A stretch of DNA of 64,000 bases, taken from Naegleria gruberi. Its lineage: Eukaryota. How positions within the stretch are numbered: position 1 is the stretch's first letter; every line of letters begins with the position of its first letter. Positions 1 through 64,000 of the stretch are shown piece after piece. Where the stretch lies: the NCBI GenBank assembly GCA_000004985.1, contig GG738852.1, one strand, 5' to 3'. The notes under the pieces are model-generated. The model was not told the origin of the DNA and made no database searches. It saw only the letters and a program-made list of their open reading frames with translations. Made by a program: the position numbers and the translations under genes.

Positions 1-2392
1 ATATCACAATCTGACAAAACTGTCCATGCTTCATTGAATAAACTCTGAGTAAGCTTTGGTAAAACAGATCTACTGACTGTTTTGTTTCAACAATGAATTA
101 TTATGGAGCAATGTTAAAAATTACAATCTAAAAGAAAAACTTACGTTGTGTAGCACCAATTTCTCCAATACCTATTCCTTCCAGGGTTGAGAATAACATC
201 TCCGTATTCATCTTGGTAACCATGGCTAACAATTTGCTTTGTTGATGCTTGAGACTACACACAGGTGCCAAAGCAATGAACATGTCCAATTTCTTTTGTA
301 ACTCTGGGAATAATGTCAAGGCAACAAACGCTTGTGTAGTTCCTTGAGAATGGCCAACATAGGATAATTTCTCTACTTGAGTGAACTTGAGTACGTATTT
401 AATTTGGGCTGGGAAATCAAATTTTGCCATTTCAGTAAATGAGAATTTCCAAAATTCCTTGTCTGTAAAGCTATTCCATGAAATGTGTTTTCTACTAAAT
501 TGAACGCCTCTATTATTTCCAAGCCAAACATCAAAACCTGCATCTGCGAGCATGAATGCAAAGCTATATTTTTGGCCTCCAATAAGCCAAGCAGAGCTAG
601 AATTGAAAACGCCATGTTGTAAGAATACTACAGGTCTCTTCTTTTTCTTTCTTCTTTCCAATTCGTCCTCTAATAAAATTTCATCCTTGAAAAGCATGAG
701 GGAATTCAAATTTCCATGAGGAATTCTGTGAATTTGCAACACGTATCCATCACTGGTAACGGTTTCGTGTTTTTCAATTGGATATCCTTGTTGTCTTACA
801 AAATCAAAAATTGATTCTTGCTCTTGGTCGTGAGACGTCAACTTAATTTTGTCTGATTTCTTATTTGGTTGTGACTCTTTAAATTTCTGTGGTGCACTCA
901 TAAGAATATCATGTGCAAGTTTGGTACTGTTATTTGGTGCTTGAATCAGTTCCCAGTCACTAAGGTTGCTTCTTTCATCTTCCATAATTAAGAGAGAATC
1001 TCTCAATTCCATTCCACTCAATCCATTGGATACTTCGTTTAATAGGGTCTTTTCTCGTTCACCTTTTTTAATTCTATCATCAACCTCAAGTAGGAGTGCA
1101 GTTGGCATGTGTTGATGAATAAGTTTACAAAAGTCTTTGTTTGACTCTCCATACTCTTCTCTTGCAGTTTGGTAGGCTACTCTTCCACTACCATCTCTCA
1201 ACTTGAGAACACGATCCAAAATTTCCAAACTCTTGTACTGATCGATGAGCATTCTACAAATTTCCGTATTGCCTGTTTGGGCACAGAGATGGAATGGGGT
1301 TCTTCCCTCCTTATCTGCATGGAGGAGCATGTCTATCATTTTATCCTCATCAACTAGTAAGAGCAAATGCGGCAATAACTCAATCGAACCAGATTTGACA
1401 CAAATGTGAAAAACATTTTCATTGAAAATGGTTGTCAAATAGAGGTCACTTCCAAGATCCACCAAAGTTTGAATAGTTTCTTGGGATGATTTTGCCAATA
1501 TGGCACAAAATAGTGGGGTATACTTTTCATCATTCAATTCGTCAATATTAATCTTCATTTCCATTTCCTTCTCAGGTTCCTTCTTTTTAAAGAGAGAAAG
1601 GAAGGATACTTTCTCTGGACTAGAAGGAATTACTTTTTTAATTTCATCAGTCCATGTGGCCATCTTGTCATAATAATATGACAAGTATTCTGATGAAATT
1701 GATTTTTTTTGTACAGATTCTTCCTTCTTGACAAGTGCATCTGAAACAGTTTCAAGAGTTGAAGCAGAAACCACTTCGACAGGCATAGCCACTTGTTTAA
1801 ACTTGAGAATATGATACTCATCCTTCAAGAGTGTTAAAATACATTGTATAATTTGATAATTTCCAGTTTTACAAGCCAAATGCAAAATGGTATCATTATT
1901 CCTCGATGTTTTGATGAGTAACATTTTACGAATAACAGAATCAGGAATATAATTATTTCCCTCTGTCAAATAATTGATCATTTCCAAATCTTGTCTCATC
2001 ACTGAAACGTGAATAATAGAACATTTTCCAAGTATTGTATAATTAATTTTCTTATTCGTTAATAACAATTGTAAAATTGATTTAAACGATTCACTATTAG
2101 TAGTTTCCTCTTTCAATGACTGATGCAATTTCCTCGAGAGTAAATCATCAAGCAATTTAATATTTCCCTGTTTTACAGCATTATTCAGAGTCATACCAAA
2201 TCGATGATCATCCTTGATATACTCATCTAATGCTGTTCCGATATTATTTACATCTTCCTCTCCTCCCAATAGAAGAGTTTCATCAGTCATTCTATCATCC
2301 TCATCAACTACCAATTCATCAGTAGTATTTGTTGTATTGGTGGTATTGTTATTAGTTCTTCTCCAAGAAGGGATCATTCTCTTAAAAAACAA
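1..2392 (-). CDS. Ankyrin-repeat + acid lipase (alpha/beta-hydrolase, LIPA/gastric-lipase family) fusion protein. Exon 1 is 145..2392, a 68-nt intron (GTAAGT...AACAG) spans 77..144, and exon 2 runs from 76 down past the window start (3' end of gene outside window).
   Basis: There is a 754-aa ORF with ATG at 2392. The N-terminal half has ankyrin-like repeats (TPLFCAILAKS.., GRTPFHLCAQTGNTEI..). The C-terminal half has the Abhydro_lipase region and the nucleophile elbow VGHSQGTTQAF, identical to human LIPA/LIPF. The ORF stops about 85 aa after the catalytic Ser, so Asp/His must lie downstream. A GTAAGT donor sits exactly at the ORF end (phase 1), and the frame reopens after AACAG at 77 and runs to position 1. 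Confidence 0.75.
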
Positions 2393-2518
2393 CCGCCACT
2401 ATTGTGGTGAGCAAGCAGTGTAGAAAGTTTTTTTGTTTGATGGCATGTTCATCATTTGAATGTTCAACCCAAAATAATTTTCAGTGTTTGATGATGTAAT
2501 ACAAATGAAAAAGAGAGT

Positions 2519-2577
2519 GGAGATCCCCGTACCTCTTCCATGCTAAAGAAGCGCTCTACCATGTGAGCTACATCCCC
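2519..2577 (-). pseudogene. tRNA-Ala(AGC)-derived pseudogene/fragment. Acceptor 5' half, D-arm, anticodon arm and variable loop are present, but the T-arm is deleted.
   Basis: The minus-strand read is GGGGATGTAGCTCACATGGTAGAGCGCTTCTTTAGCATGGAAGAGGTACGGGG|ATCTCCA. The D-arm is canonical. The anticodon loop is TTAGCAT (anticodon AGC). G3:U70 is preserved in the retained ATCTCC 3' strand. About 13 nt (T-loop plus 3' T-stem) are missing between CGGGG and ATCTCCA. Confidence 0.5.
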
Positions 2578-3217
2578 TTACATTCATTATGAAAAAACGC
2601 TGTTAATGAATGTTTCAGAAAATTGTTAAATAAAGGTTCTATCCTTGCACATCTATGGTAATTTTAGTCTCAGAATTTTTGCATTTGAGCCGTAAAGCGT
2701 TTTAAGGGTTTTAAAATTTCCATTTCTAATAAATTCGGCGACCATCACCCAAACTCAATCAAGTTGTGTAATCCATAATATTTCGAATAGATTCACACTC
2801 TATAATACATACACCTTGCCTCATACTTCCTCATCTTATCATATTTTACACAGTACATTCAATTCCAACCAACATGAATTAATCCAAACTAATCTTCCAT
2901 CACACCACAATTCTTACCTCAAATATTAATATTTCATTCCTTCGTACATTTATCCCAACACTGGTCCAGAAATGGATTTTCCCTCCACAATAAAAATCAA
3001 CCAACATCAAAACCCAGCAGTGGAATATTCTGCGCTTCTTTTTGCATCTGAAAAAAAACAAACAACAACACTTTGCATCCCCTCCAGATTATACTTCTCC
3101 CACCAACACAGAAAGGAGTAGTTCTCAACTCTTACCACACACAACAACAACAAGATTGATCCCTAAATTAATAATTTTAAAGAGTTTGTGATACAAAAAA
3201 AGTTTAGCAAGAAAATA

Positions 3218-5047
3218 ATGGGAAGAAAGAAAAAGCAGGTTACTCTAATTGATTTGGAGTGTTATACGTTTTGTTATGAATTGATTTATTCCGATAAGGA
3301 TACTAGGGATTGTTTCTTTGATTATTTGATAACCACTCATAATGAAGGTAAATAGTTTCGAATAGTATAATATTTATTTATCATACGAATTTATTCATTA
3401 ATAGAGGCCATTTACTTTATTCAAAAAGTACAACAATTTAAAAAGAAGGATTTGACCAATAACAAGAAGGCCAAACTTGCAATTGAAATATTTAATTGTT
3501 ATTTGAAAGATGGTGGAAAATACGAATTGAATTTATCATCAAAAGATAGACAACACATCAAGGAAGAGTACGAAAAGGTTGGACAGTTGGATAATTGCGA
3601 AACCTGTCTTCTTTCCGATAATATATTTACTGCTCTGGAGCAGCAAATTCACTTGAGTTTGAAAGAAGCTAATTTTCCACATTTCATCAAATCTCCTAAA
3701 TTCAGAGAGCTTGCCATGAAGCAAACAACAGATTTCCTGGATAAGATTGGTTTTAGAATGAATGCTAAAAAGATTGATATTATTCAAAGATTACTGGGTT
3801 CTTCATCATCTATAATTGCATCACCTTCAACACAAAGTTTGGCAAGTCTTGATGGTTCAATGGACTCTTTTAGATTGAGTGAAAGTCTCACAGGTCCAAT
3901 TATTGATCCAAATGCCTTCCTCAGAGGAGAATCATCAAATGGTTGGAAATTATTGGACAAACATTCACATATTACTGTGGAAGATTTCAGATTTATGGCA
4001 TGCAAGGTTTTCGAAAAGGATTCCAAAGCTCAAGACATGAGCAAATTCTTCCAAAATTTGGTTGGTGATCCATCTGCAGATAGCACATCAAGAAGACAAT
4101 CAGCTCCAAACTTGGCAAGTAAATCTGCATCCTATTCAGAGAGATCAATGTCTCTCTCAGTCAACAACTCTCCAAGTCTCCAACGATACAATAGCGAAAA
4201 TAATAATGTGAGAAAAATTTCAATAGATTCATCTAGTAATGTGACGGAATATTTTGAGGATATGTGGACAAAGAGTGAGAAGAAGACATCCAATTACACA
4301 CTGTATAGTTATGATTTGAAAACTTCAATGTTCGACGAGGCAGATACTGATGTTATGGAATCACTGAAAAATATTCACATATTCAAGACTGAAGTGGAAT
4401 ATCCTTACAATGTAGATTTTGTTGTGGAAACATTCGCCAGATCACAGTATAGAATTGATTTTGACAATATGTTGAAAGAATCATTTTCTCTCGATTTTAT
4501 GCACGTTCATCAACCTCCAAGTGAGGGTGAGGTTAGACGTGAGGAAGTTTCGAGTAGCATGTTACAAGAGGTTTGGCGATTTTCCTACTCACTTCTCAAT
4601 CTCAAAGATAGAAGTTTCATTGTCGAGTCGAGTCTCATGTACGATGAGCAGAATAGAGCTTATTTACTATTGAAAAAATCAGTAGATAATGTCATTATTG
4701 ATGATAGTGATTGTGTCAGAGGTCGTCTCTTGCAATTAATGGTATTTGAGAGAAAGGAGAAGGAAAAGACAATCATGACAGATTTTGTAGTTTTGGATAT
4801 GAAGGACAGTGTAAATAATATAATTTTTGAGAATTGTGTTGCCAAGAGAGCAAAAGAGTTTTACGATAAGGGAATGTCTGCTCTAAAAGCAAACATGGAA
4901 CTCATCAAACATAACTTCCCAACACCAAGCGATAGCGACCGTATTTTGGAAACACTTGTCAATAATAACAAGTGTGGATATTGTAAACTAGGATTCAAAC
5001 TGAGGACGAATAATAATTCTGATCTAGATGACCTGGACGATTTGTAA
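3218..5047 (+). CDS. RGS (regulator of G-protein signalling) domain protein with a long Ser/Asn-rich C-terminal region. Exon 1 is 3218..3347, a 57-nt intron (GTAAAT...TTAATAG) spans 3348..3404, and exon 2 is 3405..5047.
   Basis: Exon 1 reads MGRKKKQVTLIDLECYTFCYELIYSDKDTRDCFFDYLITTHNEG and splices in phase 1 to EAIYFIQKVQQFKKK...KLAIEIFNCYLKDGG...FTALEQQIHLSLKEANFPHFIKSPKFRE. This is the classic RGS box layout: a nine-helix bundle with conserved IY..FI, A..I...YL and F..A...I motifs. Confidence 0.75.
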
Positions 5048-5055
5048 AATAATAA

Positions 5056-6672
5056 TTAAAATAATTTATGATTAAGTGTACCATGACCGGTTTGATTTTG
5101 ACTTGGATTGAATCCTCTCACAATAGCATTCAAAACATAGAGTTTAGATCTACGTACAGCATCTTCCAATGTGGAGCCAAGAGCAAGATTGGATGCAATG
5201 GCAGCAGCTAAAGAACAGCCAGTACCGTGAGTATTGTTTGATTGAATGAAATTGGCGTGAAGAGAAACAAATCTGTCAGCCTCACTTTCATATAAAATAT
5301 CAACTGCATATTCTGAATTAATCAAGTGGCCTCCCTTAACAAGGACATTTCTAATACCAAATGTTTCTGAAATTGTCTTGGCAGCCTTCTTGGAAAGTTC
5401 AACTGTGGTAATCTTGAATGGTGAGTCAGTAAGCTCTAGAATTCTCTCAGCTTCTGGAATGTTTGGAGTGATGAGTGTGGCCATAGGGAAGAACTCTCTA
5501 ACAAGCGCATCTACAGCTTCATCCTTCAATAAATTATGCCCACTAGTTGAGACCATCACTGGATCAACAACTACCTTAATATTTGGATTCAATTCTCTAT
5601 AGTGTTTGAGTTTTTCAATGACAACTCTAATTAATTCAGAACTGTACAGCATTCCAGTTTTAACTGACACAATATTGATATCGCTCATGACAGAGTCTAT
5701 TTGTTTTGCCAAAAATTCTGCAGAAACAGGGAATACTCCTTGCACTCCCAAAGTATTTTGAGCAGTGAGGGCAGTAATAGCACTTGTGCCAAACAAGTGA
5801 TGAGCATGGAAAGTATTCAAATCGGCTTGAATACCAGCACCACCTCCAGAATCAGAACCAGCAATGGTCAATGCGGATTTTGGAGCTACAGGATTGAGAT
5901 TTTTCACTTGTCTACGTTCAATTTCCTCAACTGGCCACTCTTCCAAATAATAAGCAGAATCCCAAAATAAATATTCCATTTGACTTGCCATTTTCACATT
6001 TTCAAAACACTTTTCCTTTTCACTTTCTGATGCTGTTGGTGCATATGTATTAATAAATGCTGAAAATTGTTCAACTCCCTTCTTGAATTCATCAGAAGAG
6101 TACGACTTGATCCAATCAGCATATGGATGCGAATCTGTCAATAATACTTCTCCACTTTCATTCATCATCTTGTTGGTAATATATTGAGCAACTCTGTAAT
6201 AAATATAATAGCAAGGCAAACATGAACACAAGGTTTGTAAAAAAGTATCGGAATTAGCACTTGCCAACAAGAATGATGTATAGAGGAGGCATGATTTTGA
6301 AGCCTTTGCATCCTTCACCGAATCAATATTCCACTTTTTAAAGTATTCGTGATGTAAATTGGCAGCCTCTTCAAGTGCTCCTTTCGATTGCTCCAACAAG
6401 AATAAATATTGTGCCTCTCCATTCACTTCCTTCAACAAGTCAATTTTAGTTGCAGCCAACACAAAAATCTTACTAAATGTTTGCAAATAAATTGTATCTT
6501 GAATAATATAGAATCGGAAAATGTTTTGATTCAATGTTCCTTCCATCATTTCCCTAATAAATGGTAATCCTAAAATTCCGTGCATGATTTGATCCTCCAT
6601 CATGGAAATTAAAGCACCAGCCAATCCTTCAAAACATGCCGGATGAGAGAGTTGATGAGTATTGTTGGTCAT
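5056..6672 (-). CDS. Bifunctional thiaminase-II (TenA) / hydroxymethylpyrimidine-phosphate kinase (ThiD), with TenA N-terminal and ThiD C-terminal. Single exon.
   Basis: A 538-aa ORF. The N-terminal ~230 aa are TenA-like (GLAGALISMMEDQIMHGILGLPFIREMMEGTL..FRFYIIQDTIYL). The C-terminal half is ThiD (LTIAGSDSGGGAGIQADL, VVDPVMVSTSGHNLL, HGTGCSLAAAIAS). Confidence 0.85.
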   Translation of the reverse strand: MTNNTHQLSHPACFEGLAGALISMMEDQIMHGILGLPFIREMMEGTLNQNIFRFYIIQDTIYLQTFSKIFVLAATKIDLLKEVNGEAQYLFLLEQSKGALEEAANLHHEYFKKWNIDSVKDAKASKSCLLYTSFLLASANSDTFLQTLCSCLPCYYIYYRVAQYITNKMMNESGEVLLTDSHPYADWIKSYSSDEFKKGVEQFSAFINTYAPTASESEKEKCFENVKMASQMEYLFWDSAYYLEEWPVEEIERRQVKNLNPVAPKSALTIAGSDSGGGAGIQADLNTFHAHHLFGTSAITALTAQNTLGVQGVFPVSAEFLAKQIDSVMSDINIVSVKTGMLYSSELIRVVIEKLKHYRELNPNIKVVVDPVMVSTSGHNLLKDEAVDALVREFFPMATLITPNIPEAERILELTDSPFKITTVELSKKAAKTISETFGIRNVLVKGGHLINSEYAVDILYESEADRFVSLHANFIQSNNTHGTGCSLAAAIASNLALGSTLEDAVRRSKLYVLNAIVRGFNPSQNQTGHGTLNHKLF

Positions 6673-7656
6673 TTTTTTTTACTTATCTAATTCATTCTTT
6701 TTATTTCTTTCAAAGTGTTGTTGGAAATGGTGTTCACAACAAATCTGGGATGGCTCAAATAATAAAAAACACTAAAACACATATTGATTGAATGAAATTC
6801 AAGTGTTACAAGTTGAATGATTCAATTAGAATAGGTATTGCAAGTGTTACAGTATTGAATAAAAGTTACATTTAACAAATAATACTGTCATGTTTAGTCT
6901 AATCCATGTCAATATTGTTTGAGAAACAACGATATGAAGAGAATCACAGCACAGCCATGAGCTTGATGATTTACAGCATGATGTTTGGGAGCATGTATTG
7001 GATTGTTTCCATTAACAGTCAACTAATGTGGTGTATCAAGGGAATATATATAACTCTCAATCCAAATAGACTTGATATGCTTAATATTCTCAAATTTGAG
7101 AAATTGAATGTTAAATGCAATATATTCTTTACATAAAGTCCCTTTCATACCTCTGACATGTATTAATATGTTCCATTTTAAAAACTCTGCATTCATGTGT
7201 GAAAGTTGCTGATATTCACAAAAGTTAATGTGATCATCCAATTGTCACTCCACCATGGAAGATGTTTCTTGTTGATGTTGTTGATGAACCTCATCATGAT
7301 GGTGCTCTTCTGATGGCATTCGATGACCTCAACAAATATTACAGACATGCTGCAACATGTAATTCATCAATCGCATAACAAATTTATACCATTAATAGAT
7401 AGAGCTCCTCATGTACATTTATGAAAGCCTCTAATAAACTCCTCTTAAATCGCCAAATGATAATGGGCCGATTCATTAGTTCTCCTCCCTTAACGATTAT
7501 TATTAAATTATTAACAAATAATTCAACATGTGCGCATTGTATTATAACACGTGAATTCACATCACATGTGCTGATAAATGTTTATATATTTTTTCACTTG
7601 ATTCTAAAATCCATTAAGGCTTCAAGATGCAAATATTTTGTACGATTTTTACAAAA

Positions 7657-7736
7657 AATGATGTCCCTTATGGAAATATTGAAATAAATGGTCTTATTTG
7701 TGCTAAATAATGTGTCCTCTTATGGAAATATTGAAA
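7657..7736. repeat. Two imperfect 28-bp direct repeats, AATG(A)TGTCC(C/TC)TTATGGAAATATTGAAA, at 7657..7684 and 7709..7736, in an intergenic region.
   Basis: Seen directly in the sequence. They differ by about 3 substitutions and lie ~50 bp apart, between the TenA-ThiD start and the 3' end of the low-complexity gene. Confidence 0.6.
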
Positions 7737-7851
7737 CCCAATTATCGGCAGGTCAAGGATTTATTAAGCAGTAAGGACAAAAGCCAGTTTTGGATATTAA
7801 ATTTCGTTCATACCGAACTCATTCATGATCTCAATAACCACACAATAGAAT

Positions 7852-9133
7852 TTATAGCAATTCGCTTATAGAAATTCTGGTCCTGTTCGTCTTCGCTCTT
7901 TTTTCTTCCTTATTCGTCGAATTTTGATTTAATAAGGACTTGTCGAGTTCTGTTGGTTGAAGACATCTGTTAGAGGGTTCCGTATCTTTAGGGAGGTGCT
8001 GTGCATTGTCTTGAAGAGGATAAGTATTCGCCTGAACTGAATAATTATATTCTCGTTCTTGGATTTGAGTATTGGGATTGTGTATCGAATTATTATTGAC
8101 CTTCTCAGATGCAATTCTGCTTGAATCTTGGTTTGTTGGGTGGTGTGGAACCTTAACCTGTTGGTGGTGCTCTGACATTTTAGGATATGTGGTATTTGTT
8201 TGAGGGTTTGAAGACAATAAAGGAAATTGATTGCTGTTGTTTGAGGGGTTAGAGTTGATAATTGGAGGTATAGTGGGGCTACCTGTTGACTTGGAAAGCG
8301 CAATATTTGCTTTAGAACTACTGTTGGAGGAAGATGATGATGAGAATAATTTGTGCTTTGTACCTTCCAGTGAAACATGCAGGATTGAGATGCACCATCC
8401 TGACTATTTAACTTTTTACTAGAGGACCTACTTGGAAGATAGGTACTGTCTATGAAAGAATGGCTTTGAATTGGTGTAATGTGGTGATGCTGCTTATTTT
8501 GTTTTTGGTAATGAATCTGAGGAACTGGATCAGTGGTTGTAATTTGCAAGATTTGTTGTCTCTGTGGAGTGGAAAATGAATCTTGACTTGTGTTCAATGA
8601 TGGTGAATGTGCCAAAACTGTTTGGAGAGAAGGTTTCAATGAAGTTGAATCATATTGAATGTTGTGAAAGAGGAGAGGTTTGTTCTTTCTAATGGTTGAA
8701 ATATTACTATGATTATTAAGTTGTTGTATTGAGGTGTTATGTGGATGCTGATTAATTGAAGAAATCGTTGATTGTGTAGGTGCATTGTTGGAGTAGATCC
8801 ATATTGTTGAGATGTTTTGGAGGGTTTCTTAATTTTGTGAGTACTATTAAGTGGAATGTGAAACATGTCGTATTGATGTAGATTAGCAGTTGATATCGAT
8901 GGTAGTTGTGTTGGTGGTGATGCTGCTCCATGATGATGGACACTATGATTGTAAGGTGGAGGTGATAATCCAGGTATTAAACTTCTTGTCGTAATAGAGT
9001 TAGATGGGTTAGGAATCACAATAGAATTCTCTTCCTGATGATGGTGATTGTAATGTCCAAGTTCTTGATAAAAGTGAGTATTGTTTAGCTCTTCTTGTTG
9101 ATTTTCCATTGAATGACCCTGCTTGTTAACCAT
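7852..9133 (-). CDS. Low-complexity (S/T/H/Q/N/P-rich) protein gene whose reading frame is broken twice (three overlapping ORFs in three frames). Either a pseudogene, or there are sequencing frame errors or unresolved introns.
   Basis: The ATG at 9133 gives MVNKQGHSMENQQEELNNTHFYQELGHYNHHHQ... The frame closes at 8636 and continues in the +1 frame (8639..7929), then in another frame to 7852. I found no canonical GT...AG intron that restores the frame at the 8636-8639 junction. Confidence 0.35.
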
Positions 9134-9540
9134 CTTCGATTTCACTGGTCTTGTACAGCTGGTTGTGAAGTTTAATTGATTAAGGACTTGTTAAGCTCAG
9201 GTCTCAATGCGATGGTGTATTGTTTTTTTTGGTTGATATTGTTTGGAAAAACTTCATTGATTTGGAATTAAGATCCGTGAGAATGCCGGCGGCAAGTGCA
9301 ATAACTAATTTGTTAATTTGTTATTGTATTGAGTTAACCGGATGTCCAGTTTACCGAAAAAGACCTTATTAAGATCAAAAGGATAAGAAAGGGCTCACCA
9401 GCACGAATTGATGTTCTTTCGAGAGTTAAAACTGTTAAGAATCTAGATTAGTCAAAAAGTGTGACAATATTTAATGACGAAACTTATCACCCATGTCGCC
9501 TTAACGCAATTGTAAACAAATGGTAGTGCTTTGTATGAAC

Positions 9541-12500
9541 TCACAGCCCCTCTTCTTCCTTCTGTTTCATCTTTGCTTTGAGTTCCAGCAGCAACTTATT
9601 CTGTTTGATTGGAAGCTTGCCCAAAAAGCTAAACAAATCGTCATGTTTGATTGATAATTCAGCATTCAAAAATTGTATCACCTTAATTGTTTCTCTGTTG
9701 GAGAAGAACAAATCTATTGGAGCCTCATCTTGGTTCTTGTCATTCATATCTGACAGCACAATTGGACCCTCTATTGTATTTGAGTCTTCGATAACTTGCA
9801 GTATTAAACTGAAGAAGAGAGATTCTTTTGTGTGTTTTAGAGTTGGATTTTTGATGAGTTTGAATCTAAGGCGATTCAGAAAACCTATCAGGAGCTTGTT
9901 GGCCGATGAGGGTGCTTGGATAACCTCCAAAAACACTGTCAACCTCTTGTAAAAGAGTATTGTTTGATAAAATTTGGTTGTTTGCATATCCAATTTTCCT
10001 TTTGACTTGTCCCATAACGATTCTTGAGTTCTAGTCTTTTTGTGATTTCCAACCTTGTAGAGAGCTAATTTTTCCGAAGATTTCATCACCTTCTTGCTTA
10101 CTTTTGTCAGGTGTTCATTCGAACCTGCCACTACATTTCTATTCTCTGATCGATCATCTAGTTTTACCAGCAAATCATACTGAAGTTTTGTTTGAGTGGA
10201 AATAAAGTCCCTTCTCCATTGACCACTGCTTGTCTTTCTGAAGGTAACAGTTTTTGCTTCCTTCTTTTTTTTCAATGCATCCACCTTTCTTGGTGATAAA
10301 TCTTTGGTTTTGTAAAAAGTTTCCCCATTAATATCAACAGCTCCCTTTTTAATGAGGAAATTGGATCCATGTGGACCATCTCCATTTGGATCAAAACCAG
10401 GGGTTACACTGTGTGAAAACTTATTAACCTCTGACATTATGGATTTGAACTCTCCCTCAAATTGTTGTAACTTCTCGTCTAACATTTGCTCATGCTCTTC
10501 ATCAATCAACTGCTTGTTGAGGGCTGCACTATTGAGTTCGTCAACATTGATATTCGAAATATTCTTATATTGTATCCTAGATCTAATGCTATCTATAATA
10601 TGATCTACGTTAGAGGCAAACATATTTGTGTGTGACATTGATGTTGACACAAATGAGGCAGAATTATTTACAGAGATGGATTGATTATTAATAAGATTAT
10701 GGAGGGAGGCTGTACTTGAGTTGGATGAATTAGTTCCACTGCCTGGTGTGAGTGGAGTTAGGTTGTTAGATGATTTTTCTGGGACGTTGGCCACAAAAGT
10801 TGCAATCTTGATTGGAGGAAAAACACGTTCTAAATCTGCTGTTTGATAGTCAACTTCACAATCTTCAATATCAACAATTGTATGGTATCCATGATTGGAT
10901 TGAAGTGGAATTTCTTTAGCTTTCACTCGTTTCAATCTCTCCTCACTTTCTCCCAATTCTTCAGAAGGAAATTTAGCAACAATGCCACCAATACCGGATT
11001 GGGCTGCATGATTAACACCTGTAACGTAATCTCCCTTCTTTTTGTCTTGAGCTCCTGAAGCTCTTTTAATTGTGTCTATAAGTCCTAGTTTTGTTTTCTT
11101 ATTTCTCTCAGCAATGTCAACTTGTTCGTCTGTAATGAAAAGATCATACCCTCCTCCGCCACCACCACCAGGACCAATACTAGATGTTATGCTTCTTGCA
11201 CTGAGTGGAATTGCAATACTGATTACAGAGCTTTTGGTTGTGAGGGGTTTTTCATTGTTAGTTTGAACTTCAGTAATGAAAGTGCCTCCATTGTGTTCTT
11301 GAGTTAGAGAGTTACTCACTTGCTCTTGAACAAATTGTGAAATTGGTTTCAGTCGCTTTTTCTTTTTTCTCTCCCATAAATTGTTTTCCTTGGCATTCTC
11401 CTTGTTGAATGGCTGTTCCTCAGTCTGCCTTTTAAATACGACATGTTTTTCTGATTGATTTTCACTTTCAATTTTTGATTTCATTGGTGAACCTGTTGAT
11501 TTGGCTCTTTGTCTGATTTTTTTCATTGTTTGTTTCATGGTTTCAAAATCTTCATTCTTTTCAATAAGGTCCTTTTGATAGAGTAAATACTTGTTATAAA
11601 ATTCCTCAACTGGTTCTCCTCTGTTAAATAATTTGACATTATTTCCGTGAGTTACCATCATTGCCTTGTTTTTTCCTCTTGACACATGCTCAAATTTCCA
11701 TAATTCCTGTTCCAATTTTTGATAATAGTCACTTGTCACTTGACCTTCCAGACTTTCAGAATTAAGCAATTCTGTTGAGTGTCTCAAAATCAAATGTTCA
11801 GCATTCGCTTGTTTATCATTCTTGTAAGTTCCGTATGGAACAGCATCCTCACCTATTGGAGGATGAATAAAGCCAGGAATACCTAGTAAATTGATATTAT
11901 CAGCTGGATTTTCCTTCTTGTTTTTCTTATTTTTTGAGCTAGTTTTAGAAGGAACACCCGTGTCAACAATTAAATCTGCAGATGTAATATTAACACGAGC
12001 AGAATTGAGAACGTGTTCATCATCATCCTCGTCATGTACTGCAGGGTTGTTTCTCCTCGAGTAAGTTGCTCCTGCTGTTTGAGGTCTTGGTTTTGACTTT
12101 TTAGAATCATTGCCTGCATTGTTACCAATTACTCTATGATTCTTCTCTTGCATTGTCTTAATGTACAAATCATTGACTGTTTGAGGGTAGTGATTTTGAA
12201 GGGATGGAACAACATATTCCAGTTTGGGAGTTGAACTAGTGGGTGTCTTTTCTACACCTGCTGGATTGAAAACAGACTCTCTCCTTTTCAAAACAAATCC
12301 CCCATTTCCAACTAATGACCTGGCACTCTTTGGACTTTTTGTCAAGTCAATTCCTCTCATTGTTTCGTTTGTATCCACTGTAGGAGGTGTTGTTGTTACA
12401 GTATTAATAATTTCTGATAATCCCTGAGCTTTGGGTACCTCCTTTGCAATATCAATTTGAATACTCGGAATATCAAATGCAGTAATTTGCATATTACTAG

Positions 12501-12870
12501 TTGACACTCTTTTAAGTAAGGGTCCTCTCTTTTGTGATGGCAGGCCTTCCGATTGAATGAGAGGTGGTGGAGTGAATAACGAAGATCCAGTCGTGGCTGA
12601 TGAATTTTGTTTAGCATTATTAAAGTTTTCCATTGCATTCCGAAGAGCAGAGCTCCTGTGTGGTGCCGAAAATTGATCGTTTTTATGATGATTATCGGTA
12701 TCCAATAGTGATGGAGTACTACTATGACTGTTATTACCAATGAGGGGACTTTTCCTTCCAACTGATAAAGAACCTCCATTACTACCAGTCCTATGAAAAG
12801 GGCTCCTACCCATTGTGGCCCTCTGTTCCAGAGTAGCAGAAGTGATGGTTAGGCCAACAAAACCATCCAT
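9541..12870 (-). CDS. Large (1109 aa) hypothetical protein, mostly Ser/Asn/Thr-rich and disordered, with a Gly9 run and a structured, conserved-looking C-terminal ~150 aa. Single exon.
   Basis: An uninterrupted 3.3-kb ORF with ATG at 12870 and stop TAA. No recognisable catalytic motif. The C-terminal block is FYQTILFYKRLTVFLEVIQAPSSANKLLIGFLNRLRFKLIK... Confidence 0.6.
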   Translation of the reverse strand: MDGFVGLTITSATLEQRATMGRSPFHRTGSNGGSLSVGRKSPLIGNNSHSSTPSLLDTDNHHKNDQFSAPHRSSALRNAMENFNNAKQNSSATTGSSLFTPPPLIQSEGLPSQKRGPLLKRVSTSNMQITAFDIPSIQIDIAKEVPKAQGLSEIINTVTTTPPTVDTNETMRGIDLTKSPKSARSLVGNGGFVLKRRESVFNPAGVEKTPTSSTPKLEYVVPSLQNHYPQTVNDLYIKTMQEKNHRVIGNNAGNDSKKSKPRPQTAGATYSRRNNPAVHDEDDDEHVLNSARVNITSADLIVDTGVPSKTSSKNKKNKKENPADNINLLGIPGFIHPPIGEDAVPYGTYKNDKQANAEHLILRHSTELLNSESLEGQVTSDYYQKLEQELWKFEHVSRGKNKAMMVTHGNNVKLFNRGEPVEEFYNKYLLYQKDLIEKNEDFETMKQTMKKIRQRAKSTGSPMKSKIESENQSEKHVVFKRQTEEQPFNKENAKENNLWERKKKKRLKPISQFVQEQVSNSLTQEHNGGTFITEVQTNNEKPLTTKSSVISIAIPLSARSITSSIGPGGGGGGGYDLFITDEQVDIAERNKKTKLGLIDTIKRASGAQDKKKGDYVTGVNHAAQSGIGGIVAKFPSEELGESEERLKRVKAKEIPLQSNHGYHTIVDIEDCEVDYQTADLERVFPPIKIATFVANVPEKSSNNLTPLTPGSGTNSSNSSTASLHNLINNQSISVNNSASFVSTSMSHTNMFASNVDHIIDSIRSRIQYKNISNINVDELNSAALNKQLIDEEHEQMLDEKLQQFEGEFKSIMSEVNKFSHSVTPGFDPNGDGPHGSNFLIKKGAVDINGETFYKTKDLSPRKVDALKKKKEAKTVTFRKTSSGQWRRDFISTQTKLQYDLLVKLDDRSENRNVVAGSNEHLTKVSKKVMKSSEKLALYKVGNHKKTRTQESLWDKSKGKLDMQTTKFYQTILFYKRLTVFLEVIQAPSSANKLLIGFLNRLRFKLIKNPTLKHTKESLFFSLILQVIEDSNTIEGPIVLSDMNDKNQDEAPIDLFFSNRETIKVIQFLNAELSIKHDDLFSFLGKLPIKQNKLLLELKAKMKQKEEEGL

Positions 12871-13046
12871 TTTATTTTAAAAGCCATTTAAATGGCGCCA
12901 AAACAATACAGATGTGTTTGGAGGGAGATGTTACAAAAATGAGTTAATTTGAAAACTCTGGCTTTGGAACTCGAACAGACAACATCAAGGATGTAGTGAC
13001 ATGATATTTATTTACACAAATTATTTTCAATTAATTAAAACACAAC

Positions 13047-13472
13047 TTAGATGCCCTTAAGACTTTCTAGATCTTTTAACAGATTACCAATTTCAGTTTC
13101 ATCAAACGCTTTCAAGCTAGGAATAAGGGTGGCAGCTTCTTCTGCATCACCTGGCATCAAGTTGGCCAATTGAGCAATTTGGAAAGGTTGGAGCTTTCTT
13201 CTTTCTTGTGAATCTTTAAGTGTCACTGTAGCTCTTCCGAGAGCAGATTTAATTGCCATTGTTGTTTCAACAGATAATCCACCTCCAAATCTTCTGGCAT
13301 AGGTTAAACTCTTATCGAAAACATCGTTAATATAATCTGTTTGTTCTTGTTCCACTTCTTCCTTTTTTTTAGAGAGCATTTGAGCAACTTCGGATATTGT
13401 TAAACATTGTCTATCTTTGAAATCACCCAACTCTAAACGTTCAGAAACTTCTTGTTCATCTACAATTGACAT
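13047..13472 (-). CDS. RPB4: RNA polymerase II subunit Rpb4
   Basis: A 141-aa protein. SLTYARRFGG...RKLQPFQIAQLANLMPGDAEEAATLIPSL aligns closely with human/yeast RPB4 ([24 protein letters not shown]). Confidence 0.8.
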   Translation of the reverse strand: MSIVDEQEVSERLELGDFKDRQCLTISEVAQMLSKKKEEVEQEQTDYINDVFDKSLTYARRFGGGLSVETTMAIKSALGRATVTLKDSQERRKLQPFQIAQLANLMPGDAEEAATLIPSLKAFDETEIGNLLKDLESLKGI

Positions 13473-14016
13473 TATATTGTTGTTGTTCCTAGTTAATCCA
13501 ATAAATTATTAATATTCCTCGTTTTCCACTAATATGATGGAAGGTGTATGTTAATGATGAATATTTTTTTTTAAAGATGATCACTAGAATATTTTTAATT
13601 GTGATGGTTAGCGTAACGGTTGAAGTTCCGGATGAAGATGATGAAATTTACTTGTTATTTTCTCATGTATTGTATTTTGATTTTATCATACTTCTGCCAA
13701 CCACATGTAATAACTTGCAAGGGTATGAATGATTGTTAGGAGTTTTGATATTCCAGCTGAAGCAACTTCTTCAGTATTATAAAAAAAATACCCTCCAACA
13801 ACAATCGTCTTCTATTGAATATCTTTTACAGCTCTCCATCAAACACAAGAACGTTATTTGAACGGATTGTGTTTTAGAGTAGTAGTAGTAGTAACAATTA
13901 ATAGAATTTCAATTTCCAAAATAATCGGAAACAACAAGGGATTTTTAATCGGATTTATTTGATCATCACACAATTTAAATAATAATAACAATAATTTAAA
14001 TAATTTCGAAAATAGA

Positions 14017-16589
14017 ATGAGAAATATTAGGCAGAGGAAAATAGATCCCAACAAGCCAATGCCTGTTGTTATCTTTTATTCTCTACTCAACACATATTGT
14101 AATGCTTCCTCGAAATCATCAACAACGAGCACGGCTCAAGAATCGGCATCATCAACTTGTTTATCAACAACACCCACTTCCGAGCTATTGGAAACAATGA
14201 TGACCAAATTGAAGAAAACAAATGGGTATAAAAACATTGAGAATCACTATAGGAATATATCCCAACGATTATCAATGTCTGATTTAGATGAGATGAAATT
14301 AATTATGAAAGAATCTGGTCTTGACGAAGAAACATTGAAGGTATGTTCCATCTTATAACATTGATTATTGAGAATCCGTAAAAGTCTATTCGACATGCTC
14401 AAGAAATTGCTGATGATCAGGCAAATAATTATACCTATGACCATACACTTGATAGCGATGCTCATGAGGATGGCCATCACAGTAGTGGCAGTAGAGGAGG
14501 ATTAGGAAATTCGAGAAGAGGTGGAAGTGGAGCCATTAAACAATCATCTCATCAACAATCCGAACCACAACATGGTGCAACAGAAAGTGTAATTTTTACA
14601 CCATTTGTAAATATTATTGACATTGACAATATGGAATTATCAGATTTTGAAAATGGAATAACGCCCTCATCCTCAAATAGTTCTGTGAGGTCTCAATTTT
14701 TGGATACAAAAGAAAAGAAGAGACGACGAAATGCAGAACAAAGAACTAGTAGAAAAAAAGTTAAATATCAGCCACCACCTCAATACATACATTTCCATGA
14801 AAAAACAACACAGGTTGTTGAACCTGAAAAGATAATTTACGATATGGAAGATGACGATTTTGAGTGGCTTTCTAATTTTCAAACAAAATATTTGGAAGAA
14901 TATGAAATGTGCATTTGTAATAATTCAAATTTGGACCTACTTTTACAACGTTGGAAAGTCACCCAAAAGGATAATCTTCCTACTCCAAGTCAAGTATTGC
15001 ATTTATTTGATGAAGATTTTATTGAAGAATCAATAGATAGATTTGAAAAGACGACATCTTTTTCCAATGAGCTATGCTCATTCAAGAGTGCTATTAACAA
15101 GTTTCCTTCACTAGGTAGATTATTTTTTGATATTGAAATTTTTACTCAAGAGACTAAGAATGAAACAAAAGGCTCATCAAAGAAGAGTTCTGCAGAAAAA
15201 CTTTCACGAAATAATCGATTTCTCCACTCCTCTATACCCATTATTACCACTACACATCGAGTTGATGACTCTGACAGATACAAATTTAATCTGTTCAATC
15301 AATCAATTACTTGTAATAGTTTAATACCTCCTTCAAACTCACAAAATCCTTCACAACTAGAAAAGAGTACCAACTCTCTAGGAAATTCTAAGTCCCCAAG
15401 TAGTAGCACTAATGGCTACAACAATTTAACAACTTCCCTTTTTCCCTCCCAACCACAATGTACAAATAATATTATCAACAACAGAGAAAATAATTCTGAA
15501 AAAGTACTACCAACTCAATTCCTATACGAAATTTATTTATTTTGGAGATCAAAACGATTATCTAGAAGAGTAACCAACACTGACAAACAACTCTATCCTT
15601 ATTGTGGTAAACCACTGCTTGTAGATTTTGAAAAAGAGCCAGATATTAATGATCAAAGTCCTCATGCTGCTTTCAGACTTAGAGAATTACCAAAGAAACA
15701 AACAGAAGAAATACAAAATGATGAAGCCTCCCTGTACAAATTAAGAAAATTGAAAAAAGAACTTTCCATGTTGAAAGATATAATGACCAAAGTTAATGAA
15801 AGAGAATCTAAGAAATTGGACTATGTCAAATTGACCCGAGATATTTTGCTGTTTGAGCAAAATAAAATACCAGAGGCACCAATACCTGATCCTTCCAGTG
15901 CCACCAATGAGGATACATCCATTATAATAACACAACAAACGGAAAATGAACAACAACAGCAAGCCACCGAAACAATAGTAGAAAAGCCTTACTATGAACC
16001 AATATCAGAAGAGGCTTGGAGCGAGCAATTTAGTCAAGACGAATCTGGTTTTACAACAATGAATTTACTTCACTTTATGGAAATTTTAAAGAAAAATAAT
16101 AGACCATTCTTTCCATTCTTGCTACAATATGTTAAAAAGACAAGAAGTTTTGAAGGAGACGAAGTCATTCCAGAACAATTCAACACCATGCTTCCAAAAT
16201 ATGTGCCTGGTAGTGAATATAATGTGAGTTTATCAGCAAGAAAAAATTCAGTCCTTTTTGATACAGAATCTTTGAATCAGGATGAGTTGACAAGAAACGA
16301 AATGAGAATGGACTATACAATTGATAACTTGTTGAATGACGAGATCGAGACACAAAAAAAGTTGTTTGAGGCAGCTGAAAATAATAATGGAACTTGTTCA
16401 ACGGAAATGCTATTAAGCATGTTGGATGAGGATGAAAAGGAAGCTCCTCCTAAACAAGAGCCTATTGGTCCAATTGTTGAAGTTCAACTGAGCGAATTTG
16501 AAGAGAAATCGTCAAATCCCAATGAAAATATTACTTCCATTCAATTTCCAAAAACAAATGAGAATAGTTTTGTGTATGGTGAAGAATAA
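14017..16589 (+). CDS. Enhancer-of-polycomb-like protein (EPC/Epl1, NuA4 HAT complex subunit). Exon 1 is 14017..14340, a 44-nt intron (GTATGT...GTAAAAG) spans 14341..14384, and exon 2 is 14385..16589.
   Basis: Exon 1 begins MRNIRQRKIDPNKPMPVVIF, the EPcA N-terminal motif R.R.LD..KPLPVF. Exon 2 carries ..VIFTPF.. and YDMEDDDFEWLSNFQ, the conserved YD(M/L)DxxDexWL block of the EPC-N domain. The track ORF 14017..14358 and the 14631 ORF are joined in phase 0 by the intron. Confidence 0.75.
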
Positions 16590-16719
16590 ATGATATTGTT
16601 TTTGCACACGAAAAGGTAAAATCAATTTCATTTATTATGACTTCGTTAGATTTGCTCCAACTAGACCCATAAAATTTTACACGTACGACTTTTTGGCTTG
16701 TTACCATACTAATAAATCT

Positions 16720-19276
16720 TTAAGGGTAGAATTTAACTGAATTTTTCTTTTCAAAGAACCAAGGAGAAACAAGTTCATTGTAAGTTTCACATCTTGATTC
16801 CTCTTCTTGTTTGTCGTCTTGTGTATAGAAGGAATTTGTTTGTGCATAAGCAGAAGGCTTAACAGGGTGTTTAGGGTTAAAGGTGGCTAGACGAGATCCC
16901 TGAGCGGTTAGCAAACAACAATCTCCTTTTGAAATGGAATGACCATATTCACTTGTCTTATAGAATCTAGCTCGACAGAATGAAAAGTAGATTCCTGCAG
17001 ATTTGAATTTTTCATTAAATAACGTTTGGTAAACTTGAAGTTCAGCAAGTTCTTGTTTTGAAATTCCTGAAATTGATAAACCCACATCATCTAAAAGTTG
17101 ACCAACTGGCATTGTTAATAATTTTTCCATTGTATGAATATTGAGAGTAGCACAACATCTCTTAAAACAAAAATTCTCAAAAAGACCTTCATGAAGAACA
17201 GCTGAACTACCTTTTGGTTTGGCAAGATTCATTTTTACAAAGAGTGATGCCAACTTGGTATCTTTGAGTGTTGAGTTTAGAGGATTACGGGTAGGAAGAG
17301 AAGTCATCGAAATTGATTTCATACCATTTGTATAGATATTCAGTATATTCTTGGAGCTATCAGATATTATCATGATAGCTAGAAGTCTGCTGAGCTCTCT
17401 TTCATCCCCCATAATATAGTGACGAAGATGAATAGATGCTTGCTTGTTAGTGGTAAAATCATTACGTTGAGTCCATCTATTTCTGGAGGGATCATTGCAT
17501 GATACTCTTCGTGTATAAAATATGTTTGTTGGTACAGCTAGATCCAAAACAAGTAAAGATAGTGGATTTGGCATAATCTTGGAATCAATACCATCAACTT
17601 TTTGGAAATGTATACCAGTAATTTGTTTGAAATTAATTTCCATCGCTAAAACAATACTATTTTTAAGTCTTTCAAACTCTCTAAACATTAAACCTTTCAA
17701 TCCAGCCTCAGTCAAGGCAGATTTCAATACAGGGAAATATGTTAATCTTTCTTGTTCAGATTGGAAGTTGTTTTGGTAAAGTGGTGAATAAGTATAGAAT
17801 GTGTATATGAGGGCATGTCTATATGGATTAACCTTGATACGGAATTGACCATCATACGAAGGATCAGGAGACCAATTTCCAACTATTGAAATTCAGTAAT
17901 AATCAACAAGTAGTACTTACTGGTTATTCTCTTAATTCTAGCACCATCTGTCTTGTACTCTCTCATTCTTTCTAATTCTGTTTCGTCAGTGATGCCCCTA
18001 GTTTCAGGGTCTGTTGGATCAACATCAAATTCACGATCTTCAGAGAAATTATTTGTATCGAAATATAAACTATCAAGTGGCTTTCCAGATTTTTCCAAAT
18101 GTTCCTTTTTTTGCTTTTTTGATATTATTGTTGCCTTGGCACTATTAAGCACATCTGCACGTTTTGTGACCCATTCAGAAGTTGGTTGTTGACTCTTAGG
18201 AATAAACTTTTTCTCAACAAATTGTTGTAGAAATTCATTACTTGGATGAATTTCATAAGCACTGAGATACTTCAAATATCCAGGAGTGGAGGGTCTAATA
18301 TTAAATTTTGGATTATTAGCGGTTCTTCTCAGTTCCTGAAGCAACATCATCTTCCTCACATCGGTAAGGAGTGGTCTCAATGCATTGAGTAAGGTACGAT
18401 AGTAAATTGAATCTTCATTCGAACAAGGATCACATGATAAGATTACACATACTGTTTTCAAAACTGACTCCATAGCTTCTTCTTGCATCGTTTCAAAGAA
18501 GCCCTCAACTACATCAGTTTGTAAAAACTCTTTGGCCTTTTTTTCTTCTGATTCAGTAATGTCCTCAATTACCACTCCACGGTTTTTGATTTGTTTGGCA
18601 TCTTTAGCTTGCTTTTTTGCTTTGAGCTTTTTCTCCTTCAATTCTTTGGATACAAGACCAAAAACTCTGCCAAATGGTGACTTGTCACCAGTATAAATTT
18701 CAACATCCTCCTCATTGTCTTCTTCTTCATCCTCATCCTCATCTTCCTCATCTTCATCATCATGCACTTCCTCTCCACAACATGGACAAACTCTGCCACC
18801 ACTTGAAGGAGGAATCACCCCCATGTCCATTAACATTTGTTGAAGGAGCATCTTTTTCATTAGATCTTCATCATCCTCATCATAATATTCGTCATCATCC
18901 TCATCAGTGTAGTATTCATCATCATCATCATCCTCATAATCATCATCGTCGTATTCATCATCATCATCGTCTTCATCCGATTGGAATTTTGGAACAATTC
19001 TTGAACCTTCACCACCTGTAAAATTAAAACTTGGTGTAATATTTGCATTATTCAAATTTCCTAATGAGAAATCAAAGAGTGGTTTCTTTCCGTTGTTGTT
19101 ATTATTGTTATTTGCTCCAAATACAAAACTTGCACTCTTTTGTTGATTATTATTGGTGGATGTAGTTGATGATGGTGTGGTTGTTGTGTTACTACTGTAT
19201 TACTTGCAGGCTTAGAACTGTTAGCAGCCTTTTTTCCTCCACCCGATGAATTGTGAGTCTTTTTGTTCTTGCCCAT
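16720..19276 (-). CDS. Hypothetical protein with N-terminal FG-like repeats (SFVFG, LFDFSLG, SFNFTGG), a long Asp/Glu tract, a CPCC motif and a ~400-aa conserved-looking C-terminal domain. Three exons: 19196..19276, 17921..19136 and 16720..17882. Introns are 59 nt (GTAGTA...AAAAG) and 38 nt (GTAAGT...CAATAG).
   Basis: The track ORFs 19061..19276, 17883..19055 and 16720..17727 are joined in frame once the two introns are removed. The second junction reads ..RIKRIT|IGNWSPDPSYDGQFRIKVNPY.. and the read-through alternative ends 14 codons later in a stop. The first intron uses a weaker donor (GTAGTA). Confidence 0.5.
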
Positions 19277-19349
19277 TTTTTTAAGTTTTCCATTACCAGC
19301 AAGAACAAAATATCATGATGGAAATTGGCCAAACATTTTCTGAAAGAAT

Positions 19350-22300
19350 TTATTGTTGGGAAGTGGAGGATGTTGTTTTTGTTTGTTGTTTTTGTTGTTG
19401 TTCAGATGTAGCCTCATCCATAGAGTCAACCATGACATCAACCAGATCACGAGTAACCTTGTCTCTTGAGATAACTTGGAATTGATTCTTCTTGAAATAT
19501 TCCTTACCTCCAATAATGACACGTTTGAGACCTTGGAGACTAGGATCAAGTGGTTCTTCATTTCTCACATTATTTCTCTTAAAGGTCACATATTCGAAAG
19601 CTCTTGGTGCATTTTCCTTTAACAAACCAACAGATTTGATCTTTTTGTTTTCTTCAGTTTGATTGAGAAGAGATTCGGTCAATTCAGTCATGAGTACTTC
19701 TCTTGCTTGTTCGGCTGCTTCCTTATCAAATCTTAATGGATATCTATTGGCTAACCACAGGTAGAGATCAATCATTCTATGGTAAAATTCAATATTCTTC
19801 AATGCTTCTTGTAAATAAACACTGACACTATTGACAAATCCTTGTTCGGTGACTTTAGCCTTTTCCCTAATCTTGTCAAGAATTCTCAAAATATTTTCCA
19901 TATCAATATTTAAAGGAACGGCGGCAATGTTTGGATTTGAAAAGTCTTCAACATAGCGAATGTGCATTTCTTTAGCTCTGTCAAATCCTGGAACTGGAGC
20001 ATTGACAAAGTCAAACTTTTGTTTCAATGTCAATTTTGGACCAGCATCATCGATGGAAGTGGCCAAGTCCAAAACCTGTTGAACATCACAGAAGAAAAAG
20101 TCCTTATGAATTCTACTGAGAGCAAAGAATTTTTCTAAAACTTCATAGAGAGAAATTCCACTTCCTTCTGGGTTGTTGGCGAGTTCCTTAGCCTTATAGA
20201 CCTTGGAGAATGATTCAACTTGGTCCCATTCTGGGAACAAACCAGCTTTGGTGATTTCTTCATTTGGAATATTCATACATTGATGAAGATATTGTAAGTC
20301 ATTTTCATAGAAGGTAGTTACTTGACCAATTTCATGGAATCCTCTTCTACCAGCTCTACCTGCAATTTGTTTGACAAGCGAAACGTCAAGTGGAGCAACA
20401 CCTCCCTTTGAATAGTCATACTTGGTCATTCTATAGAAGACCACTCGCTTAATATTCAAGTTAAGACCCATACCAACAGCATCACTTGCTACAAGAACAG
20501 TGAAATCTCTTTGACCTCCGTTCTCTTCAGGATCTTGATTGCCACTGTCATTGAAAAGTTCAGCTTGCTCTGTTCTTACTTCTGGTGGGAGTGCTCCATA
20601 AATTACACAACATCTAATACCAGTATTAATTTCAATCATCTTTTTGATTTCATAAATTTCATTTCTAGAAAAGGTTACGATACAATCAAAATCTTTGATA
20701 TTTTGTACACTTCCTTGAAGAGATTCTGAGCTAATTTCTAGTGGTTTCATTCTTGTGTATGGAATAACATCGATGCTATCAGCAATTCCAGACTTGGTAT
20801 ATTGTAATAACTTGTTTGCAGCAACAGGTTGATGGTAGTGATAGAGATTTTGATTTGAATCTACATTATCACTCTCACTTGTTGGGTCATAGTTTGGATT
20901 TTCACTTTCTACAACTTCAATTTCAGCATCTAATTTGTTATCGCCACCGAAAATCAAATTCTTTACAATAGTCAATGCACTACCATCACCACAAATGTGA
21001 ATTTCTCTAGCTTGCAAGCCAAGTAATGCTCTGGTCCAAGCAGCTCCTCTCTGATTATCAGAAATCATTTGAATTTCATCCACAACAGCCACATCATAGA
21101 CTTCATTCAAATCTGCCATTTCAATAGTACAAGCCACATGATTTGCGCCTGGTATGATTCTTCTTTCTTGGCCGGTCATTAAATTACACTTGCAACCATA
21201 TTGAGTATTCATTTTAGTAAAGACCTCTTGAGCCAAAAGTCTCAATGGACCACAATAGACACCATTCTCTGATTGGGACAATCTTGTTAACGCAGCATGG
21301 GTTTTACCTGAATTGGTTGGACCCATGTGATAGATAATCTTTCTTCCAAATGGAATTGACTTTTTGTAATAATTGAAAGGATTGGTCATATCACAAGTTT
21401 TCAAAGCTTCTGTATATAAATGATAATCCTCTGGATACCTCTGTTGAACAAAAGTATTAAACCATACTGAAACTTCATTTGAAAAGTTGGAGTGTGAAAG
21501 GGCCATGTCTGTTATTGCTGAAAAGTCATAGAATAAAAAGTCGCTCACATTGGAAAAGAGAGATTCGTCCTTCTTATCCGAAACATTGGATTGAATGATA
21601 TTTTCTGGATGGAATGCCAAAATATCTTCGACAAGAGCTGCAAAATCTGGATCATTATTAGATCTTACAACAATTTCACTACAGAAAATTTCAAAAATCA
21701 ATTCATAGTGAATAGATTTACACTTGGATTTGAAATTCAAATTATTCTTAACATGATTAAGCATGAAAGATTTAAACCTTTCAACTGTTTCTGCATTAAT
21801 AACAGTTGTTACAAGAGTTTGTTCAGTATTTTTCTTGAAATCTAAATTTTCTGGACATTTAGCGGAAACTGTAGGATAGCTCCAATCCTTATACTTGTTC
21901 TCTGAGAAATTATTTTGTTGATTATTCTTATTGTGAACGGAAGGCCTAGATTTTGATAAAAGTCTATTAACCATAGAATTGACTTCATTCTCTACAGAAT
22001 TGTCAACAGGTCGGGAAATGTCAAAATTATTTCTTCTTTGATTAAATTGTTTAGAGTTGTTAAATCTATCATTTCTATTACTATTGTTGTTATTGTTGTA
22101 ATTATTATCATTTCTATTATTGCTATTATAGTTATTACGTTGTCTTCTATTATTGTTATCATTTCTTCTCTTTGTGGTTGAAGAATCTTCATCAAAATAT
22201 TTGAAATTATCATTGGTGTCCCTCTTTTTGTAAGAATCATTGTTGTGAGGATTGTGGGAATAGTGATGTTGATTCTTATTGTTGTTAAAGGATTTTTTAT

Positions 22301-22472
22301 GTGGAGGTCTATTGTCCTCCGAATTTGAATTGTTATTATTATTGGTGATGAAGGTACTTGTTGAGAAATGTCTGATAGAATTCAAGAATGCAAGTCGGGT
22401 GTTGAGTAAAAGTAATTGGTTCTTTATGCATCCCTTGTGGAAGGTTGATGAAGAGGCAATCAATTTTCTCAT
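19350..22472 (-). CDS. SUV3: SUV3-type ATP-dependent RNA helicase (mitochondrial degradosome), with an Asn-rich N-terminal extension. Single exon.
   Basis: There is a mitochondrial presequence-like N-terminus. The helicase core shows GPTNSGKTHAAL, DEIQM, FGGDNKLDAEIEV and QIAGRAGRRG, matching the SUV3/SUPV3L1 family. Confidence 0.85.
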   Translation of the reverse strand: MRKLIASSSTFHKGCIKNQLLLLNTRLAFLNSIRHFSTSTFITNNNNNSNSEDNRPPHKKSFNNNKNQHHYSHNPHNNDSYKKRDTNDNFKYFDEDSSTTKRRNDNNNRRQRNNYNSNNRNDNNYNNNNNSNRNDRFNNSKQFNQRRNNFDISRPVDNSVENEVNSMVNRLLSKSRPSVHNKNNQQNNFSENKYKDWSYPTVSAKCPENLDFKKNTEQTLVTTVINAETVERFKSFMLNHVKNNLNFKSKCKSIHYELIFEIFCSEIVVRSNNDPDFAALVEDILAFHPENIIQSNVSDKKDESLFSNVSDFLFYDFSAITDMALSHSNFSNEVSVWFNTFVQQRYPEDYHLYTEALKTCDMTNPFNYYKKSIPFGRKIIYHMGPTNSGKTHAALTRLSQSENGVYCGPLRLLAQEVFTKMNTQYGCKCNLMTGQERRIIPGANHVACTIEMADLNEVYDVAVVDEIQMISDNQRGAAWTRALLGLQAREIHICGDGSALTIVKNLIFGGDNKLDAEIEVVESENPNYDPTSESDNVDSNQNLYHYHQPVAANKLLQYTKSGIADSIDVIPYTRMKPLEISSESLQGSVQNIKDFDCIVTFSRNEIYEIKKMIEINTGIRCCVIYGALPPEVRTEQAELFNDSGNQDPEENGGQRDFTVLVASDAVGMGLNLNIKRVVFYRMTKYDYSKGGVAPLDVSLVKQIAGRAGRRGFHEIGQVTTFYENDLQYLHQCMNIPNEEITKAGLFPEWDQVESFSKVYKAKELANNPEGSGISLYEVLEKFFALSRIHKDFFFCDVQQVLDLATSIDDAGPKLTLKQKFDFVNAPVPGFDRAKEMHIRYVEDFSNPNIAAVPLNIDMENILRILDKIREKAKVTEQGFVNSVSVYLQEALKNIEFYHRMIDLYLWLANRYPLRFDKEAAEQAREVLMTELTESLLNQTEENKKIKSVGLLKENAPRAFEYVTFKRNNVRNEEPLDPSLQGLKRVIIGGKEYFKKNQFQVISRDKVTRDLVDVMVDSMDEATSEQQQKQQTKTTSSTSQQ

Positions 22473-22567
22473 TTTTTTGATTGAATTATTTTCTGTTACT
22501 CTCGACTTTTAGATATTCTAGTTAATATCATAATAGAATAATTTATTTACAAAATAGAATTGGAAAC

Positions 22568-24032
22568 CTAGAATGATTCGTCTAAAACATTTTCAACATC
22601 ATCAAAATTCTCAGAATGGGCAGTGTGGTCGCTGAAATCATTAAGTGAATGATTACTGGCATTATCCTTAAAATCATCAGAATAGTTATCATTAAAGTCA
22701 CTACCACCTGAGAATTCAGAAATAGCTTCTCCTTGATCCCAATTTTCTTCACCAAAATCAACATCTTCCTCAAAATTGTCAGCAAACTCATCAATATCAT
22801 GGCCATGATGGTTATCAAAATGGTCATCCAATTGTTCATGGTCATGATCACCAAAGTGATCACTGTGTTGACTGTGAATCGAATGATTGCTGTGCTGACT
22901 CGTGTTACTATGATTACTAAGTTTTCCTGCACTATGATTTGAATGTTGACTATGATTACTCTTTTGACTTTGTGAACTCTTTTGACTTGTTGGAGAATCA
23001 ATGTCTGAAATGTCCAAGTCTGAATCCTCTTCAAATACACTTGTCAGGAAGGCAGACTTTGGTTTTGGTTTTTCCTCAATAATAGGTGGCGACTTGTTGG
23101 CTGGTTGGGTTATTGGTTTGAGGGGTGGTAATTTTTGTGAAATAGTTGGAGCATCTGACAAACTAGATTCCTTTGGGCTTGATTCTGGAGATGTCTCATT
23201 TGGTTTCTTTTTGGTTCTCTTCTTCATGGTTGAACTCAATTGTTCTTCTTCGAATGAGTCCTCTAGAAGAGTTGCTTGGCTTATCATTGGTGAGTTATTT
23301 TGTGATGATGAACCAGTCATGTTGGTGAGAATTGGAGATGGTTCAACATTAACAGGAGAGCTACTTGTGATGTTCGAAATGATTGGAGATGAAGTCTTAG
23401 TTTCCATAACTTTAGGTGATGAAGTGGAGAATGATGTTTGTTTTGTTAGGGTTGGTGATTGAGAAACAGTTTGTTGAATATTACTAGTTGTTGTGGAATA
23501 GTTAGCAGAATTTGAGAGTCTGGAAAATAATTGAAGCAAAAGAGGTTTGTCTGCACTCAAAGATGAGGTGTCAATATTTTGTTTTGCTAGCATTTCTCTA
23601 ACTTGGCTTCTATCATTTGATTCCTATTATTATTTGGATGATTTTGATTTCAATATTAGATATGATATCAATTACTTACCAAGTTTGCTTCTGGTAAAAG
23701 TACACTCTTTGAAAATTTAAGGTCATAAAAATCAAAGTATTCCAGAATTAATTGAGCCAGTAAAGAATCTGTTGCGTGGTCAGGAAATAAATTCTATTGT
23801 ACTTACTTTCTTGATTTCCTTTAATAGACTCCGATTTGTGATTTTGATAATAAACATCACCTCTTGGTCTTCCGTGCAAAACATCATAAACGCTTGCTCT
23901 CATCTGAGCCTTATATCTACCTAAAACACCGGTACAAGTTAGTGTTTGAGCAACCATATCCTTTAATTCTAAGACCTGTCTATTATCTGCCATGTTCATT
24001 GCTGTTGTTGAGGTGAAAAGACTTGTTGCCAT
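22568..24032 (-). CDS. FOP (FGFR1 oncogene partner)/TONNEAU1-like centrosomal protein: N-terminal FOP-dimerisation (LisH-like) domain plus a long Ser/Thr-rich tail. Exons are 23807..24032, 23680..23768 and 22568..23623. Introns are 38 nt (23769..23806) and 56 nt (23624..23679).
   Basis: MATSLFTSTTAMNMADNRQVLELKDMVAQTLTCTGVLGRYKAQMRASVYDVL aligns with human FOP LRDLLVQTLENSGVLNRIKAELRAAVF. The spliced product NSLLAQLILEYFDFYDLKFSKSVLLPEANLESNDRS matches ASLVAEFLQFFNLDFTLAVFQPE. Both introns start GTAAGT. Confidence 0.7.
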
Positions 24033-24249
24033 TTTTTCTTCTTTGTTGTTGACGATACAATTCTTGGCGCAACAAATGTAATCAAATTGGCGGGAAAGTT
24101 TTTTGGTCAATAAGTCTTACATCGAATAGGCTCCCACTTACTTGTTAGCAATTAATTGATACTATGTTCTATTAAGTGTTATTAAGAATATTAACATTGA
24201 TTAAAAGAAAAGAAAGTTGATTATCATCAATTAAATTGATTGAAAAAAA

Positions 24250-26175
24250 ATGAAAAGATTGAACAACTCTTTGCGTGTGGTGAATAATTATTGTCTTGCT
24301 CATTCTTCATTAAAGTCTTCGAGTCAACAACAATTTTATCAAGGAGCCATTGCTTGTTTATGCACCACCAACAACAATATTTCCATCAGACAAGGAACAA
24401 CAACATTATCCATCAATTCCCTTTTAAATTCTCATCAAACATTTAATTTCCACACTAGAAATATAAATCTTTCCGAACACAAATCATCCACTACAACTGT
24501 TCAATCAAATAATACTATTCAACATGTTTCCGACTATATGAAACGAAAATTGACATCATGTGTAAAACCAGATTATATTCCACAAATTGATGAAGCTGTC
24601 AAACATTTCGAAAAACTAGATTTTTCATCATCACTTAAATCCTTACAACAATTGAACGAATCAGTTTTCAATGAGGAAAAGAACTTTTTCACTGAAGCAA
24701 TGCAAAATATTAGAATGATTTATCAATATGTTAATTTTATGGAACAAACTTATTCTCAAGTTGATGGTGTCCATCAAATTCCACTCTTTTCTTCTATATT
24801 AACAGAGGATGCTGTTAACAATGACTATGTCAAGTATGAAGAGGCCACAAAAGAACTCGAAAATTTAATCAAATCATCTCCACAAAATACTGCTGAAATG
24901 GTCACAACAAGAAGAAAACTTGCCTGGATTAAATTCCATCAAAACTATCTCTTGAATGGTATTAATGATTTGAAGGAAGCTCTCTCAATTGCTAGAAATA
25001 TTCATGGTAAGACATCTGTTGAGGCATGTTATTGCTATGCAGATTTGGCAACTTTCTATGTGTGTAGTGACAATGTTTCAGCTGCTGAAAAGTGTGCCAA
25101 GATTGTCATTTCATTACTTTCAAACAAGCATGATAAGACTCCATATATGGAAGAAAAGATTGCCATGTCCATGTGTGCTCTCTCAGAATCTCTCAGAGAA
25201 ACCAATCAAGAAGAATCTATCAAGATTAACACAAGTGCTATCAAAATCATTGAAAAAATCTATGGTAGAAGAAATAAGAAATGGATTGATTGTATCTATA
25301 CTTTGATTACTAATTATGATTCCATTGCAGCAGACATGAAAGATAAGAATTCTAATAATAATGAATTTATTCAAAAAGGAAATACTCTATTCCAATTAGT
25401 TGGTGACTTGTTGGATAAGAATGCCTTTACAAATACCCTCCTTCTTCCACTCAGACAAAGTACTGTCGATGAAGACAGCTATGAGGACGATTTATTATTG
25501 AAAATGTACAGAAGAAGAAAGTATCCACTCCCTCTTGCAACTCATGCCCTTTTTGGAGCTGCTAGAGTTGTTCTCAGTGGAGAGGAACCAGAAAAATCAA
25601 TTGACCTCTATGAAAAGGCTCTCTTCTATCTCTCAAAGGAATATGCTGAAGATGAATTTTTAATTGAAAAGGAATTTGCATGCTCACAACTTGCCTGTAT
25701 TTATGCCTTAATGAATAAGAATGAAAAAGGTGAAGCTCTCTTGACTGCCTGTATTGGCAGAATTGGAAAGGCTTTGGGTACTGACAATAGATTCTATCAA
25801 GATATTGCCAGTTATGAAGCTCTTATGGGAGTAAATCCAAATAATGTTGGTGAAGGATTGGGTATTCCAGGATTGGATGCTCTCATGGGTCAAAATGGAG
25901 GTAAATCAACAGACGATATAAGGAAAGAATTGGAAAAGTTTGGATTTGATGTAGATAGTCTCACCTCAATGATGGAACAAACTTTAAAGAGTGGCGGTGG
26001 AAAGAATATGAATGAAAAGGATATGTTTGCTGCTTTGGCCAGTCAAATGGCTCAACAAGCAAAGGCTGCACAATCTAAACCTCCTCAATCAAAGGCTTCT
26101 CCTCAACCAACAACTCCAAAACCATCCACAACTAGTCAATCTAAACCAACTCCAAAAAAGTCAAATAAAAAATAA
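24250..26175 (+). CDS. Helical-repeat (TPR-like) protein with a probable mitochondrial presequence and a K/P/S/T/Q-rich C-terminal tail. Single exon.
   Basis: A 641-aa ORF. The N-terminus is basic and hydroxylated (MKRLNNSLRVVNNY..). The middle has repeated amphipathic helical pairs (..ACYCYADLATFYVCSDNVSAAEKCAKIV.., ..LYEKALFYLSKEYAEDEF..). No catalytic motif found. Confidence 0.5.
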   Translation: MKRLNNSLRVVNNYCLAHSSLKSSSQQQFYQGAIACLCTTNNNISIRQGTTTLSINSLLNSHQTFNFHTRNINLSEHKSSTTTVQSNNTIQHVSDYMKRKLTSCVKPDYIPQIDEAVKHFEKLDFSSSLKSLQQLNESVFNEEKNFFTEAMQNIRMIYQYVNFMEQTYSQVDGVHQIPLFSSILTEDAVNNDYVKYEEATKELENLIKSSPQNTAEMVTTRRKLAWIKFHQNYLLNGINDLKEALSIARNIHGKTSVEACYCYADLATFYVCSDNVSAAEKCAKIVISLLSNKHDKTPYMEEKIAMSMCALSESLRETNQEESIKINTSAIKIIEKIYGRRNKKWIDCIYTLITNYDSIAADMKDKNSNNNEFIQKGNTLFQLVGDLLDKNAFTNTLLLPLRQSTVDEDSYEDDLLLKMYRRRKYPLPLATHALFGAARVVLSGEEPEKSIDLYEKALFYLSKEYAEDEFLIEKEFACSQLACIYALMNKNEKGEALLTACIGRIGKALGTDNRFYQDIASYEALMGVNPNNVGEGLGIPGLDALMGQNGGKSTDDIRKELEKFGFDVDSLTSMMEQTLKSGGGKNMNEKDMFAALASQMAQQAKAAQSKPPQSKASPQPTTPKPSTTSQSKPTPKKSNKK

Positions 26176-26319
26176 ATTTTCAATTTTATTTAACAATTTT
26201 AATTCTATGTAATAACACACAATCGGCTGTGAAATGCCATTCAAAAGAATAAATAATCAACTAGTACTGCTTTCATCAATTTTCCATTTGTACAAGATTT
26301 GAACAATTTCCAAGATAAT

Positions 26320-26634
26320 TTAGTTTTGTGATTTTGGAGTGAGAGAAACACCAGCAATTGTAGCTGATTTCTTCAATAAATCGTTCAATGTTGGTTCGTA
26401 TTTTCCGACCTTGTACATTTGAATCAATTCCGAATAATCCTTTAGTGTTGTTACATATCCTTCATAGAGTTTGGCCTTTTTAAACATTTCTGGATTTTGT
26501 TTGTTAGCACGGAATTGTGATTGAACATATTTGAGGGCTTCCGTACTTCCGGTTAATTCTCTTGTGGTTCTCAAGATGCGATAAATATTTCTATACGATA
26601 AAAGAACAGCTTCTCTTGTTGGTGTTATGCTCAT
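26320..26634 (-). CDS. LYR-motif (Complex1_LYR family) small mitochondrial protein
   Basis: A 104-aa protein. AVLLSYRNIYRILRTTREL carries the L-Y-R tripeptide and a downstream conserved F, as in LYRM/ISD11/SDHAF1-type proteins. Confidence 0.6.
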   Translation of the reverse strand: MSITPTREAVLLSYRNIYRILRTTRELTGSTEALKYVQSQFRANKQNPEMFKKAKLYEGYVTTLKDYSELIQMYKVGKYEPTLNDLLKKSATIAGVSLTPKSQN

Positions 26635-26753
26635 TTTTTGTGTGATAATTAAATTTTTATTATTAATAATTATTTATTATTTATATAATAATTGAAGTAT
26701 TAGCTCAAAACAAGATTTTAATTGAATTACAATAAATTAATTAATATTTATAA

Positions 26754-27495
26754 TTATATCAATTCCTTCTTTAAACAAACTTTTTCTTTTGGAACAACTT
26801 GACCAGCTTGTCTTTCAATTTCTTGTTTAACAAATTCAATGACTTGTTCTGGAGTTTCGGCAACTTTGAACAATTTTCTCGAATCTCCCTTTCCAACAAA
26901 TCCATCCTGTTCAGCCCTATCCAATAACATGATCAAATGTGCATAATATTGATTGGTATTCAAAATAATAATTTCACCATCAAAAAGTCCCAATTGTTTC
27001 CAAGTAATTGATTCCAAAACTTCCTCCAATGTACCAACACCTCCAGGTAAAGCAATACAAGCACACACATTCTGAATCATTAATTGTTTTCTCTCATGCA
27101 TTGACTCGGTAATTATCAATTCGGAAATGAAATTCTTATCAACGTGCCAATTACGATCCACCATGAATTGAGGTAAGATACCAGTAACATAACCACCCTC
27201 ATCCATACATCCTTCCCTTGTTGTTAATATAATACTGTGGAAATTTCTTCAACAAACACATACCTTTAGCAACTCGGAACATTAACCCACAATTACCTGC
27301 ACCATACTTGAGAGAAATTGAGGAGCGAGCCAGGAGCTTTCCCACCTCTGTGGAGGCTTGTTTGTATTCGTCTGGTAAATTTTCAGAGGCTGCACAATAC
27401 ACTGCAACGGAATATTGATTTGGATTGATGATGGTAGTAGTACTCAACTTGAGAGTTTCATCAACTAATGAAGATTGATTTTCATTGTTTAACAT
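26754..27495 (-). CDS. LOG family protein (cytokinin riboside 5'-monophosphate phosphoribohydrolase / TIGR00730 Rossmann hydrolase). Exons are 27264..27495 and 26754..27211, with a 52-nt intron (GTATGT...GGGAAG) at 27212..27263.
   Basis: The conserved blocks are KYGAGNCGLMFRVAKG (GGG..GLMG.VA), spliced to GCMDEGGYVTGILP (GG.ViGIIP), then ..MHERK.., GGVGTLEE.. and ..GFV... The two track ORFs 27199..27495 and 26754..27206 are out of frame and need an intron of length 1 mod 3. The donor is GTATGT and the acceptor is a weak AAG. Confidence 0.7.
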
Positions 27496-27638
27496 TTTTT
27501 TTAATTGATTTTCATTATCTTTGATTCTACATTATTATTATCATGCTTTATTTAAACATTGTTACTACACATTATATAGTTTGCAAAATGACATTCTTAG
27601 GTTTACAATATATTTACAAAAATCAAGATAATGCACCT

Positions 27639-28037
27639 TTAAATTGCAAACCATAAACTAAGGAAAATTGTCAATCCAATAATTAAACCTATCGTGAAAA
27701 ACAATCCACATCTCAAACAAAAATGTGAAAGAATGGCATCTTTCCAATTAACTTTCTTATAAGTGTCATACGAAATTTCATCGTCATGAGTATTGTCTTC
27801 CTCTCTTCTCGTCACTATCGCACTCACTTCGGAATGTGTAGAAGAAAAAACACTATCATTTCGTTTCTGAAGGGAATCGAATATTTCTCTATTCGAAGGT
27901 TGGTTATTGTTTATAAGTGGAACAACCTCATCATCCGAATGTGAATCATAATCGTTCATGATTTTATTGAGAAGAGTTTGATCATCTTCTTGTTTTTTTG
28001 TTTTATTCGATGTCCTCGATAATTGTTGTTGTGACAT
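27639..28037 (-). CDS. Small tail-anchored membrane protein (hypothetical)
   Basis: A 132-aa protein, acidic and hydrophilic at the N-terminus, with a single C-terminal TM helix (FFTIGLIIGLTIFLSLWFAI). Confidence 0.4.
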   Translation of the reverse strand: MSQQQLSRTSNKTKKQEDDQTLLNKIMNDYDSHSDDEVVPLINNNQPSNREIFDSLQKRNDSVFSSTHSEVSAIVTRREEDNTHDDEISYDTYKKVNWKDAILSHFCLRCGLFFTIGLIIGLTIFLSLWFAI

Positions 28038-28329
28038 TTTTTATTTGATTTTTGACAAATAATTATAATCTTGCCTGATATTTATCAATGTCCTTATAAA
28101 AATGATCATATCTATTGGATTTTAAATGATTTAAATGTTTAAGGTTAAACAATATAGGTGAAACGAGTTGAACATCTTGAATGATAAACCGAAAGATATT
28201 ATTTACTTTCCTTGTATGAAGAAATCAACTTTTTCATTCGAAAAATTTAAATAATTCTACTGAGATAGTCTCAACACAAATTCCACATAAAATAATAATT
28301 ACCACCAATTAAAAATTGTTCAACAAAAT

Positions 28330-28737
28330 TTAATGGATATCAGCATTCATAATACGATACATGGTCCAAGACAATGTGCCTCCAGCAAAGAAGAACATTG
28401 GAGCAGCATTAACAAAAGTCATAGTCTTGAAATGTCCAAATTCCAAAAGAGCGTGACCAAGAGCAATAGCAAAAGCAGATGCATTCATATAGTGCATTGG
28501 AAGTGATTGTGGGAACATGGCCAAAATCAAACAAGCAGAAATACTACCACCAGTCCAATTAGCAAACATTCTTCCGAAGAGTGGATCAAAAGGTTCCTTC
28601 TTCTTACTGTATACATTCTTGGTCAAAATAGATGGTTTAACATAACCAGTAATAATTGAAAATCCTCTAAACAAGGCAACAAATGCCAACCAGTATGAAA
28701 AATAGGTATTGTTTTGCATAAAGGCAACGTGATCCAT
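28330..28737 (-). CDS. Erg28-like small ER membrane protein
   Basis: 135 aa with 2-4 TM segments. K.VY.KK.EP...LFGRMFANWT aligns with yeast Erg28 RKVYERKPTE..LSARTFGTWT, ALGHALLEFGHFKT with ALFHFGSELLIFRT, and TLSWTMY with SLVWMY. Confidence 0.5.
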   Translation of the reverse strand: MDHVAFMQNNTYFSYWLAFVALFRGFSIITGYVKPSILTKNVYSKKKEPFDPLFGRMFANWTGGSISACLILAMFPQSLPMHYMNASAFAIALGHALLEFGHFKTMTFVNAAPMFFFAGGTLSWTMYRIMNADIH

Positions 28738-29031
28738 TTTTTTTTAATTTTAAAAATTTTATTTAACGAAATTGGCGCACAAGTCGCTCTAGTTTTTCTT
28801 AATTACTACTACAGAAAATATATAATGTGAGTATTATTCTTAACAATATTAAGGTGAATAAGATTTTCTGTATAGCATATTGAGGGTGTTTCTCATGATA
28901 TCTCTCCATTTAATATTAGCCTCCATTTTGTTGATATACTGCTTATTTAGTGCCCTTTCCAAAGTAGTTCTGTTTTCTTACATCTTTCCACGTATCTTCT
29001 TATTGGTGTTTAGAATCAAGTAGTAAAAAAA

Positions 29032-29736
29032 ATGTACCCACACCTTACTAATAACAATATGACCTTGCCTTATCAACAAGAAGAGGAACCATACGGGAAG
29101 AGTTCTGCTCCACTTCTAGAACCACCTGTAATTTATGCTGCTGCTTCTTCTACTGTGGGTCAACAAGCTTCAATTAACCATTTTGACAATAATGCCAGTT
29201 ACAATGCAAATGAAGAAAATCCCTATTCAACCAAAATCATTAGAGTTGGCTCTATTCTTTTGTTTGTTGGAACTGCAATTGTAACCATGTTTCTTCTTGC
29301 AGATTTTGTTGCTGGCACAATTTATTATACATCAACAAGGTATCCGAATGGAAGTCCACGCAATGCACCTGCTGTCAGCTTTGTGAAATTCCCATTATTG
29401 GCATTGAATGCCATCTTGTTGATCCTGAGTGGAGTGTTTGGAGTTTTATCCACCAAAAATGATTCAACCAGAACTGCTAGATTTTCATTGTTGCATGTTG
29501 TTTTTCTAAGTTTAGGAATGTTAGTTTTCGTATGGGAGTTTATATTCATTTATGTTTCATTCTTCACAACTGGATATGAATTTAACACATATTCACATGG
29601 TTATCACTTTATTCCATTCTTGGTCATATTTTCTCTGTTTTCGTTCATTGGAGTTTTATGTTGTGGAATTTGTTGTGTTTCTGGTGTTGTCAGATTGAGA
29701 AATATTGATTTAAACATAAAGGAAACAAGCATTTAA
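29032..29736 (+). CDS. Four-TM membrane protein with a PY-motif-rich N-terminus and a C-terminal Cys cluster (hypothetical; MARVEL- or tetraspan-like)
   Basis: A 234-aa protein. The N-terminus has ..LPYQQEEEPYGK.. and ..PPVIY.. motifs, then four hydrophobic helices, and the C-terminus has CCGICCVSG (potential palmitoylation). Confidence 0.45.
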   Translation: MYPHLTNNNMTLPYQQEEEPYGKSSAPLLEPPVIYAAASSTVGQQASINHFDNNASYNANEENPYSTKIIRVGSILLFVGTAIVTMFLLADFVAGTIYYTSTRYPNGSPRNAPAVSFVKFPLLALNAILLILSGVFGVLSTKNDSTRTARFSLLHVVFLSLGMLVFVWEFIFIYVSFFTTGYEFNTYSHGYHFIPFLVIFSLFSFIGVLCCGICCVSGVVRLRNIDLNIKETSI

Positions 29737-29855
29737 TCTGTATTGTTTATAATAAATTCATTCACATATATCTTTAAGGTTGTAAATAAGTTTAATCATC
29801 AAGTTTCAACTGAAAATATTGAGTTGTGCAGTCCTTTGGATTCTCAAGTAAAAAA

Positions 29856-30626
29856 ATGTTAAAAAATACCATCAATTCATTATTCATAATCAAACCTTCA
29901 AGAGATTTAAGAGTTTCCTTGATTTTTAATTCTAATAATTTATTCAACAACACGTGTACTTTTTCAAATAATTATAGCAATAATTTTTCATTTGTTAACC
30001 ATCATAACAATCAATCGAGAGGAATGAAAATTTATACAAAAACTGGAGACAAGGGAACAACATCACTCTACTCGGGAGAACGTAGAACAAAGGATGATTT
30101 GGTATTTGATGCTTTGGGATCAGTCGATGAACTGAATGCTAATCTTGGACTTGCCTATGAACATTTATTGCAAATTAAATTGTGTGATGAATTGGGAGAA
30201 ACTGATATGAACAATATTGAATTGTTAAAATCGAGTTTGACATCTGTTCAGAGTAGATTGTTGGATTTAGGATCTTGCATTGCCACTCCTATTGAAACAA
30301 CTACTTCCGAAGATAAGATTAATCGAGTCAAGTTTGATAATTCGAATATTGAAAAGGTAGAAAATTGGATTGACACACTGGATGGATCTTTACCACCTTT
30401 GAAAAATTTCATATTGCCTGGTGGTGGATTGACTGCTTCTCAATTGCATGTAGCTCGTACTGTTTGTAGAAGATCCGAGAGAGATGTTGTTTCACTTGTA
30501 AATAGAGGTCAACAAGGTTTGGAAGATGTACAGAAATATTTGAATCGTTTGAGTGACTTTTTGTTTGTTGCTGCTCGTTATGCTTCAAAGATTGAGGGTA
30601 AGGAAGAAGTTGTATATAAAAAATAG
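29856..30626 (+). CDS. MMAB: ATP:cob(I)alamin adenosyltransferase, PduO/MMAB type, with a mitochondrial presequence
   Basis: MKIYTKTGDKGTTSLYSGERRTKDDLVFDALGSVDELNANLGLA is the PduO-type signature (IYTRTGD.G.TSL..G.R..K). First in-frame ATG is at 29856. The ORF ends with TAG at 30626. Confidence 0.85.
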   Translation: MLKNTINSLFIIKPSRDLRVSLIFNSNNLFNNTCTFSNNYSNNFSFVNHHNNQSRGMKIYTKTGDKGTTSLYSGERRTKDDLVFDALGSVDELNANLGLAYEHLLQIKLCDELGETDMNNIELLKSSLTSVQSRLLDLGSCIATPIETTTSEDKINRVKFDNSNIEKVENWIDTLDGSLPPLKNFILPGGGLTASQLHVARTVCRRSERDVVSLVNRGQQGLEDVQKYLNRLSDFLFVAARYASKIEGKEEVVYKK

Positions 30627-30654
30627 ATTATTATCAATCATTCAATCATTTAAA

Positions 30655-32560
30655 TTAGTTGTGAGAGGTGAATAATTTAATGAGTGGTTTTTTGGCAACC
30701 TTTCCCATAGCATTCTTTGGAATTTCCTCTCCCTCTGGTAAGACAATGAGACGAGTTGGTATCTTGTATTTGGCTAGGTCACGAGAGCAAAAATCTTGCA
30801 ATTCTTTCAATGTGAGTGTTTGACCTTTGTGAAGCGAGATGAGAGCACCAACTCTCTCACCATACTCCTCATCTGGTACTCCCAAAACAGCACATTCCTT
30901 AATCTTGCTCATATCGAGAATTACTCTTTCAATATCGAGAGCTGATATTTTGTATCCACCAGATTTAATAATATCAGAACTGAGTCTTCCACAAATTTTG
31001 TAATAACCCTCCTCATCGATTAATACTGAATCTCCTGTAATGAAATAGCCATCCTCTGTAAAAGCTTTTCTGGTTGCATCTGGTCTACCTAAATATTCTT
31101 TAAAAATACTTGGACCTTTGACTAATAATTCACCTGGCTCATTCGGTTTTGTAATTTCCTCCCTTGTGTCAAAGTCAACAATTTTAACTTGAACTGTGGG
31201 AAGTGGAAAGCCAACACAGCCCATCTTTCTCTTTTCCTTATCCATTGGGTTTGAAATAGCCATTAGAATTTCAGACATGCCAAATCTTTCCAATAAATTA
31301 TGATGCGATATTTTTTTCCATTTTGAATAGACTGAAGTTGGTAAGGCAGCACTTCCAGATACCATCAATCTCAATTTCTCAACTTGCTCAGTGTAGTGTT
31401 TTTGAGTTTTATGAGAAAGCTCATCATAGTAATGAATAAGTTTGACATAAATGGTTGGAACTGCCATGAACACATTAATATGTTTTTCGTCTGGTTTCTT
31501 GTCTGAATTGGTCAATTTCTTCCATACTTGTTCGGGATTGAACTTCAAAAACTCAATGGTAGCTGCACAATAGAGTGGGCAAGTAAGAGCATTGATTAAC
31601 CCATGAACGTGATGAAGCGGAAGTAAATGAAGGATCATATCCTTCTCAGTCCACTCCCATTCAGAACAGAGAATATTGGCTTGTGCCAATATATTTGAAA
31701 ATGTGAGTACAACAGCTTTTGGGTTTCCTGTTGTGCCTGATGTGTACACAATTAACTTGTATTCATTCGAATATTAATATTTTCCTTAAATAAATATTGA
31801 GCTACCTACAGATCCATTTTCCCTATCGTTTTGTTTCAAATCAATCACTTGAAGCTTTGAATTATCAATTGATTTGGTCAAGGAGTTATCATATTCTATA
31901 AATTTGATATGTTTCATTTCTTGAAATAAAGGTTCCAATGAACTCTTCTTTTCCTTTTGATAAATGACAACCTTACATTGGGAATCATCAATATAATATT
32001 TCAATTCCTTTGTTGGATGTGTATTACATAGAGGAACAGCAGTTCCATTCACTCTCCAAATTGACCACAATGTGACTGTATAATCATATCCAGGATCGAA
32101 CAAGAAACAAATCTTTTCATTGGTCAATAGTTTCACTTTTTGATTAGAATCATCAATAGCATTCTCACCACAATATTGATCAACCAATTTGTTTGCAAAA
32201 TTGCCACTATCCCGAATCAAATCAGAATAGGTATATTTTGTTGTGATAAATTCTTCACTGTTTGCTTTGTTTTGTTCATGTTGGTGGTGATGATGCTTTT
32301 CCGAATGATGATGATTGGTAATAATGGCAATATTATCCTGTCTAGAGAGTCCCTTCTCGAATAATTTTGAGGATGAAACTATGAAAAGATGATCAACATT
32401 ATGTTACTAAAAACGAAAACATACTGTACAATGTATGATCAAGTCTCTTTTGCAGATTTTCTAACTTGATATTCTTTCCATTCCATATACAATATATTAA
32501 TCTATTACCATTTGCCAAAAGTGTTTGTTTCTCGTTAGCCGAAGAGAACAGCTTCCTCAT
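30655..32560 (-). CDS. ACSF3: ACSF3-like acyl-CoA synthetase (malonyl-/methylmalonyl-CoA synthetase family, AMP-binding). Proposed exons are 32509..32560, 32425..32460 (36-nt micro-exon), 31810..32378 and 30655..31755. Introns are 48, 46 and 54 nt.
   Basis: Exon 4 has LIVYTSGTTGNPKAVVL (AMP-binding motif I) and LLPLHHVHGLINALTCPL, the ACSF3 hallmark PLHHVHGVVNALLCPL. Exon 3 (..LFEKGLSRQDNIAIIT.., ..YTYSDLIRDSGNFANKLV) is in the same frame as exon 4, but two in-frame TAA stops lie between them. A 54-nt GTAGGT...CAAG intron removes the stops. Exon 3 has no in-frame ATG. The only model that supplies one is MRKLFSSANEKQTLLAN (GTAATA donor) joined through a 36-nt exon (GTATGT donor). The two 5' exons are inferred with lower confidence (about 0.45). 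Confidence 0.7.
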
Positions 32561-32659
32561 ATTCTTAATATTACAATTATTTAAATTTTTTTCAATTAAA
32601 AAAAATATTCCAATATCTCGCTTTGTTGTACGAGCCTATTTAAAATAATCGGAAGAAGA

Positions 32660-33055
32660 ATGGAAGATCTATTGTTGGATGCTTTGGAAAATAATACTTT
32701 GGAAATTGTTGACAAGTTGAATCAATTGTCTATCATGATTGAAAAGTATGATGCAAAGGAAACAAAACCTCACTGGTTTGATACAATTGAAAATTTGGAT
32801 AAACAATATACTGATTTGTTGTCCTTGTGTCATCAACATGCCAACACTCCGCTCATGCAAGAACAATATCCATATGATTTATTACAAGTTATTGATAGAA
32901 ACGAATCACCTGATCAATACTTGAGAACTGTCACCGAAAGGGCACAACAAAAAATTGAATATGCTAACGGAAAGAAACTTGCTGTCAAACAATTGAGAGA
33001 TGTTATTAGAAGTGAGATTGAAAAGAACTTTTCCGAGAATGATATGAAAGAGTAA
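32660..33055 (+). CDS. MED10: Mediator complex subunit 10 (Med10/Nut2)
   Basis: 131 aa. PYDLLQVIDRNESPDQYLRTVTERAQQKIEYANGKKLAVKQLRDVIRSEIEKNFSENDM aligns with human MED10 PLEVFEYIDQGRNPQLYTKECLERALAKNEQVKGKIDTMKKFKSLLIQELSKVFPEDM. Confidence 0.75.
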   Translation: MEDLLLDALENNTLEIVDKLNQLSIMIEKYDAKETKPHWFDTIENLDKQYTDLLSLCHQHANTPLMQEQYPYDLLQVIDRNESPDQYLRTVTERAQQKIEYANGKKLAVKQLRDVIRSEIEKNFSENDMKE

Positions 33056-33057
33056 TT

Positions 33058-35844
33058 TTACTTTTTTCTTTCGGAAAGTTTTGGCCTTTTATCATTAATT
33101 AGCGTATCTTCCACTACTCGAGGCTTTTGGGTAATTTTGCTTGGAGCACGATTATTACCTACACTTGTATTATTAGTTTTCTTGATAGAATTGCTACTTT
33201 TGGATGTGGAATTGGCTTTTTTCGACTTGTCATCAATAAAATCAGACAGTTTCACACTAATAGTTTTGGATGGGGAGTAGTTATTGACCTCAGTTTCTTT
33301 GAGGATGGCTGAAGTATCTCTCAATGCTGTTGTAAGAATGGTATTGAGAGATTGTCTAGGAGATTCGGGTCTCTTTGGAATTGATGGATTTGTGAGAATT
33401 GGTTGATAGGGCTTGTTACTCTTCTTTAAAGGATTCTTGTTATTTAACACTTTGGGTGTGGCAACAAATTGAGATTGTTGAGGAGCAAAAGCAACAACTC
33501 TTGGTGATGGTCTTGGAGAGGGTACTGAAGATCCCTTAAATGCCTTCTCTAACCTTTTAGGTATGGTTGGAGAAATGAAAAATGAATCATCTTCATTGAT
33601 AAATATTATATCTGGTTCATACTCTTTTGGTTGAGACAAGAGCTCTGGTGAAGGTTTTCTGTTTGGTGTCGAAAGGTCTTTCTTGTCAAGTTCTGGAGAA
33701 CCCATATTGTAATTTAGATTCTTACTTGATTCTGCTCTTTGCTTTTTTAACAATTTGTGAAACATTAGAGTTTCCTCCTCTGAATCTTGTGGTTGAGTGA
33801 TAGCACTGGTTCCTTCATCATTGTGGTAGTTTGGGATATTATTGAGAGTGAAGAATTTTTCAACTTCCTCTTCAATCTCCTTCTCAGTGAACATATCCTC
33901 CTTTAAATCGACTTCTGTTGACGATTTAATAGGCGTTGCAACATTGTACATCGGTTCTTCCTTTTTTTCTTCTATTACTTCTCTTGTAAGTTTGTTCTCT
34001 TCATAAGTTGAAGTTGGTTTTCTGATATCTTGTATTGTGTAATTGGTTGAAAGCATTTCTTCAGTTTCCAATATTCTCTCCTCAATGATTTTGTCATTAG
34101 CCTTGTCCCCAGAGTCTTGAGTGGATTCAGTGTAAATCGATCTCCTTGCTTCATTTCTTAGGAAATTCTCGATATAAGGACCTTTTCCAGTTTTTGGGAG
34201 GTACGGAAACTTGAACGGTTATGGGTGAATAACTTGATCAGAAAACTTACATTCATAAGATTGGATGGCTTGATGTCGATCCATTCTGCATTTCTTAACA
34301 TTCTATCAATATCAAAGGGCAGTTTAATGTTGAGTGCACCAATCTTTTCCAATTCCTTCTTGTGTAATCCCTTAGTGGGTGTGACCACAAGATCCATTTC
34401 ACTCTTCGCTTCTTCTTGAGGTTTACATGCTTCAATAATGGGTTGCATATCCTCAATTGGTGGAGGGCTTAATTCTAGAGTTGATTCATGTATTGGCATT
34501 TGGAATTGATTCGTAGAAGCTAATTCAATTATTTCAACTATCTTTTCAGGAGTCTTTTCTTCAGTTGTGACCTCATCTGTAATACACGGTGATTCCATCA
34601 TGATTGTGAGCTGCTCTCTAACAAGACTATCATCCTCTTCAGTATTTGTCATTGTTGATGAGTCAATTGTTCCACCTTCTTTATGAGCATAAGTGTTAAC
34701 TGTTTGCTTGATTAGCGAGTGAAACTTGCTTAGGGATTTCTCAAATATTTCGAAGAGTGGCTCTTTCTTAATATCATCAGTTGAGTATTGTTTTTCTACA
34801 AGTGTTTTTTTAGAGAAGGCAAAGAATAAATGTAGAGCTCCTTCAAAACCTAGGGAAGTATTCTTTAGGGATTGTTTGTGTACCAGTGCTTCTTTTAATA
34901 AAAAGGCCATTACGTCGTCAGTTACTGCGTTTGGTTTAAGTATTTTCAATTTTAAATAGGAACTTACAATGATCGTAATATGCACTGTTGGAATATAACT
35001 TTTTAGTGTCCAATACTGCCTCTCTCCACAATTTAGGGATAACAAAAGGAGATTCTTCACTTTCAAAGTTGACCAGAATAGAGTTTGATAAGAGATTATT
35101 AACAGATGGACTCTCTGAAAGAAGAGAAACTGATGATTCAATTGCTTTCTTATCCAAGCTATTGTTATTGAAATACTGTTTAAATCTTCTCAATGTGATT
35201 GCTCCCTTGTAGGCTCCTGCATCATTCATTACCTCAAATGCTTGATTAAGGACAAACTCTGGTGTTATTGATTGACCATTCCTAGCATAATCACTTGCAA
35301 TAACAATAACAAGAACAAGTATTTCCTCCAATGATAGTACTGACTTGTTCTCATCATCCAATAGGAAGAATAAATGCTCAACCGATCGGAGCCAATCATC
35401 CGTACATTGCCACTGAAATTTCAAGTCCTTATTTTGACAATTAATTAACATTCCCATCAGAACATCTAACTGATAATCTGTATAATTTTCCATAAAGAAT
35501 TTGTTCCATTCCGACTCCATTATATTATTTCGTTTTTGAGGAGATGAGGCTACATTCTCCTTTAGATCTGTTATTGTAAGTGCTGATTGTTTGGTCCATT
35601 GCAAGAATAGCATATCAAACTCCTCCTCTGAAATCATTCCACCTAATAGCCAATCCAATATTGTTTTAAATTTCTCCAATGATTCAATACTTGCTTTCCC
35701 TCCACATATGTCCAACACAATTTCAATGTACAAGCTTTTTGCATGATTATCCTTAGGATTATTTGTTAGGGACGATGTGAAATTCGAAGAGTTGGGTTGT
35801 CTCTCCGATGATGATGAAATGTGACCATGTCCCTTAATACTCAT
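33058..35844 (-). CDS. Hypothetical ~930-aa protein (N-terminal EF-hand-like helical pairs, acidic middle, Ser/Pro-rich C-terminal tail). Three exons: 34968..35844, 34251..34924 and 33058..34209. Introns are 43 nt (34925..34967) and 41 nt (34210..34250), both GTAAGT.
   Basis: The three overlapping track ORFs 34936..35925, 34158..35141 and 33058..34071 join in frame at GTAAGT donors (..YYDH|LTDDVMAFLL.. and ..IKPSNLMN|FPYLPKTG..). In each case the read-through alternative hits a stop within about 30 codons. No domain was assigned with confidence. The first in-frame ATG is at 35844 (MSIKGHGH..), and an upstream exon is not excluded. Confidence 0.5.
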
Positions 35845-36207
35845 TTGTTTTATATTGGATTTTTTAACGGAAACAAACAAGGGCTCACTTGGGCGGGAAA
35901 ATACTGTTTCTTTGTGTATGTTCAAATTGATGATTATTTCTAATAAATTATCTCAAATTTAGATAATAAATTAAACAGAGATTCTTTAACTCTCATCATC
36001 GACGATGCAGACACGGAACCAATACTTTCTTGCATAATATCGGATAAAAAGTTTTAGTAATTTTAATTACATTGTACTATAGAAAGATAGTGATGATAAT
36101 TTGTTCATTATTAATAATGTTAATACCCACTCCAATACTCATCAACAAGTTAATTGACTCCACCGTATTATTTATTTAATAAATTTATCATCACAGAAAT
36201 TTCTCGT

Positions 36208-37998
36208 ATGCAAAAATACTTCAACAAAAAAATGTCAACAAAAACAACAGCCCTTGACTCTATTCTCAAACACTTAATCGATAAGGATCAACAAGATGAT
36301 TCAGAAGATTCCATCAATAAAAACTTTATAGAGGATTTTGTTAATTCAAAAGTACAAGATAGAATTAAACATTGGATAAAATCATTATATGAATATCAAA
36401 AGAATTCATCATCACAAATAACATCATCGGGAATTAAAAAATTACTAGTAGATGGGTAGGTGTTTTTACATAGTATTTGATGTATTATTGATATTATTAG
36501 ATTTGATGAAGAACAAGTTTGGAGTCAGCTTGCAACATTTCATCAACCTCTTCTTTCACAACTCTCCAACAAGATTGACAAGATGGAAAATTTAGAATCG
36601 ATAGTAAATGACGAAGTTTTGCAATATTTAAGTGATTCAGATGACGAAGAACAAGAAGAAGGAGAAGAAAATGTTGATGAACGAGCACTCCGAAGAATGA
36701 TGTCCATGGATGAAAGTGATGAAGAGGATGACGAAGAAGATGGCATGGAAGAAGATAAACCAACCACAACAACAAGAAATAATAAGAAAACTCTGAGAGG
36801 AGATGAAGCTAAGGAGTATATAGCTGATGATTTTGAAGAACAAGATATCAATACATTCCTTGACGATATGGAAAAGAATATGGATGCTCTTGATGAAATG
36901 GATTACGATGAAAATGAAAAGCAAAATAACAGAGAAGAAAAGAGAGCCATGGGTGAATTATACGGAGATGAAGATATTGATGAAGATGAAGAAGAGGATG
37001 AAGAACCAAGATCAGGAAAGGAACAAAAATCAGCTTTTGAATTGGAACAAGAACGTTTATTGGAAAGAATGGAAGAATTGGAAAATAAGAATATCAGAAA
37101 TAAGGATTGGCAAGAAATTGGTGAAGTTGATGCTAAGAAGAGACCAATGAATTCACTTGTTGAAGAAGGAAAGTTATCATTTGAACATGCTCACAAAGCT
37201 AAACCAGTCATTACTGAAGAAATTACAAAGGATTTGGAAAGTATTATTATTAGCAGAATTGTCAGTGGTATTTATGATGATCCTGTGAAATTGTCTGATG
37301 AGGATAAGAATGAAGATTTAAAGCAAGACATTCAATTGGAACATGAAAAATCCAAGAAATCTCTCGCTCAAATCTATGAAGAAATGTACCTGAAAAAGGT
37401 TGAAGGAGTTGATATTGAAGAAGAAAAGAAGGAAGATCCAGTTGTCAAGGCAACCAAACAAAAAGTTCTTAAACAAGTTTCAGATTTGTTACGAGTTCTT
37501 AACCAAATGTCATCCTTTACCTATGTTGCCCCACCAAGAATTGATTTGGAAGACGAATCTGAAAACAAGACTGTTACAAATACAGTGACAGGAAAGGAAG
37601 AAGGTGAAAAGAATGCTAATGAAATTCTCCCAGCTGTCAAATGGTTACCACAGGCAGGGGAAGAAATGACCGAACAAGATAAGAAGAGAAAGAGAAGACA
37701 ATTCAAAGAAACAACAAGCAAAAAGGCAAAGAAGGCTAATGAATTAGTTGACAAATTGAATCCAGGAGCTTCTTCTCATGCCACAAAATTACTCGATGAT
37801 ATCAATCAAAGAAAGGATAATACAAAGAAGGAAAAGGCTTCAAAGTTGGAAGACGCTTCCGCTGTTGAATCTGACAAGATGTTTGGTAGCTCTAAACAAT
37901 TCTTTAACAAGATTCAAGATAATATTAGAAAGATTCACGGAGCTAAGGCAGCTAAGAAGGAAAAGAGTGGAGTTGTTAATAACAGTAAGGACGAATAA
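36208..37998 (+). CDS. MPP10: U3 snoRNP protein Mpp10. Exon 1 is 36208..36455, a 45-nt intron (GTAGGT...ATTATTAG) spans 36456..36500, and exon 2 is 36501..37998.
   Basis: ..IKKLLVDG|FDEEQVWSQLATFHQPLLSQLSN.. aligns with human MPP10 LQKLVIENFDDEQIWQQLELQNEPILQYF. The downstream blocks RPMNSLVEEGKLSFEHAHKAKPVITEEITKDLESIIISRI and LEHEKSKKSLAQIYEEMYLKK match the human RPENSLLEE..FDHA...PVITEE and LDHEKSKLSLAEIYEQEYLK. An acidic N-terminal tract is present. The second ATG at 36232 is an alternative start. Confidence 0.8.
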
Positions 37999-38284
37999 AC
38001 GAGACATTCAAAATATTTTTGTAAATCAAAATCATTTCTGTTGAAGAAAACTACCACAATTATTCATTGAACAATCTCAGTTGTTTGACGAAACTGTCTC
38101 TCCACAAGTGGTTGGAAAGAGATTATCAATTAAAAAAGTACAATTTTAAAAATTGTATTCCTAATGATCTATCTTGGTTGAAGGATTCCTTAATATTTTT
38201 CTCAATCTCATAAGGTTCTCTCTGAAACAATTTTAATCCGATCTAGTAATGCAATATATAACGTACTTCTCTTAATAAAAAAGA

Positions 38285-41141
38285 ATGCTATCAAATGCAC
38301 CACCACTGTTGAATAAAACAATTGGACAGTTGGTTAGGCAGGAAACTGTGGAAAAACCTCTCAATCAATCTTCACCCCAACAACAGTCAAAGAGTGGCAC
38401 CACCTCTTCAGCAGGACAAACTGTTGTCCTCTCCGTTATTCCGGATGATAAGAAGAATTTAGAGAGTAGGGGAGGAAAAACCTTGATGCTCAATGTGGAG
38501 GTTATTGGAGAATCGAAATTTAAAGTACTCTCCAGCACCAAATCCAAGATTTCTGAAGTGTATGAAACGATATGTTCAAAGATTGGATTAAATTCGGAAG
38601 GTAAAAAGTACTTTTCCCTCTCTCAAATTGTCTATGATGAAGATACCGAAATAATGAGTAGGTTAACATAATATTTATTGAGAAAATTATAATTAATGAA
38701 TAGATAGGTTTTTGAATTTTGAGAAAACTGTGGAGGAGGAAAATGTATCATCCTCAAGTACTTTGAATTTCATTATTAAAGTCCTCAAGAAGCCTATTGA
38801 TATTAAGGATCTGCAGGCAGAGATTCTGTTTGTTAAACAATTGCATCACTTCTTCACAACCAGACTTTTCAAGGGCACTGAAAAGCAATCCATCTTGATG
38901 GCTTCACTAATGATTCAAATGAATTTTGGAGATTATGATCATGAAAAGCATAAGATTGGATTTTTAAAGTAAGTAGTGTAAGTTGGCATCAAATTCTCAT
39001 GAGAATAGTAAAATTGAATTGGAGCATCTCATTCCAATAAGTGTGACAAAGCATGATCATGCTTACTGGCAAGCGAGATTACTGAGGCTCTACAATAAAT
39101 GGAATGGAATGTCAAAAAAGGAAGCTGTCTATGCATTTATTGATGTTGCATGCAAGACATCACATTTTGGATTATCATTCTTTAGAGTTGAGGTTGGGGT
39201 GGAAAAGAGAAAGAGAAGTTTAGCAATTGGAGAAGATGGTCTTTTCCTCTTTGACAAGATTAACCTTGTAAGTTTCTTCAAGTTAATAATTAAGGTCTTA
39301 TTTCCATAAATCATCAGAAACCAGAATGTTGGAGATGGAGCAAGATTCAAACTTGGAGGTCAATTGTAAAAGATAAGCAGAATAGTACTCTTGAAATTGA
39401 TATAGTTGGAAGTAAGAATACTGTGTCTGTTAATTCCCCAAAGGAAACCCACCAAATGATTATTTACTTGATAGAAATGTATTATTCATTCCTACCAGAT
39501 GATATGAAAACTTGTAAATTGGATTCGGAAATTGACTCCTCTCCTTGCCTCTCTCTGTATCATAGGCCTCAAAAACGAACATTCATAGGAATGTTCACAA
39601 GTAGAGTTGAATATTTAGTGAGATACTATATGGAAATTAATGCTAGAGGAAGGAATGTACCTTTAAAAACAATTTGTAAACAGCTTGATGATGTGATAGA
39701 CGATGACACCACTCTTACCTCACTAAAAGTTGGTAGAGGAGATTTAGATGATGGAAATGTGAGCTTTTTATTGGATCCTTTGGAGGTTTGTTGTGCATAT
39801 AAGGCAGATATTAGCTTTCCTTGGAAGGAAAATTTGAATCTGACAAGTTTAGATTTTGGTGGAAATATCATAAGAGCCGAATCTGGAAGACTAATTGATG
39901 TAATTTCATATTTTACTAATTTAACATATCTTAATCTTTCTGGAGTGTTCTTGTATAATGAAAAGAAGAAGTTTTTAGAATTTCTCACAGTTAGCAAATC
40001 CTTGGAAGGTTTAGAGTTGTCCATGTGTGGACTGGATCACAAATTCCTCAAAAGTATTATGGAAATTGTAATGGGACCTTCTAGATCCAAGCTGAAAATT
40101 CTTAACGTTTCAAAAAACAGATTGAAAAACAAATCATTAGAGCTTATTTACAATTCTATGGAATTTTTTTCCTATGAGGAATTGAATATTGCTCAGAACA
40201 AGTTCAAAGCAGCCAAAGATAATATGGTAAAGGAATTTTTCAGGAAATTGGAGCCAAATCAAAAGATTACCAAATTGGATATTAGTGGAATGAATATTGG
40301 AGAAAAGATGGGTGAGTACTTGACTGAATTGATTGCTGTCAGTGCTTCACTTCAAGTTTTGAAAATGTCAAATGTTTCAATCAATGGTCTTGTATTTTAT
40401 AGAATTGGAAGAATTCTGAGAACTCATCCCTCCCTCAGTGAAATTGATCTGTCAATGAATAAGATATTCCAAAAGCTTGGAATTGAAGAAATTGAAGATG
40501 CTTTCTTCTTTCTCTCTTCAAACAAGAGGCTTATATCCATAGATATTTCAGATTGCTCTATCAATGAAAAGGAAGGTGAATATATTGCCAAATTTATGAA
40601 GGAAAACACAACAATAGATCGCTTTTCAATTGCTGGTAATACAATTTCGACATCAACATACGATTTACCTCCTATATGGATGGAAATGATTGAGCAAAAC
40701 ACAATTTTAAATTTGTTTGATTTTACAAATTGTAAACTGTCAAGAAGAGGAATCATATCTTTACTAAGTGCAATGAATAAGAGCAATAGTGCAAAGGAAT
40801 TGTATATGGGAAGAAATTTGATCGATTTCACAATTCCTGAAATTAGAGAAAATTTTAAAAAGCTAAAACTCAGAGTTGTGGATATGAGAATGATGTCCAT
40901 AAATGATAAACAAATACCACTAGTTGCTTCCATCCTCACAGAGAATCCATATATTGAAATTGTTAATTTTGAATCCAATCTAGTGACATTCAATGGAGGC
41001 GAAACATTTGTTAAAATTGTGGGAAAGAAGACTAATCTAAAAAAAGTCGTTTTTGTCTGTAATAGAATTAAGGAACCAGAGAAACCAGTTTTATTCAATT
41101 TATTTATTACCCACACTAATATCAATCACGTTGTTTTGTAA
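38285..41141 (+). CDS. FERM-domain protein fused to C-terminal ribonuclease-inhibitor-type leucine-rich repeats. Exons are 38285..38657, 38704..38968, 39009..39267 and 39318..41141. Introns are 46, 40 and 50 nt (GTAGGT, GTAAGT, GTAAGT).
   Basis: The four track ORFs in the series are joined in frame. The FERM F1 ubiquitin-like lobe is in exon 1. The F2 lobe in exon 2 ends ..MNFGDYDHEKHKIGFL, and exon 3 begins NKIELEHLIP.. with ..AYWQARL.. downstream (ezrin: GDYNKEIHKSGYLSSERLIP). The F3 PH-like lobe has DGLFLFDKINL|KPECWRWSKIQTWRS..VSVNSPKETHQMIIYLIEMYY. The C-terminal ~450 aa are ~28-residue LRRs (LNLSGVFL.., LELSMCGLDHKFLKSIMEIV.., LNVSKNRLKNKSLELI..). Confidence 0.75.
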
Positions 41142-41302
41142 ATGTATAATAAATAATAATACTGTCTTTTTCTTTTTTAAAAAAAATGAACGAAAGAATA
41201 TTGAATGGTTGGAATTGTGAAGAGTTTGATAAGAAGAGAGTGGAGTAGGTAGTGTGCCTGTTTGAAATATATCATTGATATTTATTCTGTTTTGAAAGGA
41301 TT

Positions 41303-41941
41303 TTGATGGAAAAGAAATTATATTTTGATTATTCATACATGTTCCGATTGATTGGTTCAAAACAAATTAATGTAGCAATTAATTATTTAATTAATTATTT
41401 GGGAATGAAGAGTAAAATAGAAGAGTTCATATCAAATTGGAGTGATGGAAATATATGTGATTGGGAAATTACTTCTCTGGAAAAGTATTACAGTTTTCTT
41501 AAAGATAAATCAGAAGCCTTTCAACATCTTTGGATGAGTTTAATAATTGTGCAATATTTGAGTTTATTACATTTTATAGCTCACAAGGATCAGAATTATT
41601 ATGTGAAAGCTTTCAGTTTATTACAAAAGGCAATTCTTCCAATGTTGGAACATTACGGTAATGAAAGTCTTGGGAAAATGTTAACCTTACTATTAATTGA
41701 TTTTTCAAAGTATGTTTTAGAACATTAGTGGAATTAACTTTAAAGATACTCTCAATTATCAGGTGTTCCAAAATCAATTCACCAGCTCTACTGCGAATAT
41801 GAAGTTTCCCTCAAAAGTACACTTCAGAATTGTATTCCAGAGATTAATGCAATAACCAAGTTTCAATCAGAAGATGATCTATTTGAGTATCTCCACAATC
41901 AATCAGTTAGTATAAACAAACTCAAGAACCTATGCGAATAA
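41303..41941 (+). CDS. Hypothetical helical protein (~200 aa), probably two exons: 41303..41709 and 41746..41941, with a 36-nt GTATGT...TTAAAG intron.
   Basis: The 141-aa ORF ends DFSKYVLEH* exactly at a GTATGT. Removing 36 nt continues the frame for 65 more codons (..YSQLSGVPKSIHQLYCEYEVSLKSTLQNCIPEINAITKFQSEDDLFEYLHNQ..) to a TAA. No family assigned. Confidence 0.3.
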
Positions 41942-42048
41942 TAGTGGCAAAAGCATTTAGAACTTTAACATGGTTTAGTTCTTGAAGATTAGTATGATCA
42001 AGTTTCAGATAAATAATTAATACAGGATTTTATTTTGGAAAAATAGAT

Positions 42049-43485
42049 TTAACGAATCAGATCATAGTTCTTAATCATAATCTTTTGACAACATTCGAGA
42101 GCATACTTCTTAACTTCATCATTTGGATGTTCCATCAATTGGAGAATACGAGCCTTAGCACCCAAATCAGTGACGACACGTTTACCACGGTTGTGATAAC
42201 GAACAAATTCACCAATATCGTGACAACCAATGGCCAAATTGTCTGTGTTTGATTCATCATCCAACAATTTAATCAATTCACGAAGAATGTAAAAATTATT
42301 TTGTTCCATCTTATCCATATTTTCTTTCCAAAACTTTTCAGAGCTGTGAACTGGAGTCCATTCCAAATGTCCACTCAAAACTTCTTGTCTATAATCATCG
42401 AAGGAGCTGATTTCATCAATGTGTGCATCAAGATTTTCAGAGAGACTCTTGAGTTCCTCAGTAATATCCTTATCTTCGAATGAACGCTTTTGTAAATTCA
42501 ACAAAGTCTTTGGAACGCTAACGTTAACCATAGCAGTAACAAACTTTGGATACTTCATCAAGTTCTTGAAAATAAACAAAATAACTCTAATAACCTTTTC
42601 CTTTTGAGCACACTTTAAAACATCGTGTAACTTTGGAACCAAAGATTCATTTTGGAAAAAGCTGACAGCATTTTCGTGGAAAGTAAGCATCCATAAACAA
42701 GCAGAAACTTCATACAAAATTTGGACATTATTACGATGGACACGAAGTAAATTAACCAATGGTGCAATACCCTTGACCTTGTTCAAAACAGCACGACAAT
42801 CATTACGCTTCAAAAGTCTCATTAAGGCTTTAACACACATTCTTGACTTTCTGACATCATCTCCAGAACTCTTAAGTTGGTTAGAAATTCCTTCAATAAA
42901 GCTTTCAAGTTGTGATTGATATCTATATTGGGTTGATCTTGTACGATTATTTCTTTCGAGTTGTTGTAATTGTCTATACATTTCTTGGTCCTCTGGTGCA
43001 TTCCACAAACTAGTTCTACTTTCATTATCGACATCCAATTCGAACAATCTGCTCAAGCAATTAAAAGCCTTTTCCATGATGAAAATATCGTTTTTGATGA
43101 ACAATGAGAGGAATGGAGTGAAAGGATTATTTTGATTACTATTGTCATTTTGATCGACATCGTGGAATTGTTGGCACAATTCTGGGCAATTTTCAAAGAG
43201 CAAGTCAATCAAATACAAAATGTTAATCAAAGCTTCGTTTTTGTGGACACCGTTAAGGAGTTTGATGAAAAGATAGATGTATTCAATGGTACCAGTTTGT
43301 TTAACAATATCAATTATTTGTTTAACATCCCTTTTTTGAGCACTGATAGCTTCTATACGTTGTCTTTCTAAAGGCGTCAAGATACCAGCTTCTTGGTATG
43401 ATTCCCAGTTAACTTCTGGCAAGTCATCAGCGGAAAACTCTTCAGCTTGGGAAGCCAAAGTATCAGTACTCATCATACGGTTCAT
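42049..43485 (-). CDS. ATP6V1H: V-type H+-ATPase subunit H (Vma13 / ATP6V1H), armadillo-like repeat protein. Single exon.
   Basis: 478 aa. ..VNLLRVHRNNVQILYEVSACLWMLTFHENAVSFF.., ..KVIRVILFIFKNLM.. and the C-terminal ..GAKARILQLMEHPNDEVKKYALECCQKIMIKNY match V1 subunit H (..LSLLCIWLLTF.., ..KVTRIILAAFRNLL.., ..VRYNALLAVQKLM..). Confidence 0.8.
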   Translation of the reverse strand: MNRMMSTDTLASQAEEFSADDLPEVNWESYQEAGILTPLERQRIEAISAQKRDVKQIIDIVKQTGTIEYIYLFIKLLNGVHKNEALINILYLIDLLFENCPELCQQFHDVDQNDNSNQNNPFTPFLSLFIKNDIFIMEKAFNCLSRLFELDVDNESRTSLWNAPEDQEMYRQLQQLERNNRTRSTQYRYQSQLESFIEGISNQLKSSGDDVRKSRMCVKALMRLLKRNDCRAVLNKVKGIAPLVNLLRVHRNNVQILYEVSACLWMLTFHENAVSFFQNESLVPKLHDVLKCAQKEKVIRVILFIFKNLMKYPKFVTAMVNVSVPKTLLNLQKRSFEDKDITEELKSLSENLDAHIDEISSFDDYRQEVLSGHLEWTPVHSSEKFWKENMDKMEQNNFYILRELIKLLDDESNTDNLAIGCHDIGEFVRYHNRGKRVVTDLGAKARILQLMEHPNDEVKKYALECCQKIMIKNYDLIR

Positions 43486-43709
43486 TTTTTGGATTTTTTT
43501 TAAAAAAATAAATTGTAAATATTTTATTTAATTTTTTTTAACTCCGGTCTCCTTTTGGCAACCTTCCGCAAAACAGTGTGTAAGAAGATAATGTGAAAGC
43601 AAATAATATGACAAAGAAGATATTATTATTATTTATATTAACATTAGAAGAGAGAAGGCTTCTAATGAGTTGAAAATATTAGAAATTCAAACATAGTCGG
43701 GAAAACTTC

Positions 43710-46700
43710 CTACAGATCCTTTAGGTTGGCTCGGAGACGGTTTAGTTTCTCTTCTGTTTCTTTCTTTGCATCTTCTAAAAGTTTCTTCTCCTTCTCAATC
43801 TTGACATTAGTTTCTCTCAATTCTAGAACAAGTTCTGCATACTTTTTTCTCTTTTCTTCGGTTGCTTTAAGGCGAGTAACAAGCTCCTGATTAACAGTCT
43901 CTGTCACAACAAGTTTCTTCTTAATTATTTTTACAACATTCTCTACCTCATTCTCAGCTTTGGATAATTGAATAGTAAGTTCCTTATTGTGTTGCTTTTC
44001 ACTTTCTAAATTTTTGAGGGAGTGACTCAATTGTTCTTTCAATTCATAATAATCATTTTGCAGTTCCGAATACTTGTCCTTGAATGCATCCAGTTCATTG
44101 ATACGTTCATTCAACTCGTCTCTGCAGAGTTGCCTCTTTTTCTTTTCCTTATTAGCAATTTCAACATACTCCTCCAGTTTACTCTCCAATTTTTCCACTT
44201 CATAATCTCTTCTTTCTTCCTCCTTGAAGAAACCTTCCTTTTCTCTAATTTCTCTTTCCAATTCTTTTTCAAGGAATGCAACTCTATCTTTTAGTTTACC
44301 ATTCTCTTCTTTTTGCTTCTTTATAGTTTCATTATTGTCATTTAGCATGGTATTTTTCACGAGAAGAGATGCCTCCTGATCTTTCTTAAAGTCTTCACGA
44401 ATAGATTGAATCTTCTTTTCGTGTTCCTGTCTGAGGGAGCTTTCCTTTTCATTCATTTCCCTCTTCAATGAATCCATTTCTGTTACTAGCTTGTTGAAAT
44501 CATTTTGCAAGGTTTCGAGTTTCAAAATTGTCTCTCCTTTAACTTTGCTTGTCTCTTCAAGTTGAAATTTCAAATTTTCTGATTTTGTTTTGTATTCAAG
44601 GGCTATTGAGGAGACTCGGTCAATTTCTTTGAGATAGCCTTTTTCTTTTAATGAGGCTTCATTCTTCTTCTCCTCATATTGTTTCAAAATCTTCGAGACA
44701 GCCTCTTGTTTTGATTTTAACAAGTCAGAGAGTTTCTCTTTTTGAATTTGGATTAGCTTTTTCAAATCTTCCGTTTGCAATTCCAAACTATTGGAATTTT
44801 TTACATAGTCCGAAAGTGTATTCTTTAAATCGCTTGTCTCTTGAATAAACTCTTTGAGTTTTTGCTCCATTTCATCACACTCAAGATGGTGATTCTTTTT
44901 GATTTGTGAAATTTCATTGCTATGTGAGATGGAGAGTGCTCTAACTTGTGACTCGTGTGTTTCTATCAATTGTTTCTTATCGAAATCTGATTTTTCTATT
45001 ATTTCTATAATTTTCCTCTCGTATTCTCGTTTCATTTGCTCAACCCTTCCCTTTATGTGCTCATTGGAGTTGGAATGCTCTTCCTTTGTTTGCTTGATAA
45101 TATCATGTGCTTCAATATTACTCTTAGAGAGGTTGTCAATTTTCTTTTTTAAAGCCAAAATGATTGCATCATATTCTTTCTTCATAGAGAGCATTTCCTT
45201 GTCTTTGGTTTCTTGAAGAGAATAGGCATCTTTCTTTGTTCGTTCCACTTCTTTTTGAAGTTGAGAATCATGTTCCTTGAGAAGGTTATTTTCTTGTGAG
45301 ATTTGATTCATTTGTTTGTGATTTTCTAATAGTTTTTTCTTAATTTTGGTATTTTGATTCTTAAGCTCCACCATTTCCTCTTCAAGTTTTCTCCTTTTTG
45401 TACTCTCTGTAGCCAGCTCTTGTTCTCTATTTTGAATGTAAACATTTGAAGATCCAATCTCTACACATAACTCTTCAATGTTTTTCCTCAGTTGGGCTAT
45501 TGTTTCCTTGTCAGAGTTAGAGGAGTCTGAACTGGTGGCAGAAATTTCGCATTCTTCCTCTTCCTCTGTTTGTATTCCTGCATCAAACAGATGGATTGAC
45601 CTGAATCTTAACATTTGATCGAATATACTTGAGGAAATATCAGTTTGAGTGTTTTCATCTCTGATGTGCACCTTTACAATGTTTGGACTTGGTGGTGAGG
45701 AGTTGATTTCTTTTTTCTTTAAACCTACAAACTGGGATATCGTCTCAATACTATCACCATTTGAAACTCCCATATCTGGATACGATATAAAGTCATTGTC
45801 ATCGTCGTGTTCTTCGTGAGGGGATGGTGATGTTTCAATGTCTTCCTCTGCAAATGTTGCTGTAGGAATTTCCACCTTCATTTCCTTTTTAATAATATCC
45901 TGTTTTTTAGGGGTATTTACTCCAGTATTACTATTAGTATTAGTGTGACTAGGAATTTCTGGTTCTTCATCCAAATATTTCAAATACTTTCCAATGTACG
46001 GTGTTGTTAATGTATCCATATCAATTTCATAATCGTCACTATTTTTGATATAGTTCAGAATGATTTGTCTATTGTTTGGCCTACTCTGGTCCTTGACAAT
46101 ACTAATTTTGAATCCGTCAAGAATTTCAAGATTGGTGCTCCGTTCTCTGAGAGCCAATTTTCCTAGAATGATGGGCCTATATCTTTCATTTTTACAAACA
46201 GGATTTCCCAGAGACCCATCCAATCCATTTTGAAAATGTATTTCTCTTATTGAATTTAATCCAAATAAATATGTAAGCTCGTTTAAATTTTCTATATTAT
46301 TTCCTCGTACATCCAAGTGTCTGAGATTGTAATTTGGTCCATGAAGAAAATGAAGACCTTGAATAGATGTTATATTATTATAAGCCAATATTAGTTTTCG
46401 TAATTGTTTCAAATCCCCCAACCCTTCAATTTTGGATATCTTGTTGGAGGCCAAGTTCAGAACTCTCAAATTAGATAGTGATCCCAGTCCTTCTATTTTT
46501 TCAATGTTGTTAGATGATAAATTCAACTCGAGTATATTTACAAAATCTGACAGACTTTCCATTTTGGTGATAACGTTTTGGTGGAGGTTCAAAAGTTTAA
46601 CAGCACTGAAAGCTTTTTGCAATGTCTCCTGAGCTACTTGAACAGTTCCATAACTTTTGGAAATAATTAAGGATTTGATTTGAGGAATTGAAGAGATGGA

Positions 46701-47309
46701 GGTATTACAAAATTCAAATATTGATCCATTATCGGAAGTGTGTACATGATGTGATGTAGGGTCATAACTTGTCCCAACACCCAAATCTAATTGAAGGAGA
46801 GATGAAGACGATGGTTGTTCCATTGTGGTATTATTATGAATTATGTTGTTATTTGGTTTTGGTTGTTGTGAAGGTACTCTTGTTGGAGTAGATGATGAGG
46901 TAGTTGGTTGGTTATTATTTGGTCGGGATGAAGGAGGTGTTTGATTTCTTGGTTTTCTATTTTGTGGCTTTTTAATTCTTGGATGATTAGTAAAGTAGGG
47001 ATGAGAAGATAGTCCATCTTTGTGTTCCTCTTCATCACTGCTACTTGATGAGTGAGTGTTATCGTTATTCGGTATTGGTTGGTGATTAGTAGATGTTGGA
47101 ATGTTTCGGGTTGTTGGTTGATTATTAGTTGTATTTCTATTCGGAGATGTTCGAGCATCTCTTAGATCGGTAGGATTTCTTTTCGTTTGTTGTGAAGATG
47201 GCTGTTGTTTAGTTGTGGTATCATTAGTTGTATGTTGTTGTTCAGCCTGTTGCAAACTTCTAATGTGTGCAAAGACATTCCTTGCTTCCTCATCTTCCAA
47301 GTCAGACAT
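43710..47309 (-). CDS. Centrosomal-type protein with N-terminal SDS22-like leucine-rich repeats followed by ~700 aa of continuous coiled coil (LRRCC1/centriolin-like architecture). Ser/Thr/Asn-rich N-terminus. Single exon.
   Basis: 1199 aa. The LRRs are LLNLHQNVITKMESLSDFVNILELNLSSNNIEKIEGLGSLSNLRVLNLASNKISKIEGLGDLKQLRKLILAYNNITSIQGL.. The rest has heptad-rich E/K/L/Q sequence to the C-terminus. Confidence 0.65.
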   Translation of the reverse strand: MSDLEDEEARNVFAHIRSLQQAEQQHTTNDTTTKQQPSSQQTKRNPTDLRDARTSPNRNTTNNQPTTRNIPTSTNHQPIPNNDNTHSSSSSDEEEHKDGLSSHPYFTNHPRIKKPQNRKPRNQTPPSSRPNNNQPTTSSSTPTRVPSQQPKPNNNIIHNNTTMEQPSSSSLLQLDLGVGTSYDPTSHHVHTSDNGSIFEFCNTSISSIPQIKSLIISKSYGTVQVAQETLQKAFSAVKLLNLHQNVITKMESLSDFVNILELNLSSNNIEKIEGLGSLSNLRVLNLASNKISKIEGLGDLKQLRKLILAYNNITSIQGLHFLHGPNYNLRHLDVRGNNIENLNELTYLFGLNSIREIHFQNGLDGSLGNPVCKNERYRPIILGKLALRERSTNLEILDGFKISIVKDQSRPNNRQIILNYIKNSDDYEIDMDTLTTPYIGKYLKYLDEEPEIPSHTNTNSNTGVNTPKKQDIIKKEMKVEIPTATFAEEDIETSPSPHEEHDDDNDFISYPDMGVSNGDSIETISQFVGLKKKEINSSPPSPNIVKVHIRDENTQTDISSSIFDQMLRFRSIHLFDAGIQTEEEEECEISATSSDSSNSDKETIAQLRKNIEELCVEIGSSNVYIQNREQELATESTKRRKLEEEMVELKNQNTKIKKKLLENHKQMNQISQENNLLKEHDSQLQKEVERTKKDAYSLQETKDKEMLSMKKEYDAIILALKKKIDNLSKSNIEAHDIIKQTKEEHSNSNEHIKGRVEQMKREYERKIIEIIEKSDFDKKQLIETHESQVRALSISHSNEISQIKKNHHLECDEMEQKLKEFIQETSDLKNTLSDYVKNSNSLELQTEDLKKLIQIQKEKLSDLLKSKQEAVSKILKQYEEKKNEASLKEKGYLKEIDRVSSIALEYKTKSENLKFQLEETSKVKGETILKLETLQNDFNKLVTEMDSLKREMNEKESSLRQEHEKKIQSIREDFKKDQEASLLVKNTMLNDNNETIKKQKEENGKLKDRVAFLEKELEREIREKEGFFKEEERRDYEVEKLESKLEEYVEIANKEKKKRQLCRDELNERINELDAFKDKYSELQNDYYELKEQLSHSLKNLESEKQHNKELTIQLSKAENEVENVVKIIKKKLVVTETVNQELVTRLKATEEKRKKYAELVLELRETNVKIEKEKKLLEDAKKETEEKLNRLRANLKDL

Positions 47310-47368
47310 TTATTTGCATTTTTTGTGGTTTCTTCCCGCCTACAACAGTTAAATTTTGTATTCCAGAC

Positions 47369-48468
47369 CTACTTTATTAAGAACCAACAACTTTTTGAAT
47401 CCCTCTCTTCGAATTGTTCTTGACTATTTTCATTTGGGGTTGGTTGGATCATTGAGTTGGGCAGATTGACTTTAATAAATGATCGAATTTCATTTAGTGA
47501 ATTGGTCTTATCTTGTTCACTCAACTCATAATCACTCAATTCAATAATGAATAGTTTTGATAGAAGGAGATCTATTGATTGACTCCCTTCCTTCTTGGAC
47601 TGTTTTAAATTCTTTCTGAAATTGGAAGGCACTTTTAATTTGAAATTAAAATTTGGCTTTGAAACTAAATTTAATTGGGGTGCTTCTTCAAAGTCGTCAT
47701 CCTCTTCCTCTCCTTCATGAATTGAAATGTCTTCCATGTTATTATTTTCGGATGTAATTTCTGAAAATCTATTCGAAAGTCTTGCCATTAAGAATATTGA
47801 TAAATTAGGTTCTAACATTATTTAAAATAATCATCTTGATGAATACCTACTACAATCAGTCATGAAACAATCAAAACCTCCACTTATAATGCTCCTTATT
47901 ACTTTTTTTGAGAGGTTCGTCATGAGATTATGTTTTTGAGAATTATTAAAATTTAAATGCCAACTCTTTGAATTATTAAACTTGATAATGTACACTTCCT
48001 TTGGGTTTGAGATTGAATTTCCAAGTAATATTGAAAACATATTATTCTCCACACTTTGACATAAAACTTCAATAATATTATCAATCATTCTTGTCACAGT
48101 TTCATATAATTTCACAAGGCTTTTTTGCTTTGACGAAATTTTCTTCCTTTTCGTTTTAGCCTCATCTTTAATCTTGTTAATTTGTAATTCCAATGACGGA
48201 AATAAACTTTCAAATTATTCATTCCGAGACTAGTTGAATTTACCTACCAAGGTATTTGCTGCCTCATAAACAATATATGATGTAAAATATGCTCACACAA
48301 AAACGAGCAACACTCTCCATCCAATGGAATATTAGAAGTAACATTTAAATAATTATATTTCATTTCTATTTGAATTTTAGACAATATTCCTTCATCGGAA
48401 TTGATTTGATCTTCATCCTGTGGAACTGGGATATGAATAAGAGTTTCATCCATTAGCATTTTTTTCAA
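47369..48468 (-). CDS. HORMA-like protein (MAD2/REV7 family?), three exons: 48248..48468, 47851..48206 and 47369..47811. Introns are 41 and 39 nt (both GTAGGT).
   Basis: The three track ORFs join in frame at GTAGGT donors (..MRQQIP|CLFPSLELQINK.. and ..GGFDC|KPNLSIFLMARLS..). The N-terminal ..DGECCSFLCEHILHHILFMRQQIP.. resembles the first HORMA helix of REV7 ([25 protein letters not shown]). The family assignment is tentative. Confidence 0.45.
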
Positions 48469-48744
48469 TCATAATTCAGTCAAATTAACAACAATATCTT
48501 TAAATTCAAGTACAAGAAAACGATAAGAAATATTGAGGATATTCCAATAGCTAATGAGCAAACAAATTTAGATTTGAGAAATATTTTCTAGCAATTTAAA
48601 AAAGAGAAAACCAAGAGGACAATTATGATTTGTGGAATAAGTGGAGGAGGACATTACAATTGACAGGAAGAAACCATCTCCTTAGTAAAGTTGGAAAGAT
48701 TTTTTAATTTCCTGTACCCTCTTGGAATCCTGTTGAAGTGTTAG

Positions 48745-49987
48745 ATGCTTCTGGGTGAAAAGAAAAAAATGTCATTCAATCCAACCTTTAGAAATTGCAT
48801 CTTTATTGCATCGAGTGATGAAGAGTTGGCAAAGACCAGAAGAAAACACGACCGTTTGAATGACGCCAGATTTTTTGAGGAATTGAATCAAACTCTGTTT
48901 GTTGCCTTTGATTGGAAATCTTCATTTACCCTGATGATGGAGCAGTATAATCAAAACCCGATAGAGTATTTCGAACAACAGGCATTAGCTAATATTGTCA
49001 ATGAATCCACACAAAACGTAGCGTTGGATGTGAAAAATTGTAAATTTTATTGTGTGATTAGAACTCCTTGGAATTATGTGAAACATTATGGAGATTTCAT
49101 CAAGTGGTTACAAATTATGAATCAATTAGGAAAGGAGGAAAAATTAATGACTTTTAATCATCCAGAATTATTAACGTGGAATTCTACCAAGAGATATCTC
49201 TTTGAAATTCAAGACTCGTGGGAAAATTACTCAATTGTTCCATCTGAGCTCGTTGATAAGGGTATTGCCGAGTCACTTTCCAATGAAGATATTATTGAAA
49301 AATATACAGCAAAATTCAATTGTGACAAGTTGGTTTTCAAACCATTGATTTCAGCTGGTTCTTACTTTACATTTGTTGTCTCTAAACAAGATGAGCATGC
49401 AAATGATTATGCCAAAGAATCATCCTCGAAAATGGATAAGCTTAAAGAATTTTTCCAATGTGAAAGGGATCAAGAATATCTAGATAGAAACATTATGATG
49501 GTTCAACCATTTATGGAGGAAATTGTAAATGATGGAGAGTATAGTTTCCTTTTTATCAACGAGAAACCAAGCCATATGCTTTGGAAGAGACCTAAAGCTG
49601 GTGATTTTAGGTTAGTTTTAATTTGATTTAAGCTTAATATTCCCATGACAATCATATATTGAAATTTATCCAAACAGAGTACAAGGTGATTATGGAGGAT
49701 CGAATACATGCATTCCAAAAGAAAGATTCAACTCTACCATTCTCGAAAATGCACAGAAACTGTTCGACAAGGTTAAGAAGGAAAAATCTCCAAATCACTT
49801 GTTGTTATACTGTCGATTGGATGTTATCATTGATTGGCAAACAAACGAGTTAAAGATTTGTGAATTGGAATTATTAGAACCTCATCTCTATTTTGAAACC
49901 ATTAATCCAAATGATAAATCTGTCGAACTTGCCTGGGAATGTAAACTCTACGAGAGTGTAGTTGCCCTTTCTCACAATACTCTTTAA
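48745..49987 (+). CDS. ATP-grasp superfamily enzyme of unknown specificity. Exons are 48745..49610 and 49678..49987, with a 67-nt intron (GTTAGT...AAACAG).
   Basis: ..LVFKPLISAGSYFTFVV.., ..IMMVQPFMEEIVNDGEYSFLFINEKP.., then the spliced ..RPKAGDF|RVQGDYGGSNTCIPKE.. and ..LLLYCRLDVIIDWQTNELKICELELLEPHLYF. These are the ATP-grasp K-loop, the Q-x-[FY] ribose motif, the R...GG motif, and the C-terminal D...ElN/E metal-binding blocks. Confidence 0.6.
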
Positions 49988-50213
49988 AATAATTATCAAT
50001 TGGGATTAAATCTAATAAAAATCATCTAGATAACATAAGATATTTTCATCAACCATTCCTTTGCACTAACAACTCAACTCAAAATTGGTAAATTCGCCAC
50101 CACTTGAATCCCTTCCAATCAATATTGTGTTTCCATTACTCATAAATTCATTGAACAAAAGGCAATCAATTTTAAGATTTTAAAAAAATATTTGAAAACA
50201 AAAATACAACAAA

Positions 50214-51065
50214 ATGTTCGCCCCAAAGAGTCGTTCCCTCCTCACCATGATTGGTTCTCGCGCCAGAGTCCACACTTTTAAGAATGTTTTTGCAGCACCA
50301 GCTTGCTCTAGAAATTTCTTTGGTTTTAATAATAACAATAATAATACAGGTTCATCATGGGAACAAAAATCACAACAAACACCACAACAAGAACAACAAG
50401 CTGAAACTAAGAAACCAGAACAAACTCAACAACAAGAACAACAACAAACTCAACAACAAACAGAAAACACCCAAAAGACTCAACAACAAACAGAAAGCAA
50501 GCCTGCTGTTGATGATGCCAGAGTGAAAGAATTGGAAAAGGAAATTGAAAATTTAAAGAATAGCAATGCCAAGTATGACGACCAACTCAAGAGGGCTGTT
50601 GCCGAAATGGCCAACGTTCGTCGTATTGCTAAGAACGATGTCGATAATGCTAAAAAGTTTGCTCTCCAATCCTTCTCTAAAAATCTCCTCGATGTTGTGG
50701 ATAATTTGGAAGCTGGTTTGAAGCACTTGATAGAAGAAGATGTTTCTCAAATTGTTAAATTGGCTCAAAATAATCCAGAATGCAGTGAAGAGATGCGAAA
50801 GAAGGCTAATGCCTTGTTCACTTCAATTGAAGGTGTCAAGAGAACTGAAAATGTCTTGTTGAAGGTCTTGGAAAGAAACGGAGTCACAAAGATGGAAGTT
50901 GCTGAAAAGACACCATTCGATCCTAATTTCCATGAAGCCATGATGAAGGTTCCACCATCCGAAAAGACACCACACAACACTGTTGCTATGGTTTTGAAGA
51001 GTGGTTGGATTCTTAATGAAAGAGTTTTGAGACCTGCCCAAGTTATCGTTGCCATTCAAGATTAA
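50214..51065 (+). CDS. Mitochondrial GrpE (Hsp70 nucleotide-exchange factor) with a Gln-rich insert after the presequence
   Basis: ..QLKRAVAEMANVRRIAKNDVDNAKKFALQSFSKNLLDVVDNLEAGL.. and ..VAMVLKSGWILNERVLRPAQVIVAIQ match GrpE (RR.A.E....FA......LL.V.D.L, ..GY...RV.R.A.V.V). Confidence 0.85.
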   Translation: MFAPKSRSLLTMIGSRARVHTFKNVFAAPACSRNFFGFNNNNNNTGSSWEQKSQQTPQQEQQAETKKPEQTQQQEQQQTQQQTENTQKTQQQTESKPAVDDARVKELEKEIENLKNSNAKYDDQLKRAVAEMANVRRIAKNDVDNAKKFALQSFSKNLLDVVDNLEAGLKHLIEEDVSQIVKLAQNNPECSEEMRKKANALFTSIEGVKRTENVLLKVLERNGVTKMEVAEKTPFDPNFHEAMMKVPPSEKTPHNTVAMVLKSGWILNERVLRPAQVIVAIQD

Positions 51066-51410
51066 ATTTCTTTTGTTATTTCAGTATTATTTTCATAATT
51101 TTTAATTCCAATTTTCTTCGCATTCCATAGTGTGGCTTAAGCCCAAAGTTTTACCATGTTATCGAAAACAATATAAAGAGAAAGCGAAAGGGTTTAGATA
51201 GATATTATTAACACCAATCCAATTGATTTAGAGCTATTGTTCAATCTTGCTGCAACAGATTTTTATATTGTAGTAATGAATCTTTCGACCTCCGGAGAGT
51301 GCATCTTCATTAAGGCAACAAGGGATAACAGAGGAATAATGGACGCCAAATGATTATTAAATTTATATTTTAAAAAATTGCAATATCTTCTGTTCTGTAA
51401 CATTCTGAAG

Positions 51411-61877: not shown

Positions 61878-63029
61878 ATGCCTTCCCTTCATGATGAAAC
61901 AAAGAGTGAATCACAAGTCATCATTACCGAAGATCAAATTCACAAGTGGACATTTTCCAAACTGTGCACTAAGTTCTCCCAATCAACACTCCCATGGAAT
62001 CCTTTCAATAATCTACTACAAGAGAAAGTTCCCTTCTCAAATTCCTTCAAATCATCCAAGACAATCTATGGCTCTGGTAATTGTTCATCGAGACCAACTG
62101 ATTTTTATCTTCCATTCGATGTAAAAATTTCACTGATTAGTAATTTGATGATTGTTGCAGATAGGGAAAATTTTGCAATCAAGTTTTTTGATTTGAACAC
62201 AAAGGAATCGAAGGCTGTTTACAAGCTTGTTGATCAAAAAGAGAATATGAATGCATTGTGTTTGGAATATTGTCGGTTTACCAACAAGGAATTTCTATAC
62301 GTTAGTTTTGAATCAAAAATTGAAAAGTATAACCTCAAAGAGTTAGTGGAATATTCTATTGTAAACTTTCCAATAATTAGTTTTGGAAGAAAGAAGCAGA
62401 AACCAAATGTTACAACTATACCACCATCAATTAAGGAAATATCACCACTATGGACCCTTACAACTCCTCAATTTCCACTTTGTATGGTCGTTAGGTATGG
62501 AAAATATGAGAATTTATTGTATGTTGCTTCTGCTGGTATACCAATCATTAGTTGTACAACTGGGAAGGTGGTCCAGTATTGTTTAGAGCGCCATGGTGAT
62601 GATAGAAAAGAAAATGTTATTGATTTACCATATGGGATTGATTTGATTGAAGAGGAGGGAAAAGCTTGTAGATTAGCCATTTCAGATAACTCAAAGAAAA
62701 GAGTAGCAATTTTGGAGGAAGATTCAAATTCCAAAGTGTGGAAATTCATCAAATATATTAAGGATGAACAAAATGAGGATGATGGATTCCTAGGAGCTGT
62801 TGGGTTGATACACGACAAGCTTAATGGGCAAATTATATGCTTGGATCAAGAAAGTTGCCGAATCAAAGTTTACAATAAGGACGGAAACAAATTAATCAAG
62901 GTTGTATTCCCACAACAAATTCAAGGACTCAATTTTTCCTTTCAGCCCAGATCATTGGATTTGGATTATCGTACTGGAATTTTATATGTGGCAGATACGT
63001 TTAATCATATCGTGCGATTATTCAAATAA
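61878..63029 (+). CDS. NHL-repeat beta-propeller protein (hypothetical)
   Basis: 383 aa. Repeated ..LYVASAG.., ..IICLDQESCRIKVYNKDG.. and ..ILYVADTFNHIVRLF match the NHL repeat consensus (V.D..N.RIQ.F). Confidence 0.55.
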   Translation: MPSLHDETKSESQVIITEDQIHKWTFSKLCTKFSQSTLPWNPFNNLLQEKVPFSNSFKSSKTIYGSGNCSSRPTDFYLPFDVKISLISNLMIVADRENFAIKFFDLNTKESKAVYKLVDQKENMNALCLEYCRFTNKEFLYVSFESKIEKYNLKELVEYSIVNFPIISFGRKKQKPNVTTIPPSIKEISPLWTLTTPQFPLCMVVRYGKYENLLYVASAGIPIISCTTGKVVQYCLERHGDDRKENVIDLPYGIDLIEEEGKACRLAISDNSKKRVAILEEDSNSKVWKFIKYIKDEQNEDDGFLGAVGLIHDKLNGQIICLDQESCRIKVYNKDGNKLIKVVFPQQIQGLNFSFQPRSLDLDYRTGILYVADTFNHIVRLFK

Positions 63030-63082
63030 AAACTTTGGAATTATAAGTTTAACATATTGGTGTTTCGTTAATAATGATTTAT

Positions 63083-63979
63083 TTAAACAGATAACCATTC
63101 AAAATCCAAGCTTTCACTACCTCCCATAACAATGGATGGGAAAACAGGTAAATCAATATTTGTGATACTTGTAGATGTTCCCTTGGTTACATTGGTAAAT
63201 GATAGCACTCTCTTATCACAATCTAGTTCCATAATGATTTCATCATTCACAGCAAATGGGAATGAACTTGAAGTATATTTGGTTGGTTCCCATTTGTAAG
63301 AATTTGCTGACATCATGTAACAACCATGACTATCGTATGGACTTACAAAGTCATCGAATATTTCATTCTCAACTCTGTCCTTCAAAGCTACACCTACGCC
63401 CAACCAGAAAGAGAATTTCTGAACCTTGATTTGCCACTTGTATTTTCCAGTTGAAAGTTCAGTCTTGTTGTAACACTTGATATAGGCATATTGACTGGTA
63501 TTACCATCAATTTTAACTTTTTGTGAATTGATTTTGGAGACTGTAAATTCATCATCTCTGAAAAGGAATTCAGTGGTACTATCAAATTCCTTGATACCAT
63601 ACTCTTTGAAACAATCTAATGAATTGCATTTCACCAAACCATATTTCATTTTCTTTTCAATTTCTACCATTTTACTCATAGCTTCCAATCTATTGCTTAA
63701 ATCGTGCAATGTCCAATCAGTGATAAATCTCAACATTGCAACGGTGGAAACTATTACCCCATTGACTTCTGTATTATCGAAAATATACAATATTTGTTCC
63801 GGACTCAACTTGTCAATCAATAATTTTCTAGACTCTTCATTACTATCAATTTCATTAAAGAATCTCTTGATTGAGAAGACTGATCTATTTACAATTTGTC
63901 GATCATAGGTATCTGCATTCTGAGAGATTGCTCTATTATAAATTACAAAAAAGTACTTGATAGCATCGAAAGGTTTCAT
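63083..63979 (-). CDS. SPRY/B30.2-domain protein. The N-terminus may extend beyond the window end.
   Basis: ..KYKWQIKVQKFSFWLGVGVALKD.., ..GCYMMSANSYKWE.. and ..FAVNDEIIMELDCDKRVLSF are the SPRY signature blocks. The frame remains open upstream of the ATG at 63979 to position 64000. Confidence 0.55.
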   Translation of the reverse strand: MKPFDAIKYFFVIYNRAISQNADTYDRQIVNRSVFSIKRFFNEIDSNEESRKLLIDKLSPEQILYIFDNTEVNGVIVSTVAMLRFITDWTLHDLSNRLEAMSKMVEIEKKMKYGLVKCNSLDCFKEYGIKEFDSTTEFLFRDDEFTVSKINSQKVKIDGNTSQYAYIKCYNKTELSTGKYKWQIKVQKFSFWLGVGVALKDRVENEIFDDFVSPYDSHGCYMMSANSYKWEPTKYTSSSFPFAVNDEIIMELDCDKRVLSFTNVTKGTSTSITNIDLPVFPSIVMGGSESLDFEWLSV

Positions 63980-64000
63980 TTGCTTGATTAAAAACTTGGC

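Follow-up and report, generated by a model that had tools for sequence, protein, structure and literature searches.

A rare fusion of ankyrin repeats and an acid lipase in Naegleria gruberi and related amoebae, with a probable place of action in the cytosol

Introduction

Acid lipases are textbook lumenal enzymes. At one end of a 64,000-nucleotide stretch of Naegleria gruberi DNA (contig GG738852.1 of assembly GCA_000004985.1, hereafter the window), an earlier note made from the letters alone had read a lipase of this kind preceded by ankyrin repeats and devoid of a signal peptide. The locus thus raises the question whether the two halves really form one protein, how widely such a protein occurs, and in which compartment it would work. 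A literature search for an ankyrin-acid-lipase fusion or for a Naegleria acid lipase found no description of either.

Results

Gene structure

The ankyrin-lipase gene lies on the minus strand and consists of two exons that encode one protein, the second exon leaving the window at position 1 (Table 1). The mechanical ORF (128..2392, minus strand, in the ORF list) comprises 754 stop-free codons, a run with a chance probability of ~3e-25 given the base composition of the window, and an in-frame TAG is located 8 codons 5' of its first ATG. The 3'-terminal residues RKFFF and the stop after them stem from read-through into the intron. Splicing at 144/77 gives ...GATQ-LSRSVLPKL... (hyphen at the junction), in agreement with GATQLSRTFLPKL of the orthologues, and the corresponding intron of contig L001 is 71 nt long. 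Exon 2 (76..1) carries the lipase domain on beyond the window edge, with ~180 more codons outside; reading this missing 3' end from contig L001, which is 98% identical, yields a protein of 948 aa. Within exon 1, the window and L001 differ at three sites, all synonymous, and by one 9-nt indel, a divergence too small for a selection ratio to be obtained. The claim that ankyrin repeats and lipase are fused within one exon stands, as a single ORF connects the halves and neither a stop nor a separate start intervenes. A search for tRNA genes with ARAGORN found none.

Table 1. Features of the ankyrin-lipase gene in window coordinates; aa numbering starts at the first ATG.
Feature	Position	Strand	Description and basis
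Exon 1	145..2377	-	ATG at 2377, 744 codons + 1 nt; ORF list, spliced translation checked
Intron	77..144	-	68 nt, GTAAGT...CAG, phase 1, within lipase cap region; donor GTAAGT at 144, acceptor CAG at 77 (GT-AG class)
Exon 2 start	1..76	-	25 codons SRSVLPKLTQSLFNEAWTVLSDCD; tblastn with full-length L001 protein, aa 742-766
N-terminal tail	2210..2377	-	aa 1-56; Asn/Thr-rich, then acidic (aa 20-56); predicted disordered
Ankyrin block 1	1808..2209	-	aa 57-190, ~3-4 repeats; Pfam Ank_5 at aa 160-181, 35 bits
Inter-block insert	1523..1807	-	aa 191-285; disordered loop and motif SSEYLSYYYDKMATWTDEIKK...SFLSLF (aa 228-266, window 1580-1696)
Ankyrin block 2	1103..1522	-	aa 286-425, ~4 repeats; Ank_2 at aa 291-381, Ank at 358-380, Ank_4 at 348-378
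Linker	833..1102	-	aa 426-515 (90 aa); long helices 426-454 and 458-472, then disordered (AF2)
SDWELI	944..961	-	aa 473-478; W-x-x-I, fits xLIR pattern; regex and alignment, a lead only
Acid-lipase domain, exon 1 part	146..832	-	aa 516-744; Pfam and phmmer
Abhydro_lipase region	578-805	-	Pfam
Acidic-then-basic insert NLNSLMLFKDEILLEDELERRKKKK	638..712	-	aa 556-580, N-terminal lipase region; clade-specific (aligned with vertebrate enzymes and short ankyrin forms)
HG oxyanion motif FLQHGV	608-625	-	aa 585-590
VGHSQGTTQAF motif	326-358	-	aa 674-684
Nucleophile elbow GHSQG	341-355	-	aa 675-679

The ankyrin half

Five ankyrin models of Pfam match the 749-aa ORF (Ank_4 71.6 bits, Ank_2 65.3 with a cut-off of 27.3, Ank 51.6, Ank_3 55.8 and Ank_5 35.1), all of them above their cut-offs, and the orthologues give the same matches. 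The AF2 model covers aa 1-509 with a mean pLDDT of 70 and values >90 in both repeat blocks. Searched against the PDB with Foldseek, it retrieved FEM1B, ankyrin-B/G and designed ankyrin proteins over ~360-380 aligned columns (E ~1e-7, TM-score by target 0.5 to 0.81). In this model the N-terminal half is a stacked ankyrin solenoid, so that the repeats first called ankyrin-like pass both as profile matches and as a predicted fold. The ~350 aa of repeats described ahead of the lipase are likewise present, but their extent had to be corrected: the ankyrin region spans aa 57-425 with ~7-8 repeats in two blocks, a 95-aa insert lies between these, and a 90-aa linker follows before the lipase.

Model confidence follows the same division. 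The N-terminal tail, with the acidic stretch already noticed in the first reading, has a pLDDT <50 for aa 1-47 and is weakly conserved across orthologues. Block 1 reaches 86-96 over aa 120-190 and carries NAVKQG and LGKCSIIH motifs that are conserved in six long forms, while block 2 reaches 85-95. In the inter-block insert, values are <50 at aa 197-228 and ~50 in the helices at 227-260, and its motif is conserved in Naegleria. The position of SDWELI is kept in four vahlkampfiid orthologues (SDWELI / GEWEVI / SEWEVV), at the point where the model becomes disordered. An amphipathic lipid-droplet-binding helix was considered for aa 228-266 and for the FW-x-K motifs of the short forms, and was dropped because the hydrophobic moments were unremarkable.

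The lipase half

Pfam places Abhydro_lipase (PF04083, 72.2 bits, cut-off 27) at aa 525-600 and Abhydrolase_1 (PF00561, 54.5 bits, cut-off 25.8) at aa 582-708. With phmmer, the lipase domain matches the gastric and lysosomal enzymes 1k8q, 1hlg and 6v7n over the full domain (~370 residues, E 4e-64 to 2e-60), which together with the located VGHSQGTTQAF bears out the reading of a LIPA/LIPF-like catalytic core. The catalytic Asp (TLDYLANP) and His (KHNDFVWG) lie outside the window and were read in the 98%-identical contig L001 and in the orthologues, where they align with the triad Asp and His of 1HLG and 1K8Q. Triad, HG oxyanion motif and GHSQG elbow are invariant in 12/12 aligned clade members. 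Judged by alignment, the lipase half is a complete member of the gastric/lysosomal acid-lipase family with Ser-Asp-His intact.

The catalytic domain resembles that of mammalian LIPF (1HLG; dog 1K8Q) and LIPA (6V7N) from end to end at ~37% identity, sharing the Abhydro_lipase N-terminal region, the oxyanion motif, the elbow and the triad Asp and His, with a region between them that aligns with the cap domain. LIPF and LIPA carry a signal peptide and a lid disulfide but no domain beyond the lipase, whereas the Naegleria protein lacks a signal peptide, a TM segment and the disulfide cysteines. Its N-terminus is longer by 515 residues, which include the ankyrin repeats, its lipase domain contains a 16-18-aa acidic-basic insert, its cap/lid is remodelled, and a tail is added at the C-terminus. 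The cap/lid region between the core strands is alignable with the vertebrate enzymes but strongly diverged, and 12/12 clade members have other residues at the two cysteine positions that form the lid disulfide in vertebrates. A clade-specific motif EPSPTS is found where the vertebrate enzymes have NPAGTS.

Signals for location

Signal peptides and TM segments were assessed by Kyte-Doolittle hydropathy calculation. The best 10-residue mean in aa 1-40 is 0.41, compared with 2.4-3.3 in four control acid lipases with a signal peptide (three vertebrate enzymes and one library representative), which agrees with the claim that the protein lacks a signal peptide. By the same measure no segment of TM strength occurs across the whole protein, no 19-residue window exceeding 1.33, and a hydrophobic N-terminus or TM segment is absent from every ankyrin-lipase examined.

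Distribution

The survey of related taxa that the earlier note had proposed found the fusion in N. lovaniensis (C9374_009803, 1073 aa) and N. fowleri ('unnamed protein product', 1024 aa), both with the complete architecture at 59% identity, and in Willaertia magna (KAL9643254.1, 1013 aa), whose protein is again complete and shows 50% identity with that of N. lovaniensis. Ankyrin blocks, linker motifs and a C-terminal YYS tail are common to these orthologues and the N. gruberi protein, but the N-terminal tails and low-complexity inserts have other lengths. Metagenome proteins of 831 and 930 aa have the architecture too, and in the former a single unbroken HMMER stretch connects ankyrin block 2 with the lipase by way of the linker; in Willaertia the best HMMER stretch begins within the second ankyrin block. 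Apart from the Naegleria and Willaertia proteins, five clusters (90% identity) drawn from metagenomes, Logan and EukProt contain the fusion, and the fusion proteins group as one clade in a rough tree.

The architecture had been called uncommon, and the numbers agree: ankyrin repeats and acid lipase are combined in only 11 sequences (9 clusters) among 269 collected proteins, a set that includes the 150 best of 1.84 billion representatives. In a metagenome scan, ankyrin repeats adjoin the lipase in 1/80 best loci (L003), a weak lower bound because most metagenome contigs are short. Viral contigs searched for relatives yielded none, and hence nothing points to a giant-virus origin. Between Naegleria species the ankyrin blocks are 51-65% identical, the linker 53% (N. 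fowleri) and the lipase 83-84%, making the lipase half the most conserved portion. These comparisons indicate that the ankyrin-lipase is a genuine, if rare, variant within a known enzyme family and that its layout is conserved in related amoebae. The domains that it fuses both belong to known families.

Discussion

The absence of a signal peptide and of a TM segment, together with the loss of the lid disulfide cysteines, suggests that the ankyrin-lipase probably works in the cytosol and not in the lysosome. The cytosolic placement proposed in the first reading is therefore retained on these features, though they support it indirectly. The accompanying premise of an exclusively secreted or lysosomal acid-lipase family was too strong: Tgl1, Yeh1 and Yeh2 are yeast members of the family described as membrane-anchored (PMC12793711; likewise in the title of Koffel et al. 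2005 as cited in PMC3890349), and Tgl1 is active in the cytoplasm and also in the vacuole (PMC12793711). Related to the Naegleria protein by published family assignment, these non-classical members cleave neutral lipid esters from the cytoplasmic side. They have a membrane anchor and no ankyrin repeats, whereas no anchor is predicted for the Naegleria protein.

The best explanation, towards which we lean slightly, is a cytosolic, ankyrin-controlled lipase for neutral lipid esters outside the secretory pathway. The product of roughly 950 aa would stay out of that pathway, and its lipase half would use Ser-Asp-His to cleave neutral lipid esters (triacylglycerol, steryl or cholesteryl esters), a substrate class assumed from family membership, at the cytosolic face of a membrane or lipid droplet. 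Protein binding by the ankyrin half would set the place or timing of the lipase, by targeting or by allosteric control; we infer both this role and the location. A working precedent for ankyrin control of a cytosolic lipid hydrolase is iPLA2-beta (PLA2G6), whose ankyrin domains are flared outward, are positioned for membrane-protein binding and convey allosteric regulation by ATP and calmodulin (PMC5823874, PMC11621833). It is leaderless too and joins an N-terminal ankyrin domain to a C-terminal lipid hydrolase. The likeness is one of functional analogy and not of family, as its catalytic domain has the unrelated patatin fold while that of Naegleria is an alpha/beta-hydrolase acid lipase, and no Pfam match to a patatin domain was obtained in the Naegleria ORF. 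If the explanation holds, the acid-lipase fold would have been recruited to cytosolic, partner-controlled lipolysis in one eukaryotic lineage, paralleling the ankyrins of iPLA2-beta.

That the fusion might be an artefact, with two neighbouring genes merged or a region that is not true ankyrin, finds its argument in the NCBI reference protein of N. gruberi ('predicted protein, partial', 375 aa), which spans the lipase half only. We find this hardly credible, given that the reference model carries a partial flag and lacks its own start codon, that 744 codons continue without a stop (P ~3e-25), that the linker is conserved, and that the ankyrin HMM scores at 2-3x their cut-offs are matched by an ankyrin fold in the model. 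Moreover, both halves stand in one protein in three independently annotated genomes (N. fowleri, N. lovaniensis and Willaertia magna) and in several metagenome ORFs, so that the notion of two separate genes fails. A protein made in the cytosol might alternatively be exported by an unconventional route and act on prey or host lipids outside the cell. General background lends this some colour, as Naegleria releases lipolytic activities and leaderless secretion occurs in protists. However, ankyrin repeats are typical of intracellular proteins, no orthologue has a signal peptide by hydropathy, the disulfide cysteines are lost, and the gene occurs equally in Willaertia and in N. gruberi, which is non-pathogenic, all of which makes export very improbable. 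The catalytic domain could also be an esterase for a non-lipid or signalling-lipid substrate, or mainly a binding module within a regulatory or scaffolding protein. The distance of its cap/lid from the vertebrate enzymes, the clade-specific acidic-basic insert and EPSPTS in place of NPAGTS would suit such a role, but invariant triad, oxyanion and elbow residues in the clade and a lipase half that is best conserved (84%), as expected of an active enzyme, lead us to doubt it considerably.

Conversely, the protein might be made in the cytosol and yet act at the acid pH of the lysosome or food vacuole, having reached this compartment by an unconventional route with the ankyrin half as cargo or receptor adaptor. 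Such entry could proceed through selective autophagy, with a W-x-x-I/V motif binding Atg8, or through ESCRT-dependent uptake with lipid droplets. The catalytic domain is after all that of the acid-lipase family, one xLIR-type motif is held in place in the four vahlkampfiid orthologues, and Tgl1 of the same family illustrates how a leaderless protein may still enter a lytic compartment, as it follows an ESCRT-dependent route into the yeast vacuole, where it serves as the principal steryl ester hydrolase (PMC12793711). On the other hand, xLIR motifs occur at shuffle expectation (2 observed per protein, 1.9 expected), neither the short ankyrin forms nor the long metagenome forms P0126 and P0269 contain the conserved motif, the missing lid disulfide is more in keeping with a reducing compartment than with a lytic lumen, and the transport of Tgl1 did not depend on macroautophagy. 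We regard a lysosomal site of action as unlikely, and a specific version as more doubtful still, namely that the vahlkampfiid enzyme arrives by selective autophagy with [SG][DE]WE[LV][IV] binding Atg8 and the ankyrin repeats binding lipid droplets or a receptor. If true, the latter would mean that a lysosomal hydrolase can travel by a Cvt-like or lipophagy-coupled route beyond fungi.

Lipids are preferred over glucose as fuel by N. gruberi (PMC6205838), and orlistat, a lipase inhibitor, slows its growth (PMC7526813). Intracellular Naegleria lipases thus have practical relevance, also in the pathogen N. fowleri with its orthologue of the ankyrin-lipase.

The reference protein of N. gruberi (P0005) equals window aa 522-769 save two residues at the exon junction, where a shifted splice site gives RN in place of the conserved LS. 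As it holds the lipase half only, the fusion is hidden in the reference annotation, and the model should be lengthened to take in the ankyrin half. The database names of the orthologues are hypothetical or refer to the lipase domain only.

Gene structure and reference annotation

The mechanical ORF of the ankyrin-lipase gene spans 754 codons, a stop-free run with a chance probability of ~3e-25 computed with the window composition (34% G+C), and its first ATG lies at 2377 with an in-frame TAG eight codons upstream. The terminal five residues of this ORF (RKFFF) are intron read-through, and removal of a 68-nt intron (donor GTAAGT, acceptor CAG) joins ...GEIGATQ to LSRSVLPKLTQSLFNEAWTVLSDCD, which leaves the window at base 1. 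Two comparisons support this junction: the orthologue sequences read GATQLSRTFLPKL, and L001, an ENA metagenome contig 98-99% identical to the window, shares the intron, which measures 71 nt there. L001 also provides the remainder of the gene, giving a complete protein of 948 aa. Between the window and L001, exon 1 shows just three substitutions, all synonymous, and a 9-nt indel within an Asn/Thr-rich tract (TNNNTTNTTNTT vs TTTNTTNTT); the intron and flanks differ more.

The NCBI entry P0005 (“predicted protein, partial [Naegleria gruberi]”, 375 aa) is identical to the window translation (aa 522-769) apart from two positions where the exons join; there a shifted splice site gives RN for the conserved LS (...ATQRNRSV... 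instead of the orthologue-supported ...ATQLSRSV...). This identity assigns the window to N. gruberi or a nearly identical strain. It covers the lipase half only, and the fusion is therefore invisible in the reference annotation, which should gain 521 N-terminal residues.

Features of the ankyrin-lipase gene and its surroundings
Feature	Window position	Strand	Residues	Basis
Mechanical ORF	128-2392	-		
Intron	donor 144, acceptor 77	-		
Asn/Thr-rich 9-nt indel	2344-2355	-	8-11	comparison with L001
Disordered tail			1-47	AlphaFold
First ankyrin block			~57-190	AlphaFold
Disordered loop; two helices (weakly predicted)			191-285	AlphaFold
Second ankyrin block			286-425	AlphaFold
Two long helices			426-472	AlphaFold
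Disordered stretch reaching lipase domain			after 472	AlphaFold
SDWELI, candidate xLIR motif	944-961	-	473-478	
Abhydro_lipase			525-600	Pfam, 72.2 bits
Abhydrolase_1			582-708	Pfam, 54.5 bits
Acidic-then-basic insert	638-712	-	556-580	
HG motif FLQHGV			585-590	
Nucleophile elbow GHSQG			675-679	
P0005	1-832	-	522-769	
tRNA-Ala(AGC)-like relic	2506-2577	-		Rfam tRNA, 25.6 bits
RGS gene, coding segments	3218-3347, 3405-5047	+		Pfam RGS, E 5e-15
RGS gene, intron	3348-3404	+		placed by eye
snR75 match	3751-3829	-		Rfam, 20.5 bits

An ankyrin domain joined to an acid lipase

The N-terminal region, described as ankyrin-like in the earlier note, is confirmed as such by the agreement of Pfam profiles and fold comparison. 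Five ankyrin families scored well above their cut-offs (Ank_4 71.6, Ank_2 65.3, Ank_3 55.8, Ank 51.6 and Ank_5 35.1 bits), and an AlphaFold model of residues 1-509, built from five diverse family members, reached a mean pLDDT of 70, rising above 90 in both repeat blocks. Foldseek matched this model in the PDB to ankyrin proteins only (FEM1B, ankyrin-B/G, designed repeats), over ~360-380 aligned columns and with TM-scores (by target) of 0.5-0.8. Roughly seven or eight repeats are present in this region. The conserved motif between the blocks was also examined as a possible amphipathic lipid-binding helix, and this was not supported.

Residues 509-891 of the complete protein aligned along the entire chain with three solved enzymes, dog gastric lipase (1K8Q, E 3.9e-64), human gastric lipase (1HLG, E 1.6e-62) and human lysosomal acid lipase (6V7N, E 1.7e-60). 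The HG motif and nucleophile elbow lie within the window, while the triad Asp (TLDYLANP) and His (KHNDFVWG) lie beyond it, were found in L001 and are invariant in all aligned relatives. All 12 aligned clade members have other residues in place of the two cysteines paired in the vertebrate lid disulfide, and they share motifs, such as EPSPTS, KHNDFVWG and MDCD, that are absent from animal enzymes. The insert NLNSLMLFKDEILLEDELERRKKKK in the N-terminal lipase region, whose basic run stops immediately ahead of the PVVFLQHG strand, is likewise missing from vertebrate acid lipases; it is common to the long ankyrin forms and the protein P0006, and missing from the short ankyrin forms. Past the lipase domain, Naegleria and Willaertia orthologues also have in common a C-terminal low-complexity extension (seen in L001, beyond the window start) that includes a conserved EEQE stretch, ends in ...YYS/YYT and is lacking in vertebrate enzymes.

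Inheritance and rarity of the fusion

Ankyrin and lipase Pfam matches occur together in the full-length orthologues of N. fowleri (1024 aa), N. lovaniensis (1073 aa, 59% identity) and Willaertia magna (KAL9643254.1, 1013 aa). Two metagenome proteins likewise combine ankyrin repeats with the lipase, one of 831 aa (by Pfam), where one continuous HMMER alignment (query 322-951) covers the linker and reaches into the second ankyrin block on one side and the lipase on the other, and one of 930 aa (by a consensus-ankyrin phmmer search). The six long forms have in common the N-terminal motifs NAVKQ and LG[KR]CS.LH and the post-repeat helices, so the fusion was inherited rather than put together repeatedly. 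Short forms of 451-561 aa, found in Logan, EukProt and JGI data, place about four ankyrin repeats directly ahead of the lipase, whose domain belongs to the same clade.

The suspicion that this architecture is uncommon was borne out. The full N. lovaniensis protein retrieved 1308 proteins at E <= 1e-30 from 1.84 billion representatives, and among the best 150 most long proteins were tandem lipase duplications, not ankyrin fusions. A consensus-ankyrin search of 269 collected proteins found both parts in 11 sequences (9 clusters at 90% identity), and among metagenome loci that encode family members, ankyrin repeats accompanied one of the best 80, most of these contigs being short. No relatives were found among the viral contigs searched. 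Neighbour joining of 121 lipase domains gave a tree without support values, which is indicative only; in it the four long ankyrin forms grouped in a single clade with the only short form to pass the length filter. Also in this clade were three sequences in which no ankyrin repeats were detected, one of them a truncated long-form copy, and two Percolomonas-type proteins whose N-terminal extensions are not ankyrin. The fusion is real, conserved and apparently rare and, among members with an identifiable organism, known by name in Heterolobosea only (Naegleria, Willaertia).

Cellular location and possible function

The lack of a signal peptide stated in the earlier note was also supported: no ankyrin-lipase has an N-terminal hydrophobic stretch or a segment of transmembrane strength by hydropathy calculation, the best 10-residue values within residues 1-40 being 0.4-1.0 vs 2.4-3.3 in four signal-peptide-bearing acid lipases (three vertebrate, one library representative). 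Ankyrin repeats typically occur in intracellular proteins. Taken with the loss of the lid cysteines, these features suggest that the protein probably stays outside the secretory pathway. Secretion is not obligatory in the acid-lipase family, as illustrated by yeast Tgl1, Yeh1 and Yeh2 (Koffel et al. 2005, as cited in PMC3890349).

Tgl1 is active in the cytoplasm and, following ESCRT-dependent uptake, in the vacuole (PMC12793711), which keeps in play a rival reading in which the Naegleria protein may in the end reach an acidic compartment. A candidate LC3/Atg8-interaction motif (SDWELI; W-x-x-I with an acidic or Ser flank) would fit such a route, its position being conserved in the four vahlkampfiid orthologues (N. 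fowleri, N. lovaniensis and Willaertia among them), where the helices of the linker give way to disorder. However, xLIR-type motifs are as numerous as expected by chance, and the other ankyrin-lipase forms lack this one; we keep it as a lead only. The reading with the most support is an active esterase for neutral lipids on the cytosolic side, where the lipase half would hydrolyse neutral-lipid esters while the ankyrin platform would hold or regulate it. The nearest working analogy is iPLA2-beta, in which the ankyrin domains on either side of a lipid hydrolase stand ready for membrane-protein binding and mediate ATP/calmodulin control (PMC5823874, PMC11621833). Its catalytic fold is unrelated.

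Our literature searches turned up neither an ankyrin-acid-lipase fusion nor this Naegleria gene, and database entries are unnamed or named for the lipase domain alone; within that scope, the protein is an undescribed variant of a known enzyme family. Its relevance lies in the preference of Naegleria for lipids as fuel (PMC6205838) and the inhibition of N. gruberi growth by orlistat (PMC7526813).

Genomic neighbourhood

The head-to-head neighbour encodes a ~590-aa protein with an N-terminal RGS domain, its 57-nt intron having been placed by eye. A weak snoRNA snR75 match inside this gene (gathering score 40, E 0.56) is most likely due to chance. The ~840-bp intergenic region between both genes includes a relic resembling tRNA-Ala(AGC). 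It lies ~130 nt 5' of the lipase ATG and scores below the Rfam gathering score of 29; ARAGORN predicted no tRNA in the whole 64 kb. This relic, present in one copy in the window, retains the 5' half of the acceptor, the D-arm and the anticodon arm intact; it has lost the T-arm and is followed by a run of T.

Follow-up and report, generated by a model that had tools for sequence, protein, structure and literature searches.

A cobalamin adenosyltransferase gene and an ACSF3-type ligase gene meet tail to tail at a synteny breakpoint in Naegleria gruberi

Introduction

The products of MMAB and ACSF3 both touch methylmalonyl-CoA metabolism. In a 64-kb stretch of Naegleria gruberi NEG-M nuclear DNA (hereafter, the window), the two genes are immediate neighbours, and this raises the question of whether they form a functional unit or merely came to lie side by side. 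The initial annotation of this DNA suggested functional clustering, with co-regulation or a shared 3' regulatory region as possible reasons. Here we analyze the identity of the two genes, the conservation of their adjacency, the position of their junction relative to the surrounding synteny and the spacing of convergent genes in the window. In the literature, we found neither the public protein accessions of the pair (XP_002680800.1 and XP_002680971.1) nor Naegleria together with ACSF3 in any paper.

Results

The two genes are convergent and their junction is real

The MMAB gene (29856..30626, + strand) and the ACSF3-type gene (30655..32560, − strand) run towards each other and are separated, stop to stop, by 28 bp. 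This is exactly the geometry that had been read from the DNA initially.

29856..30626, + strand: MMAB gene, by its sequence a PduO-type ATP:cob(I)alamin adenosyltransferase; single exon; the 256-aa product begins with a basic extension of 56 aa
30627..30654, no strand: 28-bp MMAB/ACSF3 spacer, sequence ATTATTATCAATCATTCAATCATTTAAA; collinearity with N. fowleri also ends here

The NEG-M assembly is an older Sanger draft of 1,977 scaffolds (PMC9928731 Table 1). The ENA metagenome contig L008 (1956 bp), which comes from an independent assembly, crosses the MMAB/ACSF3 junction and matches positions 29930..31885 of the window with 99.9% identity. The junction is therefore no artefact of assembly. 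The organism from which the contig derives is essentially the same as N. gruberi.

The plus-strand gene encodes MMAB

The MMAB open reading frame starts with the ATG at 29856 and closes with a TAG stop ending at 30626. By family, this gene is MMAB. Its product matches Pfam PF01923 (Cob_adeno_trans) over profile positions 1-171 of 171 (E 2.8e-56, 190.7 bits, cutoff 24) and TIGR00636 with 166 bits, above the cutoff of 108.45. Among solved structures, human MMAB (2idx; E 2e-43, 151.8 bits) is the closest, whereas the bacterial PduO-type structures score about 1e-29, the best of them with 106-107 bits. Judged by these PDB scores, the protein resembles the mitochondrial MMAB of eukaryotes more closely than the bacterial PduO types.

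Comparison with the public N. gruberi protein XP_002680800.1 revealed identity at 183 of 183 positions outside a 17-aa gap in the public model. That model carries a false 51-nt intron, which cuts out conserved residues of MMAB, and it also misses the probable presequence. The 56-aa N-terminal extension seen in the window contains 5 Lys plus Arg residues and 1 Asp plus Glu residue.

The minus-strand gene encodes an ACSF3-type ligase

The second gene starts with an ATG at 32560, stops at 30657..30655 and encodes, in three exons, a 601-aa product.

32425..32560, − strand: ACSF3 exon 1; basic N-terminal leader, which by composition only may be a mitochondrial presequence (aa 1-47 contain 8 Lys plus Arg and 3 Asp plus Glu)
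32379..32424, − strand: ACSF3 intron 1; 46 nt, GT..AG
31810..32378, − strand: ACSF3 exon 2; His-rich insertion at aa 67-83
31756..31809, − strand: ACSF3 intron 2; 54 nt, GT..AG; splicing gives exactly XP_002680971.1
30655..31755, − strand: ACSF3 exon 3; AMP-binding core from YTSGTTG on, plus the C-terminal domain, whose PKNAMGK motif holds the catalytic Lys

The spliced model is identical, letter for letter, to N. gruberi XP_002680971.1 (D2V572), whose public name is 'long chain fatty acid CoA ligase'. Despite this name, sequence comparison identifies the protein as an ACSF3-type malonyl/methylmalonyl-CoA synthetase. It has the ANL architecture, with PF00501 (AMP-binding) followed by PF13193 (AMP-binding_C), and its alignments contain the ANL core motifs YTSGTTGNPK, GMSE, TGD, GRLSSDIIKSGGYKIS and PKNAMGK, the last with the catalytic Lys. 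Human ACSF3 (Q4G176) aligns with it end to end, with 40% identity over 574 aa and a phmmer score of 403 bits. The scores are lower for MatB (226-228 bits; 226 for RpMatB), for oxalate-CoA ligase (202 bits) and for FadD13 (143 bits). Among solved structures, the top matches are the MatB entries 4fuq and 3nyq, with oxalate-CoA ligase lower, and human ACSF3 used as the query returns the same PDB ranking. The top NCBIfam model is NF005702, malonyl-CoA synthase; its 346 bits exceed the 325 bits of the runner-up but fall short of the model's own cutoff, a bacterial one, of 558.

In a neighbor-joining tree, the ligase groups with those of N. fowleri and Willaertia (bootstrap 100) and then Acrasis (70), and the heterolobosean ligases form one clade (bootstrap 70-100). 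This clade sits among eukaryotic ACSF3s and a Bacteroidota/cyanobacterial group, with unsupported deep nodes, and RpMatB lies far outside. The tree contains no non-MatB outgroups, and the family call rests on the score gaps against the PDB families. By these comparisons, the ligase is closest, among characterised enzymes, to ACSF3 or MatB and not to other acyl-CoA synthetases.

Thus, the two gene identities proposed initially stand, including the reading of the second gene as ACSF3 and not as a generic ligase. The DNA had also been thought to come from a B12-using organism outside Dikarya; its source, N. gruberi, recognised by the identity of both products with public proteins of this species, is a heterolobosean that is already among the listed B12-using protists (PMC8085122).

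The adjacency is found only in N. gruberi among the genomes examined

In N. fowleri, MMAB (VFQX01000004.1) and ACSF3 (VFQX01000035.1) are on different scaffolds, and in N. lovaniensis they are on separate contigs (1,082,833 bp and 675,707 bp). Reciprocal tblastn searches detected no MMAB-ACSF3 pairing within ±10 kb in N. fowleri, N. lovaniensis, Willaertia, Acrasis, Dictyostelium or Spizellomyces, and the pairing is also absent from a 4.2-kb metagenomic Naegleria-like contig (L007). As N. fowleri and N. lovaniensis have highly collinear genomes (PMC9928731), they count as one comparison, not two. In metagenomes, a scan for Naegleria-like MMAB loci returned only relatives of ≤55% identity, and across 80 MMAB-type loci (543 kb in total) there were 0 ANL matches that would reveal an acyl-CoA ligase neighbour. 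Among the genomes examined, therefore, the adjacency is found solely in N. gruberi. The gruberi clade is represented here by one genome, and the pairing could be kept among further close relatives in this clade.

The junction falls on a synteny breakpoint

On the other side of ACSF3, the gene order is conserved.

32561..32659, no strand: 99-bp spacer from which ACSF3 and Med10 diverge, measured between their start codons; on this side, the ACSF3 locus is conserved
32660..33055, + strand: Med10 gene, head to head with ACSF3; PF09748, E 1.1e-16
33058..35925, − strand: multi-exon gene that is collinear with the 765-aa neighbour of Med10 in N. fowleri (tblastn, N. fowleri locus L009 6859..9423 to window 35778..33235)

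N. fowleri keeps the head-to-head pair (L009: Med10 at 9533-9964, − strand; ACSF3 at 10001-12140, + strand), and its Med10 is 76% identical to that of the window (tblastn). The stop codons of Med10 and of the 33058..35925 gene are 2 bp apart. The whole collinear block, comprising the 765-aa gene, Med10 and ACSF3, extends over L009 6859..12052, corresponding to window 35778..30733, and collinearity ends exactly at the ACSF3 stop codon. Since it stops at the 3' end of ACSF3, the MMAB/ACSF3 junction is a breakpoint specific to the species lineage. In N. fowleri, N. lovaniensis and the L007 contig, the upstream neighbour of MMAB encodes a protein of ~880 aa (with a muHD domain in L007), and this neighbour is absent from the N. 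gruberi window. The promoter side of ACSF3 is shared with Med10, not with MMAB, and the convergent orientation means that MMAB and ACSF3 have no promoter in common.

Spacing, chance and window content

Eight convergent ORF pairs are present in the window, with stop-to-stop gaps of 2, 8, 28, 53, 130, 320, 325 and 578 bp. Because the gaps of 2, 8, 28 and 53 bp all occur among these eight pairs, a 28-bp gap is normal in this window; convergent gaps of 9-184 bp also occur at the other Naegleria loci compared.

We then estimated how often chance would place two genes of this metabolism next to each other, taking a propionate/methylmalonate/malonate set of 10-15 genes in a genome with 16,620 gene predictions (PMC9928731 Table 1). 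Inside this set, ~0.005-0.013 adjacent pairs are expected, which is nominally rare. By a reasoned estimate, not one computed on the genome, one or a few such pairs would be expected genome-wide if every pathway of comparable size is counted. Against coincidence stands the low nominal probability, below about 1%, of finding two members of one small pathway set side by side. A Pfam scan of the 30 large ORFs of the 64-kb window found none of MUT, MCEE, PCCA/B, MMAA and MLYCD.

Discussion

Our model suggests that MMAB and ACSF3 are ordinary, vertically inherited genes, and that their adjacency is a neutral coincidence following a lineage-specific rearrangement in a compact genome; we hold this to be very probable. 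Both products are probably mitochondrial enzymes, MMAB with a predicted role in supplying adenosylcobalamin to methylmalonyl-CoA mutase and the ligase as a putative malonyl/methylmalonyl-CoA synthetase. Within the N. gruberi lineage, a rearrangement would have put MMAB at the 3' end of the conserved block formed by the 765-aa gene, Med10 and ACSF3. The 28-bp spacing would reflect general genome compaction and no regulatory element common to both genes, each of which would presumably be driven by its own distal promoter. A neutral pairing is, in our view, the most likely reading of the locus.

A first alternative is that selection holds the two genes together as a metabolic mini-cluster, in which co-location would aid the co-regulation of methylmalonate handling in N. 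gruberi. Its appeal lies in the nominal rarity of adjacency inside the pathway set and in the metabolic link, as both products touch methylmalonyl-CoA metabolism. Deficiency of ACSF3 is linked with CMAMMA (PMC8658908). The link is looser than was stated, however: the ACSF3 step is not adjacent to that of MMAB, and the main substrate of ACSF3 is malonate (PMC8770830). The convergent orientation rules out a shared promoter, no other pathway gene is found among the 30 scanned ORFs, and the pairing sits on a breakpoint. The initial annotation had itself named adjacency conserved in no relative as grounds against clustering, and this is what the genomes and loci examined here returned; neither the proposed clustering nor the shared 3' regulatory region finds support in them. 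We consider a selected mini-cluster very unlikely. A pair-specific antisense effect, in which the 28-bp gap forces the 3' ends of the two mRNAs to overlap and natural antisense couples their expression, negatively or positively, is about as unlikely. A gap of 28 bp would be too short for two typical eukaryotic 3' UTRs, and RNAi machinery has been reported in Naegleria (PMC9928731, section 3.4.1), but unrelated convergent genes in the window are spaced similarly or more tightly (2, 8 and 53 bp). As such unrelated pairs are equally tight, any 3' overlap would be a genome-wide property and not one of this pair. The combined version, in which the rearrangement created overlapping 3' transcript ends and antisense now links the expression of two methylmalonate-metabolism enzymes, likewise seems to us very doubtful.

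Two further origins of the junction are extremely improbable. If both genes had been gained together from a bacterium as an operon fragment, one could point to the Bacteroidota/cyanobacterial ligases, which score ~430-444 bits against the window ligase, compared with 429-464 bits for non-heterolobosean eukaryotic ACSF3s. This joint acquisition is effectively refuted by the affinity of MMAB, which is nearer to the human protein (152 bits) than to bacterial PduO types (at most 107), by the monophyly of the heterolobosean ACSF3s, by the two spliceosomal introns of the ligase gene and by the unlinked genes of the sister species; moreover, a ligase neighbour occurs at 0 of 80 MMAB/PduO loci. Nor is the junction an assembly chimera, a possibility that has no point in its favour and that we reject on the strength of the independent metagenome contig crossing it.

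The neutral reading gives the pair itself little biological weight, as it consists of two standard orthologues, in a genome whose publication dates from 2010, and their pairing is apparently coincidental. Were the antisense reading true, the locus would offer a view of a regulatory coupling that depends on gene orientation and arose only very recently. As by-products, the analysis provides a better name for XP_002680971.1 (D2V572) and a corrected MMAB model relative to XP_002680800.1. In compact protist genomes, same-pathway neighbours need a synteny check before a cluster is claimed.

Several known systems help to place the two genes. Window MMAB shares with human MMAB (cblB; PDB 2idx, 6d5k) the full-length PF01923 domain, the KIYTKTGDKG and VCRR.ER.VV stretches and an N-terminal extension before the catalytic domain. 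It differs by about 14 additional loop residues (aa 105-130) and by its leader, which is N/S-rich, 56 aa long and has no sequence relation to the human one. The human gene lies on chromosome 12, adjoining MVK and not ACSF3. With human ACSF3 (malonate--CoA ligase, mitochondrial), the window ligase has in common the blocks LPLHHVHG, INVFMAVPTIY, RLMVSGSAALP and DIIK.GGYK.SAL, together with residues R354, E359 and R471, which are sites of CMAMMA mutations. In the window ligase, a His-rich stretch of 23 aa is inserted close to the N-terminus, a loop of ~18 aa (human 386-420) is missing, and T358 is replaced by S and R558 by K. Bacterial MatB (R. palustris 4fuq, S. coelicolor 3nyq) is the best PDB family for the window ligase and human ACSF3 alike and shares their ANL core motifs and catalytic Lys, but it is far more distant from the window ligase (226 bits) than are the eukaryotic ACSF3s (403-464 bits). 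The bacterial matB gene typically belongs to a matABC operon, as opposed to lying beside a corrinoid adenosyltransferase gene. Finally, the locus resembles the metabolic gene clusters of eukaryotes in that two non-homologous, metabolically linked genes are immediate neighbours. Unlike those clusters, it comprises two genes only, convergent and without a shared promoter, in an arrangement that is not conserved, lies on a breakpoint and has the spacing typical of its genome.

Structure of the convergent locus

The region is AT-rich (GC about 34%, consistent with the published N. gruberi value of 35%; PMC9928731, Table 1), with short GT..AG introns. Re-deriving the coordinates reproduced exactly the tail-to-tail geometry and the 28-bp spacer that the initial annotation had described for MMAB and an ACSF3-type ligase gene.

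Features of the MMAB/ACSF3 locus
29856..30626, + strand: MMAB ORF, uninterrupted, ATG at 29856 and TAG at 30624-30626
30627..30654: inter-stop spacer, 28 bp between the MMAB and ligase stop codons
30655..32560, - strand: ACSF3-type ligase gene, three exons, ATG at 32560 and stop at 30657..30655
32560..32425, 32378..31810 and 31755..30655, - strand: ligase exons, separated by introns of 46 and 54 nt

The spliced ligase product (601 aa) is identical at every residue to XP_002680971.1 / EFC48227.1 / UniProt D2V572 of N. gruberi NEG-M, whose gene lies on a 938,756-bp scaffold, and MMAB matches N. gruberi XP_002680800.1 / D2V571 at 183/183 aligned residues. That the junction is genuine is shown by L008, an ENA metagenome contig from a separate assembly, which covers it at 99.9% identity and effectively excludes an assembly artefact. 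As L008 represents essentially the same organism, it adds zero evolutionary depth to the conservation test. This 1956-bp contig (k127_580422 of ERZ929261, PRJEB11402) is so close to NEG-M that N. gruberi or a near-identical strain was present in, or contaminating, that sample.

The adjacency is not conserved

It had been proposed that the two genes form a functional cluster. This was not borne out, as the adjacency is not conserved in any lineage compared (Naegleria spp., Willaertia, Acrasis, Dictyostelium, Spizellomyces). In N. fowleri, MMAB (FDP41_007955) lies on VFQX01000004.1 and ACSF3 (FDP41_003780) on VFQX01000035.1; in N. lovaniensis they occupy separate contigs of 1,082,833 bp and 675,707 bp, and tblastn found no ACSF3 match within ±10 kb of MMAB in either species. 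There, the convergent downstream neighbour of MMAB encodes a protein of 612/671 aa that weakly resembles epimerase/3-beta-HSD. Since these genomes are highly collinear (PMC9928731), they count as one comparison, not two. On L007, a metagenomic Naegleria-like contig whose MMAB is 70% identical to that of the window, a different gene follows 9 bp downstream, and the upstream neighbour is, as in N. fowleri, an approximately 880-aa protein (with a muHD domain in L007). No MMAB was found within ±10 kb of ACSF3 in Willaertia magna or Acrasis kona (the Acrasis MMAB is on a different contig), nor near ACSF3 in Dictyostelium firmibasis or Spizellomyces punctatus, and 80 metagenomic MMAB/PduO-type loci (543 kb) gave zero matches to the ANL family.

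The breakpoint can be placed at the 3' end of ACSF3. By tblastn, positions 6859..12052 of the N. fowleri ACSF3 locus (L009) are collinear with 35778..30733 of the window, and the match stops exactly there. The window, 64 kb in all, holds no equivalent of the L009 genes beyond that point (clathrin-adaptor sigma subunit, ankyrin protein, peptidase M16, DUF4116 protein and actin), and it likewise lacks everything that flanks MMAB in N. fowleri and N. lovaniensis. Because Willaertia, Acrasis and the N. fowleri clade all have the two genes apart, parsimony makes that arrangement ancestral, and the MMAB/ACSF3 junction is then the product of a rearrangement on the N. gruberi branch.

The neighbour conserved beside ACSF3 is Med10 and not MMAB: L009 carries, in order, a 765-aa gene, Med10 (minus strand) and ACSF3, the last two head to head. 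The spacer of this divergent pair, which is kept within Naegleria and absent in Willaertia, is 99 bp in N. gruberi (spacer plus Med10, 32561..33055), and 36 bp separate the called genes in N. fowleri (L009 9533..10000). A clathrin-adaptor sigma-subunit gene (PF01217) also adjoins ACSF3 in N. fowleri (downstream, same strand, L009 12278..12769) and at the D. firmibasis ACSF3 locus (upstream, divergent, L090 8750..9558). This is probably another coincidence; the orientation differs and the gene is missing beside N. gruberi ACSF3.

Spacing, chance and alternative explanations

The 28-bp gap is not special. The window has eight pairs of convergent ORFs, whose stop codons lie 2, 8, 28, 53, 130, 320, 325 and 578 bp apart, and the distance between convergent called genes is 9-184 bp at the loci of N. 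fowleri, N. lovaniensis and L007; tight 3' packing is thus a property of the genome. The 2-bp pair (Med10 and the homologue of the 765-aa gene, 33055..33058) and the 8-bp pair (an RGS protein and ThiD/TenA, 5047..5056) are both backed by Pfam or homology, and at such distances the 3' UTRs must either run into the coding sequence of the adjacent gene or be all but missing. The ThiD/TenA ORF (538 aa, 5056..6672, - strand) fuses TenA/THI-4 to phosphomethylpyrimidine kinase, a thiamine salvage/biosynthesis fusion.

With 16,620 predicted genes (PMC9928731, Table 1), a 10-15-gene pathway set is expected to give 0.005-0.013 adjacent within-set pairs. The adjacency is nominally rare for a single pathway; by general reasoning rather than a genome computation, one or a few same-pathway neighbours are expected by chance over hundreds of pathways.

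MMAB serves methylmalonyl-CoA mutase, and its functional tie to ACSF3 is loose. A Pfam search of 30 large window ORFs found no further propionate-, methylmalonate- or malonate-branch gene. The initial annotation had inferred a B12-using organism unlike a typical fungus, and correctly so: N. gruberi, a heterolobosean, is among the protists listed with cobalamin-dependent enzymes (PMC8085122).

We consider it highly probable that MMAB and ACSF3 are bona fide, independently transcribed genes, their enzymes probably mitochondrial, which a lineage-specific rearrangement placed tail to tail. A shared promoter is impossible, as the genes converge, and we found no evidence of selection for linkage across the compared lineages, the spacing or the window gene content. 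The small remaining probability includes a young coupling through antisense 3' overlap and a pair selected within the gruberi clade. Should the 3' transcripts overlap here, unrelated convergent genes would overlap just as much. Against joint acquisition from a bacterium stand the spliceosomal introns of the ligase gene, the eukaryote-type MMAB, the monophyly of heterolobosean ligases and the lack of linkage in sister species, which together effectively exclude it.

Identity of the two genes

The identification of MMAB was upheld by PF01923 over the full profile (E 2.8e-56), by TIGR00636 (166 bits, cutoff 108) and by human mitochondrial MMAB (2idx) as nearest solved structure (152 bits; bacterial PduO-type at most 107). 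The public model XP_002680800.1 (183 aa) splices out a 51-nt 'intron' (30466..30518) coding for RRSERDVVSLVNRGQQG. This intron is almost certainly false, because what it encodes aligns to a conserved part of human MMAB, 'vcrraerrvvplvqmget'. The model also begins at M57 and leaves out a basic N-terminal extension of 56 aa, possibly a mitochondrial presequence.

The ligase carries AMP-binding and AMP-binding_C domains. Its top NCBIfam model is malonyl-CoA synthase, with a score under the cutoff of that bacterial model, and its top solved relatives are malonyl/methylmalonyl-CoA synthetases of the MatB type, 4fuq and 3nyq, with oxalate-CoA ligase and fatty-acid ligases lower; a human ACSF3 query gave the same PDB family ranking. 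A neighbour-joining tree joined it to the N. fowleri and Willaertia sequences with a bootstrap of 100 and to Acrasis with 70, a pattern consistent with vertical descent within Heterolobosea. Eukaryotic ACSF3s resemble a group of Bacteroidota and cyanobacterial (Nostocales) 'acyl-CoA synthetases' (about 430-444 bits; tree of proteins P0015-P0120) roughly as much as they resemble one another, and are far from the alphaproteobacterial R. palustris MatB (226 bits); these affinities may merit a proper phylogeny.

Both are already known genes of the published genome. The public name of the ligase, 'long chain fatty acid CoA ligase' (XP_002680971.1 / D2V572), appears less accurate than ACSF3-type malonyl/methylmalonyl-CoA synthetase, to which the comparisons point. 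Rather than a generic enzyme outside ACSF3, it is of the ACSF3 type, scoring 403 bits to human ACSF3 versus 226 to R. palustris MatB, both by phmmer; with MatB as the sole outgroup, it is such differences in score that support formal membership of the ACSF3 clade. It aligns end to end with human ACSF3 (40% identity, E 2e-140; P0241, 'malonate--CoA ligase ACSF3, mitochondrial isoform 1 precursor [Homo sapiens]', confirmed by exact sequence match), and a His-rich low-complexity insertion in its N-terminal part, NHHHSEKHHHHQHEQNK (aa 67-83, 32320..32370), sits in a 23-aa gap relative to the human protein.
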